From assembly GCA_013265495.1 (NCBI GenBank), contig MU063255.1:928502-992501 (forward strand): a DNA stretch of 64,000 bases, given 5' to 3'. The DNA is from Vicugna vicugna (lineage: Eukaryota). Shown piece after piece: positions 1 to 64,000 of this stretch (the stretch's first letter is position 1; the number at the start of each line of letters is the position of its first letter). Below the pieces are notes generated by a model. That model saw nothing but the letters and a program-made list of their open reading frames with translations. It had not been told where the DNA came from and searched no databases. Position numbers and translations under genes: made by a program.

Positions 1-438
1 CATTTGCAGCAACATGGATGCTCCTAGAGAATGTCATTCTAAGTGAAGTAAGCCAGAAAGAGAAAGAAAAATACCATATGAGATCACTCATACGTGGAAT
101 CTAAAAAACAAAAACAAACAAACAAAAAGAAAGCATAAATACAGGACAGAAATAGACTCACAGACAGAGAATACAGACTTGTGGTTGCCAGGGGGGTAGA
201 GGGTGGGAAGGGATAGACTGGGATTTCAAAATTGTAGAATAGATAAACAAGATTACACTGTATAGCACAGGGAAATATACACAAAATGTTATGATAAATC
301 ACAGAGAAAAAAATGTGACAATGAGTGTGTATATGTCCATGAATGACTGAAAAATTGTGCTGAACACTGGAATTTGACACAACACTGTAAAATGATTATG
401 AATCAATAAAAAATGTAAAAAAAAAAAAAGAAAAAAAA
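1..438 (+). mobile_element. L1 (LINE-1) 3' end: ORF2 C-terminus, 3'UTR and poly(A); relatively young camelid-type subfamily
   Basis: Nt 3-104 translate to FAATWMLLENVILSEVSQKEKEKYHMRSLIRGI*, the typical L1 ORF2p C-terminus. This is followed by an A-rich tract, a G-rich tract (191-212), AATAAA (404-409) and an A-tail ending at about 438. The element runs off the left edge of the window. Confidence 0.93.
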
Positions 439-444
439 TTCTCT

Positions 445-570
445 CATTTCAACCCCAGAACAACTCTGAAAGCTAGCTAGCATTATCCCACTTCACAGAT
501 GAGGAAACTGAGATCCCCAGAATTTGACAGCTAAGTCCAAGATCATATTTCCAGAAAGTGGAAAAACACA
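445..570 (+). mobile_element. MIR SINE fragment (representative of dozens of MIR fragments across the window)
   Basis: Contains the MIR core 'cccacttcacagatgaggaaactgag'. The same core recurs throughout the window. Confidence 0.75.
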
Positions 571-1202
571 ATTATCCTAAACTAGTGTTCTTTCCAATAT
601 GTCACCAATAACTTACCGCTACAGCTATTTAAATTGCTGGTGGTTCTCAATGTGTGTGCTGTGGAACATTTCAGAAGTGTCCAGCTAAACAACGTCCCAA
701 CTTCATTCTTGTTATACACTCCAAACTGTCAGAGAGGGGCTCAAATAAGGGCACTGTACAGGGTACGACTTGCTGGGAATCACTTATCACTGGGATTCAA
801 TCCACTCCCTTATAGGATATATAATTGTTTATAGGATACAGGGTTGTTAGGAAGATAAAATGTGACAATGCATGTGAAGCTCTTTGGGTAATAGAAAGTA
901 TTGCAAGAAAAAGGCTCTGTTCCCTTTCAGAGGAAAGGTTAAAAAAAATATTTCTTTAAGATCATTTGTTATTTGTACACTTGTTCTCTGCTTCCCATTA
1001 CTATGATATAAACTCCCTGACAGTGAAAGTGTGTTCCACTTGTCTTTGACACCACCAGGGCACCCAGAGTGGCACGTGATATTTCAAAGAAACTCAGAAG
1101 TTCACTGAATTAAATTTTAATCCACGGTGTTTAATAAGAGTGATGATGATGTTGAGCACTTAACCACATGCCAGGCATCATGTTAAATGTTTGATATCAA
1201 TT

Positions 1203-1376
1203 TTTAATTTATTTTTTATTGACGTACAGTTGATTTACAATGTTGTTAGTTTCAGGTGAACAGCGTAGTGATTCAGTTATACATCTCTATATACATATTC
1301 TTTTTCACTACAGGCCATTACAAGTTATTGCATATAGTTCCCTGTGCTGTATGGTAGGACCTTGTTGTGTATCTAC
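1203..1376 (-). mobile_element. 5'-truncated L1 3'UTR fragment inserted in a MIR
   Basis: 'ttttttattgacgtacagttgatttacaatgttg...atatagttccctgtgctgtatggtaggacc' is the reverse complement of an L1 3' end. It has a degenerate TSD: atgtttgatatcaatt (1187-1202) vs atgtttggtattcatt (1377-1392). Confidence 0.85.
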
Positions 1377-3334
1377 ATGTTTGGTATTCATTAATCCTTG
1401 CGATTTCTATAACAAGCCTTGGAGGTAGCTACCATAACTTTCCCCATTTTCAAATCAGGTAACAGACAGAGAGGGGTGAAATGGATTCCTAGTCAGTGGC
1501 TGGATTGTGATTCAGCTCTGGAAGTCTGGCATGTGTCCCTGACGCTACACTCTGTTAACAACTCTTATGCAGAATGTGTGAACAGTCCTAACTCATTCAT
1601 AAGCTCCATCACATCCATTCCCTCGTCTGATCCTCAAAACAACCCTGTAACGTAGGCAGGATTATTCCCACTTTAGAGATGAAAACACCAAAGCTCGAGG
1701 CCACACACTTGATTAGAAAGCAGCTGTATTCTTTTATTACAGAAAGAAGCATTATGTTTCGCCTTCACTCAGGAAAAAAAAAAACCAAAAACACATATCT
1801 GAAAAATTCCAGGAATTCTCAGAGCAATTACAGAGCCTCTTGCTACAAACACAACAGAATCTTCTTCAAAGTGCCACGCATGCTTGGAAGAACACACACA
1901 TAAAAGCGTAATTTGAACACTTGTCGGTTTTACCCCCTTGTTGCAAGAGAAGAAGAATGTTTATGCACCAAAAAAAAAAAAAATCTAGCCGCATTTCCCA
2001 GTTTAATTAGTTTTGTCAAGTGCCTGCAATGTGATTTCCATGTTAATTTCCCCATATCCCATTTCAGTTTCTTTATATTCCACTTCAATTATTTGCTTAA
2101 AAATTGAGAGAGGCACAATGACTGTGTTCAAATTCCACTCGACTCAACTAACATTTACTGATGTTCCAGCCTGCCCTAGCCCTGCAGCGCCCTTGGCAAC
2201 ACAGCCCCTGCGCTGCCCGGCCCCTCCTGTGTGCCCAGCGCAGACTCCCTCACTGATTGGTGCTCCTTCCCCCACCACACACCCAGCCTGGGAAGGGGAC
2301 TCCTCAACATCTTTCTCAGCAGGGCTTTTCAGGCAACCATGACCAGCTGACTGAAGCCGACAGGGGAAAATAAAAACTACTTGCCACCCTAATGTTTGAC
2401 TTTTTTTTTTTTTTGCAAATTTCCTTCTCTAATTCTCACCGAAGTAAAGAATCTCATCTCCATTTCTACACAAGAGGTAACTCACTCACCTACGCAAATG
2501 CTAGGGATGGAGAAGAAGCTGGCAGGGAGAGAAAGTCCTGGTCCCCAAGAAAGGCAGGGAGAACAGAACAGAAGAAGAAAGAAGGGGACATAGGACAGGG
2601 AAGCACTGGTCACCAGAGAACAACTCAGCCTCTTTTTGGCCTTTGCCTGTGCTCAGTTCAGCCCTCACAAACCTACTGTGAATTTGATGCATTTTAATGA
2701 ACAGAACTGCAGGTTCCTTTTGTGTATCTGGCAAGGGAGCCAGAGTCAAACAAGAGGGAGTGGGGACACGGCTGCCCACCGGTAGCCAGGCCTCAGCTCT
2801 GCTGGCCTGACCAAGGCCAAATGGAGCCCAGGGGCCTGAGAGAGAGAGAGACACGTGTCCTGGCCATTCTGGTCCAGCCCCGTCCCTTTGACTGTAGAAC
2901 AACTGTCTTTTCTCTTCAGAGCCCCCTGGCATCACATCTGGATGCTGGCCCCGCTGTGGATCACATCGCCCTGAACGTCTCTCCATCACCCTCTTTCCCC
3001 CTCCTCACCTCCACACTCTTGGCTCGTTTTCCTATTTCTTGTTTCCATCATGTCCCCCGGACCTGCTCCTTAATTTTGTTTCTTGGCTCTGAAGTCTGGC
3101 TTTACTCCTCGGTCACACTTTATACCTCTGACTATGCTGTCTTTGGCCTTAACTGGACTAACATTGCATCTAGTCCAGCCCAGCTGCCAAGACTACTCCT
3201 GACCAGTCTGCCCTGACAAGGATCTAGCCTCCATGGCTCCTATTTTTCCTCCATGGAGATTGTGTTGCTTGTGACTTCTGTGTTCCCACCACATATTCCT
3301 CCCCAAAATGATTTGTCTCAGGCAGTACTCGCTG

Positions 3335-3468
3335 CGTCCTTGATGCACCTTAAAAATCACCCAGGATGCTTTTTAAAAAATGCAATCTCTGGGCTTGCTG
3401 CAGAGTCTCTTTTTAAAAGTCTCAGGGGTCATTTAATGTATGGCTGGCATTGAGAATCACTGGTCTAA
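3335..3468. mobile_element. MER5-type hAT-Charlie DNA transposon remnant
   Basis: 'aatcacccaggatgctttttaaaaaatgca...gagaatcactggtctaag' resembles the MER5A/B consensus. Confidence 0.55.
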
Positions 3469-3499
3469 GCCAGAGTGTTAATCCCATTTCCCTTGCAAG

Positions 3500-4136
3500 A
3501 GAAGGGGCCGGAGACTAAACCCTGGAGCAGGAGACAGGAGGAGAAGAGGAGGGCGGAGTGCAGACTTCTACAAGAAGGATACAAGAAAGAGACGTGGTCC
3601 TTCCTCAGCATCAGGATGTGTCATTTCCGGATGGAAAGCAGGGACCTGCTGCTGCCCTCTTGCAACGATGAAGAGAGACAGCTTGGCAGAGCTGACACAC
3701 TGAGGATGGAGAGTGAGATGAAAACTGGACGCTGAGATGGACACTGAGTCCAGAGAGATGGAAAGACCCTGGGTCCCCATCACATCCTTGAACCAAGGAA
3801 CCTCCCTGACCTTAAGCCTTATTATTTAACGTGATAACATACTTCTTTATTGTTTAAGTCAGGAGTCCGCACATTTTTTTTCCTGTAAAGGGCCAAAGAG
3901 TAAATATATTTGGTTGTTTCATAGTCTCTGAAACAGCTACTTTGCCCTTGTAACATGAAAGCAGCCACAACAACATATAAAGGAGTGGCCGTGGCTGTGT
4001 TCCAGGAAATCATGTGTTCTACAAACAGGTAGTGGACTGGACATAGTCTGTGGGCTATAGTTTGTCTATCCCTAATTGAAGTCATCCTGAGTTAGTATGT
4101 TTTGTTCTTTGCAGCTCAAGATGTCTTAAGTGATAC
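3500..4136 (+). mobile_element. MLT1J/K-like MaLR LTR interrupted by MER58A
   Basis: MLT1-like body ('ctgctgccctcttgcaacgatgaagagag...') and 3' end ('ttttgttctttgcagctcaagatgtcttaagtgataca') lie on either side of the MER58A insert. Confidence 0.6.
3860..4074 (-). mobile_element. MER58A (hAT-Charlie MITE)
   Basis: 'ctgtaaagggccaaagagtaaatat...gtggctgtgttccagg...ctatagtttgtctatcccta' matches MER58A in reverse, with cagg/ccta termini. Confidence 0.75.
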
Positions 4137-4149
4137 AGGACGATTTCCC

Positions 4150-4440
4150 AAAGGTAAGGCTGCATTACTGACCGCCTCCACCCAGCTGAACCCCATATGC
4201 ACACTTTTATGCATCTGTCAGTCAAATCCTCCTTGATGCCCTGCAGACACAGACTCAAAACTGAGCTCAGCTGCCCCACGTCCATCTCTGGGTCTGCTTT
4301 TCCTCTTGATTTCCCCACTTAGCAAGTGGCAGCATCACTTTAAGCTGCTCAGACCGAAACCCCCCAAGTCATCTTATCGCCTCTGTCGTCATCAGTCAAC
4401 CAGCTGCCGTGTTCCACTAATCCTACCCTCTACCCATCCA
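4150..4440 (+). mobile_element. L2 LINE fragment (representative; many L2 fragments in the window)
   Basis: 'ctcaaaactgagctc...cctcttgatttccccacttagcaagtggcagcatcac...ctcagaccgaaacccccaagtcatc' is L2 3'-region-like. Confidence 0.6.
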
Positions 4441-6662
4441 AGACTATTTATACTATGTGCCAGGTGCAATGCTGGGAAGCGAGAACATAACAGGACACAA
4501 AGCAGATGTGGTCTCTGCCCTCACAGAGCTTAAGATAGGATTCTTGACATACAGTAATAATAGCTGGTACCTGCCGTTACTTGGAACCTCCTACATGCCA
4601 GGCTCTGCACTGGGCATTTTGTAGCAAGAGTTCTGATCATCAAGGCATACCTGTGCGCACACAGTGTTTTCTTTTATTCATAAAGAGATCGAGGCTAAGA
4701 AAGATAGAATCACTTGCCGTGGTCACAGTGGCACAATGTGGCAGCACCAGAATAGGAGGGACATTCGTCCCCACACTAAAGCCCAGGACCACCTCACTAG
4801 CCCTGTTCCCCGCTTGTCCATCCTTGGACTGGGTGGCTTTCTGGACCACGATGTCACTTTGGGAATTCTTGATCAGTGAGTACCTAGGATGACACCTGGA
4901 TCTCACTTTGGCAAAAAGCCCATGACAAACACCTCATCAGCACAAGAGCCGCGCAATTACGCACAGGCTGTTAAATCACCCGCGCTGGAAGTCAGCCGCT
5001 GTCTGTTCTCTGCCAAATAGGACTGCCACCTGTGCCTAGGCGGAGATCTCTCCCAGAAAACAACGAAGATCCAAGTGCCGGGGTGGGGTTGTGGGGCTGG
5101 ACGTTCTCAGCAAGATGCTCTTTCCAAAGGCATGCTCTGGCTGTTCTTGCCCTGCCATCTTCCTCGTCACGCAGCCAATTTGATGGTGGGAGGCTGACTG
5201 AAGAAATGCAGCCCTGGAGCTGGGCAGACCTGGATTTAAGTCCTGCTGAGGCCTCTCAGGCAAGGCACCAAATCTCCCCTTGCTCCTGCCTCACCTCTAA
5301 ACTGGAATCATGCTACCTGCCTGCCTGTGTGACACAGGGCGTAGAAGGCAACGAGGTTTGTGAAGAACAGAGAACATGGGGTGGACCTGAGCTGGGCTCA
5401 GTGAGTGGCACCGTCTTCCCTGCTGTGGTCGCCGGGGTAACAGGCTCCGACTGCAGGCTCCCAGGTGGGGGCCACGTGGAGGTTACGCACATGGAGGACC
5501 AAGTAGCAGCTCAGGAGTTTAGCCCAATGAGGACAGAGCCCCAGCCCTCCTCCGGGCGGCTGCCTTCTCTGTTTCAGATACTCTGCTAACTACTTCACAG
5601 GCATATTACCTTGAATTATCATTGCCCTACAGGGTAATGATCCCCGCCTTACAGGTCAAGAAAGTGAAGCTCAGAGGGATAAATAACACCCTACAAATAG
5701 CCAGTCGTGGAGTTAGGACTTGAGCCCAGGTTTTCAGGCCCCGGAGTTTAAGCATTTAACTATACCATCACTCTGGTTTCCATCTTCAAACCCTGCCCTG
5801 CTTATTATCAGTAGTTATGCCAGCATGAGTAGTCCTTGACTTATGCCATCTGTCCCCCTAACCTGTTTAATTCACCCCAAGTTTGGGGCTCTCCCTCACT
5901 CTTGTCAGCAGCACCCCCTCCCCAGCCAAGTCTGTCTGTTCACCTGTTTAGCTAAAACTTAGAAGACTCCTATTTATGGGACAGCTAATAGTCAGGCCCT
6001 GTGCTCGGCACTTTGAGATAACTTATCTTATTTACTTTCCATAGTATTGCCTGGCTAGGTGTCAATAAGCCCTTTTCAGATGGCTCAGAAATGACAGCTA
6101 CTAAGCGCAAAGTGGAACTCAAAGGGAAGACTGATGATCAGCTGCCTCCATTCCAAGTGCTCTCATCCCCCAACTCAGCGCTCATATTCTCTCCCTCTCT
6201 GTCTCTCCCTTTCTCTCCTTTCCTCCTCCCCTCCCCTACTTCCCCCTCCCTCCTTCTCTCTCTCTTTCTGGCTCCCCTGCAGTAGTAAGGGCTCCTCTCT
6301 AGCTGCCAGCATCTCTGGCTCTAGCCTGTCCTAATGTCCACAGATCTTAGAGCGCCGAGTTCCCAAACCTTGGCTGCCTAGCAACAAGCCCGACCTCCCT
6401 AGCCCCTCCCACGGCCCTCAGGCCCCCAGCTCTCGCCCCAGGCTGTTTGCAGTAGACTTCCGGTCACTTCTCTTACCCTTCAAGGATGCCCATTTTAACC
6501 AATGCATTTAGTGTAAGATCACGGGCCACTGGAGTCAGGGACTCAGAAGAGGCATTTGCCCAAGGCTGAGACCTCAGAGACACAACTCGCAAGAAAAGGC
6601 TTGGGGGCCAGCTGACCTGGTATTTCCAAGACCAGGAATTTAATTCACAAATGCTCACTGGG

Positions 6663-6783
6663 TGGGGAGGGTATTATGGCTCAGTGGTACAGCACCTGCT
6701 TAGCATGCATGAAGTCCTAGGTTCAACCCCCAGCACTTCCATTAAAAAATAATAATAATAAATAATAATCATTTTTTAAAAAG
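6663..6783 (+). mobile_element. Camelid tRNA-derived SINE (Vic-1-like)
   Basis: tRNA-Ala-like head with A box (tggctcagtgg) and B box (ggttcaacccc), an (AAT)n tail, and TSD gctcactggg at 6653-6662 and 6784-6793. Confidence 0.88.
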
Positions 6784-7179
6784 GCTCACTGGGAGTTCAA
6801 ACTCCAGTCATCATGTACATCTGTAGCTCCCCCAAGGAGCACTCCTCTATGGGTTTTGTGATATGGTGCCCTCTGCCTGCCTGGGCCCGTCCCACCCTCC
6901 CCACAATCCAGCTCTTCTTTTGGTCTGGCAAACTCTCACTCTTGGTCCTTCATTCCATAAGAAACTCTGACCGGCTCCATGCCCTATCTCAGGTGTTTCT
7001 GCCCTTATCCATTAACTAACTTCCATCAGCTACTCATCAAACAGTACTGGAATCTTCCAAGTGCATGGCCGTCGCCTCTATAAGCCTATACATCTGGCAA
7101 GGGCCAGTACTGTGGATTCCACAGATCCTAGAGCAACACATGGAACCCAATGAGTGTTTTTAGATAGAAAGGTAACAGA

Positions 7180-7325
7180 GAAGAAGTATTAAGAGAGAGA
7201 AGAAATAGAAAAGGGGAACAGAGAGGGAAGGAGGGGGAAAAAAAAGAAAGAGGAAAGAAGTTAGAGAAGAAGGGCAAGAATGACGAAGGGGAGGAGGATG
7301 AGAAAAATAAAGCAGAGGGAAGAAC
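7180..7325 (+). repeat. Polypurine (GA-rich) low-complexity tract
   Basis: About 145 nt consisting almost only of A and G on the + strand. Confidence 0.7.
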
Positions 7326-10300
7326 TGCACGCAGTCTCCTGGCCTAGGTCTTAGGAAGGGACAGAGAGATGAATAAAACCGAGTCCTTATTCTAAGAGAG
7401 TTCACGGTCTGCTCAGAGAGACAAAGTCAGGGAGTGATGGAGAGAGTCTGGACAGCAGGTAAAGCAGTGCTGTGAGCTGGAAAAACCATCACAAATTCCA
7501 GTTTGGGACACTATGCCTATGTACAGTAGGAGCCAGTTGATGGTAGCATCAGCTGCATCTTCTTTTGGACTTGGTGTCAGTGATGGGGTGAGAGCTAGGC
7601 TAAATGTGGCTTAAGTAGGTTAAACTCTTCTTTCCGACAGTGTTATCCAGAAAGCCTGAAATTTCTCGTATACACTGCCTAGCATACTGCCCGGCACACA
7701 ATAGATGCTGAATATTTATGGAAAAAGATGAAGGCATAAAATGATTAAGTAACCTGGGACCTTATTTCGAGCCTCCCACAGGCACATTACATGATTGTTG
7801 AATGACTAAATGAACGAGTACAGTGTGATTCCTGATGCCTACTCCAGTGCCTGGTACATAGTAGGTAAACACGCATTGAATGAACACATTTCAACAGGGT
7901 CTTCGTCATCACCTCAAAGTGTCATTCTAATCCCCCATCCCCTGCCTGGGTCTGAAAGCAAATGGAGGCACCTTTTAAACATTTCTCAACAAGCTAGCTT
8001 TCGCTGTGTTGCACAGAGACTAGCAAGGTCGCAGGATGCTGTGGTTAAATGACCTGAGTTTGAAGCTTCACCATATAGTTGTTTGTTTCTCCAAGAGATG
8101 GAAACATGTTCCAAAATATCTGAGTCAATGTATCTTTGCAAACATGTTAGTACTCCTTTCACTTGACCTTCAATCCCTATTTAAATTCTTTTTAATCACT
8201 GCTCTGGAATCCAAATGTGTTAATTGGTTTCATCATCACTTCCAATTTCCAAACCCCTACTCACATGTCTCCCTCCTCCAGACCCTTTCTAACTTCCCCC
8301 AAGAAACCTAAACAGTCCTGAGCTGTCAAATTCCTATGGGCAAGCGTCAGGTTAAGAGATGATGCACAAAGGTGGAAAATTCCAGTTGTGTAATGACTGC
8401 CTTGGAGACTGGGGGGGAAGGTGTCATCTGAAAATATGCTTATTCTAGGGCGAGGCAACGTGATACAAGGGAAAGGCCATGGGATTTTGAATGTAAAATA
8501 CTTCTATTTAAATCTCAGTTTCCCCATGTCCTGGTTGCGTGACCTTGAATGAGTCATGATCTGTCTGGGCCTCAGTTTCTTTGTCTATACAATGAATGGT
8601 CTGGCTGTAATCACCTCTGAGATGACTCCCAGCTCTACCATTCTGTGATGTTAAAATGGCTCAGGACACATTCTGATGACCAAAAATGCAGGGTGATTCA
8701 TACTACTAGAGTGCAATTCATATTTTATTTATTTTTAAATTATGGAAACGTTCCTCTGGCCAGCTATAGAGGCCCCGTTCACTGCTGGAATAAATGCCCA
8801 TGACTTCAAAGCTATAACATTAGGTATTAAATTTAGAAAATAGAAAGGGAATAAAAGTGTGCTTCCCTGTTTATAGCCTTATTAACAACTTTTACGTCAT
8901 CAGTAATGGGGTCCATTTTTCAACCCCTGAGGGCAAGAAAATATTTAGCACAGGAAGAAGAAAACAAGTAAAATTTATTGCCTACCTACTATTAATTACT
9001 ATTTATTCGGTACCTACCATAAGCTAGATGTGAGGTCAGGGAGATTTCTTCTGTTTTCTCATTTCGTATCTACAGTTGCACCATGAGACAGGCATTGCTT
9101 TCCCCATTTGACAGATGCGACATCTGAGACCCAATAGGATGTGACTTTCCCAATATAACATAACCAGTAAGGTAAATTTGAGCCCAGGTCTGCCTGATTG
9201 ACCAGTATTTTTCCATTGTATCACTTCTGAAATATTCCAATTAAGTAGAGAGCTCCCCATTGGTGGGACTAACCCAGCACCAGTTAGAGATGCTGTAAGA
9301 GAGCTCACTGCACTGGAGTCGATCCTGAGCGGTTAAATTGAACGACCTCTCAAGTCCTTTCTAATCTGAGAGCCGATGATTCTATGACCTTAAGTCACTG
9401 CAAGCAGAGTTATAAGAAGCACATATCACTAAGCCCCCTTTTGCCAGAAAAGCTGCAATGTGTGGTGTCTTCCTTTTTAATATTTACTACAACCAGCTTT
9501 CTTCCAAGAAGAATAACATCTTTCTCAGATTCGGCAAAGTCCCACAACCTATCCCCCCGCAAATGTTCTCATTGTTCCATTCTTCTGATGATCCACTAAA
9601 ACCATAGAATGATTATCCTGCATTAAGTCTCGTCTGTATAATCCCAGGAGGTGGAAGGAGGAATGTGAAATTTAATTCAATAGCGTAGGAATATCCACCT
9701 GTAATCAATCCCAGGCAGCATGGATCTGGGCTACCCTGCTTGATAATGAGCTCCCTCTTTCTCACTGGAAGTGTTCAAGAAAGAGCTTAAATACCACTTC
9801 TACATGAAGTCTGGCCACTAATCACCTAAAATAACTCTTTCTTCTGCTTTTTATAGCCATTATCTCTAGAATTCTTGTAAAGAGCTCTGAATATATTTGA
9901 GCTTCCTCACTAGACAATAAACTGCGGACAGAGATTATGTCTCCGTGTAAAGAACTTTGGGTAACAGTGTGCTTCATGAAATAAACTCATCAGCCTCATC
10001 TTCATCATTATTAGTATTTAATCAAGAGAAATTCCAGCTATTTCTCTAGCAAACGGATAACTTCAGCTTAAGATTTCCATGAATGATTCCTCCAAGAGAA
10101 AGTGTATAGCAGGCCCTGTAGACAAAGACTTCCTCTCCCATTAAGAAATTGGGTAAAACTACTGAGTGCAAGGGGTCTCCTGAGAAGAGAAGACCAAGAT
10201 CCTGCTAATTCCCAAGTGATCCAAAGCGAGTGGTGCAGAAGTGCAGTTACCATAGGGGAAAGATCATTTGAGCTTCTGACCCAGGCTCAAATCCATAGCA

Positions 10301-10409
10301 TGGAGGCTTATGGGAAAAACTGGTTGGAACGTAGTACATGCTGGAGACTGAGTCCCTCCAGGCTTAATCATCGTAGTGTGGTTGTCATACATTGGGCACA
10401 AGAGCTGAG

Positions 10410-10600
10410 CATGTATGTATAACCTACATGACCATTTACTATGTGTTAGTCACTGCTTTAAATGTGTTTCATACATTGATGCTCTGCCCTGTGAGGTAGT
10501 TACTTATTATACCATCTTACAGATGAGGAAACTGAAGAGACAGAGTTAAGTAATTTGCCCAGGTTCCCGTGGCAAATAAGTGGTAGAGCCAGGATAGAGC
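10410..10600 (+). mobile_element. MIR SINE
   Basis: 'ccctgtgaggtagttacttattataccatcttacagatgaggaaactgaagagacagagttaagtaatttgcccaggttc' is the MIR core. Confidence 0.8.
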
Positions 10601-11749
10601 TCCGGATATTCCAGATGAAACTATCGGGACGGAGACTTCTAAAGGAAAATAAGAATAAAATTCCTACCAATAAGAATAGATGGGGCCCCAGGAATTAAGT
10701 GGAATAAACAAGAGGGATGTGAGTATATGATGCCCATCACTGGAAAATAGGAAAAGCATGGAGCGTGGCTAAAAGGCCAAAACAGAAGAGGGCAACTTGT
10801 GCTGTCAGAGCAGAACTGGCCAAAGAGAATGGAAGTTTGGAGGAGTGGGCACAGTGGGAAGATGGGAAAATCAGGTGAAATGAAAGCAGGGAGCTGTGGA
10901 TCTGAGGGAGCAACAGGGGGTGATCTGGATCAGTTCTAAGCAATATGAAACATCCAGTCAAACTGAGCTGCTGTGAACTCCAGAGCTGAGGCTGCCATTA
11001 TGTTCAGAAGCAGTGAAGGGGCTGGGGACACAGGGAATCAAACAGTTGGTTTGGATAATCTTCCTTCTCCTCTTAACAAGCAAAGCTACTCCTGTCAGGG
11101 AAAGATGGCTTCCTGGAGGTTGACAGAAAGGCTCATTTTGCGAGAGAATCCAGGCTATCAGTTGACCTCTCTGAGGAACCTAGAGAGAGTCCATGGCAAA
11201 ACCCTTAAAAAAAACCCTGCCTCACAAGCCAGCTCTCTAACCTCAAAGCACCCGGCTGCCTCGAGGATCTGCTTGCTCTTGACTTGTCCCTAAAGTGTCA
11301 CTCAAGGGCTCTCCAAGACTTAAAATGCCAAACTATTGCCCTATGCAGACCTCCCAATTTAAAGTGCTGGTAAAATTACAACTGATATTATTAAAAAACG
11401 TTTCTCTTTGATTCTCAGCTTGCCGGACAGAAATGCAAAGGGGATGCCTTGGAGATGCTAGAGAGATGCAGCTGAGGCCCTTGGGAAGCCAAGCTCAAAT
11501 CTCTCCAAGTGAGATTCAAGTTTAACGAAGGTGGACCTGGGTTTGAGTCCCAGATCTGCCTCTAGGGACTCCAGGCAAGTCCCTTTCCCACTGCGAGCTT
11601 CAACAAGAAGATGCAACTAAAGTCCCTGCAGGTTGTCTGTTATAGTTATTACTATTGATACCAGTGCGCAAACAGGCATGATTCATGATACATTTGAAAT
11701 ACACTCACGTTTTAATATCCTGCTGTCCCCTTAAAATAAAATCAGTTAT

Positions 11750-11995
11750 GTTAAGAGCAAAATCCTTATCCTCTATATTCTGAAGTAGTTGCAGGTATAA
11801 TAATATAATGTCTGGGATTTGCTCTGAAATATTTGAATCACTCCCCCCACTCTCCAAACAGGGATAATGGATAAAATAGAACTGGCAAAATGTTGAGACT
11901 GTTGAATCTGTGTAATGGGTAAATGGGAGTTTATTATATAATTCTCTCCATCTCAATTCATGCTTTAAATTTTCATAAGAAAGAGTTAAGAAAGA
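11750..11995 (+). mobile_element. Ancient L1M (L1MC4/L1ME-like) 3' end
   Basis: 'atgtctgggatttgctctgaaata...aatgggagtttattatataattctctc...ttttcataagaaagagtt' is typical of old L1M 3'UTRs. Confidence 0.65.
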
Positions 11996-12496
11996 ATTAA
12001 TAGAACAGAAAACAACTATATTCGATGAGGGCAGCCTTTCCCTGAATCTGGATTAAAACTCCGTGACTTCCCTGCTGACTCTTAGGTAACAGACAGTTCC
12101 ACCGGACCTTTAAGTCACAAATGCAGATTCCATCCAGAAATGAGAAGGTCTGGTCCAAGGTATAAACCAAACCTGGACCACGATTTAGTGCCAATCTTAA
12201 CGTCTCTCCATTCTGGCCATTTGAGGATGGAGACTCACAGAGGGAAAGGCAGAGGGCATGACTGGCCGAAGTGCCCTTCGATTTCTCTGATCTGCCTCTG
12301 CTTGTGAGTGAATATGGTTTCTCTCGCCCTCCCCCTCCTCCCCAGGGGTGGCAGGTGAGAAGGGAGGAGGGACAGGAGGCAGGAAAGCTCTCACTTGGAC
12401 TTGCCAGAGTAAGGCAAACTGGCCTTAGGGGTTCTGGGGCTTACAGACATTGATGGCTGCCTCTCAGTCTAATGAGAAATTCTGGGGACTTTAGAG

Positions 12497-12825
12497 CAGT
12501 GCTGTCCAACAGAAACGCAATACAGGCCGTGTATGCCAGCCACATACGGCATTTTCAATTTTCTAGTAGCCACCTACTAAATAGTAAAAAGAAACAGTGA
12601 CATTAACTTAAATAATATATTTTATTTAACCTAATGTATCTAAAATATTGTCATTTCAACCTGTAATCAATATAAAATATTTGAGATATTTTATACTCTT
12701 TCATACTAAGTCTTTAGTATGAAACTGAGGCATATTTTACACTTTCAGGACATCTCAATTTGGACACTAAATTTAAAGGGCCCAATAGCCACATGGGGCC
12801 AGTGGCTACCACACTGGACAGCATG
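12497..12825 (+). mobile_element. MER33 (hAT-Charlie MITE), near full length
   Basis: Terminal inverted repeats cagtgctgtcca...tggacagcatg, and an internal 'aattttctagtagccac...aaaaagaaacag...catctcaatttggac' matching MER33. Confidence 0.85.
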
Positions 12826-13136
12826 GTTTAGGGGCCCCCAGGCCTGGAGACTTCTGGCTTATAGTTCCTTTGCCCATATACTTGGTGATCTGACTAGACA
12901 CCCCAGTCTGCCTGGGGAGTCCTGGTTTTGTCCTGTTGCCCTGCCTTTATCCTTCATTAAGTGACTACTGAGTTCCTAGTGCCTCCTTTCAGTCTCCTGA
13001 GCATTCCTGGCTGGATGGTAAATTACATGGTCACCCCGCCTGTACCTCTCTGTCCTGGATGGGAGCTGGTGGCTTCTTCCCCATTCTTGTTTCCAGGTGC
13101 CCTCCTCAAAGGGTCAGGCCATTTCTATCCTGGATT

Positions 13137-13285
13137 AAGGGTCAGCAAACTACAGCCCACAAAGCTAAGAATGGTTTTTACATTTTGGAAAGATGGAAAA
13201 AACAAAGAATACGTGACAGAGACAATATTGTCTCCTGCAAAGCCTAGTTTACTACCTGGTCCCTTACAAAGTAAGTTCGCTCATG
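13137..13285 (+). mobile_element. MER58C-like hAT-Charlie MITE, internally deleted
   Basis: 'gggtcagcaaactacagccc...gctaagaatggtttttacattt...gacagagac...gcaaagcctag...cccttaca'. Confidence 0.65.
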
Positions 13286-14184
13286 TAGTTCATTCAATAA
13301 GTCCTCTATTCTCTATCTCCTGGGGAGAAAGGAGGTCAGACCCCAGTTCACAGAGCTCCCCGCACCAGCCATTCCCACTGGGACTGAGGTGGGGAGGCAG
13401 ATCCTTCACCGCCCTCCTGGTTTGACAGTAGGAGGCAGACCACTGCTCCCACTCCTCCTCCCTTACTGCAGTGTGCAGACTCTGCAGGAACATTCTTAAA
13501 GGATAGCTCATCACTCAGCTCCCTTTCCACTCTCTCAGCCTTAGACCATTTCCACTAAACCTCTGCAGTAATATAATTTGGCACTTTGCTTTCAAAGTTC
13601 ATTTCTATTATATCTTAGTATCTATTCAAAGTTTCCATGTTAAGCTCTGGTTACCGTATCACCATCATCATAATCACCATGGCATCACCAACATCATCAT
13701 TCCTAATGTGTTTCCTTGAACAGCCTATGAGGTTGTTTGGGGGGTAGGGTCTCTTTTCTCTTATTTTTGAATCCCTGGCAGCACTTAAGACAATGTCTCA
13801 TACAGCAGGATCCCCAGTAAACCTTGCTGGAATGAAGGAATTAATGACAATTGATTCATACACTCATCACGTCAGCCCAACTGAACAACCCAAGATTCTC
13901 TGAAGACACAGACATCTTTTCCCCAAATGCCTTTGCGTGTACTTCCTGGTATTCTTTCCCCCTTCCCTCCTCACCTACACTCTCCAAGATTCAGCTCAAA
14001 TAATGCGATAATAAAATTGTATGAAAAATTAGAAAGAAATCTCTTGGATGCCCTCAAATATAAAATCACAGCCCCAGGAAGACCATTCCAGATCCTCCCC
14101 AGAAGAATTTGGCACTCCTGTCCCACAGCCGGTTACACACATCCTTCTTCCTGTACTTAAAACAGGGCTCCTTATCTCAGCAGA

Positions 14185-14352
14185 TCTGGGCTCCACATGT
14201 TCCAATCACCCATGAAGACTCTAAAATGTGCTGATGCCTGGGCCCCATTCCAGACCAAGGGAATCAAAATCTCCAGGTTAGGGTCTGGGCATCAGTGTTT
14301 TTTAAATGCTCTTCGGTGACCTAATATTCAGCCAGAGTTAAGAACCACTGTA
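14185..14352. mobile_element. MER5A/B hAT-Charlie
   Basis: 'gctgatgcctgggccccattccagacc...gggcatcagtgttttttaaatgctc...ccagagttaagaaccactg'. Confidence 0.7.
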
Positions 14353-15453
14353 CAAAATAGTGAGCTCCTGGAAGGCAAGGACTATAATTTGTCTCTGCAA
14401 CTCTAGTTATTAGCAAAAATTACCATGGAAGAAATAGTTGTCACATGAAGGAACCATTATGAAGCATAATAGAAATATTAAGAATAATTATGTGAAGTTT
14501 ATTCACAGGAGTTTGTTAGAAACCATCGTGAGATAAACAACTATATATTAATATAACGACTTGTAATTAATTGGACAGGTTTATTTAACCATGTGAAACA
14601 CATAAAAGGACTAGAACCTCAACTAAGCAGTTTCCCCAACTGTGGTGAAACTTGACCTCAAAAGAAATAGAGATGGGTCCTGCAAAAAGACAAATGTGCA
14701 GGCAGTTCGTTAGCATGGCCTCTAACCAAGTACAGAAGACAGACCTCCAAAGACCCCTCGCATAATGTAGATATATTTCAAGGTTGTTATCCTACCACTG
14801 TCAAACCCAGCCTCTCCTTGCCTTCTGCTGTGTGATTTGTACTTGAGACTGGCACGAGAGTTTTTTTTTTCTATTAATTTGTTTGCCAAGCAACACTCGT
14901 GTAATTATGTTGCCTGTTAGTAGCATTAAGCACCAACATATCTCTTGGTTTTCCCTTGTTAATTTGTGCCTCTCCAACATGTAGAGCTAGTAATAGATGT
15001 AGACGTAAGATCATAAAATTGCTGGTGGTCACAGGAGAAGACATGAAGGTCTGCATGCCTTTGCCGGGAATTAACCCACCATGAGCTAGTGTCGTATGGT
15101 GGCAAGATCACAAAAAAAGCTCTGGGTTTGAGTTGGCCCCTGGCACTTACTCTGTGTCTTTGGACAAGTAAGCTCCCCTCTTTGTAACTTGCACAACCCC
15201 TCTCAAAAATGGAAGGTAACAATGAAAACTATTTCAAATGCCCAGCAGAAATATGTGGGTGAAATAAAATAATGGTGAGACAGACACTTAAACTATGAGC
15301 ATTTATGCTAATATGCTTGTTTCATTCATTCACTTGTAAACCCTGGCTATACGCCTAATGTGTCGGGTACTAAAGGGGTACAAATAATAATGATTCTTGC
15401 TCTTCTTGTTATTATAGGGATCACACTATTATCATGAAGTCCTTCTGGAATCT

Positions 15454-16143
15454 TTTGATGGTTAATTTTGTGTCAACTTGACTTGGCCATTGGATGCCCA
15501 GATATTTGGCCAAACATTATTCTGGGTATGCCTGGGAAGGTGTTTCTAAACAAAAGTAACACTGGAATAGGTAGTGAGTTAAGCAGATATTGCCCTCCCT
15601 AATGTGGGTGGGCCTCGTCCAATCAGGTGAAGATCTGAGTAGAACAAATAGAACAAAAAGGCCAAGTAAGAGGAAATTTCTCTCTGCCTGGCTGCACTGA
15701 GCTTGGACATCATTTTTTGTTTGTTTTGCTTTTTTGTTTTGTTTTGTTTTCCCCCCACCCTTCAGACTTGAACTGAAGCATCAGCTTTTCCTGGGGCTGG
15801 AGCCCACCAGTGCTCAGACTAGAACCATACCATCAGTTCTCCTGGGACTCTAGCTTGCTGCCTGCAGATCTTGAGACCTATCAGCTTCCATAATTGTGTG
15901 ACCCAAATCCTTATAATAAATCTCTTTGTATATACAAATAAAAATAAATATCTATTTATACATAAATAGATATAAAAATAAAAAATAAATTCCTTTGAAT
16001 ACGTAAACAAAACCAGTAGGATGTGTGTGTGAGAGTATACACATCCTATTGGTTTTGTCTATACGTACAGATTTAAATATATATACACATACATACACAC
16101 TCACACATCCTATTGGCTTCCCTAGAGGACCCTGACTAATGAA
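15454..16143 (+). mobile_element. MLT2 (ERVL) solo LTR with an expanded, rearranged AT/CA-rich 3' region
   Basis: Starts 'tgatggttaattttgtgtcaacttgact' and ends 'catcctattggcttccctagaggaccctgactaat'. Both are MLT2 termini. Confidence 0.85.
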
Positions 16144-18849
16144 CATCTCTAGCAATATAAACCATTTTGGGAGGGGGCTTCAGAGATAATCCTCTTTAAA
16201 TAAAATCCCTTACATTGACAGAAGTGTTTTCAGTGCATCCGTTCAGTGCATCCTTTCAGTCCATCCATTAGAAGTAGATCTGGTCTTGGGACTGGGAACC
16301 AAACTTAGCACCTCAAAAGAGCAGAGCCCAGGAATGAGGATTTCTAACTGTCTTCCCAGTACTTCAACTGACCCACCCCATCTGGGAACCTCCCATCTAA
16401 GCGGCTTGACTGAGGGCACTAGGAACTGTGGGTCTGCCCTGGTGCCTGAAATTCCATCACCTCAGATTCACAGATTTTGTTTTTCTCTCTTGTCTCTTGT
16501 TAAATGCAGGTGAGCTAGAGAGATAATGCATAAGGCCTTTAACCATAAATGAAAAATATACTTTTCCTGAACTCAGCCCTGATAATGCTCCTCCTGGGTC
16601 CCAACACCTTTGGGGTCTCCCCATTGCTTACATAATAAAGTCCAATCTCCCTTGCAAGTACCTTCAGAATGTGTTCCCGGGATAACATTGTAGGATGCAG
16701 CGGCATCCTCCACGACCATCGCCCCCACACATCTCACAGTCCAACTACCACAAAGCTCCCGTGGGTCCCTTTCTGACGCCATGCATGGCGCCCACTCTCA
16801 CCTCCACCCCGAGGCACGGCCACACCTAACTCTTCCCCTCCAAGTGTTAGCTCAAATGGCACTTCATTCCTGCAACAGCTCTGCCACCTCTCCTGCAGCC
16901 TGCTTTGTATCACAGCCACCGTGTGCACACCTTCCTCAGACAGCGGGTGCTTCTTGAAAGCAGAGGCCTGCTCTTCACGTCTGTGTCCCCAGACCTCTGA
17001 TCTAGCACACAGTGAGCCTCACAGATGTTCGCTGAGTTGAGCCAGGCTGTTTTCCTACATGGTTACCAAGAGGGGCAAATTAAAAGTTGGAGCCTTAGCT
17101 GTAGAATTTGGAAATGATACACAAAGAGAGCATAGGAGGTAGGCCAGGCGGCCCAACGTATCAGTTAGAAGCGGGAGCTTTGCAGAGACCCGCTTGGCCT
17201 CAGTTCACACCACTCCTGCTTATCAGTAACAAGGTGGGTCGTTATCTCACCTTCAGGGGCTTGGTTTCTTCATCTGGACGTGAGGCTGATGATGGTGCTA
17301 ATTCACTAGGCTGTCATGAGGATGAAACAGGCTAAGAATTTAGCACGTCGTCACAGGGCATCCCATTTCCTTAATAAGCTGCACTTGTGGTTAGCTCTTA
17401 TTATTTTATCGATGTTTGAGCAAGCGAGCACAGGCCTGGACAATGGGAGGTTCCCGATTTACGGGTGAGTAGAAGAGTGGGGGAGTCCTCCAGCCACCTT
17501 AGCTCAGGGGACATTTCCGTTTCTGAAGGTTATCCACCTCAGGGGCAAAGAAAAGCCTGAGAGTTATGCCCTCGTCTTCCACGAGCTGCCTCGCTTCCCT
17601 GCTGAATTTCCTTAAGGAATATAGATCCACAGGAGATTTATGTGTGTGCTCTGTTTCCCAACAGTTAAAGCAACTTATTTGCCACCGCTAAGCATTCATT
17701 CTTTTCCTGGAGGTCAACTCACAAGGTGCCTGCTCCCATCAAGGGCAAGACTGATAGACCAGGGCTGCTGACTTGACAGCCAGTGCACGTGAGAGAGGCT
17801 GGCCTCCTCTCTGTCTCTGGGCTGGAAGGAGGAATGGGCCAAACTCTCAAGCCATCCTTGGAACTGAAGAGTGATCTTAAATACCTTTTGATCCAAGCCA
17901 GGGCCCTGGATATGTGACAAGGCTCCCAGGTCTGGATCAGGGAAAACAACTTAGAATGAAGCACAGAGCTGTGGTTGCCAAAGGACACTTGTCTGTGACG
18001 AAGACAGCTCTGCTCTGGGTAAAATGAGAAAAAGAAGGATGACATTGGGAGGTTCACATGAAGGTGGATAAAGGTGAACGGGCTGGGTTTTCTAAATCCA
18101 AGGTTAAGTTCTTTATACTTTTATGATATTAAGATTACTTTCCTTTCTATAACGATGGCAGGCAATGCCAGCTTCCTTGTTTAATGTCCTTTCCTGTAAA
18201 TAAAAGTTGACAACTCTAGGTGCTTTCCCACTTTGCTTGTTTGTGTTACTGGTCTATAAAATCCCCAAGAGTTTGGGACTCCCTGATACCAAGGTGGAGA
18301 ATGAAGCCTCTGGGATCAGAAAGATCCCAATATCTTTGCTCTTTTTCCAAGTTGTGTAACTTGGAGGAATTTACATAACTTCTCCATGTCTCAAAAATGG
18401 TAACAATAACAATAATGCCTACCTGACAGGACCATTTTGTGATGCAGGGAGATACCAGATGGCATGTGGTTAGCATTGGGCCTGGCACAAAGACGGGATT
18501 GGGGGGTGGTTAAATAGGTTTTCAAGGATTCAATCATGTAGATAAAACATTTAAATGAAGAGCAAACTCCAGAAGGAACTAAGAAGCTTTTAATTCCCCA
18601 TGTGGGATTCTTCCTAGATGCAGCCAGTATGCTTTGAGGACTGCTGCTCTTGGATTCAGACAGACTGGGTTTATATGCTACTAATTCGAGCCATTTTCTG
18701 GTCTAATAATTTTAAATAAAGCAGCTAACTTCTCGGAGCCCCTGCTTCTTCATCTGGTAGACTACAATCTCCCGTTTTAGAACACTGAGACACCAGGCAT
18801 TTTACACACATCCTTACTTAATGTACACAGCAACCCCCTAAAAGAGATA

Positions 18850-19497
18850 CAGTTGATTACCATTATTTGCAATAGCAAGGTTCTCTAAATCTGTGTGAAT
18901 CCTGAACCAGTGCTCCTAAGGAAACACAGGGTTAGGCTCCTGTGAGCCCCCAGTCATAACATCTTCATCAACGGAGCAATACACACCTTGTCTCATGTGT
19001 ATTTCTGTTTAAAGACACTTTACTTAATATGTAGTGTTGATTCATTGACGTTGAACCCACAGCCTCAACAGTACTGTAACTCACTCCCAAATGAAGCTTC
19101 TCTCACACGTGTGTTTTCCCCTCAAAGCCCCTCACAGCCTTCTCGTGCTGAGGAACACTCGACAGCACTTCAGCACTACACTTGGGGACCATGTTAAACA
19201 CTGCAATCACCAGCAAAACACACAGAAATGTGAGACACGTGGTACAGGTACGAAACAGACCTCGCGAAGGACCCTTCTTTGACAGTGTGAGAGCTAAAAC
19301 GAAAATGCAGAGACCCTCGCCTTGTTGGACCTCAGCTGGAGACACAGGTGTTGGGCAACTCAAATTTTTGTTGCTCTGCACATGTATGCAAATGACCACC
19401 AAAGTGCCACAAGCACTGACCTGGGGGTTACAAATATATTTTAGTGAGCAGTTGTGCTCATAAATAAGGAATCTGCAAAAAAAAAAAAAATCAACTA
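18850..19497 (-). mobile_element. MER82 (Tigger-derived) near full-length element nested inside a MIR
   Basis: Termini cagttgat...tcaacta with TA upstream. The minus strand retains a degenerate transposase N-terminus (…MVPKCSAEVLSSVPQHEKAV…). MIR halves lie at about 18810-18849 and 19498-19590. Confidence 0.85.
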
Positions 19498-20389
19498 TCA
19501 ATTTCCCTTCACAGATGAGGAAACTGACACTCCAAAGAATTTCTGTCATACAACTAGTTAGTGGCTGAGTTGATTTGAAATTGGTTACATACCTCCCCAA
19601 AGACCCACGTTCTCCCCTTACTAACCCCAGCATCTAGTACTGCCTGTGTCCTGGTTACTCTATCTGTGAAATGGGAGTGGTGTGAATAGCTACCTCACAG
19701 AATGACTGTGAAGATCAAATTGCCTGATGCCCTGGAAGGTGCTTTGTAAACTGTGGAGCGTTCTACAAATGTGAGAGGATTTCATAAGCAGCTTCAATTA
19801 AAGTGAAGTTACACTATCAGTCATTAAGGTTGACCATAATGAACTCCCTGCAACGATTCTCCCACAGTAGAAAGAGTCCAGGAAGAGAAGCAGGACCTTG
19901 AGTGGTCCATGGCTGGGTAGCCCTCACCCCGGTAAGCCATGAAAAGCTGGTGATTCAAGCTAATTCAATGCAGCCTCAGTGGTACCGCTCTTCCAGGGTT
20001 CTGAGAGCAAAGGAAGTACTTACAGTCTACTTTAGTTAAAAGATCAAAATGCAGATTGGATGCACTAAAAAAAAAAAAGGGTTTCTAATGTCAAGTTCTC
20101 TTAGAGACGCCAGTATGAAAATCCATCACCCAGGACCACAAAACAAATCAACAGCAGAAGCATTCACCAGCATTTGCAGATACTGATGAATGGGGGTTTT
20201 GTCTCAAAAACCATCTTCAAGCTTCTTGCTGTGCCTTAATGAGGGAGGGGGCTTGGAGCCTACAGACTTTGTGTTAATTACAAAAGGGTGTTTAATAATT
20301 GAGGACAGACTCATCCAAAGAAGATCAAAATAATTAACCATCTCTGATAAAAAAAGAATTGGTAAGTGGAAGAGAAAGGATTTTAAAAT

Positions 20390-20830
20390 GTTCATACCCT
20401 TTAACTCACTAATTCCACCTCAAGAATGCTAATAAAATGGTCAGATAAGGAAAAATATTGATACACAAAGATGTTCATAGTGTACTTGTTTTTAATTTTT
20501 AGCTTTTATAAATAATAGGGAAATGGTTTTAAAATTATGATATATCCATATAATAAAATACTAAATATAATTTAAAATCATTTTTAAGAATTTTTAACAA
20601 CATGCAAAAAGTATACAGTAAGTGCAAATTAAGTAAAAATAAAAGTAAAAGCAGGGCATAAAAAATATGACTCAAACTGTGTTTGTGTATGCGTGTATTC
20701 CTAAAAACAAAACAAACAAAAAACTGAAAGGAAATATACCCAGTGTTAACTATCATTGATTATTTGTTTGTGAAATTATGAATGGTTTTTATTCTTTTTT
20801 TTAAATCTCCAGGGTTTCTGCTATAAATAT
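20390..20830 (+). mobile_element. Ancient L1ME-like 3' region
   Basis: AT-rich 'ttcatacccttaactcactaattccac...aaagatgttcatag...gaaatatacccagtgttaac...gaaattatgaatggtttttattc'. Confidence 0.55.
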
Positions 20831-22053
20831 ATACTATGATTATTTTTAAGATGGGAAGGCAACAGCACAATGAAAGTACAACCCAATTTGCTGTCACACT
20901 CCACACCAAAAGACTGCTTTGATGAACAGAAGCACAGATTAAACAAGATTTAGCCTGTTCATCTAACAGGTCACTGATCTGTAAAAATATCAGATGTTTT
21001 CAGATTTTTCAAATCATTTATTATTAAGCAACTAGTTGGAGTGTAGCCAACTTAATTAAACAAAGAATATAAGATGGCCCCATCCCCAGAAAAGCCCCTT
21101 GAGGGGGAGCAGAACTCTCCTCTCTTCACCTTTGTTCTGCCAGAACCTTGTGCCTGCAACAGAGCAGGAGCCCAAGAAATATGTATTGAAAGAATAAATA
21201 CATGGGGAAGTATGTTGTCATAAAATCACAGATCAGAAGCCATCTGTCTTCTCTCTCATTCATTCATGTACTCATTCAAAGTTTCATTTGAAAAAAAAAA
21301 TATATACACACGTATGACTAGGCATGGACAGACTTCAAGACACGCAATGACCTGTGATAGACAGTCCTACCACACAAACAAGTAAAGGACATCGTGCAAT
21401 AAAAAAAGTTATGGGTGAAATGCTAAGGGAGCTCAGAAGAGAGAAGAATTTCTCCAGGTAGGAAATTCAGGGAAGGCTCCCTGGAGAGAGTAGGGTTTGA
21501 GCTGGGTGAAGACTGGACATGAGTGAGGTAAGTGAGGAGAAGGCATCTCACTGAAGGGATGACATGAGCAAAGTCTTAAAGGTGGCAATTTACAAGGCTT
21601 AGAGGAAGCAAGCGATGCTTTAGTTTGTCTAGAGCATGAAGACCTCAGCAAGGCAGTGGAGGAGAGGTTGAACCCCGTATTTTAGAACCTGGTTGTACAC
21701 GGAGGGTTTTAAGGTCATGTTGAGATCTGCTTTCTCTCATAGATAAAGCATAACAACGGAAAGCCTCTGGTAGCAGAGTGACCCGTGCAGAGAAATGCTT
21801 TGAGAAGATACGTGGGCAGCAGTGAGTAAAATGGATGGGAAAGGGAGGGGGCAGGATCTGAAGAAGGGCAAAACTCCCCATGGTGAAGATCTCCCGGGAA
21901 GGGCTGGGAACACCCAACCAGCTCAGCAGCTGAAAACTCCAGCTCTCTGCTGCTGGATTTCCTTCACGTTGAGATGCTAAGGACCAAGCTTTAGAGAGAC
22001 GCTTAAACCCTAGGCTCAACCACCAGCTCCCACCCCTCCTCCCCCTCAGAAGC

Positions 22054-22193
22054 NNNNNNNNNNNNNNNNNNNNNNNNNNNNNNNNNNNNNNNNNNNNNNN
22101 NNNNNNNNNNNNNNNNNNNNNNNNNNNNNNNNNNNNNNNNNNNNNNNNNNNNNNNNNNNNNNNNNNNNNNNNNNNNNNNNNNNNNNNNNNNNN
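22054..22193. other. Assembly gap (140 N)
   Basis: Run of n characters. Confidence 1.
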
Positions 22194-22378
22194 GCTCAGC
22201 CCAGACAAGGGAAGGCTTAGATTCTGGAGCAGAATGCCAGGCTTTAGTAGCTCTGGTTCAGTGAAATATTAGGGCACATAGTTTTCCCTTCTGCTTCCTG
22301 TCTTCTAAAGTTGGAATTGCTATGAAAGACTTCCCCTCTGCTTCAATTTATCATGGCAGCAAGTACTGGTAAAAAACA

Positions 22379-23483
22379 TGTTGGAACCGAGCAGAACCCT
22401 GCAGGGCACCCCCCCCCCACGTACAAAGGCCCCTCTATGTCCCCTTGTCTCTTGTTTGAAGTCTCTCAGGCCTTCCCAAGTCACAAAAGAGTAGGCTCAT
22501 GCAGCTAATGATGAGGACAATAGAGTCACAGACTCAGGGTCTGATGCACACTCTTCAGTTGTTTTACAGACACTGTGACTGCCGCCAGAGGGGAAAAGCT
22601 AACTGCATGATGACCAGACTGCAGCCATGACATGAGTGGCTCCATCCTGAGCAGTGCTGAGTCTGTGGCTAACACAAGTCCAAGAACTGGCCCTCAGAGA
22701 ATGGGATTAACACTACTGCTCATAATAATCTCTGTCTTCATGGGCATCAAAATAATTACAGCTTGTTCTGCCCATATATGTAAGCAGGCAACTAAAATTG
22801 GCAGCAGAGAGATGCTATAGACCCATGTCAACATCTTCCACTTTAAGAATACAGCACCCTAGATCAGCACGAAGGAGTTACAGAAGATGGGCCTTCACCC
22901 CTAAACCCACAGAAATGGAATGACTTCTGGCCAGTGGGGGGTTTGTAAGCAGCTCTTTTACCTCTTTCCTGTTTGTCTATTTCTGTTCCCCTTAAACTTT
23001 AATTATAAAAATGAGATCACTAGGTAACATGTAACCTCACTCCTGACTTCTGCTTTACTAAATGCACACAATATCTTGTCTAACCTGTTCATTCTTTCTC
23101 TAGATTAGAAGAAGTAGGAATAAAGAATCACGTAGTTAAAGAATGACTACCTCTCCACCTGCCACCATCCTACAGGCAGACCACGTGGGCAACATCTGAA
23201 GAAAGATCGTGAGGAGTCAGTCGGCCGGCACACAATGGACCATGACACAGAATCCCACCTTCTACCTCAAAAACTACCTGAGATAATTTCCCTGTTTTCC
23301 CTTTAAAAGCTTTCATGGCTGAGCAGAATCTTCAGAGTTGGTTTCTGGGGACATGAGTCCGCCTTTTCCAGATTGCTGGCTTTCTGATTAAAGCAACCAA
23401 CACTGGGCTTTTCTTTCTACCAACATCTGGCTCTCGAATATTGCCTTTTGAGTGGAGGGCAGCTGAACTTGAATTCGGTAACA
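22379..23483 (+). mobile_element. Long (~1.1 kb) ERV1-like solo LTR, family not identified
   Basis: Begins TGTTGG and ends 'ctgaacttgaattcggtAACA'. It has a TATA-like ctttaaaagc (23301-23310) and a poly(A) signal attaaa (23387-23392) in the expected U3/R order. No PBS or internal gag/pol follows. The TSD is not clearly resolved. Confidence 0.7.
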
Positions 23484-23486
23484 ATG

Positions 23487-23530
23487 GTGTGTGTGTGTGT
23501 GTGTGTCTGTGTGTGTGTGTGTCTGTGTGT
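23487..23530 (+). repeat. (TG)n microsatellite, interrupted
   Basis: gtgtgtgtgtgtgtgtgtgtctgtgtgtgtgtgtgtctgtgtgt. Confidence 0.95.
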
Positions 23531-23544
23531 TGAATCTAACCCTG

Positions 23545-23727
23545 TAAACTCTGCTTCTTAAAGTATGGTCTGCAGACCAGCAGCATCCACATTACCTGGG
23601 AGACCGTTAGGAACGCAGAATCACTAGCCAGACTCCAGTACCGGTGAGTCAGAATCTGCATTTGAAGAAGATGCCAGCTGGGTGATTCGTGTGCACATTA
23701 CAATGCGAGGAGCACTGATCTAAGTGA
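23545..23727 (+). mobile_element. MER5A hAT-Charlie
   Basis: 'cttcttaaagtatggtctgcagaccagcagcatc...gtcagaatctgcattt...gtgcacattacaatgcgaggagcactgatctaag'. Confidence 0.8.
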
Positions 23728-24306
23728 CCTAAGCGTCCAGAATTATGATCTCCTAAAGGCCAGGACTATTTCCTTCTTACCTTCACATCCACCAGGCACA
23801 GTGCTTGGGACACAGCCGGTAATCAAAATAGGCCCGTCTTTCCTCTTCAGTGAAATGAGATAATCTCTATCTCAAGAGCTATTGCATGGAGTGAAGAGAC
23901 TATTAAATACAGCACATTCAGGCACAATGCCTGGCGTGAAGGGGGTGCCCAAAGTTCTGATTCCCCCTCATTCGCATTCCCTGTTAAGTGCAGTCGTTGA
24001 ACTGTTGAACCGATAACTTACGTAGAGCAGCCTGGATTTTCTGAAACGTCTGTCTCCTCTAACCCTCACGTTCAGGCAGCAGGAGCTGCCGGCTGTGTTT
24101 CACCAACCAGAAAAGTAGGACTCAGGGAACAGGACGGTGCAAAGCCGTCAGGCAGTAGGGGCAGAGACAGGCTGGGAACCAGGCCCCTTCCAACCCACCC
24201 TTCACCCCGCAGCCGCCCTGTCCATGGTGCACGGCAGATCACACACGCGCCCTCCTAAAAACTCTTCTACCACCTTCAGGGTAGAGCCTAAGCTCTTGTG
24301 CACAGC

Positions 24307-24322
24307 TCAGCAGGGGGCAGTG
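24307..24322 (+). promoter_or_regulatory. CTCF-like motif
   Basis: TCAGCAGGGGGCAGTG vs consensus CCASYAGRKGGCRSYR, with one mismatch at the 5' end. Motif match only. Confidence 0.4.
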
Positions 24323-25469
24323 CCATCCATCTATATTGTGGAAGATGCCATCTGACCGCAGGGTGGGCATGGACTGGGGTGGGGGCGTCAGGTAGGACAA
24401 TGTTGCAAAAAAAAAAAAACCCAGGGAAGACAGCCACGATCTGACCTCTGCCTGCTTCTCTGGCCTCAACTCCCTTTATCCTCTCATTTCAGGTCACATC
24501 TGTCAGTCCAAAGTCATCAAGACACTTCACGTCTCCCTCAGTTCACTTTCGTCCCTTTCTCTGGAATGGGTCTGTCTAACTCTGTGGTGGCAGATAGATT
24601 CCATTGGCCCCTCCAGACCCAGCCTTCCCACTCTGCCCTGTGCCCCTGGAAGCGGATCTGTCTGGGATCCCACAGTGAGGGTTCCCAGGTCCTCTGGTTT
24701 CCAGCTGGCTTGGGCAGGCATAAAGGGAAAGAGGGGAAGGATGCTGGAGTATATGTGCCCCTGGCTCTTTTCTACACGGTTGGTGAGAGCTGGCTGGAAC
24801 CCGCCACGGAAGACTCTCCTCCCTCAAGGAGAACCACAGCTATAGGACTTCTACTTTCCCGATTCTGGTAGCTGCAGTCTCCTCTCATCTCATGGGATCT
24901 GGGTGGAGGCAGCTAAGCACCACATGCCCCCACTATTCCTTCTGGTTTCCTTACACCCTCACCTTGAGAATAAATCCACCTTCAATGGTCCTATTTTAAT
25001 GTGACGCCTGTTTCCAGGTGAAGCATTCTTCACGCAGTCAACTCCTATTCATCCTTCAGAACAGCCAACGTCACCGTCTCTGATTCCGGGACGCCTCGGG
25101 CTTCCCTCTCACACCACTTTTACGTGGAATTACTTGTGTACATGTTCCCATCTGACTCCCTCAAGGACAGAGATGGTACTTTTATTCTACTTTGTAGCCC
25201 CAGCGTCTAGAAAGTACTTGATAGATATGTGTTGAATAAATTAACTAAGAATGACAAAGTTAATTTTTTAAATGAATGAATTTCCACTGATTTTTTAATA
25301 TGTAAGCATTGTTATTTTGTGCTTAGAGTGACTTAAAAAAAAATCACTTAACCTGGACCTATTCCAGGCAAACTGGGACACATACTCACCCTGATTATAA
25401 CCCAGGCATGTTGGTGTGAGGTCTAGGGATGGGGTGAAACATGAAGACTCTAAAATTGCTGGAAGGAGT

Positions 25470-26046
25470 GGTGATGGTCGGAATCCTTGGAGGCTCAGTG
25501 AGACCCCTGCCTCCTGGCAGGCATGCCTCTGTGTAATTCCCTTCCCTTGAGTGTAGCCTGGCCCTAGTAACTGCTTCTAACAAACAGAATACAGCAAAGG
25601 TGAAAGAATGTTGCTCTGGAGATTTGGTTCCAAAAGAATGTGACTTCGGTCTTGCCGGCAGTCACCCACTACCCCTGGCTCTCTTGCTTGCTTGCTCTGA
25701 TGAAGCCAGCTACCCTCTGGACAGGCCCATGCAGTAAGGAATGAGGGCATTCCCCGCCCATCAACTGGAGGAACTGAGCCCTCGGCCTCACTGGCTGCTA
25801 GGACCTGAATAACCACCGAGTGAACTTGAAAATGAGTCCTGCCTCTGCCACACCTGGACACGACTGCAGCCCCGACTGAAAATGCAGCCTGAATCAGAAC
25901 CCGGAACCCAGAACCCAGAACCCAGAGAACCCGGCTAAGAGCCCCCAGACTTCTGATCTATAGACATTTTGTGAGATAGCGAATGTTGTTACTTTAAGCC
26001 ACTGAGTTTTGGGATAATTTGCTATGCGATAATAGGCAACTAATAA
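25470..26046 (+). mobile_element. MLT1 (MLT1E/F-like) MaLR LTR
   Basis: 'tgtaattcccttcccttgagtgtagcctggccctagtaactgcttctaacaaacagaata...ttaagccactgagttttgggataatttgctatgcgataataggcaactaata'. Confidence 0.8.
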
Positions 26047-26349
26047 AGGAGTTTCTCCAACTTAAATCTCAGTGACACGGTTCTACTCCTCGTCTGCCAG
26101 ATCCTGCAGTTAGAATGGGGAAGTCAGAAGGGAAATAGAGAAAAGTATCAAATGTTTATAAATTCCAGTTTTTTCTAGCAGCACTCAGCCCAGAAATAAT
26201 GTCCTCCCAGCCCAAACAAGGAATCCAATGACATCGCTCTGTCTCACTGGGGATAAAAGGGGATTTGCAGCCCCTGGACCTCCTTCCCTAGATGAATCCA
26301 AAAACAATGAAAATGAAGCTGCCACTTACTGAGCATGATAGATTATCTG

Positions 26350-26637
26350 CTAAATGGTCCCAGCGACCCCTTCCATCCCTGTATACGCATGCTGCTTCTC
26401 CCACCAAGGGGTAGGGGCCACCTTCCCTTGAACCTCATGTCTTGCTCTGACCAACAGAATGTGGCAGAAGTAACACCGTGCCAATGCCAGGTCTAGACCT
26501 TAGGAGGCGTGGTGGTATTTATTTTTGCATTCTTGGGTGCTCTGAGATACCATGTTAAGAAATCTGATCACCCTGCTTAAGAGGGGAGAGGGAGGGCACA
26601 TTGAGAGGCAAAGTCTGCAGTAGATGAGAGGCTACGC

Positions 26638-26671
<34 letters not shown>

Positions 26672-26812
26672 ACCAACCATCCCAGCCACCCAGCTGCTGT
26701 CCCCAGTGAGCACTGGCTTGATTGCAGAATCACAAGTAAATAAATGGTCCTTTCCGTTTTAAGTCACTAAGTGTTACAGTGATTTGTCACACAGTAATTG
26801 ACAACCAGGACT
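26350..26812 (+). mobile_element. MLT1 (MLT1G/H-like) MaLR LTR containing (GA)n
   Basis: 'tgctctgaccaacagaatgtggcagaagtaac...ttttaagtcactaagtgttacagtgatttgtcacacagtaattgacaacc'. (GA)n at about 26640-26669. Confidence 0.75.
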
Positions 26813-27734
26813 CTGAGGAACTGCGATGCTGTTGAGCACTTAGCTAGACTTTTCACCTACATTCCCCACAGTCCTTACAACACCAGCTCTGTGGGATGGG
26901 TATCGCCACCCCCTTAAAGATGAAGAAACTAAGGCCCAGAGAGGCTTGGTTACCCATACAAGGTGGTTTATAATTTATAAAATGTTACACAAATCTTAAG
27001 TGAGAGCTAGAATTCACAACCGAATCGTTATGACCCTAAACACGTGTACTTTACATACAACACTGAGATTGCAAAGTAGTGCCTGGTTCAGGGCTGCCAT
27101 CGTGGTCTATGGGAATGGTGCCTCCTGGAGTTGTGAGATGCACAATCAAAGACAGCACCAGTCCCCGGAGGTCTGGGAGGATGGAAGAAAAGCAAATGCG
27201 GGTCCAATGGGGAGACTTGAATCCTGTTCTCAAGGAACAGATGCGCTAAGGGAAACGGCAGCTTTGGGAAAAGATGTGGCCATCACCTCAGGTTCCATGG
27301 CTGCTCACAGCTGGGTCTCAGGTTCTTTGATGTAAGTTCTGCCCAGTGACAAGGAAGATGTCCATATTTCACGTTAAACAGGAGCTTGCTCTTATTCGGT
27401 ACCTCCAAATATCCCTTAGCCTGAAGCGGGGCTGCAGGACGTAGAGGGAAAAAAGTTGCTAACAGGAGAGTGTCCTTCAGAATCGCACCCCGGTGAGAGG
27501 GCAGGGAAGTTGGGGAGGAGGCAGTCTGCATAGCCCAAGGGTCCCTAACACTAATGACAGTAGTTATGAAGTGCTTAACTCTTTCTACTGTATTAACCCA
27601 ATTAACCTTCCCAACAATTCCATGAACTAGGAATAATTATCAGCCTTGCCTTACAGATGAGGAAAGCGAAGCATATACTGGTTAACTAACTTGCCCAAGG
27701 TCATGCTACTTACTAGCTGGTAACCAGAGCCAGC

Positions 27735-27930
27735 CCAGAGTGGGAGCCCTGCGTGTGCAGCAGTTAGAACTGCATTCTGGTATCTAGAGGGGCCATCTGC
27801 CGCAGGAGACCGGTGTTCCTTCGGCTTCCTGGGCACACAGCTGCACCACGCTTCCCAGCCTCCCTTGTAGTTAGATACGGCCATGCACCCAAGTTCTAGC
27901 CGGTGGACTGCAGCAGAAGTGATGTGACTC
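27735..27930 (-). mobile_element. MLT1 MaLR LTR fragment
   Basis: The reverse complement gives 'cacatcacttctgctgcagtccaccggctagaacttgggtgcatggcc...agggaggctgggaagcgtggt', which is MLT1-like. Confidence 0.55.
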
Positions 27931-27949
27931 ACGTCTGAGCGTGGCCCAT

Positions 27950-28495
27950 TTAAGATTCCCCTGCCTGCTCCTTCCCATGGGCAGGAAGCCCCGAGGATGC
28001 CTTTGTGTAGCAGCTGCGGTCAGGGCTCCAGCCACCTCCCCTGGCATCCCTTTATCATTTTCCTGCGCACCAACTCCAGGTGTTCCACCTCTCCCAAAAG
28101 CCAGCACCTGCGTCTCCTCATCAGTGCACTGCCCTCAGGGCTCAGAACCCCCTTTGCCTGCACCCACAGATTGCTAGGAGGACCTGGGAAGGTATGTCTC
28201 ATCAGAGGCAGCCCTCAACCAATGAATGGCAGGCACGAGCTCAAATGCTCCAGCATCCTTCTCCTGATGGGACACCGGGGAGGTGCAGTCTCCTCCACCT
28301 TCAGAGCTCCCCTTGTGGGGTTAGGCTAAAGTTATCTCCCTCATCCTTTACTTGACATCATGCCCTTGCTTAATTTCCTTCCCTTCCTCATCCCACTTCC
28401 ATATTTCTATCAGTTTTTTCAGGAAAATATCATAATAGGTCACTTTCATATGACTCCTCAGTTCAGGGTCTGCTTCCAGGAAGTCCAGCTGAGGA
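27950..28495 (+). mobile_element. LTR16-like ERVL solo LTR
   Basis: 3' end 'cactttcatatgactcctcagttcagggtctgcttccaggaagtccagctgagga' resembles LTR16/LTR33 termini. Confidence 0.55.
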
Positions 28496-28660
28496 TATCT
28501 TTGAAGCTATGTGTTAACAAGCCCTAAATGACTCCTTAGCGTGGGGCTGCCCTACTGATGTAGTCACTCATCCAGGGCGTAACTACGGTAGATGAGCTGC
28601 TGTATATATTTTTGGATCCCTTTGCTACAACAGCCCGCCTACCCTAATTACACTGTGTAA

Positions 28661-28950
28661 ACTTCCAGTTATAAGATAAATAAATACTAGGGATGTAATG
28701 TACAACATGATTAATATAATTAACACTGCCGTATGTTATATGTGAGAGTTGTTAAGAGAGTAAGTTCTAAGAATTCTTCTCACAAGGGAAAATTTTTTTC
28801 TCTTTTTCTTTTATTTTGTATCAATATGAGATGATGGATTTCACTAAACCTACTGTGACTCATTTCATGATGTAGGTAAGTCAGATTATTATTCTGTAGA
28901 CTTTATACAGTGTCGTATGTCCATTGTATCTCAATAAAATTGGAAGAGAA
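28661..28950 (+). mobile_element. L1MC1-like 3' end
   Basis: 'acttccagttataagataaataaatactagggatgtaatgtacaacatg...gagatgatggatttcactaaacc...tatctcaataaaattggaagagaa'. Confidence 0.75.
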
Positions 28951-29859
28951 CATAAGAATATATGGCCCTCCTATGGAAAATAGATTGGAGGGTGTGAGAG
29001 GCAAAATGAAGACCCCCATGGAAAGGTTCTTGTAAAAGTATAGGAGACGGCTGCTTGTGGCGTCTCAGACTTGGGCAGGGGCGTGGGACTGTGGACATTC
29101 AGGAACCCACTTTGGAGATGGAAATGGGGTTGGCTGCTAATGAACTGGACATGAGGATGGAAGAGTGGAAGGAGTCCAGAAGGACTCCTAGGTTCTGAAC
29201 TGGCAATTAAAAAGCCTACACAAGTGGCGTAGAGATCATCTCATTATCCAAGTATGTGTAGAGCAAACCTATAATTGGTCCCCTGTTGTGCTAGCTCGGC
29301 TCCTCTTATGTATGTTTTCTTGCCTTTCTAAAGTAAAGAAAAAAACAAAGAGGCAAATGTGAAGCAGGGGTTACCAGTCAAGCCTCATCCATGATGCTAA
29401 ATCCTCACCTGAATTTCCTCTCACCTGGGCTAGCAGGAGGCCTCTGACCAAAAGCACAGTTTGCAAATGGCACTTGAAGAGAGACTTAGCCTGACGTGCT
29501 GTTACTGAGGAATCGGGATTTACCAACCAGGGTCCTTCCATTCCGGGAGAGCAAGTCTCACACCAGAATCTGGAGGGTGTGCAAGGATGGTCAAGACCGG
29601 GTCTCTGCTTCCAAGGAGAAAGTGTCCAGCTGAAAAGATGTCCCGTATCTCCCCTACCTCAAAGTTTAATAGCATATTAAGTTAAAGATCCATTATGAAT
29701 AATATCAGAAGACAGAAAGATACTTTGAGCCTTAATTTCAGCATCTCCAATTCCCTTCCCCCTTCTGGGCATCACAAAGGCTTTTCTTACTGTTCCTTCC
29801 TCGACATCCTCCTTCCCGCCTGGGCATCCTGTGTGGTCCTCCCACAGCAGCTCCCACTG

Positions 29860-30425
29860 AGCCCTTGCTCTATTAACCCTGTCTTGTTTTCTGTATTTCT
29901 GATGCTTTGACAGAAAGTAGGGTCTTGGTAAAGCAGGGACTAATCTCCCAGGGTTAGCTAATCCTAGAGATAGTGAACAGCTCTCCAAGAAGCGCACCTT
30001 TCAAATGCAGACCAACCAGTCCAGATCCCATCCCCCCCAACCTCTAACACTCCAGGCCCCTACCTACCTGCCCTAACCACCCCAAGGCCAGCTACCAGAC
30101 AAACAGGGACAGCCTCGAGGCCCCAGAACAGAACCTGCTGAAATTATTCATACTAACCAATGCTAAACCTGCTCACCCAGCTTCTTGTTCCTTCCCGTGG
30201 AAGCCACAATAAAACCTTTTGCCCATGGTTCCCCATCTCTCCCTCCACCTCCTGACCAAGCTTGGACCTTCCTGTAAGGACCCCTGGTGGGGTGTGTCCC
30301 CTCTTATTGGGATCTGTGGGAACAAACTATTAATGACAAATGTCTTCTGATCTGGTGACTTTGCTGTACCTAAATCATAATAAGATTCATATTATTAAAT
30401 CTATAATAAAATCTATATTTTAAAA
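29860..30425 (+). mobile_element. MER21C-like ERVL solo LTR
   Basis: 'cagggttagctaatcctagagatagtgaac...ctgctgaaattattcatactaaccaatgctaaacctgct...ccacaataaaacc...ggatctgtgggaacaaacta'. Confidence 0.8.
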
Positions 30426-33159
30426 CTAGTGCCCCCAACTCAGAGCCCTGTATCCCCTCCCAGGTCCCCCACAGCCTACAGGAGTTTGGCATCTGAGACT
30501 CCTAACCCCATCCTGGTCTCTTCGCTGGAACCTGTAAGAGACAGCACAGCACGGCAGTGAAGGGCACAGATTTTGGAGTGAGAATGTCTTGGTGACCTGG
30601 GGAAGGTTCTTTCATCTCTCTGTGCCTCCGCTTCCTCTTCCTCAGATAGGGGTGATAAAATTACCCACCTCAAAAAAGTACTGTGAGGACTGAAGGAGCC
30701 AGTGAAGGTAAAGTGCTTGGAACAGTGCCTGGCACGCGGAAAAAATCCAATAACCGTTAGTCATCTCCATTACCAATATTATTAGGGAGCAAAGAGTGCT
30801 AGCAGAATTAGCCAAAGAATCTAAAATTTTACATATTGCTTTCCCAATGCCTTCCACAGAGAATAAGGGGCGGGCAGCAGGGAGGAGTGATTGCATATTC
30901 ATAAGCACCTACAACCAAATTAATTGATAGGGTACGATAGTAATAAAGAGAATTAATTTCCATTTTAATAACTTCACATGCTACATGTTAAGTATAGGCC
31001 TGTATTACCAGTGGTCACACAATTTCCCCTTTGCATCTGTTCCATGTTGATTATGATGTCAGGAAAGCAAAAGTTAAATCCCTTTTTAAAGAAGAAAAAA
31101 AAATCTAATTTAATAACAGTGCAATCCTGTTGAAAGCAGGATTAAATCTTAATAAGGGGGGGAAGGATGTTGTGTTTCATGTCTACTCCTCTTGAAGCCC
31201 CGGCAACTTGTTCAGGGATGGAGACCGGGTTGTCAAAAGACTTCGCAGCCCAGTCCCGGCCTCATCTTGCAGCATCCGGACGCAGCCGAAATCTCTGATG
31301 GTGCTGACACATCCATTTTCACTTTCCCCTTCCTGCTGATTTTTCTCATTAAAGCAGCTTGGCTCTGTAATTTCTACCAGTACAGATGAAGATAAAATGA
31401 CTCCCAACTTTTATTTTGCCCTTATAAAACTATGTAATTGGTCCAGAACCTTCAGGCTAAATGAGTTTCCTTTGCATTGAGAACGTGGGTCACGAGAATC
31501 GTAAAGTTAAAAACTAGACCACGTGGCCAAACAGAATTAGTTCAAAAATCAAGATTCTATTCGAATGTACGGAAATTCAATCTCATGGAAGTTTAGTTTT
31601 TGATGTATTCATTCTTTTCCTCTTAAAAGTGAACATAATAGCTCAAAGTGCAACAAAAGACCTCCAGCTCAATTCTCTTCTCTTTTACGGCATCTCATGA
31701 CTCTCAGGAAGTCCGCATCACCCAGAGAAACGGTGTCCAAGCTCCTAGGGGTGGCATCTGGGGCCCTTGCCTGATTGCCCCACTTCACCTGTTCCTTTGT
31801 CACGTCTGTGTACTAATTATATGGCACAGTTCCCCAAACAGGCCATGCTAGGCCCTGGCTCTGAATCTGTGCACACGCCGTACTGCCTGTCTGCAACATC
31901 CTCCCTACTAATCCTTCTGCCACTCTCCCGCTCCACCTTTAAGAGTCAGCGCCAATGTCCTGATACCTTCTCCCCTGCATAGCCCCAAGCCCTCCCCTGA
32001 TGATCCTGGTCAGATGCTCTGTGATTTCATGGAATCTCTTGCAAGGCTGCATTTTACAGTCATCGAACTTTCCTGCACTGATCTGCTTCCTTCTCACTCA
32101 TTCTTTGTAGGCTGAGCATACTGAGGATGGAAGAGCATCGTTTCATCTGTTCTCCTACACGGCATCTAGAACAATACTTGGCATACAGCAGGCTCTCAGC
32201 ATATGTGTGGGGAGTGACTAGTAAGAGTCAAATGTAGACAGTGTTTATGATACATCAGGCCCAGCTCTAGATAGTGCAACACCTCTATCCACCCATCCAA
32301 AACCGCCAGCACCCAAGACACTCCCATCATCGTCTTCATGTTGCAGTCACAGAACCTGGGGCACTGAGGGGTCTAGCAACCTTGGTCTAAGGTCACGCAG
32401 CTAACAAGCGTCAGAGCACAGAGTACAGAATGTGGATCCAAGTCCGGGGGGTCTGGCTGCAGAGCACAGCCCTTAAATACTACCCCACGCTGCTCACAAA
32501 GAGGGGCATCTCTGACAGCGCCCCAGGGCTGGCAGCTAAGTTTCCTTTAAAGGGCTGGGAGCGGGCTGGCTCCCTGGTGTGCTCCAGACCACGGAGGAAT
32601 TAGAGGCTATGTCAAGGCTGGTGGGGAAAGGATGTTGTGACCAGTGGGCCACTCCCAGGAGAGACAGAGCAAGGCCATGGCCCCGAGGACTGCCGGGTGG
32701 TCAGCCAGGTACCTCTGCCAAGGAACTTGTGCCCCACGCCCACCCCCAGCAGCGGCAGTTTAAATGCCCACATAGTTGGATCTTTAGATGGTTGACAAAT
32801 AGTAGAAGGGACAAATATTCATCCTCATCTGCCAAGACTCTTCCTTACTGTCTGTCATGGGCCAGGCCAGCTCTGCCCCAGGGCCCACCTGGGGTCCTGC
32901 CACAGCGGGCTGCTGGGCCAAAGGGCACAGGGAGTGGAACAAAATTACAGGGCCATGGATGAAGAGATGCTGGCTTCTTCAATGTCCCTCCGACAAAAAC
33001 ACACCAGGCGTCTTACCAACTACCACGCTGGTGCCCGTATCTGGCCCTGCTGAGGCACATCCTGACGAACGGTAGTCTTTTCATGGTACCATACTGAACA
33101 AATGGAGGCTTTAAAAATGTTTCATTTTACTTTTATTTTTAAAACTTCAATTCTTAGAA

Positions 33160-33790
33160 TATTCAACAAATATTTATCTAATGCCTACTGTGTCCCAAAC
33201 ACTGCGTTAGTTACTAGGAAGCCGGAAATAAATAAAACAAGGCAATAACAAGAACCCTGTGACTCACAATAGCCACCACCTACTAGTTTCTACTATGTGT
33301 TGGGCCTTCTATGCGGTTGTACACAACCCCAAACTACCAATACTAAGGGCTAGTTCTATGCTGGCAACGTATGCATGACGCACTGAAAACACACACACAA
33401 AGGAAAGGGGGGTGGGCAGGGAGAAATCCTCTTAGGAAGCAACAGACATCGTCAGGGACAGAAGCTGGGGAAGCGTATTCCAGTGGGAGTGCATGTGCAA
33501 AGACCATTCGCATGGAAGCATGAAATACCACAGTTTGCAGTTCAATATACCTGGAACTCAGAGTTCAAGGGTGGAGGGGAGTTGGGTGATTTAAGGGGAA
33601 GCTAAGATATTCTAAGGAGCTTATATTTATCTTGAAAGCATAGGGTACCACTGAGGGATTTTAAGTAAGGTGGAGAAGGCATTATTATAATCAGATTTGC
33701 ATTTCCAAATGAGCACTCCATCCACCATGGAGTGGGGTGACTGGAACCAGGAGAAATTAGAGGTAGGCATTCTAAGAGGAAGGGAGTCAC
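33160..33790 (-). mobile_element. L2 LINE fragment
   Basis: 'attcaacaaatatttatctaatgcctactgtgtcc' (L2 3' end in reverse) continuing to 'gtgcaaagacc...ccactgagggattttaag...atcagatttgcattt'. Confidence 0.65.
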
Positions 33791-34579
33791 GTGCTAACAG
33801 CTGAAATGTGGCGTGTGATATCAGTAGCAAGTTTTATCCATCAAACCTACTCAAGACAAAGTTGTGTATAATGGAAATCCGTGTGGATCAAACATCCGGA
33901 CAACACATCCTAGAAATAACAGATCCCTGTAACGTTCACGTAGAGCCACTGCGTTGCAGTTTCCCAGCTGTTAACACATCGGCAGTAAGAAGGAAGATGA
34001 GAGACCAGAATTCTCCCTCCCTTGTGGGCAGATCTTGTTAGCAACATTTTCCCCATCGACGTATCAATTTCTCCATCAACACGAAAAGACACCATAGAGC
34101 CAGTGTAAACAGGGGTCCGGGGATCTAATTCAGTATTAGAAAGTGGCTCCCTTAAGGTGCTATGAAAACAATATAGATTATATATCTCTTCAATTTCCAG
34201 TAAAATTTCAAGGTTAAGAAAAAGCTAAAGTTGGCAGGAAATACAGAGACCGCACAGCCCCATCTGACTCCTCAACTTGTGGAATACCCATTTATTCACC
34301 TCTTCTAGCCTCCTGGAGAACCTTTCTAAACCAAACCATCTGATGAAATCTTGCTTGTTTGTAACTCATGGCATCCTCAAAGCCCCTCCCATTCTGAAGA
34401 CTTCTTTGAATCCCACAGGATTCATCATTCCGTCTGCGGAGCTCTAGTAGTGCTCACTGGCTGATCTATGCTTTTCTCATCTATAACATGGGGTCACTAC
34501 TGTGCCATGGATTGAGCGCTTGGCAGTGTCAAAGAGAGGATAATCCCAGCCTACCCACTTCATAGGATTGTTCCATGTG

Positions 34580-35050
34580 CCAAGCACTTGCCTATTTCCT
34601 TTTAGATCTCGTCCCTGTCCTTCATTGTCAAGCCAGCCAGGAAATGGCATTTCCCCAGCTCCCTTGCTTTGGGTTGCTGAGTATGTGTGATCAATCTGAC
34701 GATCTACACTATGGGGTGATTAGAGGGGATGCGGGAGGGAAGAGGCCAGGGTATTTGTACCACCACCTCCCCTGGCTTTGGTTGGCATCTCCTCCATGGT
34801 TCCTTTGTGGTTCGAACTTTTGAAGGTGACCTTGGTCTCTGGGATTTGCTGGCCCCATTTTCTCCCTCTGCTTCTCTAGCCTAAGCCTTACAATGCCTCT
34901 CTCCCATCGCTAATCTCTGCCTTGCCTCAATGTCCCCCTATGGCTTCTCAGCTCTTCCATCGCCCATGCAGCCAGCTCCTGTATTGAATTCTCTCTGCTT
35001 TGATACCTGGGGAAATTTTGATTTTACGGCTGAATCCTAACTATTGTACA
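34580..35050 (+). mobile_element. LTR33 (ERVL) solo LTR
   Basis: 'atttccccagctcccttgctttggg...ggcttctcagctcttccatc...gtattgaattctctctgctttgatacctgg...ctaactattgtaca'. Confidence 0.75.
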
Positions 35051-35139
35051 AGTCAAAGAGAAAAGGAGTGGAGAAAATAAGTAGTATTGCTGACAAAGGG
35101 CGTTAGGCTCTGGCTCTGGGTGTTAGGTTCATGATTTCA

Positions 35140-35365
35140 GTAGAGCGTCATGGTCAAGGTTACAGACTTTGTCAGAGAGACCAGGCCCCGGGTCCCAGTT
35201 CTGACATGTACTAAGTCAACCCCAGACTCAGTTGTCACTTGTGTAAACTGGGGAGAAAGGCAACTTCTACATGTAGAGTTATGAGCACTAGTGATAATAC
35301 ATATAAAGCAGTTAACACAGAACCCAGCACAAGTACTCAAGGCTAGCTGTGATTATTAATAACAA
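35140..35365 (-). mobile_element. MIR SINE
   Basis: 'agtagagcgtcatggtcaaggttacagactttg...ctcagttgtcacttgtgtaaactgggg...aagcagttaacacagaacccagcaca'. Confidence 0.6.
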
Positions 35366-37579
35366 ATAAACAATAATCTAAATAAACCTAGGAGGCTGGT
35401 ATTATTATTTCTCATGACATGCGAGGAACGGAAGTTCACAGACATGAAATAACGTGCCCAAGATTAGAGCTAATAGAGTTACTAGGGTTAAAAATTCCAA
35501 GTCTTCGCTTCTTCCACTGGTTAGAGCGGGTTCACCAATGGAAACAGACAACTGGGAACTATAAAGGATGTTACCGACGCAAAGTAGGAGCTCTCTGGCT
35601 CCCCAGTTGTTGACATGCATTCGTGTTGGGGAGGAGCCAGAATCCTGACCATCGCTCCCCTGCAGGCAGACCAAGGGCACTGCAGGGAGAGTCAGGGTCA
35701 AGGGCCGCAGCAGGACGTGCCTGCCTTTGAGGGGGCCACTCTCCCACCCCATGATCTGCTGGCAGGGGGCCGTGGGGTGGGCCTCCCTTTTTCATTACTT
35801 CCCTGCTGAGGGAGTAAGGGCTAATGGACTGTCAGTCCAGGGGGATAGTCTGCGGCTCCACACAGCTCACGCCTCAGCCTCCAGGCCTGAACTGTGACCT
35901 GTGCCCCTCGCACAAGGCCATCACCCACCCCTGAGACGGCTGGCATTAAGATTCCCTCATTACTGGCCATGCAGAGTGTTCCCAGCGATAATGAGATGGC
36001 AAGAGAGGAGGCTGTCCTGGGGGAGCTTCCAAGAGCCAAGCCTTCGACAGTGGCTGAGTTCCTCACCCGCCGTTTTAGAAAATTTCTCTCTAAATTACCA
36101 GGAATAATTTTCTCCAGGGAAACTCTGACCCTTCTCTTTGTCTTTCTTCTTATACTACGTACCCAAAGACACTTAACTCGGTACCTACTCACCGCTTCCT
36201 TCCTGCCATCTCTGTTTTTCTCTCCACCCCTCCCTGCATCCTTCTCTTCTTTCCCCCTGTGTTTTCTCTTTTTTTCCTCCTTTATTCTTCTGCTTCTTCA
36301 CATGACATAGTGGCACATGCTTTGGAGCCAGATACATTAGGGACTCAAATCCAGCTCTGGTCCCTGGTAGCCAAGGATTGGGGCACATTTCTTAACCTTT
36401 TGGAGCTTCTGTTTTCTTACCTGCAAATTGAGACTCAGAGTCTCAGGATTTTGAGATTATTAAATGAGTTCATTTATATGAAGAGGCTTGTAAAGTATGT
36501 GGGCACATAACTGGCAGAGAATAAATGCGGGGACCTTCTGCTGGTCAGCAAAGCTTTATTAGAGTTGAGTCTTTGTCAGGCAAACACTGGGGGACAAAAT
36601 AAAACTTGGTTTCCTCTCCCAAGGAACTTTCTCAGTTTGATACTGAAGAAAAGCCAGGGAATTTTGGATTTTTTAAAACTAAATGAAGATAATAGTTTTG
36701 CCCAGTGTATATCAAGTATTTAATGGGATATAACTTTTTTTTTCTAAAGCCAAGCAAATGAGGGTAAAGGACACCATGAGAACTGAAATGGTCATATAGT
36801 CCAAACCACTTACATGGGCTGAAGCCTTGCCCCCTGCATAGAACACATCTGCAGAAAGGATAAATGAGATTTTTTTCTATTGATTTTATTTCCTATTGAT
36901 TTTTTTTCTAATGCAGACTTATGAACTACTTTAAATCCCTCTGACACTAGAAAGAATATGAATAAGGTAACAAACATCAGAGTTTTATTTGCATCTTTAA
37001 AATTACTAGTGAGGTTGAACACATTTCCATATTAGCTTTCAGCTCTGCTCTGCCAGTACCTATTTTATGACTTTAACTGGTTACTCTCCATCTGGTATCT
37101 TCTCCTCCATACTGTGAGCTTCCAGAGAACAGAACCTGAGCATTATTTATCTTTGCATCCTTTGTGCAGTATGGTAAAGTATGTCAGACTGAGTGGGTGT
37201 CGCATAAAAGTGCTCCTGCCATATGCCAGGCAAGGATGCTGGGGACAGAGAGGTGGGAGGCTCCCAAGGATACAGTCTAAATCCCGTGATGCCTGTACTG
37301 TATGGACCACTCACTGAATGAAGGAAACTGATCTGGTGCTGGCAGCCTTGGTTCCAAGCCCAACTCCATCACTTATTGGTTGTGTGGCCTTGGGCAAAGT
37401 TGCTCCATCTCTCTGAGTCTGTTTCTTTAGCTATAAAGACATTCTCAGTAAGCACAAACAACCCTCCTAATTCTTACCATGACATGCTATCTATGCAACA
37501 TATTTATAGGCTGAAAGATTATATTCAAATGTTAGCTTTTTTGAACATTTTGCTATATTATTCTATGGATTGTATCGAG

Positions 37580-37814
37580 CAGTGCCGTCCAATAGAAATA
37601 TAAAGCGAGGCATGAATGAGCACCAAGTGTATAATCGTAAACTTTCCAGGAGGCACATTTAAGTGAGTAAAAAGAAAGAGGCGAAATTAATTTAAACAGT
37701 ATATTTTCTATAACTGAATATACCCATACATCGTCATTTTAACACATAGCACTAATTACACTGCAAGCACGCAGTAGCCATCGTGGCCCATTGGCTACCA
37801 TGTTGGACAGTGTG
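37580..37814 (+). mobile_element. MER33-like hAT-Charlie MITE, internally deleted
   Basis: Termini cagtgccgtccaatagaaatataa...tggctaccatgttggacagtg. Confidence 0.75.
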
Positions 37815-38110
37815 GCCTGGGGGAAGCCAGCCTTTCTTGCTGCTGATGCCCGCTGCTGGATGTACAAATGAGTGCATCTCATAGACTGGGTGGGATGGTA
37901 CAACGAAGCCCCCAGCCTGGGGGTCCTGCTAACCATGATTACATATCCAAATCTGAAGACCCTCATGACATTCCACTCATGTGAGAAATACAGGCTCTTC
38001 CACTGACGCTGTCTCAGGCCAGGAAGTCAACCAGGTCACATCTCTGTCTGAGTTGAAAGTCAAGTCAAAGACTGCCAGAATCCAGAAAAAAGAAAACACA
38101 AATGACCCAC

Positions 38111-38214
38111 ACTATGTCTGTGGGCCTGTTTCTGTTTTGTAGATGAGTTCACAGCGACCAGCTTTATTCTTCCTGCCTAATTTCGACCCTGTCTTTCTTC
38201 CCTTCAGTGTTAAC
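38111..38214 (-). repeat. Perfect 104-bp inverted copy of 39835-39938
   Basis: A base-by-base reverse-complement check shows 104/104 identity. It is flanked by the direct repeat acccacact (38105-38113 and 38217-38225). Confidence 0.97.
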
Positions 38215-39888
38215 CCACCCACACTTCCGCACTTCTTCCCGATGATAATTATGCTCAGAGGCATTCAGCAGCCACGATGAAAGACTCTCCAGGGCCTTTC
38301 GAGTCATTAGGGAGAAAACTGATTGTCTGGTGCATTTTGCAAATTAGTACCAAGCATTTGACATATGCTGGGACCTCCTAGTAAGAAGAACACTCAATTT
38401 GCTAAAAGAAAACTCATTGTGGAACAGTGGGAAGAACATGGATTTTGGAGTCACACTTGGATTTGACTCTTAAATATGTCATTTGCTACGTGACTTTGAG
38501 TTTGAAACTTAATCTCTTGGGACTCAGCTTCCACATCTGAAAAGTATAAATAATCACTCTTAGTTTGCAGGATATTCTTAGTATTAAATGATGATTATTT
38601 ACTCAATGAATATTTAATAAGTACATATTCCACGCCAAGCATTGCAGAAGGTGCCATATATACAACAGGAAACAAGACAGAATCCATCTATTCCTTCGTG
38701 GGGCTTCTAGGGTGGTGGGAAAAACAATATTTTTAAAACCATTAGTGTTTGAAAAGACAACATGGGAGCATGAAGTTGGAAACCTTATGGGGTTGTTCTC
38801 AGGCAGGGCCTCCTGAAGAAGTGATATCAAATAGAGACCATAACAATGAGTAGAAATCACCTGGACCAAGGATTGCACGGAGAGGTGTGGAGGGGGATAG
38901 GGCAGCATTCCAGGCAGACTGCGCATGTGCAAAGACCCCGAGGCAAGAGAGAGCATGATTCATTCAAGGACCTAAAAGCAGTTTGGCCCAGAGCAGAAAG
39001 AGGAAACCAACGGGGCTAGAGATTAATTGACCAGGTCCAGCAGCCTCTCATGAGCCTGAAAGGGTTTAAGCCTACATTAAAAAAAAAAAACAAAAAAAAC
39101 CAGGGAACTACTGACAGATATAAAATAGGAGAGTCATTATTGTATTTTCTGAAACTCTTTCTGGCTACACTGTAAGGCGTGGATTCAGTGATGGTATGAA
39201 GAACAAGGTGAAGGCTATGGCGGGAATAAGGGTGAAATCTGAGGGATTTTAGATACGACATGCGCTAAATGTGTGATGAAGAGGAGGGGATTAATCTAAG
39301 TAACATTTTGGGGAAGAAAAGAGAATTAACCGGATTGCTTTATCTACTTGAGTTGCTCAGTGGCATGTGGCTGGTGGGTTTTGCCTGGCTCTGTGCCATC
39401 CCGAAACAGCCACAGTCCATTCAGGAACGACTTCCTGATGCCCTACTACATGCCACGTGTTGACCTAGGTGCTGAGATACCACGGCAACAAATTCCAGAA
39501 TTCCAGCCCTCGTGGAACTTATAGTCTCTCAGAAATAGGGTCAGGATAATGCATACAAGTAGCTGCCACGTGGCAGGCACCAAAGAGAACTGACTCCCTC
39601 TCCTCTTCCCTTTCCTAATGGTGATGGAAAGAAACCTAATTCCTGTATTTACATTTCCATCACTCTCTATGAAATCACTCTACAAGCTACAGCAACCCTG
39701 CGATTCCATGTGAAAGCTGGATAGTCCCATGGTGTCCTCCACACTCCGTGGGGAGCACTAGGTTTGAATCTTCCTTCCCTTCGTCTCACCTAGCCCTGGT
39801 CCCACATGCTGCCTGTGGTCATTTTCACCGGGACGTTAACACTGAAGGGAAGAAAGACAGGGTCGAAATTAGGCAGGAAGAATAAAGC

Positions 39889-40207
39889 TGGTCGCTGTGA
39901 ACTCATCTACAAAACAGAAACAGGCCCACAGACATAGTAAACAATCTTACGGTTACCAGGGGAATGCGGGTGGGAAGGGATAAATTTGGGAGTTTGATAT
40001 TTACAAATGTTAGTCACTATATATAAAATAGATTAAAAAAAACTTTCTGCTGTATAGCACAGAGAACTGTATTCAATATCTTATAATAACTTTTAATGAA
40101 AAAATATGAAAGCGAATATATGTATGTATATGCATGACTGGGACATTGTGCTGTACACAAGAAATTAACACATTATAACTGACGGTACTTCAATTAAAAT
40201 AAAAAAG
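39889..40207 (+). mobile_element. 5'-truncated L1 3'UTR with poly(A)
   Basis: 'gaactcatctacaaaacagaaacag...gggtgggaagggataaatttggg...gtatagcacagagaactg...acttcaattaaaataaaaaa'. TSD gaataaagc at 39880-39888 and 40208-40216. Confidence 0.9.
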
Positions 40208-41812
40208 GAATAAAGCCAGAACTAGAAGTCAGGGCTTTCTTCTTGCCAAACATGAACTACACACCAGCACCACGCTGGTCCTTTAAACCACAAATCCCCA
40301 GGTATGGCATTATCATCCCCATTTGATGGATGAACACACTGAGTCCTACAAAGCTTTCTGGGATGAGAGGCTGGTCTGTCTGACTTGACGTGGCTAACCT
40401 GTGTTTCCACCTTCGCCCAGATACACGTCAACTGGGAAGGCTCTTAATCCTGAATCTCTTTTCACATCATTTTTACAATCAGGGTTAAAATGTCAATTTT
40501 TCCAGTTTTTCTTTTTTTGGTAGATCAAAACCCATGATATATGTAAAGTGCTTGGGGCACTGAATAATTATCAGTAAATTTTAGCTGCCTTTGCTCCTTC
40601 TATTTCCCTATTAAGAGATAACAGAGCAGCTCCTAAATCTACAAAAAACAAACAAATAAACAAAAAACAAAAAACATTACTCCTGGCTTAAAGATTCTAC
40701 CGGTGCAAAGTATTCTTTCCACTTCTCCATCCGTTTTCATAATCTCATGCCATTCATTCTTGGTCCAGGTTTTTTGGCCTCAGTTCCGTAAGGCCTCTCG
40801 GATCCCACGCTTCTGCCGGCAGATATTCACGGGGAGCCCAGTTCCTCTATTTACAAGCACAGGCCAAGCACTGATGAGAAGTATTTACACGCTACGGGCT
40901 GAGAAACCCACAAGTCCTGACTGCAATGCAGAAAGGGCTGCCTGCAGGGCTGCTGGTTACAGCTGGACGTAAAACCCATTATCAGCTCATTGGCTGCTTG
41001 GACATAAAACTGCTTGGTCCTGCAAAGATATTTCCCCACTGAGGGGATAAGTTTAATAAGAACCACAGATGACAGTAAAAAGCACATTTATTCCCTATAA
41101 CCTACAGAAAGTCTTTATTGCATATAGGATAAATAACAGGGCTCTGTGAAGCATTGGTCAGCAATTCCACAGAGGAGGTTTGGGGGCATAGAACACAGTG
41201 GGGAGAAACTGCTGTTTGAAAATCCAGGCCCCAGAGCTGAAGAGGCAAAGGGAGAAGATGAGCTTTCCTGTGAAAGAGACGACAACCCGCTGTCAGGCAA
41301 TGGTCCAGCACGGCCACACACTCGAGGCATGGGCAGTCTTTCTACTCAGTGGCAGGTGGCCCAAGGCAAGATTACCAAGCAATGAGAACATCATCTTGTC
41401 TAATCATTATTTTCAAAACGACACCATAACCCATCTTTCTACTGCACCCTTACAATCACGTGGGAGAAACACAATGGGGATTCTTATTCCCATTTTACAG
41501 ATGGGGAGACAACATTAACATCAGATGTCCAGGACTGCAGGATGTGCTGCTGTGTCATGCAGAACACGGTCCTTTAAAGACCATGGGCTCTGTGGACCTG
41601 GCTCCTGCCACCCCTCTGACCTCAGTTCCCACGGTGCTGCCTCCTTGCTGTTTCCCCAGTGCTGCCGTGGGCTCCAGCCTCAAAGCCTCCACCCTTGTTC
41701 TTCCCTCCACCTGGAACCATCCTGCAGGCATCAGAATGGCTGCCTCCCTCAACCCCATTCAGATGTCTGCTCCAATATCACTTTCTCAATGATCCTTCTT
41801 GCCTCTGTATTT

Positions 41813-42533
41813 TTATACTTGAAGTATAGTTGATTTATGGTGTTTTGGTAGTCTCTGATGTACAGCATAGTGATTCAGTTACACACACACACACATAAAT
41901 ATCTGTATTCCTTTTCATATTCTTTTTCATTATAGGTTACTACAGGTATTGAATATAGTTCCCTGTGCTATACAGTTGGACCTTGCTGTTTATCGATTTT
42001 ATATACCTACAAATCTCAAATTACCAATTTATCCCTCCCTGCCTTTCCCCCATAAGTTTGTTTCCTATGTCTGTGAATCTGTCTTTGTTTTGTAAATAAG
42101 TTCATTTGTGTCCTTTTTTTTTTTTAAGATTCTACATATAAGTGATATCAAAGTGATATCATATGGTATTTGTCTTTCTCTGTCTGGCTTACTTCAGTTA
42201 GCCTGATAATCTCCAGGTCCATCCACATTGCTGCAAATGGCATTATTTCATTCCTTTTTACGGCTGAATACTATTTCATTGTGATACACACACACATATG
42301 TAAAATATGTAAAATCACAACTTCTTTATCCAGTCATCTGTAGACGGACATCGTTTCGGTTGCTTCCATGTCTTGGCTATTGCAAATAGTGCTGCTATGA
42401 ACATTGGGGTGCATGTATCTTTTCAAATGAGAGTTTCCTCCAGATATACTCCCAGGAGTGGGATTTCTGGATCATAGGGTATGTTTACTGTTAGTTTTCT
42501 AAGGGATCTTCATACTGTTTCCCATAGTGGCTG
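41813..42533 (-). mobile_element. 5'-truncated L1 (ORF2 end plus 3'UTR) inserted into an L2a
   Basis: Reverse L1 3'UTR followed by ORF2-derived 'ggctattgcaaatagtgctgctatgaacattggggtgcatgtatc'. TSD ctgtattt at 41805-41812 and 42534-42541. L2a continues on both sides. Confidence 0.9.
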
Positions 42534-42544
42534 CTGTATTTCAA

Positions 42545-42790
42545 CTTGCAACCCCCTCCCAAGTATTCCCTCTCTCTCCTTCCTGCTTTGTTTCATCCAC
42601 ATCACTGATCACTTTCCGACCGTCTATCTTCCTCATCTGTTTGTTATTGTCTGTTTCCCCCACAGCATGTAAGCTCCACAAGGGCAGAGAGCTTCGTTTG
42701 CTTTGTTGGCCACTCCCAGCTAGACCAATGATGGGCACATACCAGAGAGTCACAAATGCACGTTGAACGGGTCAGTGAACGAATGAACGA
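42545..42790 (+). mobile_element. L2a 3' end
   Basis: 'atgtaagctccacaagggcagagagc...gggcacata...gtgaacgaatgaacga' is an L2a terminus. Confidence 0.75.
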
Positions 42791-43853
42791 CTTATTGCTG
42801 TTCGGAGTGACTGGCCAAGGCCTTCAAGGGAGGCCCCACTGCAACAGACTGCTGTTCAGTGCTGTTCATGATAACAGCAGCAGTAGTGGGTGCTGCTCAC
42901 TGAGTATTTATCACAAGCGCCATGCACGGTGTTAAGCACGTAAGTTGTACTGGTCCGTATAAGCTTCTCAGTCACCCCACGAGGAGGCAGGTGCCCAGAG
43001 GCACACAGCTGCATGGAGACACAGTGAGTTAGTGATGTGAACGCAAGCCTGTCTCATTCTTAATGTTAGGTTGTATCGTCTTTCTCACTACAATCTAATG
43101 CGCCTGTTTTCTGTCTCTTAGGCTCTGCCTTTTCATCCATGTTCGAGTGCAAGATGCTGTCTGTCTGTCTCTCCACATCCACTCTCCAGTCCTCTCTGCT
43201 CAGCTCAGCACCCCACGAGGCTGCGGGCTATGTCAGTGGGCCCTCTTGTCCTCTGGGGTCCAGTCAGGGCACTCATCTGGGGCCTCAGCAAGAGGCCAGA
43301 GGGAAGGAAGACTCAAGGCACCCATTCTCCTGGCTGCCTCCGTCTGTGGTCGCCCTGGACTGGCGGCCGCCCTCAGCCAAAGGCCACAGTTCCTCTCAAG
43401 GTGGCCCTCTTCACACTATGTCCTGGTCTGGGTTTCAGTACCTGCTCCCTATCTACACCTTTCAGACCCATGGCTGGTAACAGCCCGGTACCCTGCTCTG
43501 TCTCACATGGTTTCCCCCTGCCTTGCTCACACCTCCGTAAACAGTCCCTTCAATAAACCTTCCTTGAATTAATCCCAACCAAGCCTGCCATCTGCTTCCT
43601 GCTGGAGCCCTGTCTGATGACACACTCAGTGAACTCTGGGCTCTGAGTTTCCCTCTGGTCTCACTCAGTCTCATTCTCCCTGCTTCAGAGGGAGTCTGCA
43701 TCTTATACACGCGTACATCTTACTCAGTCCTCCATACACTAACTGCTCGGGAGTGTTGGCTTGTGATTATTCCTTATTACTAATCCTTTCATAATCAGGG
43801 TCCTACCTTGGTTTCATTCTCGTTCATTTCCACTCCCCTTGGTCCCCCTCACT

Positions 43854-44256
43854 GCCCTGGGCTGAATAGTGTTCCCTCAAAATTCATTTCTACCCAGAAC
43901 CTCAGAAGGTGACCTTATTAGGAAACAGGGTCCTTGCAAATGTCATTAGTTAAGTTAAAATGGAGTCAGACTGTATAGGGGGACCCTCATCCAATGCCCC
44001 GTGTCCTTATAAGAAGCGAAAACAGAGACACATGCAGAGGGAAGACAGCCATGTGAAGACAGAGGTGGAAATCGGAGGGATGCAGATGGAAGAAGCCAGG
44101 TTATGTTCTTCCCCAAAACCTTCAGAGAGGGCATGGCCCAGCTAGCACCTTGGGTTTGGACTTGGAACCTTTAGAACTGTGAGAGAATACATTTCTATGG
44201 TTTGAAGCCACTCAGTATGTGATATTCCGTCACAGCAGCCCTAGGAAACTAGTACC
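43854..44256 (+). mobile_element. MLT1B/C MaLR solo LTR
   Basis: 'ggctgaatagtgttccctcaaaattcat...gtccttataagaag...gccatgtgaagacagaggtggaaatcggagggatgcag...agaactgtgagagaatacatttc...agcagccctaggaaacta'. Confidence 0.88.
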
Positions 44257-45654
44257 CCCACCGACTGCGCTTCCTGGCTCGCCTGCACTCTGAGTTCCCA
44301 CGGTGGACACGCTCTGTCTCTAAGTTTGTCATAAGCACTGCTACTCCCTGAGATTCGAAGCATCCTCTCCCCGATCTCCACTTGGCCACCTCCCACCTGT
44401 CAATTTCTCCCATCGAGGCACGTCATCTATGAGGTCTGCCCGACCCTCTAAGTCCAGCTTGGGGAAAATTCTCCTCTGAGTTGCACAATGTCCTGAATTG
44501 TCACCGTCATGGCACCCATCACATCATGCAACAGCTATGAGCCTGGCTGTTCATACACTGTCAGATTTGTGAGGACGTTATGACCCTGTCTCTTCTTAGC
44601 TGTACGCATGGTACCTAGCACGTTTGCTGACTAACGCTCACTGAGTGCTTACTACATGCTGGGCACTGTGCTAAGCACTTCATTTGTGTTAACTCATTTA
44701 CTGCTCCTTGCTACCCTGTGAGGTAGGTCCCATTAATTTCCCCATTTTATAGTTGGCTGCGATGGAAAGCATGGGCTGAGACAGCCAGGGGCCCATCTGC
44801 ATTATTCTTGGCATTTTTCCAGGTGTACTTTGCAATTTCACCAGCAAAACTCATCATATGATTTCGGTTTCCAAGTGCAAATCCATCTTTGCCTTAAACT
44901 CATTTATGCCGCCCGCTCCCACTCTATCACCCATGCTCGATCATTGCGTGGTGCGATAACCCTCTGCCGGCCTCTGAACGGTTTTCCCAGTAATCAAGGA
45001 GGCGCAATTGATTCCAAGTGTTAATATTTGCTCACCACTGAGACCATCCGGGGGCTTCATCATTCATAGCAATGCTACCGCCTGGAGCTCCGGGCACGCG
45101 GGACTCTCGGAAGCTGCCGTGCAAGCCAGTGATGGAAGACACAAAAGCTTATCATGTAAAGATGTGCACCCTCTCCCCTAAGCTGGGCTTTCCAGCATAC
45201 AGATGAGAAGAGGTTTAAAGTAACATAAGTGGAAATTGGATACCTGTGCAAGCCACTGAATCCTGGAGTTCCTGATTCCCCATTCATTTATTCGACTGTC
45301 ATGTATTAAATAAGTGCTCTGTGTCAGGCATTCTGCTAGACGCTAAAAACACATGCAAAACAAAAGGCAGGAGTCATTTTATCGTCTTCCTGGCCTCAGG
45401 TAGGACCACATGGGCTGCCTGATGGCCACCTGCTCTATCTCAGTGCCTTTAAGACAACTGGACTGACTTAACAGAGAAAAGTGAGGAATTTATCAGGGCC
45501 ATTTGCAGTGAAAGTTTCATCCCCACCTGCTTGCTCCAAACACAGCCCCTCCCACCCTGCCTCCCTCACTCCGTCCTGTCTCTCAGCATGAATTGCTGTT
45601 TTAGGATCCTCTTCTTTCTTCCCTGGGCTGTTCAATGCCATCACGCCTTCCCTG

Positions 45655-45935
45655 TAAGTATCATAATGGAGTGGCCATGAACGTGAATGCTGGAGGCAGG
45701 CTGCTGGGTTGAGTCCAGCTCAGCTACACTCCAGTTATAGAGGCTGCGGGAAGTCACTGAAACCCCAGGTGCTTCAGTTTTTTCATCCATAAAATGGTGA
45801 TGAAAATGACAGTGACAATTGCTTTGGAGAGTTGTTGAGACAACTGAATGAGCTACCAGGCAAAGTGTTTAAAACCTTGCCTGACCCATAGTAATCACTT
45901 AATAGACAGATGCTAATTCTATTATTAATAATGTT
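45655..45935 (-). mobile_element. MIR SINE, near full length
   Basis: 'gcttcagttttttcatccataaaatgg...aaagtgtttaaaaccttgcctgacccatagtaatcacttaata'. Confidence 0.75.
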
Positions 45936-46881
45936 GCTGTTACCTGATTGGTGCTGGAATCACACAGGAGAGTGCCACTGTAAATCTGGTCACCTCCTTC
46001 TATTTATTTGTTTAACAAATACGCATCAGTCAGGCACTAGGTCCTATGTTGAGATTGATGGGAGGTATAGAGGCAAATAAGACAGAGTCCTGGCCTTCAA
46101 GGAGCACACAGTCTAATGGGTAGACAAGCAAGGAAGGATGACGGATAGCTCAGTGTATGCGGTGGAGTCCCTTACATGTCCATCATTTTTAATCCTTCCA
46201 ATAGCCCCATGGAGCAGGCCCTCATGATTGTCATCCCCATTTAACAGATGAGAAAATGGAGTCAGAGTGAGGTTAAGCAATTTCCCCAAGGTTACATGGC
46301 GAGGAAGTGGCAGAGAGAGGCTGCAACCCAGGCAGGTGGCTCCAGCACTGATGCTTACAGCCCACGGGCTGTGCTGCTGTCCCAACGCTGAGGACTGTGA
46401 TGGGAAAACTTCCTGGGAGCATCTGGGAAGGCTGCACCAAGGAGATGGATGTTGGGCACGTGAGAAGGGTTTTTCGTGCAGCGCAGGGGCGGGCACACCG
46501 AGCCAGAGCAGAGCAGAGAGGGCGCAAAGGCGTTCAGGGGAAGTTGGTTTGTCTAGGGATGGCAGAAGCCAGCGTCCCTGTGCTGGGGGACAGTGGAAGT
46601 GGGCGGTGGGGGTGTGGGAAAGGAGCTGAGGGTTAGGTGGAGTCCAGGTTAAGGAGTCCGGACTTTTTCTTGAAGCCAGTTGGGGCTTACTTGCTAAAAG
46701 ACATGGTTAGACCTTGAATTTAGAGGAAAATAAATAAAACCAATGTTCAAACAGTCTCTGAGAGGGCCCTCTAACCTGAGGAGCAGGTAGAGAAGAGAGC
46801 CAGGTTGGTGACCCTGATTCTCTGCATTATGGTACGTGCTGCGACAGAAAGGGCATAGCGATTTGTTGAGACAGGCCAGAG

Positions 46882-47143
46882 TTTTGTTTGTTTTTATTGA
46901 AGTATAGTTGATTCACAATGTTGCCTTAGCTTTAGGTGTACAGAGAAGTGATTCAGTTATACATATATATACACATTCTCTTTCAAGTTCTTTTCCACTC
47001 TAAGTTATCACAAGATATTGAATAAAATTCCCTGTGCTATACAGTAGGTCCTTGTTTATCTATTTTATATATAGTAGTGTGTAACTGTTAATCACTCCCT
47101 CCCCTCCTTTCCCCTTTGGTAACCGTAGTTTGTTTTCTATGTC
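46882..47143 (-). mobile_element. 5'-truncated L1 3'UTR
   Basis: 'tttttattgaagtatagttgattcacaatg...ccctgtgctatacagtaggtcc...ccctttggtaaccgtagtttgttttctatgtc'. Degenerate TSD agacaggccag / agacagaccag. Confidence 0.88.
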
Positions 47144-47998
47144 AAGACAGACCAGTTTCTAAATCCTAGGTTTCCTTCTCCCGATTGTGTACCCTTGGAA
47201 AACCCTCTTCACCTTTCGAAGCCCGCTTTCTCCCCTGGGTGGAGGGGGACTGGTTAGGACCACCTTGCAGACAACAAAGGTAGAGGGACAAAGAATAGTG
47301 GGAAAGGACAGGTGCCCAGGCACGGATGGCTTCCTTCTCAGGGTTCTTCCCTCATGACCCTTCCCACCCTCTGGGGAGCTTGTGAGTGAGGGGGTGGAAG
47401 GGGGCAGCTGCCTGAGTGCCCACTGAGTTCTGATCACCAACAGGAACGCTCGCCTCGGGTTTCATTAGTGAGTGCTCGCAAGTCCTGGGGTGAACTGCCA
47501 GTTCTCAGCCTCCTCGGCCAGGAGCCACAGGCTGTTAGACAGAAGGCGACACCAGCCCGAGCAGCTTCTCCCTGATTACCTTTGCTCGCACGCCCGCTCC
47601 TGCCATGACATCGCATTCCAACATGGGGCATCTGGTTCCTCGGCAGGAGGATGCCACATTCTAACTGCGGGAGGCCACTGTTTGGGGAAGCCAGCCAAGC
47701 CAGGGGCTGTCGGCCTCCCGGCTGCCTCCTCCGGTGCTGCCAGCAAGAAGGAAGAGGAAGAAGGACGGGCTCCCAATCTGTAGCGACCCCATCACCTTTC
47801 CTTAAGCAGGGCAGAGGACCGGTGGTGGCTGGCGGAAGAGGATGCTCAGAGTCTGAGATGAACTCCAGAACATCCTCACTGGTCTCATTCCAGGGTAGGG
47901 AGGGTGAGGGCAAAGCCACAGGTATGTGGGCTTTGGAATGAAACAGACCTGGCTCGGAGCCCTAGCTTCACAACCCCAAGAACATGGTTCGGCCTCTC

Positions 47999-48581
47999 TG
48001 TTAGTTTCCTCGGGGCTGCCGTAAGTGGGTACCACAAGCTGGGTGGCTCAAACCATGGCATTCATCATCGCCCAGTTCTGGAAGCCAGAAATCCCAGATC
48101 CAGATGTTGGTAGGGTTGGCTCCTTGTGAGGGCTATGAGGTGAATGTGTTCCAGGCCTCCCCACTAGCTTCTGGTGGTTCGCAGGCAATCCCTTGTATTC
48201 TGTGCATCACTGTGAACTCTGCCTTCATCTTCAACCGGCGGTCTCCCTGTGTGTGTGTGTCCAAATCCCCTTCCCTTTTTTAAACATTTTTTTTAGTGAT
48301 TTTTTTCAGGGGGGAGGTAATTAGGGTTTTTTTTTTAATTATTATTTTTTAATGTAGGTACTGGAGGTTGACCCCAGGACCTTATGCATGCTACCTAAGC
48401 ATGCACTCTACCACTGAGCTATAACCCCCCAGATTTCCCCTTTTTATAAGGACACCAGTCCGACTGGATTGGGGCCTCTCCTAATAATCTTATCTTAACC
48501 AACTACATCAGCAATCTGAGGCACCGGAGGTTAGGATCCCACGTATGAATTTGGAGAGAGAGGGGACAATTCAACCCATAA
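47999..48581 (-). mobile_element. MLT1A/B/C MaLR LTR interrupted by a camelid SINE
   Basis: 'tgttagtttcctcggggctgccgtaag...cagttctggaagccagaaatcc...' resumes after the SINE as 'ttcccctttttataaggacaccagtc...gacaattcaacccataac'. Confidence 0.82.
48281..48430 (-). mobile_element. Camelid tRNA-derived SINE (Vic-1-like, long-tail variant)
   Basis: The reverse complement reads 'ggggggttatagctcagtggtagagtgcatgcttaggtagcatgcataaggtcctggggtcaacctccagtacc...acccTAATTACCTCCCCCC...' followed by an A-rich tail. Confidence 0.88.
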
Positions 48582-51500
48582 CTGCCTGAAGCTGTTTCTC
48601 TCTTGGTGGAGCGAGGACAGTAAAGCCTGCCCCCTAGGGCCGGGTGACAGTAATGAGGTAGGGGAGGGAAGCCTGACACAGGCCAGTCAGGAGTCAGCAA
48701 ATGTGATTTCCTTTCCTGAAAACAGGCAGAGAACTCTCTTCCAGGGAGCTAATCTGCTACCCATCAATTAACCAAATTGAGTGCCCTAACACACCCCAAG
48801 TAGGAATTTAAAGACCATTTAATCTAACTTTCATTTCAGAGAGTGAGGAAACTGAGGCCAGCAAAAGGAAAATCATCTTCCTGATTTAATGACTAGCCTT
48901 GGGCTCAAACTAATTTTTTTCCTTAGAATAAGAAGCCATCTTATCCAGGGAAACATTCACTCTATTAAAATATCCTATTTCCAGCTCCTCACTTCCCTAC
49001 AATAACACTAAAATGTGTCTTGTGTAGCACAAGTTGTCTTTCTCAGACCTCTTCCACAGCCATCAGTTTGTTCAAACTTTACGACAACACAAGAAAATAA
49101 CCCAGGGCAGGGATAACTTGTCCCCATTGGACGGATTAGGAAACTGAGGCTTAGATAGCTACAAAGCATGTCAAAGGTCACAGGCCTAATCAATGATGAG
49201 GTGAGGATAAGAACTCAAGACTCATGAGTCCTTGCCCAGGGCTTTCTCATCTACTGCATGGTTTTTCATGTGGCTCAGTCACTCAAATGGGAGAATCTTA
49301 TGCAATCCAGGGAGGGCTTCTGCCTCCATGATTCCAGCAGCCTTTGGCAAAGACCCTCCACACAGCTCTTCCAGATTTCTTTTTGAAACACCCATCTTTC
49401 TTTCTGTGACTCTACTGCTCAACAACAAAGACACAAAGCTACCACACGGGAAATCACACCAGGGTCTCCGGGTTCTGTGCTCAGCGCAGGCTGGAAACAT
49501 TCACCGTGGCACCAGGAATCCCAGCCTCCACACCTGGTTGGGTGGGGCAGATGACAGAAGGCCTGCCTGGGCACCCAGGTGACTTTCTGCTTTGAGAAAG
49601 TCTCTCAGCCCTTTGCAACTTACAACCCCAAGACGAGTAGAAACCATGCCATAGAAACCATGCTTTCTCCTCACTCTTCCATGGATGGCCCAGGAGCACC
49701 AGCATCAGGACCTGGGTGAGCCATCTGCAAGAAATGCCAGGAAAGCACACACAAAGAGACCACTGCACGTGGACATGGCTGAGAGGAGAACTACAAAGTC
49801 AGTTAAGGCCAGAATCCAACAACTTAGCACGCACACTAATAGCCTTGGTTTATTGATCAATTGATTGGCCTATCCGCCATGCAGGCAGCTGTCCAGCAGT
49901 TAGCTGGGCAACATGGTCCCCAGCCTCCAGGCCGATGCTGGTTCTTGACAGCAGAATACCAGAAGAGGCCCGTAACGGGAATGGTTTTAGAGGTAGAACA
50001 GAACAAAATCATTACAGAAAGTAAAGCAAGCAGCCACCTTGTGGCTGCTCTGGGGTCACCAGGCTGTAAATAAGAGCAGGTTGAAATGGCCCGGGGGTCC
50101 AATAACTGAGAAAGGGTACAAGTCACCTTGTCATGTGAGGGGGAAAAAATGACACCTTTACAATGACTGAAAATTAACCTCGTGATAGGAAAAAAATCAG
50201 GAAATGTTTCGTGGGAGCAAGTCTCCCAGCACATAACCACCCTTCAGAGCATGCACGCTGCAGATCAGAAGCACTGTCATCTAAAGTCCAGTGCAAAGCC
50301 CAGAGCCCCACCTGCAGCACACACTCAGCCCCTGGTAGCTGCTATTAAAGGTCTATTCAGGAGCCAGAGAACTTGAAGTCTAAACTTTTGTCAAGCCCAT
50401 TACTAACTGGAGACCTCAGAGGTCTTAGCTTCCATCTGTGAAATGGGTATATTCACAACAAAAACCTTGAGAGACCCTAGGTGGACTCTCTGTTTTCCCT
50501 GCATGATCTCATTGAGGCCACAATGTAATCCTGTGAATCAGGTCCTAAGTTATGATATTTCATATTGGGAACATGACACATGAAAGACTCAAGCCAGTTG
50601 CCATTTACACAGCTACTAAGTGGAAGAGATGATTTGCGCTCCATAGCCTGAGTTCTTAGCATCTTTAAAATAATAACCGCTACCCAGGGATGAAGGGAGG
50701 AATAAATGATACTGCATACATGAAAGAATTTTTCAAAAATCACCAAGTAGTACATAACTTTGTGGGGGTTCATTATTTCTTCCTTCCCTGGGCATGAGCA
50801 GACTTCTAATAAGCCAAGAAAATTCCATTTCACATCCTACTCTTCCTTTATTCTTCAACTCTTACAGTAAAATCAGGACCCGTGGACTTGGGGAAAGAGT
50901 CTGGAGCAAAAGAACCAACTCTAGAGACAGGAGACGGAAGAGGAAGAACCACGGGGCCGCCTTGTACGCACGATTTGCAAGCTGATGTGCACATTATTTG
51001 CAGGGGACCAATGACTCTCCTCTTAATTAATGAACATGCGACCCACAACCTGTCTGAGACATGCGAAAAAATATGGCACGTGTCTGCAGGTTGCAAGCGT
51101 GCCAGCCCCCGGATCTAGAAGTCCCCTCCTTATACTGCTGGACTGGGAGTCGCCATGGAGACCACGTTTGAGCAATGGGGATGACACTGAAATTTGGTTC
51201 AAACCACCTCTCTGAGATGCTTGTGTGAAGAGTTGGCAGTGTGGCTGGCACTGGGCCCAGCAGGGTGGAGTTCTCAGAGTAAAGGCAGGTGGCTCTCTGC
51301 CCTGCAGGGCTGGGAGGGGAGGATGGCTCACTAACTGGCCATCCTTTATTTTACACCTCCTGTGTGCTTACTCAGTATGACGCCTGGTGCTGCAGGGGAC
51401 TGTGGCTGAGGCTGAGGACACAGACTTCGCTTTCCAGTGATTTGGTGTAGACAATTGCTGATGCCAACAGATAAATTTATTGAGTGCTTTCTCTGAGCCA

Positions 51501-51636
51501 GGCACCATGCTAAGTAAGCCATTTGCACGCATTATCTCATTTAATCCTTGCAACAACTCCGTGAATGAATTGACCCTTTACTGCTAAGATTTGTTGAGTA
51601 TTTGCTCTGTGCTATACATTCTGGAGGCCTAGCATT

Positions 51637-51860
51637 TATTTGCAGATATAAACTATTATATATAAAATAGATAAACAACAAAGTTCTATTGTATAGCACA
51701 GGGAACTATATTCAACATCTTGTAATAACCTATAATGAAAAAGAATATGAAAAATAATATATATTCGTGTAACTGGATCACTGTCCTGTACACCAGAAAT
51801 TAACACAACGTTGTAAATCAACTATACTTCAATTAAAAAATAAATAAATAAAATTTTAAA
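51637..51860 (+). mobile_element. 5'-truncated L1 3'UTR with poly(A)
   Basis: 'tatataaaatagataaacaacaaag...gtatagcacagggaactatattcaa...aatcaactatacttcaattaaaaaataaataaataaa'. Confidence 0.88.
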
Positions 51861-52254
51861 AGCAGAAATAAATTGTATCAGTGTACATGAAAGTAGAAAA
51901 TAAAATATAAAATGATACAAGTCAAAAAAAAATACTTCACAGAATCCTGGGGAGAAAAATTAAAAGCTTGTGCAAGATCACTGGCTGGTAAGTGTCACAG
52001 CCATGATTTGAACCTAGAAAGCATAGCTTCAAATGCTGAATGAACTTAACCATGATATTATACTATATTCATTCACCTGCTATTTGTTGAGTGCCTTTGA
52101 GGCAGATAAGAACCTTATATTTTTGGAAAGGGAACTGGGATAAAACGAGCAATAAACAAATCCAGTTCGTGATAGACTCTGTTCGTGCTGTAAAGAAACC
52201 GGGTGAGCGTGGGGCGAGATGGTGTCAGGGAACGGGCGGAGCCACAAGTTGGTG

Positions 52255-52650
52255 AATTCACCCCCGAGGCTGGCTCTGAGACTGTAGCCTGCAGGATGTT
52301 AGAATGCGCGGTGGTCCTGGGGTCCCTGCCTGCAGAGGAGGGATGGGAAGCAGGGGTCCCTAGAGGGAGACATCGGGCTGCAGTGCAACCCCACGCGGGA
52401 TCTCAGCCAACCCTGGGGCAGTCCTGGAGCTGGAACCCCCAGGCAGAGCTGTCCGATTTGGGACTTCCTCTCTCCACATCAACAAGTCACCGGATGGGCG
52501 CTGCCCAGGGGCGAACCTGACCTTGGACCAGGCAGTTCTTCTGCAGCTGAGCGATCCTAGGAAGAGTTGGCAAGCAGAAGCTGTCTTCCCACTGCTGTCC
52601 CAGCAGCTTGAAAGGGAACCTGGGCAGCTCTGCACAGTGTCCCCCGCAAG
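52255..52650 (-). mobile_element. LTR16-like ERVL solo LTR
   Basis: 'gagggagacatcgggctgcagtgcaacc...ctcagccaaccctggggcagtcctggagctgg...ttggaccaggcagttcttctgcagctgag' resembles LTR16C. Confidence 0.6.
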
Positions 52651-54284
52651 GGGTGAGGGAGGGGGGCTCTCTGCAACAAAATCTTGAATAAGACGGAACC
52701 CAGAAAGTGATGGGTGGGAAAGGCCAAAAGCAACCCAAGCAGGGAGAATGTGCTTCTGGTCGGGGAGAAAAGGCCTCCTGAGCACGATGCTGTGAGAGAG
52801 AACAGGAAGTGCACAAGCAGCTCCCGTTTCAAACAACCACCCAGGGTGAAACCCCACTCGCAAGCAGTGGACACATCCAGCAGGACCTGCAGTGTTTAGT
52901 TGGGAAGACAGACTCATTTGTTAGGCTTCAGACTCTCATCAAGTCTTTCTTACGTTACAAGGCTCTTACGGATTTAATTAACCACCATTGCTTTCAATCA
53001 ACAGTGTGTGTGGCCATTATAAAACTAACAATAATTACAAGATAGCATTTAGTATGTGCCAAGCCCCATTCTATGTGCTTTGTGTATATTCAGTCACAGA
53101 ATCTCACAGTCTTCAGACTCAGGCATCTGGGCTTCCTGCGGGGCTCTGGACCACAACAACAGTGTGTGGCCTCCCCAGGAGTGAACCCTGCTGTGTTAAC
53201 AGAAGCAGCTCAAGGTGTGAGAGTCCTACTCATCAGATACCACTGGACATTGTAATCACCTTTTTGTCACCTGTCCATTTTCCACCCTGCAGTCAGAGTG
53301 ATCTCTTAAAAAATAATAAAATATTATCTATTTTCAAAGGCTGAGCTTCTCACCCATATGGCTCTGGAGAGTCCCCTGGGCCTGTCTCTCCAGCCTAGTC
53401 TGTGTACCCCAACACCACCTCAGGGCCTTTGCGCATGCTGTTCTCTCTGTCTGGAGGGTTCCCTCCCCACCTCTCTGCTCCCTCTTGGACTAGTTCATTC
53501 CTTCTCATCTGACAGTCTTAGATCCCTTTTGATATTCCTTCTTACTACATATTTCACTTTTCCTCCAGAGCATTAAATACAATATTAATTCTTTACGTAA
53601 GTGATTAACATCACAATGTAAACTAAATAGGCAATTGTGTAATTCATTGCTTAAAGCCTATTCTCCTACACAGGGTAAGTGACAGGAGGAGAGGGACTCT
53701 GTCTTGTCTGTCACCGTGTACGGTGCCCAGCACAGGGGCTGGCAGAGAGAAGGGGCTCATCAGACGTTGTGGAATACTGGTGTGAATGCGTGAGCTTCAC
53801 CCAGGACGCCGGAGAGGGAGGTCAAACCAAATACTGGCTTCTGACACCTGAGGTCCCTCTCCTGTAAACAACGAGATCTCCCTCCTCTTCTCGCGAGGAC
53901 AGGAGCTAATGTATATAAAACACCTAGTGGTGTCCGGCAATTAGCAGCCCATCAATAATTAGTACCTCTAATAATACCTTTTCTATTATTTTATTAGTAA
54001 CATTACAAAAGGACTAAGAGTTCGGAGTGCAGACTCCACAGCCAACAAGCACCCTTGAATCAGATCCCAGCTGTGTCCTTACTCGTTGTTCTGGGCCTCA
54101 CCTACCTCTTCTGTACAATTAGGGTAAGGGTTACTCACGGGCTGTGGGGAGGATTAAAAATGAACGATACAAGGCATTTAGGACAGAGGTGTGGCACATA
54201 ATTAGCTTTATCTCAACAAACTTCATATATTATTATTGCCAACAATAAAAAAGCAAGAACAATTTAAAGACAGGCTTGGCTCGA

Positions 54285-54422
54285 AGAATACCTTGTAATA
54301 GCCTATAATGAAAAAGCCAGGAAAAGGAACATACATATATACGAATAACTGAATCACTACGCTGTATGCCACAAGTGAACACAACATTGTAAACTGACTA
54401 TATTTCAACTGAAAAAAAAAAA
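54285..54422 (+). mobile_element. Short L1 3'UTR fragment with poly(A)
   Basis: 'accttgtaatagcctataatgaaaaag...aataactgaatcactacgctgta...acaacattgtaaactgactatatttcaactgaaaaaaaaaaag'. Confidence 0.85.
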
Positions 54423-57400
54423 GAAGCTAATGGGCCAAGAGCACAATTCTCAAACACTTGGAGTGGGGTGACTTCACAGAAGAGAGACAAGGTTTCTGCT
54501 GTGAAACTCCAGAGGGCAGAACTAGAATCAAGGAGGTGAAACAGGGCAGGCAGACACTGGCTGAGCAGATGAGACGATGAATAGAATAGCAAGCGTCTCA
54601 TCTCTGGAAGTATGCACAGAGGCCGGCCACCTGCCACGGGTGACGTAAGAGAAACCGGACGGGAGGTTGTGCGGTGGAAGCCCTGACCAAGAGGTCTGTA
54701 AGACTCTGAGACAGTAAGATTCTTTAATGCTTTCAAACTCCATGCAAAAGTGTTTTCTTTCATTAATTCAGCTCCCTTTAGAACCAAGGAGACATATTCA
54801 CCATCGGTCAGGAACATAGCAAAGCTTAAAAAAAGTTGTCTGCACAGATTTTTGGAACATTCTAGAACCTCAAAAGGAATGTTGTGGGTTACACCAGCAC
54901 GAACCTCTGGCTCTTGGGTTCAGTGTTCTTCCAAACGGGACTGCACGAGAATGAGTGGGAGTGGAGGGGAGCAAAGGCACCTCTGGTGTGTTTATTATAG
55001 ACACCAGGGTCGCCAGGCGCTTCGCAGGCAGCCGTGGCCCTGCCCCCACAGGCTGGGCGTGGGAACCACATCGCTGCTGCGTGAAACGAGCTCACGAAGA
55101 CACGGAAGAGGGTGCTCACAGCAGGAGATGGCCGGAGAAAGCTAGGCAGGCTGCAGGACTGATCCTCTGTATAACACATTTCCTTCCATGAGCTTCCCTC
55201 ACAGCATGTAATGTACTTTCTCATTCCACCTCGAAACAGCCCCATGAAATAACTTTTACTGATCATTCACTCATTAATTTGTTCAATGTGCATTTACTGA
55301 GCACTTACTGTTTCTGTTTATTGCACTCTTGCTGTATACCAGCTCCTATTTTAGGCGCCCATCAAACTCATCCTTTTCATCTTATATTTGAGGAAACAGA
55401 CATACAGATTAAGCGATTCACCCAGAGATCCCAACTGGGCTACGCTCCTCTAAGAACAGTATTCCTCATTGTCATGATTTAATTAAGATAAATAATTACA
55501 GCCACCATCATTAGCATGAGCAACAAAAGTAGTAACTGTTGTTAGTACTTTACAGTTTACCAAGAACATAATACACAACTCACCCTATGAAGTGTGAGGG
55601 CAGTTATTCCTGTTCTAAAAATAAATATACTAAGACGGACAAAGGATAATTAACACATTCACCCAGTTCTCCAGACAGGAAGTAAAAACGAAAGTCTGCT
55701 ATGAGAGTACCACTTTGTGGCCCTGAATGTCTTTTCAGCAGAGCACACTTAATATCGAGATTTTGTGTCTCCATTTTGAAATTGTAGCTTATGTACTTCA
55801 TCCACTATTTAATTTGATTTTTCCAAGAACCCAGTGAGAAAAAGAGCATTATCCTCATTTCAGAGCCGAGGAAACGGAGGCTCAGAAAGTTTAGGTAACT
55901 TAGAGTAGGTACACAGCAGGAAGGGTTTGAGCCAGGACTGAAGCCCACATCTTCTGATTCCAACACCCTCGTTTTTCTCACTAACCCCCACTGCCAAGTA
56001 CCCGTCTAAAAGGCCTCCTGTGGAGAGAGGGAAAGGTGCTGGATGTTGCCCACAGCACCAGTCCCCCAGGCGTTCCCTTCTGTTTTTCCCTTCCAGCCAT
56101 CCTAGGCATGGGCCCGGGGTTCTTGGGGGAGCAGTGTAGAGAAAAGCATATGCCTTCCTCGGTACTAGGCCAGGCGCTCAGGAACTGATCCATCAGGGAG
56201 CTGACACAGTTTCAAATGCTCGCTGCCCTAATTACTTGATGATCCGTCATCACAGAGATGGCGTGGGGGAGGGGCGGGAGGATGGCGTTCAGCTTGTGCC
56301 TCAGCGAAGAAAAGGCAGGTAGAAATGCTTCAGGCTCGGTTTGTAGGAGAACAGTGTCCACCGAAGTCCATGCCCAATTCTAAACGTTGGTTCAGGAAGA
56401 GGGCAGGAAGGGGATGGGCATTGAGCATCTAATACGTGCCTGGCACCGTGCTGACCAATGACACGTTACCTGGACTAGCTCGTTTCTCTCCCATTATGAC
56501 CCTACGAGAGGGATTAATATACGCAATTTGTAGATGAAGAAACTAGGGATCATGGTGGCAGATGGGCCAGAGAGCTAGGTCAAGGCCAGATCAAGAAGCT
56601 TAAGACTCACTCCCGCAGGAGGCACAGAAAGTGTTAACCAGGAGAGTGATATGGTTGCAACTGCGTTCTAGAAAAATCACTCTGTTGCCATGAACTGAGT
56701 GTATCTGAGAAAACAAAACCTGAAGGCAAAAGGTTTCAAAGTATGTATTCAAGATACAATAAGGAGGGCCTGTACTAGGATCTACACATGAGGAGTGGCT
56801 AGGCTTGTGAGGCATCAGGATGCTGAATCCACATCTCCGGGAGACCAGCTGGAGGCCAGGCGGTGGGAAGGGAGTGAGTTCTGAGAAACACAGGTTTCTG
56901 GCCTGGGCAGCTAGACAGAGGGGGCTGTCATTCCCTGAAACAAGAACGCAGCTTTACGTACACATGCGATGCCTTACGTGTGAACCTGCTGATGTTAAAG
57001 TAAGCTGGTTTAAATAAATAAATAATGCTGGAGGGTTGCGATTTTAACTAGATTCACCAGCATGAGCTCGTTTTGCAGTAGCCTTGGTGAACCATCTCCC
57101 CTCCCTGCATTTGCCTGCATACCCATTAGCTAATTTGATCCTTGTTAAAAACATGAAAAAGCCAAATGCCATCATCCTCATCAGAGCTGATTTAGCGATG
57201 ATTTATTTCTGGACCAGTCATGGTGCTGACTGATTCGCAAGCACTCCCTCATTTTCTCTTCACACTAATATGAAGCTGGTTGCTATCATTATCCCGTTTT
57301 AAAGATTAAAACACACACATACAGAAGTAAAACACCCAAGCTCTCCCAGGCCTAGGCTTGAAGTCTATGATGCGTGGGTTACTTAACTTCTCCAAAGCTC

Positions 57401-58077
57401 AGTTTCCACATATGCAAAATGGGAATGACAAGGCCTACGTCACAGAGTTGGTGTGAGAATTAAAAGACACAAACATGTGAGAAGGTAGGAGTCATACCAG
57501 ATAGATCTGTGTGATTCCAAAGTACCAACCGTGAAGCACAAGCTATTCCGACCTGGTTTCTAAGCTGAGGAGATCGCTAAGCGGCAGTCATGATAGTCAT
57601 GGTCAGATGGCCCCATTGACAGGATCCTGCAAAATGGCCCTGACTCAGGGGACCAGACCGTCACTGCAGAGAAGAGCAATGATGTTTCTAGTTCTCAGAC
57701 CTCGAGTTTCTGCCAGGGCTGAAACCAAAAAGGAAGCAAGACTATCTTATGTATAACATCGAATTTCCCCAAGGTTCTCATCCACTTCCCAGATTTGGTT
57801 TCTTCCAAGTAGACAAGTAGGTGCCCCCACCCCGCCCCTAACAGCCCTGGCCGTGGTGATAATCACCCACGCTTTTACGGTGTTTCCATGATGGAGCATA
57901 ATCTGAGTACTTTACCCATAATAGCTCCTTCAATCCTCACCGACAGTCTTAATGAGGTAGTTACCATTATTATCAGACTTATTTTATACGGGGGAAGCTA
58001 AAGCCAGAGAGGTCACCTAACTTACCCATCACATGGCCACCAAATGTTAGAACTGGTGTGTGATCCCAGGCATTCTA

Positions 58078-58318
58078 GATTCCACATATAAATGATATCA
58101 GATGGTGTTTTTCTTTCTCTTTCTGGCTCATTTCACTTAGAACAGTGATCTNNNNNNNNNNNNNNNNNNNNNNNNNNNNNNNNNNNNNNNNNNNNNNNNN
58201 NNNNNNNNNNNNNNNNNNNNNNNNNNNNNNNNNNNNNNNNNNNNNNNNNNNNNNNNNNNNNNNNNNNNNNNNNNNNNNNNNNNNNNNNNNNNNNNNNNNN
58301 NNNNNNNNNNNNNNTCTT
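58078..58318 (-). mobile_element. L1 fragment (ORF2 end, no 3'UTR or poly(A)) with a 16-17-bp TSD, partly in the gap
   Basis: 'gattccacatataaatgatatcagatggtgtttttctttctctttctggctcatttcacttagaa' is the reverse of the L1 ORF2 terminus. TSD tgatcccaggcattcta at 58061-58077 and 58319-58335. Confidence 0.8.
58152..58314. other. Assembly gap (163 N)
   Basis: Run of n characters. Confidence 1.
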
Positions 58319-59229
58319 TGATCCCAGGCATTCTAATATCAGAGTCCACACTCTTGACTCTATGCTCTACTGAATGAATTGCATTATCCAAATCGCCAAG
58401 TTTTCTGCCACTGTTCTGTGTTCACACATACTATTGCTCTGTCTGGAATACCATTCTTTCCTCCCCTCTCCTTCCACATTCTTAACTAATCAAATCCAAG
58501 TGTCCCCTCACAATTCTGCCCAGGATCATTTTCCCTGCAAAGCCCTCCCTGATCCCACCCACATCCATCTTCCATAGTGAGGGCCCTCTCCTCTTCTCTG
58601 GGCTCACAGAGCACTGTGTGCTTCCCTCTATTATCAGACCTGAACAGATGCTCCAAAGCTTCTTTTTGTGTCCTCCTCTAACCTCACACCCAGTAGGTTT
58701 AATTAAGCCTAAGATTATATCTGGTAGAATACCTGGAACCTCACAGGTCCTCCATAAATACTTTCTGAGTATATAGACATGGTTTAGTGTTGATGGCATT
58801 AGGTGTGTTGATGGTTGCAGCCCCAGCATACATACTTGTGTGGATCCTTTCCTTCAGATTTGAAAATTCCAACTAGGGAATTTCAAACTAGGAAATTTAG
58901 GTAGGGTTTGAGGGCAGAGAGACAGGGCTGACTGACCTAAGTCAACTTGTCTCTATGACTTCTTCAGGAATGCACACATAACCCAAGCTTAAGGCATTCA
59001 GTACAGCCCGTTACACGAGTCAGAGTAATCTGGAGTGGACAACTCACTTATAAAGGTATAATCATAGAAAGCTTGGAAATTAGTGCAAAAGTTGAATGAA
59101 TAGAAATGTTACTTTGCTCCCCAATGGAAGCAGGAGGCGTGCAGTCCCTGGGGATATTATCAGCTATCTTGAGAACTCAAGGAATGAAATTGACTCCATA
59201 AAAGTTAGATCAAAGAGACAGAATATCAC

Positions 59230-59378
59230 TTTGTGATACTGATGAGCCACAAGATCAAACCAATCTTGAGTTCTCCCATACCTGTGGACTTCTCAAATAC
59301 ACAAGCCAATACATCCCACCATCATTTAAGTCCCTTTGAGTTGGGTTTCTATTACTTGCATCCAAGTGCATTCTAAGT
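59230..59378 (+). mobile_element. MLT1 (J/K/L-like) LTR 3' fragment
   Basis: 'cctgtggacttctcaaatacacaagccaatacatcc...tttaagtccctttgagttgggtttctattacttgcatccaagtgcattctaa'. Confidence 0.65.
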
Positions 59379-60449
59379 ATTTTTCTGTCCAGCTGATTGC
59401 AGAGGCTGGAGATGTGAGGAAGAATACAGCATGAAGGAATGATACGGGCAAAAGCAAGAAGCGGAGAAGTACAAAACATCAAGGGAGATGCTACTGAAAT
59501 TGCACCTGAACTTCACCTTGTGGTCATTAGGGACCCACTGGTACTTTTAGAGCAGAGGAGAGCCAGTTTCAAGTTATGTCTTAGAAATTCAACTCTGTAT
59601 CACTAGACTTCAACTACTATTCTACACCTGTATCTCTTTAGTTTTACAGGTAACTATTCATAAGGAAAGAATAATAATATCGTAAGATTTCCACTAATAG
59701 GTAAAAAAGAATGTATCTCTGAAGTTAAGTGGAAAATGATATTCTCAGGGAAGATTCCAGGGAAAAAAAGTGTTTTTGAGAAACAGATGGAATCTCAGAG
59801 CCTCAAGTCTGTTGGCTTATAACACCAAGGCAACGAACTTTATGCCAACAATTAAACTAGTCTTTCCAGTAAAATGGCAAACCCCTCAATCACATGGCTC
59901 TCAATGATACTGCCAGTATGAAGTGTTTAGATTCCCCAGGGGAAAATAAGAAAACTTTGCAGCAGCAGTAACTAAAAAGAGAAGATTATTGTGTAAGGAG
60001 ATACTTCCTCCACAGCTCATCGGTGCCAGTGATGTGCTAGGTGCTTTCTATTGTCAGCTCACTCGGTCCCTAAAGATCAGGGATGCAGACTCCAGCCTGC
60101 ATGACCCCAGGGTCCACCACATCATGTGCGAATTTAAAGTTTCAAAGATTGGATCATGACAGTGCTAGGCAAATACTCCCTCTCCAAAGCCCAGCTCAAA
60201 TACCACGTCTTTCACCCACTTTCCATAACTCTATCCCCTCTTTGGTTTGCTCCTTCTCTGCCATCCAAAGCACGGACAGCTTGTCTCAGCCAACTTCACA
60301 TCCAGTCACTTAGGGAGCTGAGAATTTCTTTTTTTTATCATTTCTGCTAGTTAGGAATTTTTATTTGTTTTTTTTTAATAGAAAGCAATTCAGGGTGGAT
60401 TGAAAAGAAAACAGAATTTGGCAGTTATTAGAGGATGTTCAGAAATAGA

Positions 60450-60782
60450 CTGGGTACCCTTTATTGCTGCATGATAAAGTTTTACCTCATTCCCTTAAGT
60501 GTGGTCATGTGACTTGGCTGGCCAATGGAATTGTTAATCTGCATGACTTGCAAGAGGCAGTTTCAGAGCCAGCGCACATTGGCTACGTTTACTTCCTACC
60601 AAAGTGATTGTGGAAGCATGTCAAGATAAAGACTGCATCCCTGAGTGAGGATGATAAGAATCGGCTTCCGGTGAACATGTCAGTTGGCACATAGAGTGAG
60701 CAAAGCCTGTGTGGTACTAAACCACTGTGATTAGGGGAGTGTTTGTTACAGCAGCATAAATTAGCCTATCTGGACTGATTCA
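60450..60782 (+). mobile_element. MLT1I-like MaLR LTR
   Basis: 'gtggtcatgtgacttggctggccaatggaa...tgcatccctgagtgagga...ctaaaccactgtgattaggggagtgtttgttacagcagcataaattagcctatctggactgatt'. Confidence 0.75.
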
Positions 60783-61240
60783 GCAGGATGTGTTATAAGG
60801 ACACAGAAGTGTCTTCCGGAACCCAAGGTTAGAAACACAGCGGGGCTTCAAGAAAGTACTAGAACCAGGGTCTATAAAGCTGTGCCACTCTCTCACCTGT
60901 GTTCTACTCTGCGTGTGTGCTTCAGTCTCTTCCTCTCTCTATCTCTGACTGCCCTTCTCTGTCTCTGTCTCCACCTTTCTTTGTGGGTCTCTCTTTTTCT
61001 CTTACTGCACCCCTAGACTTCCTGGTGGGAAGTAGGGTAAGATGTGTGTCCCAAACCTTTTGAGTGTATCTATCACAAGTCCTTCTTTCTCCGTCTGTCT
61101 CTGTCTTACACACACACACACATACACACATGCCATTACTTGGTTTCATACCCAAATTACCAAGGAAGGGACTCTGATCAGCTTAAGACCAGGGGATCAC
61201 CCCTCGTGCAATCAAATACGGCCAGGGGGGTGAAAGAAAG
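60783..61240 (-). mobile_element. MLT1K/L-like MaLR LTR fragment with (CT)/(CA) low-complexity tracts
   Basis: 'ttataaggacacagaagtgtcttccgggaacccaagg...agaaccaggg' resembles MLT1K in reverse. Confidence 0.45.
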
Positions 61241-63479
61241 AAAACGGCTGTCGATGAGGAAGGCATTTAAGGAGCGTTACTGTGAGTCGGACCTATAATA
61301 ATAGTCGCTCACACTGAGACAAAGACTCCTCTGTGATGGTTATGGTTCTAAGAGCTTTATGTCTATTAACTCTCAAAATCCTCAGAAAATCTCTTAAGAG
61401 TTAGATTCTAATGTCACAAGCCCTATTTGACAGATGAGAAAATGGAGACAGATCTAAGTAGGTTCACTTGCCCAAGGTCACAGCTGATAAGTAGATCAGA
61501 GAGGTGAATCCTGGCAGTCTCACACTTACAGGAGTCCCTGTCCTTAACCCCAGTGCTGTGCTGCCTTTTATATTGCAACTGGCAACTGCTCTACACACCT
61601 TGTCTCTCCAGGCAGAGTAGAAATCCCTGACAAATCTCCCCCACACATGTAAGAGGGCTTCAATAACGGAAGGAGCCAGCATTACAAGCCACTCGGTAGA
61701 TGCATCCACATCGAATGACGATTCTCACTGAATGGTAGGGAATGTCGTTCCAGAAGTTAAATGACTTGCCCAAGTTTTTATAACTAGTAAATGACAGAAC
61801 CATGACTCAGACCAAGTGTTCTGCTTCCAAATCCAGCACTCTTTCAGAAATACCAGGGTATTTCTGCTGATGCCAAGAATCATGAATAAATCCGGTTCCC
61901 CTTCCGCTCAATGCCTTCAAATGGCAGTATTGCTGATGGCTCTGAAGGCACTGACAGAGGTGCTGGGAAAGCTGAGAAGCCAACCTCCGGGCCATCCCTA
62001 GCGACACTCTTCCAGCACCAGGCTTTTGTAGTATCATCAGTACCACACTCCAAAGAAGGATCACTGAGCTCTGGAACTCAGAGCTCGAAGGAACCTGAGG
62101 TCTCACCAGGCGAGGGGTTCTGGGCTGGACTTCACCATCCCAGCAGGAAAATGGAGAGGGAACCAAGAACTTTGGAGCGTGCCGGATGGCCAGAGTGGAC
62201 ACACATGGAGAGGTCTGATGGGGAAGCTGCTGCCTGATGCTGTTTGTCGGGGGACAGGGGATTTCCTCCTGGGCCATCTTCACCCCAGGTAACCGCACAT
62301 CTGACTTTTCTAGACTCTTTCTCAGGGCAGAGTTCCTAATACTCCATCAGGCTGTGTTGTTATTGGTTCAGGCCCTGAGAAGATGGAGCCTTAATGGGCA
62401 ATGACCTTACCCCTAACCCTTCTCTAGAAGGAAAAATAAAGCCCCAAACTAGGATCTGAATTCCCACCTGTCTGAGTCCCCACACTTCCCTCCACACAAT
62501 GCTGCGACCCCAGCGGACAGATGATCCGCAGCCAAGTCAGGGAATGGCCTTGAAAACGACTAAATGGGCTCATTACTCCCAAGATGAAGAGGAGAGAGAA
62601 GGGAAAAGAGGAAGTCTGGAAAATAATAAGAATGAAGAAGACAGAAATCCAGATGGGTAGGAAGAGAGAACTAGCAGGAGGGAGAGACATGCCAGGAGAA
62701 GAAAGCTTGCATTGACGATCGGGTGTAATTCCAACAGGTCCAGAGGAGAGAAAGATGGAGAAGGATTACAGGCTGCGTAATTGTTCTTCTGACCTTACTT
62801 CCCCCAAGATCAATGGGTGTGCCAGCGGTCTAATTGACTAAGTACTCCTGCTATTCCTCAAAGCCAGCTGCTTTTCCAGGAGAAGAACTAGGGAAAGGAA
62901 ACAACAGCAGTTTCCAAAGGCTGGGGACTGAGTTCCCTGGCGCTGCTCCGGTGTCTGGGAATCCATACTCCGGCTCTCCGTGCCCAGGAGTGTCTCGATT
63001 CTCAGAGGGCAGGGTGTAGGGAGCTGTCAATTACTGATGTGGGAGTTCTGAAACAAGCAACGCTGAGCTCCAAGCACTGCTCTGCTCCGGAATCTGAGAG
63101 TTCAAAGGCAGGCAGCTCCATTTTTTTTTCTCTTTAATGATTCACTTTGTCTTTCTGTGGTGCCTTTCTCAAAGATCAGCAATTTGCAGCTGTCTGTGGA
63201 CATGCTTGCCTGCCCCAGGGAAGGAGAGAGGAGGATCAGAGAAAGCAAGCGGAGCCCGAGTGACAAGACAAACCCCCTACGACGTGCCTTCCTGCAGGAG
63301 AGCCTCCTCGTCGGGGTGCAGGCTCTCTGCACCTCACTTGTTACTTTCGGGCTTTGGAGAGACACAACACTGAGAAGCTGGCCACCTATTTTCTTACCTT
63401 AAGTCCTTAGAGAACTCCAGCCCCACGTCCCTGAGTTCTTTCTTGTTCTGGGGGCATGAGCTAGAGATTTCCTTGCAAA

Positions 63480-63660
63480 TTAGCTCAGTGACCTTGGAGA
63501 AGTCACTTCAGGTTGCTGAACCTCAGTTTCCATAACTATAAAATGGGGGAGATCAACATACATGTATTATCATGAGTGAGGATCAAATCAGTTAATATAC
63601 ATGGAAGTGATTAGAACAGAGCCTGGCATTCTGTTGATGTGCAATCAAAGTTTCCAAGAA
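63480..63660 (-). mobile_element. MIR SINE
   Basis: 'gtgaccttggagaagtcacttcagg...cctcagtttccataactataaaatgggg...aacagagcctggca'. Confidence 0.7.
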
Positions 63661-64000
63661 AAAGGATGAGAAAGAGTTTCTTTACCATGTCTTTTCCTTA
63701 AGCCTAACCTCAGATGTCAGCTCTCTGCAACCTTGGCTCTGGATCGAACAGAATAGAGGGGAAGGGGGCAGCATCACTGGAAAAAGAGTGGGAAAGAAGA
63801 GGAAGAGAAGGGGAGGGCAGTAATATTTGCTGAGCATTGGTGGCATGCCAGGCATGTGCTTGAGGCTTCCGCATGTGCTGCTGTTATCCCTAATATTAAT
63901 AAATACCATGATAGTGACATGATTACAGTGAACACAGTATCAAAGCACTGCATGCACGGCAAGTCCCATTAGAGGGCATGAAATGCACAAGCTCACTGAG

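What the first reader, a model, noticed from the sequence alone, without database searches (positions are those of the whole stretch)
38105..39938. Perfect 104-bp inverted, locally templated insertion with its own target-site duplication
Seen: 38111-38214 is the exact reverse complement (104/104) of 39835-39938, separated by 1,620 nt. The donor segment straddles the 5' junction of the older, diverged L1 at 39889 (45 bp of flank, the L1's TSD gaataaagc, and 50 bp of L1). Both arms share the same L1 mutations, so the copy was made long after the L1 inserted. The inserted arm is bracketed by the direct repeat acccacact (38105-38113 and 38217-38225). Its last 3 nt (act) are also the first 3 nt of the template (microhomology), and there are 2 untemplated C's at the other end. 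There is no poly(A). Established: polymerase-theta end joining and MMBIR/template switching give short inverted insertions templated from nearby DNA with microhomology. Inference: a very recent, possibly polymorphic event. If the region is transcribed it would form a 104-bp perfect dsRNA (ADAR/PKR substrate, back-splicing promoter). The insertion also adds two acceptor-like sites on the + strand (ttttgtAG at 38142, cccttcAG at 38207) and an AATAAA on the minus strand.
Basis: partly seen in the sequence, partly recalled or inferred. Interest (0 to 1): 0.7.

Follow-up and report, generated by a model that had tools for sequence, protein, structure and literature searches.

The report
Polymorphic 104-bp inverted templated insertion
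A 104-bp piece of non-coding DNA was copied backwards from 1.6 kb downstream into a chromosome break; the copy is real and still varies between animals, but it is an ordinary example of a known kind of DNA-repair scar.

Summary
Bases 38111-38214 are the exact reverse complement (104/104) of 39835-39938. This is the only repeat pair of at least 95% identity in the 64-kb window.

It is not an assembly artefact. Short-read contigs from independent public samples of three organism labels reproduce the k=31 unitig pattern expected from the inverted repeat. One of those samples also carries an empty allele, and a fourth sample probably lacks the insertion.

The empty allele keeps the 1.6-kb spacer colinear, so the inversion model is out. 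The insertion is therefore 109 nt (38114-38222): 101 templated nt (104 counting the ACT microhomology) plus an 8-nt filler, CCACCCAC. Six filler bases re-copy the left flank, so the "9-bp target-site duplication" is only partly new sequence.

There is no poly(A) and no L1 endonuclease site. The best reading is a single microhomology-primed template switch during break repair or replication (MMBIR/TMEJ class). That class is known in human germlines, although this event is longer and its template more distant than usual.

Transcription, dsRNA formation and editing were not shown.

The parts
38105..38113 (+). Left copy of the direct repeat ACCCACACT. It is original sequence, and its last 3 nt (ACT, 38111-38113) also match the donor (microhomology).
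   Evidence: It is present in both the filled and the empty allele.
38111..38214 (-). Inserted arm: exact reverse complement of 39835-39938. 101 nt are unambiguously templated (38114-38214), plus the 3-nt ACT overlap.
   Evidence: 104/104. The arm unitig 38127-38214 is seen in X2, X4 and X5 at about 1.5-2.2x the unique depth.
38114..38222 (+). The 109 nt that are absent from the empty allele, i.e. the true extent of the insertion.
   Evidence: Joint 38113->38223 in X5 (depth 5.7, side 29, both 1). The unitig boundaries 38085, 38252 and 38223 are reproduced only by this join in the simulation.
38215..38222 (+). 8-nt filler CCACCCAC. CC has no assignable template. ACCCAC repeats 38105-38110.
   Evidence: There is no significant template elsewhere; the 8-mer AACCCACC at 39373 (reverse complement) is at chance level.
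38223..38225 (+). Second ACT of the ancestral ACTACT. With the filler it completes the apparent right copy of the 9-bp direct repeat (38217-38225).
38215..39834 (+). 1,620-nt stretch between the arms. It is colinear with the left flank in both alleles, so it is not inverted.
   Evidence: X2 has a 1,680-nt unitig at 38185-39864. In X5 the empty-allele unitig runs from 38085-38113 straight into 38223-38252, and record 28 continues on the + strand.
39835..39938 (+). Donor (template): 45 nt of unique flank, the L1 target-site duplication and the first 50 nt of the L1 fragment.
39880..39888 (+). 5' target-site duplication of the L1 fragment (GAATAAAGC). Its partner lies at 40208-40216.
39889..40206 (+). 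5'-truncated L1 3' end with a short A tail. It was inserted before the copy was made.
   Evidence: It is 67-77% identical to four other L1 3' ends in the window. The A6 tail and the duplication are seen.

Best explanation
A single germline event inserted 109 nt between the two ACT triplets of an ancestral ...ACCCAC-ACT-ACT-TCCGC... site.

Proposed steps:
1. A 3' end finishing in ...CACACT paired through the 3-nt microhomology ACT/AGT with the + strand at 39936-39938, about 1.7 kb downstream.
2. It was extended accurately for 101 nt, down to 39835. This made a reverse-complement copy of a segment that spans an old L1 5' junction.
3. It then left that template and was rejoined to the other side of the break or fork through an 8-nt filler (CC plus a re-copy of ACCCAC from the left flank).

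This is a microhomology-mediated template switch of type '1-4-3-2' in the four-point model. It belongs to the MMBIR / synthesis-dependent end-joining class, possibly with a polymerase-theta-type step at the filler junction.

Shown: the structure, the donor-to-copy direction, the empty allele, the unchanged spacer orientation, and polymorphism between samples.

Inferred: which 3' end primed, which polymerase copied, and whether the start was a double-strand break or a stalled fork.

The product is a neutral-looking, non-coding structural polymorphism.
For: - 104/104 inverted identity, and the only repeat of 95% identity or more in 64 kb.
- The donor is in its native context, contiguous with the L1 body, its target-site duplication and unique flank.
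- The copy is absent from the empty allele in X5 (joint 38113->38223).
- The unitig simulation reproduces the X2 record (38185-39864, 1,680 nt) for a homozygous filled genome. It reproduces the X5 records (start 38085; 38185-38252, 68 nt; start 38223) only for filled plus the ACTACT empty allele.
- There is 3-nt microhomology at the left junction. There is no poly(A) and no TTTT/AA site.
- Arm unitig depth is about 1.5-2.2x the unique depth, so there are two copies, not a dispersed repeat.
- Literature: germline inverted templated insertions with junction microhomology number about 100 per human genome at 25 bp or longer (PMC8421209). The four-point model has a type that creates inverted repeats (PMC5453318). 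Mixed templated and untemplated filler is known for polymerase theta (PMC4912351).
Against: - The evidence from other animals is Logan k=31 contigs, not reads. The tool marks the empty-allele joint as 'between: not known', and I did not see that contig's letters.
- Only one empty haplotype was observed and there is no outgroup. ACTACT as the ancestral state is therefore inferred from parsimony.
- The right junction has no clear microhomology, so the return step is not explained in detail.
- One predicted boundary is off by 1 nt (38141 observed, 38140 simulated).
- A template 1.6-1.7 kb away and a 101-nt error-free copy lie outside the usual range for polymerase theta (about 10 nt, 85% within 10 bp, errors about 1 in 30; PMC5068794). 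They also lie outside the 100-bp search radius used to define MMB-TIs.
Confidence: 0.8

Rival explanations
1. Iterative polymerase-theta end joining (TMEJ) alone.
1. After a break between ACT|ACT, the right end's 3' tail pairs AGT with ACT on the left tail and copies 6 nt (ACCCAC) in trans.
2. It adds 2 untemplated nt.
3. It snaps back on its own resected strand 1.7 kb away and copies 104 nt in cis.
4. It re-anneals to the left tail through ACT/AGT.
For: This accounts for every base of the filled allele starting from the ACTACT empty allele, with no lost bases. The three modes (in trans, untemplated, snap-back in cis) and switching between them are documented (PMC4912351). Snap-back gives reverse-complement inserts (PMC5068794).
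Against: The snap-back priming at 39835 would have no terminal base pair: the primer ends ...GTGG, while the template needs ...GGAC. The insert is about 10x longer and the template about 100x farther than typical. 101-104 error-free nt are unlikely at the reported in-vivo error rate of about 1 in 30 (PMC5068794).
Confidence: 0.2
2. A staggered break with a true 9-bp target-site duplication, on a haplotype that had a single ACT. The ACTACT empty allele seen in X5 would then be a separate 3-bp indel variant.
For: A perfect 9-bp direct repeat flanks the insert. Triplet copy-number variants are common.
Against: The only empty allele observed is ACTACT. The boundaries predicted for a single-ACT empty allele (38084, 38246, 38217) are not seen. 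The model needs an independent indel exactly at the insertion point.
Confidence: 0.15
3. RNA-templated repair. A + strand transcript of the locus served as template for a reverse-transcribing repair polymerase or an L1 reverse transcriptase, primed by ACT/AGU.
For: It would explain the use of + strand sequence in inverted orientation without needing single-stranded + strand DNA. RNA runs hold 5-17% of the stretch's words.
Against: There is no poly(A), no L1 endonuclease site and no splice signature. The RNA word share is about the L1 share of the stretch (318 of 2,801 nt), and L1 words occur genome-wide. Transcription of this locus is therefore unproven.
Confidence: 0.04
4. An assembly artefact, an inversion with staggered breaks, or a dispersed repeat or transposon with terminal inverted repeats.
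For: Perfect identity and an odd structure could suggest a chimera. The two arms bracket 1.6 kb in the way terminal inverted repeats would.
Against: - The inner junction k-mers are present in three independent samples.
- The empty allele is colinear with the spacer.
- Arm depth is about 2 copies.
- There is no duplication outside 38111/39938, and the right arm is an L1 junction in its native context.
Confidence: 0.02

Closest known systems
Germline MMBIR-type templated insertions (MMB-TI; Osia et al. 2021, PMC8421209)
   Same: The insertion is an inverted copy of a nearby template. It has microhomology at a junction, can be multi-part, and occurs as an inherited, sometimes shared, variant without a larger rearrangement.
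   Different: MMB-TIs were searched only with templates within 100 bp and insert lengths up to read length. Here the template is 1.6-1.7 kb away and the insert is 109 nt. The right junction lacks clear microhomology.
Short-range template switch, four-point model type 1-4-3-2 (Loytynoja & Goldman 2017, PMC5453318)
   Same: Switch points ordered 1 (38113), 4 (38223), 3 (39835), 2 (39938) create a new perfect inverted repeat. The event is polymorphic within a lineage.
   Different: Published events are mostly tens of bases within one fork. This one is kilobase-range and carries an 8-nt filler that a single switch-and-return does not explain.
Polymerase-theta-mediated end-joining templated insertions (PMC4912351, PMC5068794)
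   Same: Microhomology priming, reverse-complement (snap-back) inserts, and filler mixing flank-templated with untemplated bases.
   Different: Typical inserts are about 10 nt, primed within about 10 bp of the break, and error-prone. Here the copy is 101-104 error-free nt from 1.7 kb away.
L1-mediated events (retrocopies with target-site duplications; twin priming)
   Same: An apparent short duplication flanks the insert, and part of the copied sequence is L1.
   Different: There is no poly(A) and no TTTT/AA target. The copied unit contains unique flank plus the L1's own target-site duplication, so it was copied from the locus, not from an L1 RNA. Only 6 nt of the flanking repeat are new.

Membership tests
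Templated inverted insertion by template switching (MMB-TI / four-point 1-4-3-2) | The insert is the reverse complement of nearby sequence on the same chromosome. | tested here: met
   104/104, 1,620 nt apart.
Templated inverted insertion by template switching (MMB-TI / four-point 1-4-3-2) | It is a derived state: an allele without the insert exists and the flanks are colinear. | tested here: met
   X5 joint 38113->38223 plus the matching unitig boundaries. This is contig-level evidence, and there is no outgroup.
Templated inverted insertion by template switching (MMB-TI / four-point 1-4-3-2) | Microhomology at the switch junctions. | tested here: inconclusive
   The left junction has 3 nt (ACT). 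The right junction has an 8-nt filler with no clear microhomology.
Templated inverted insertion by template switching (MMB-TI / four-point 1-4-3-2) | Template within about 100 bp (operational limit of MMBSearch). | tested here: not met
   The template is 1.6-1.7 kb away.
Polymerase-theta end joining (TMEJ) templated insertion | A short insert primed close to the break, often with errors. | tested here: not met
   101-104 nt, 1.7 kb away, zero errors, against about 10 nt, 85% within 10 bp and about 1 error per 30 nt (PMC5068794).
Polymerase-theta end joining (TMEJ) templated insertion | Dependence on POLQ. | not testable with these tools
   This needs genetics.
L1 / target-primed reverse transcription insertion | A 3' poly(A) and a TTTT/AA-like target site. 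| tested here: not met
   There is no A-run at either end. The target reads tg|accc on the + strand and aa|agtg on the - strand.
Inversion with staggered breaks | The segment between the inverted duplicates is inverted relative to the ancestral allele. | tested here: not met
   The empty allele links 38113 directly to 38223 and onward in the same orientation.
Assembly chimera | The junctions are absent from independent data. | tested here: not met
   Unitigs starting at 38185 (30 nt of arm plus the junction) occur in X2, X4 and X5. The left-junction unitig 38085-38141 occurs in X5.
DNA transposon with terminal inverted repeats | A target-site duplication outside both arms, and multiple copies. 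| tested here: not met
   There is no repeat flanking 38111/39938. The arms are at two-copy depth. The right arm is an L1 junction in its native context.

The most novel reading that the evidence does not exclude
The two 104-bp arms may evolve in concert. Samples X2 and X4 carry G>C at 38161 on a single unbroken arm unitig. In X4 its depth is about 2.2x the unique depth, which suggests the same derived base sits in both arms (38161 and 39888). That would mean arm-to-arm gene conversion across a 1.6-kb spacer in a repeat only 104 bp long, and the perfect identity would then say little about age. A more remote possibility is that the copy was made from a local + strand transcript.
Probability: 0.12. 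Interest if true: 0.5.

Novelty: new member of a known kind. Interest (0 to 1): 0.3.

Why it matters
This is a clean natural example, resolved to the base, of a kilobase-range inverted templated insertion caught while still segregating. Both alleles can be inferred. Events of this size and distance fall outside the search radius of the tools used to catalogue such scars, so they are probably under-counted.

The empty allele shows that a flanking direct repeat that looks like a target-site duplication can be partly filler copied from the flank. That is a caution for anyone inferring staggered breaks from such repeats.

For the animal itself nothing suggests a function. The locus shows no coding signal, and transcription was not demonstrated.

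Tried and rejected
- Fetching real contigs of other animals through ORF products: ten ORFs around the locus were looked up by exact sequence, and none is in the collection.
- Two scans of JGI metagenome contigs with 22-23-nt flank patterns, hoping for host contamination: no hits.
- Pfam scan of ten ORFs of 110 aa or more between 32.5 and 48 kb, for gene context: no families.
- Rfam: only two tRNA-like hits far from the locus.
- Tandem repeats near the site: nothing relevant.
- A second template for the filler: the 8-mer AACCCACC (reverse complement at 39373) would give a three-microhomology path, but a match of that length is expected by chance about twice in the 8 kb searched. Rejected as evidence.
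The share is also about the L1 fraction of the stretch, so no conclusion on transcription.
- Transposon, twin-priming, inversion and chimera readings were rejected; see the membership tests.

Full report
**Observation**

The repeat finder reports arms 38111-38214 and 39835-39938, 104 nt, 100% complementary, with 1,620 nt between them. A script confirmed exact identity.

A self-BLAST of the whole 64-kb window at 95% identity or more returns this pair and nothing else, so chance is not an issue. The first 54 nt of the donor (45 nt of flank plus the 9-nt L1 target-site duplication) have no other match in the window. The L1 half has only 80-82% matches of 30-40 nt to other L1 3' ends.

The donor sits in its native context:
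- 39889-40206 is a 5'-truncated L1 3' end, 67-77% identical to four other L1 copies in the window.
- It ends in A6.
- It is bracketed by GAATAAAGC at 39880-39888 and 40208-40216.

The copy is flanked by ACCCACACT at 38105-38113 and 38217-38225, with CC at 38215-38216.

**Is it real, and is it fixed?**

Twenty public DNA (or probably-DNA) runs of five coded organism labels hold 81-89% of the sampled words of 37600-40400. I laid the Logan contigs (k=31) of four runs on that stretch: X2 (organism A), X4 (B), X5 (C) and X14 (E).

A perfect inverted repeat collapses in a de Bruijn graph and must cut the contigs in a predictable way, so I simulated the unitigs.

| Genotype simulated | Predicted unitigs | Observed |
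|---|---|---|
| Homozygous filled | Spacer unitig 38185-39864, 1,680 nt | X2 record 10 matches exactly. X4 has the same ends (38185 and 39864) in two pieces. |
| Filled + empty allele joined 38113->38223 | Start at 38085; a 68-nt unitig 38185-38252; a unitig starting at 38223 | X5 records 25, 27 and 28 match. X5 also shows the joint 38113->38223 itself (depth 5.7, 29 nt on the shorter side, 1 ambiguous base). |

The arm unitig 38127-38214 has about 1.5-2.2x the depth of the spacer in all three runs. That fits two copies, not a dispersed family.

X14 has no contig laid anywhere from 37600 to about 39940, although the index says it holds 81% of the words. In all four runs the left-flank contig is missing, presumably removed by the tool's filter. 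The simplest reading is that in X14 the spacer is fused to that filtered contig because the left arm is absent. This is an inference; the tool warns that a hole proves nothing.

The genotypes therefore read:
- X2 (organism A): filled, with no sign of an empty allele.
- X4 (organism B): filled, with no sign of an empty allele.
- X5 (organism C): heterozygous.
- X14 (organism E): probably empty.

- The junctions exist in independent data.
- The spacer is colinear in the empty allele, which runs from 38113 straight into 38223 and onward on the + strand.
- The 104-mer is not a common repeat.

**What the empty allele changes**

The empty allele reads ...AAATGACCCACACT|ACTTCCGC.... The filled allele is that sequence with 38114-38222 (109 nt) placed between the two ACT triplets, and no base is lost.

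The 109 nt consist of:
- 101 nt that can only come from 39835-39935 in reverse complement (104 nt with the ACT overlap);
- the 8 nt CCACCCAC.

Six of those eight bases (ACCCAC) repeat the bases just left of the first ACT. Together with the pre-existing second ACT they make the apparent 9-bp duplication. Only 6 nt are newly duplicated, so a 9-nt staggered break is not needed.

A deletion of the filled allele through its 9-bp or 3-bp direct repeats would give a single ACT, not ACTACT. A random deletion that removes almost exactly the insert is implausible. I therefore take ACTACT as ancestral, with the caveat that only one empty haplotype was seen and no outgroup was available.

**Mechanism**

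There is no poly(A). The target does not resemble TTTT/AA on either strand. The copied unit contains unique flank and the L1's own target-site duplication. L1 retrotransposition and twin priming are therefore out.

The structure is the '1-4-3-2' type of the four-point template-switch model, which creates a new inverted repeat (PMC5453318). It also matches the signature of germline MMBIR-type templated insertions: an inverted copy of a nearby template with junction microhomology, about 100 per human genome at 25 bp or longer (PMC8421209).

My preferred path:
1. A 3' end ...CACACT pairs with AGT at 39936-39938.
2. It is extended accurately to 39835.
3. It is rejoined through a short filler.

A pure polymerase-theta path (in-trans copy of ACCCAC, two untemplated bases, snap-back copy of 104 nt, re-annealing through ACT) reproduces every base from the ACTACT allele and uses documented modes (PMC4912351). 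It has three weaknesses:
- It requires priming at 39835 without a terminal base pair.
- Reported POLQ inserts average about 10 nt.
- 85% of them start within 10 bp of the break, and they carry about one error per 30 nt (PMC5068794).

An error-free 101-nt copy from 1.7 kb away fits a more accurate polymerase on a D-loop or at a fork, perhaps with a theta-type or NHEJ-type final join. Which enzyme acted, and whether the start was a break or a stalled fork, cannot be read from the sequence.

**Age**

The arm has two CpGs. At 1.0-2.2e-9 substitutions per site per year, zero differences between the arms only bound the age to under about 5-11 Myr, so identity alone does not make the event 'very recent'.

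Polymorphism (X5, and probably X14) shows it is not fixed across these labels. Its presence in samples of three labels shows it is not a private de novo event. Introgression between the taxa cannot be excluded, because the labels are coded.

**Transcription and dsRNA**

If transcribed, the arms would pair with about -204 kcal/mol. I found no evidence that they are transcribed:
- RNA runs hold 5-17% of the stretch's words. The L1 fragment is 11% of the stretch, and its words are abundant genome-wide (depths of 1e4-1e5).
- No Pfam family was found in ten nearby ORFs.
- Rfam gives only two distant tRNA-like hits.

The splice-acceptor-like and AATAAA strings are present but are trivial matches.

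**Context in this scan**

Five other first-stage notes on other pieces of the same genome describe candidate locally templated insertions. They are unchecked, and I did not test them. They fit the view that this is a recurrent, known class of mutation rather than a singular oddity.

**Verdict**

The functional speculation is unsupported. It is a new member of a known kind and of modest interest.

Noticed in passing
window 38161 (and its partner 39888): Runs X2 and X4 carry G>C at 38161 on one unbroken 88-nt arm unitig. Depth is 1.48x unique in X2 and 2.2x in X4. Either both arms carry the derived base (arm-to-arm gene conversion), or one branch of a bubble was dropped by the assembler. The window's base at 39888 matches the L1's 3' target-site duplication, so the window state is ancestral.
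   Followed up: partly
window 38141 / 38127: The X5 left-junction unitig ends at 38141, one base beyond the simulated 38140. The arm unitig starts at 38127 in all three runs instead of 38111. This points to extra branches from other L1 copies, or to a variant at 39938 in those animals. It is unresolved.
   Followed up: no
window 37600-38069: No contig of any of the four runs is laid here, although the runs hold the locus. The left-flank contig is probably removed by the tool's human-likeness filter, which hints at a conserved element somewhere upstream on the same contig.
   Followed up: no
window 39950-40231: The L1 3' end attracts contig depths of 1e5. This part of the L1 is shared at 95% or more, over about 50-nt pieces, with very many genomic copies, even though in-window copies are only 67-77% alike over 200-300 nt.
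   Followed up: no
window 39769-39782 / 39844-39857: A 14-nt, 93% complementary inverted repeat brackets the donor's left boundary at 39835 with a 61-nt loop. It could form a hairpin on single-stranded DNA near the point where copying stopped or started. Its relevance is unknown.
   Followed up: no
window 6670-6741 (+) and 48353-48428 (-): Two tRNA-model hits at 36.1 and 29.9 bits. They are probably tRNA-derived SINE heads rather than genes.
   Followed up: no
window 22054-22193 and 58152-58314: Two runs of N (140 and 163 nt).
   Followed up: no
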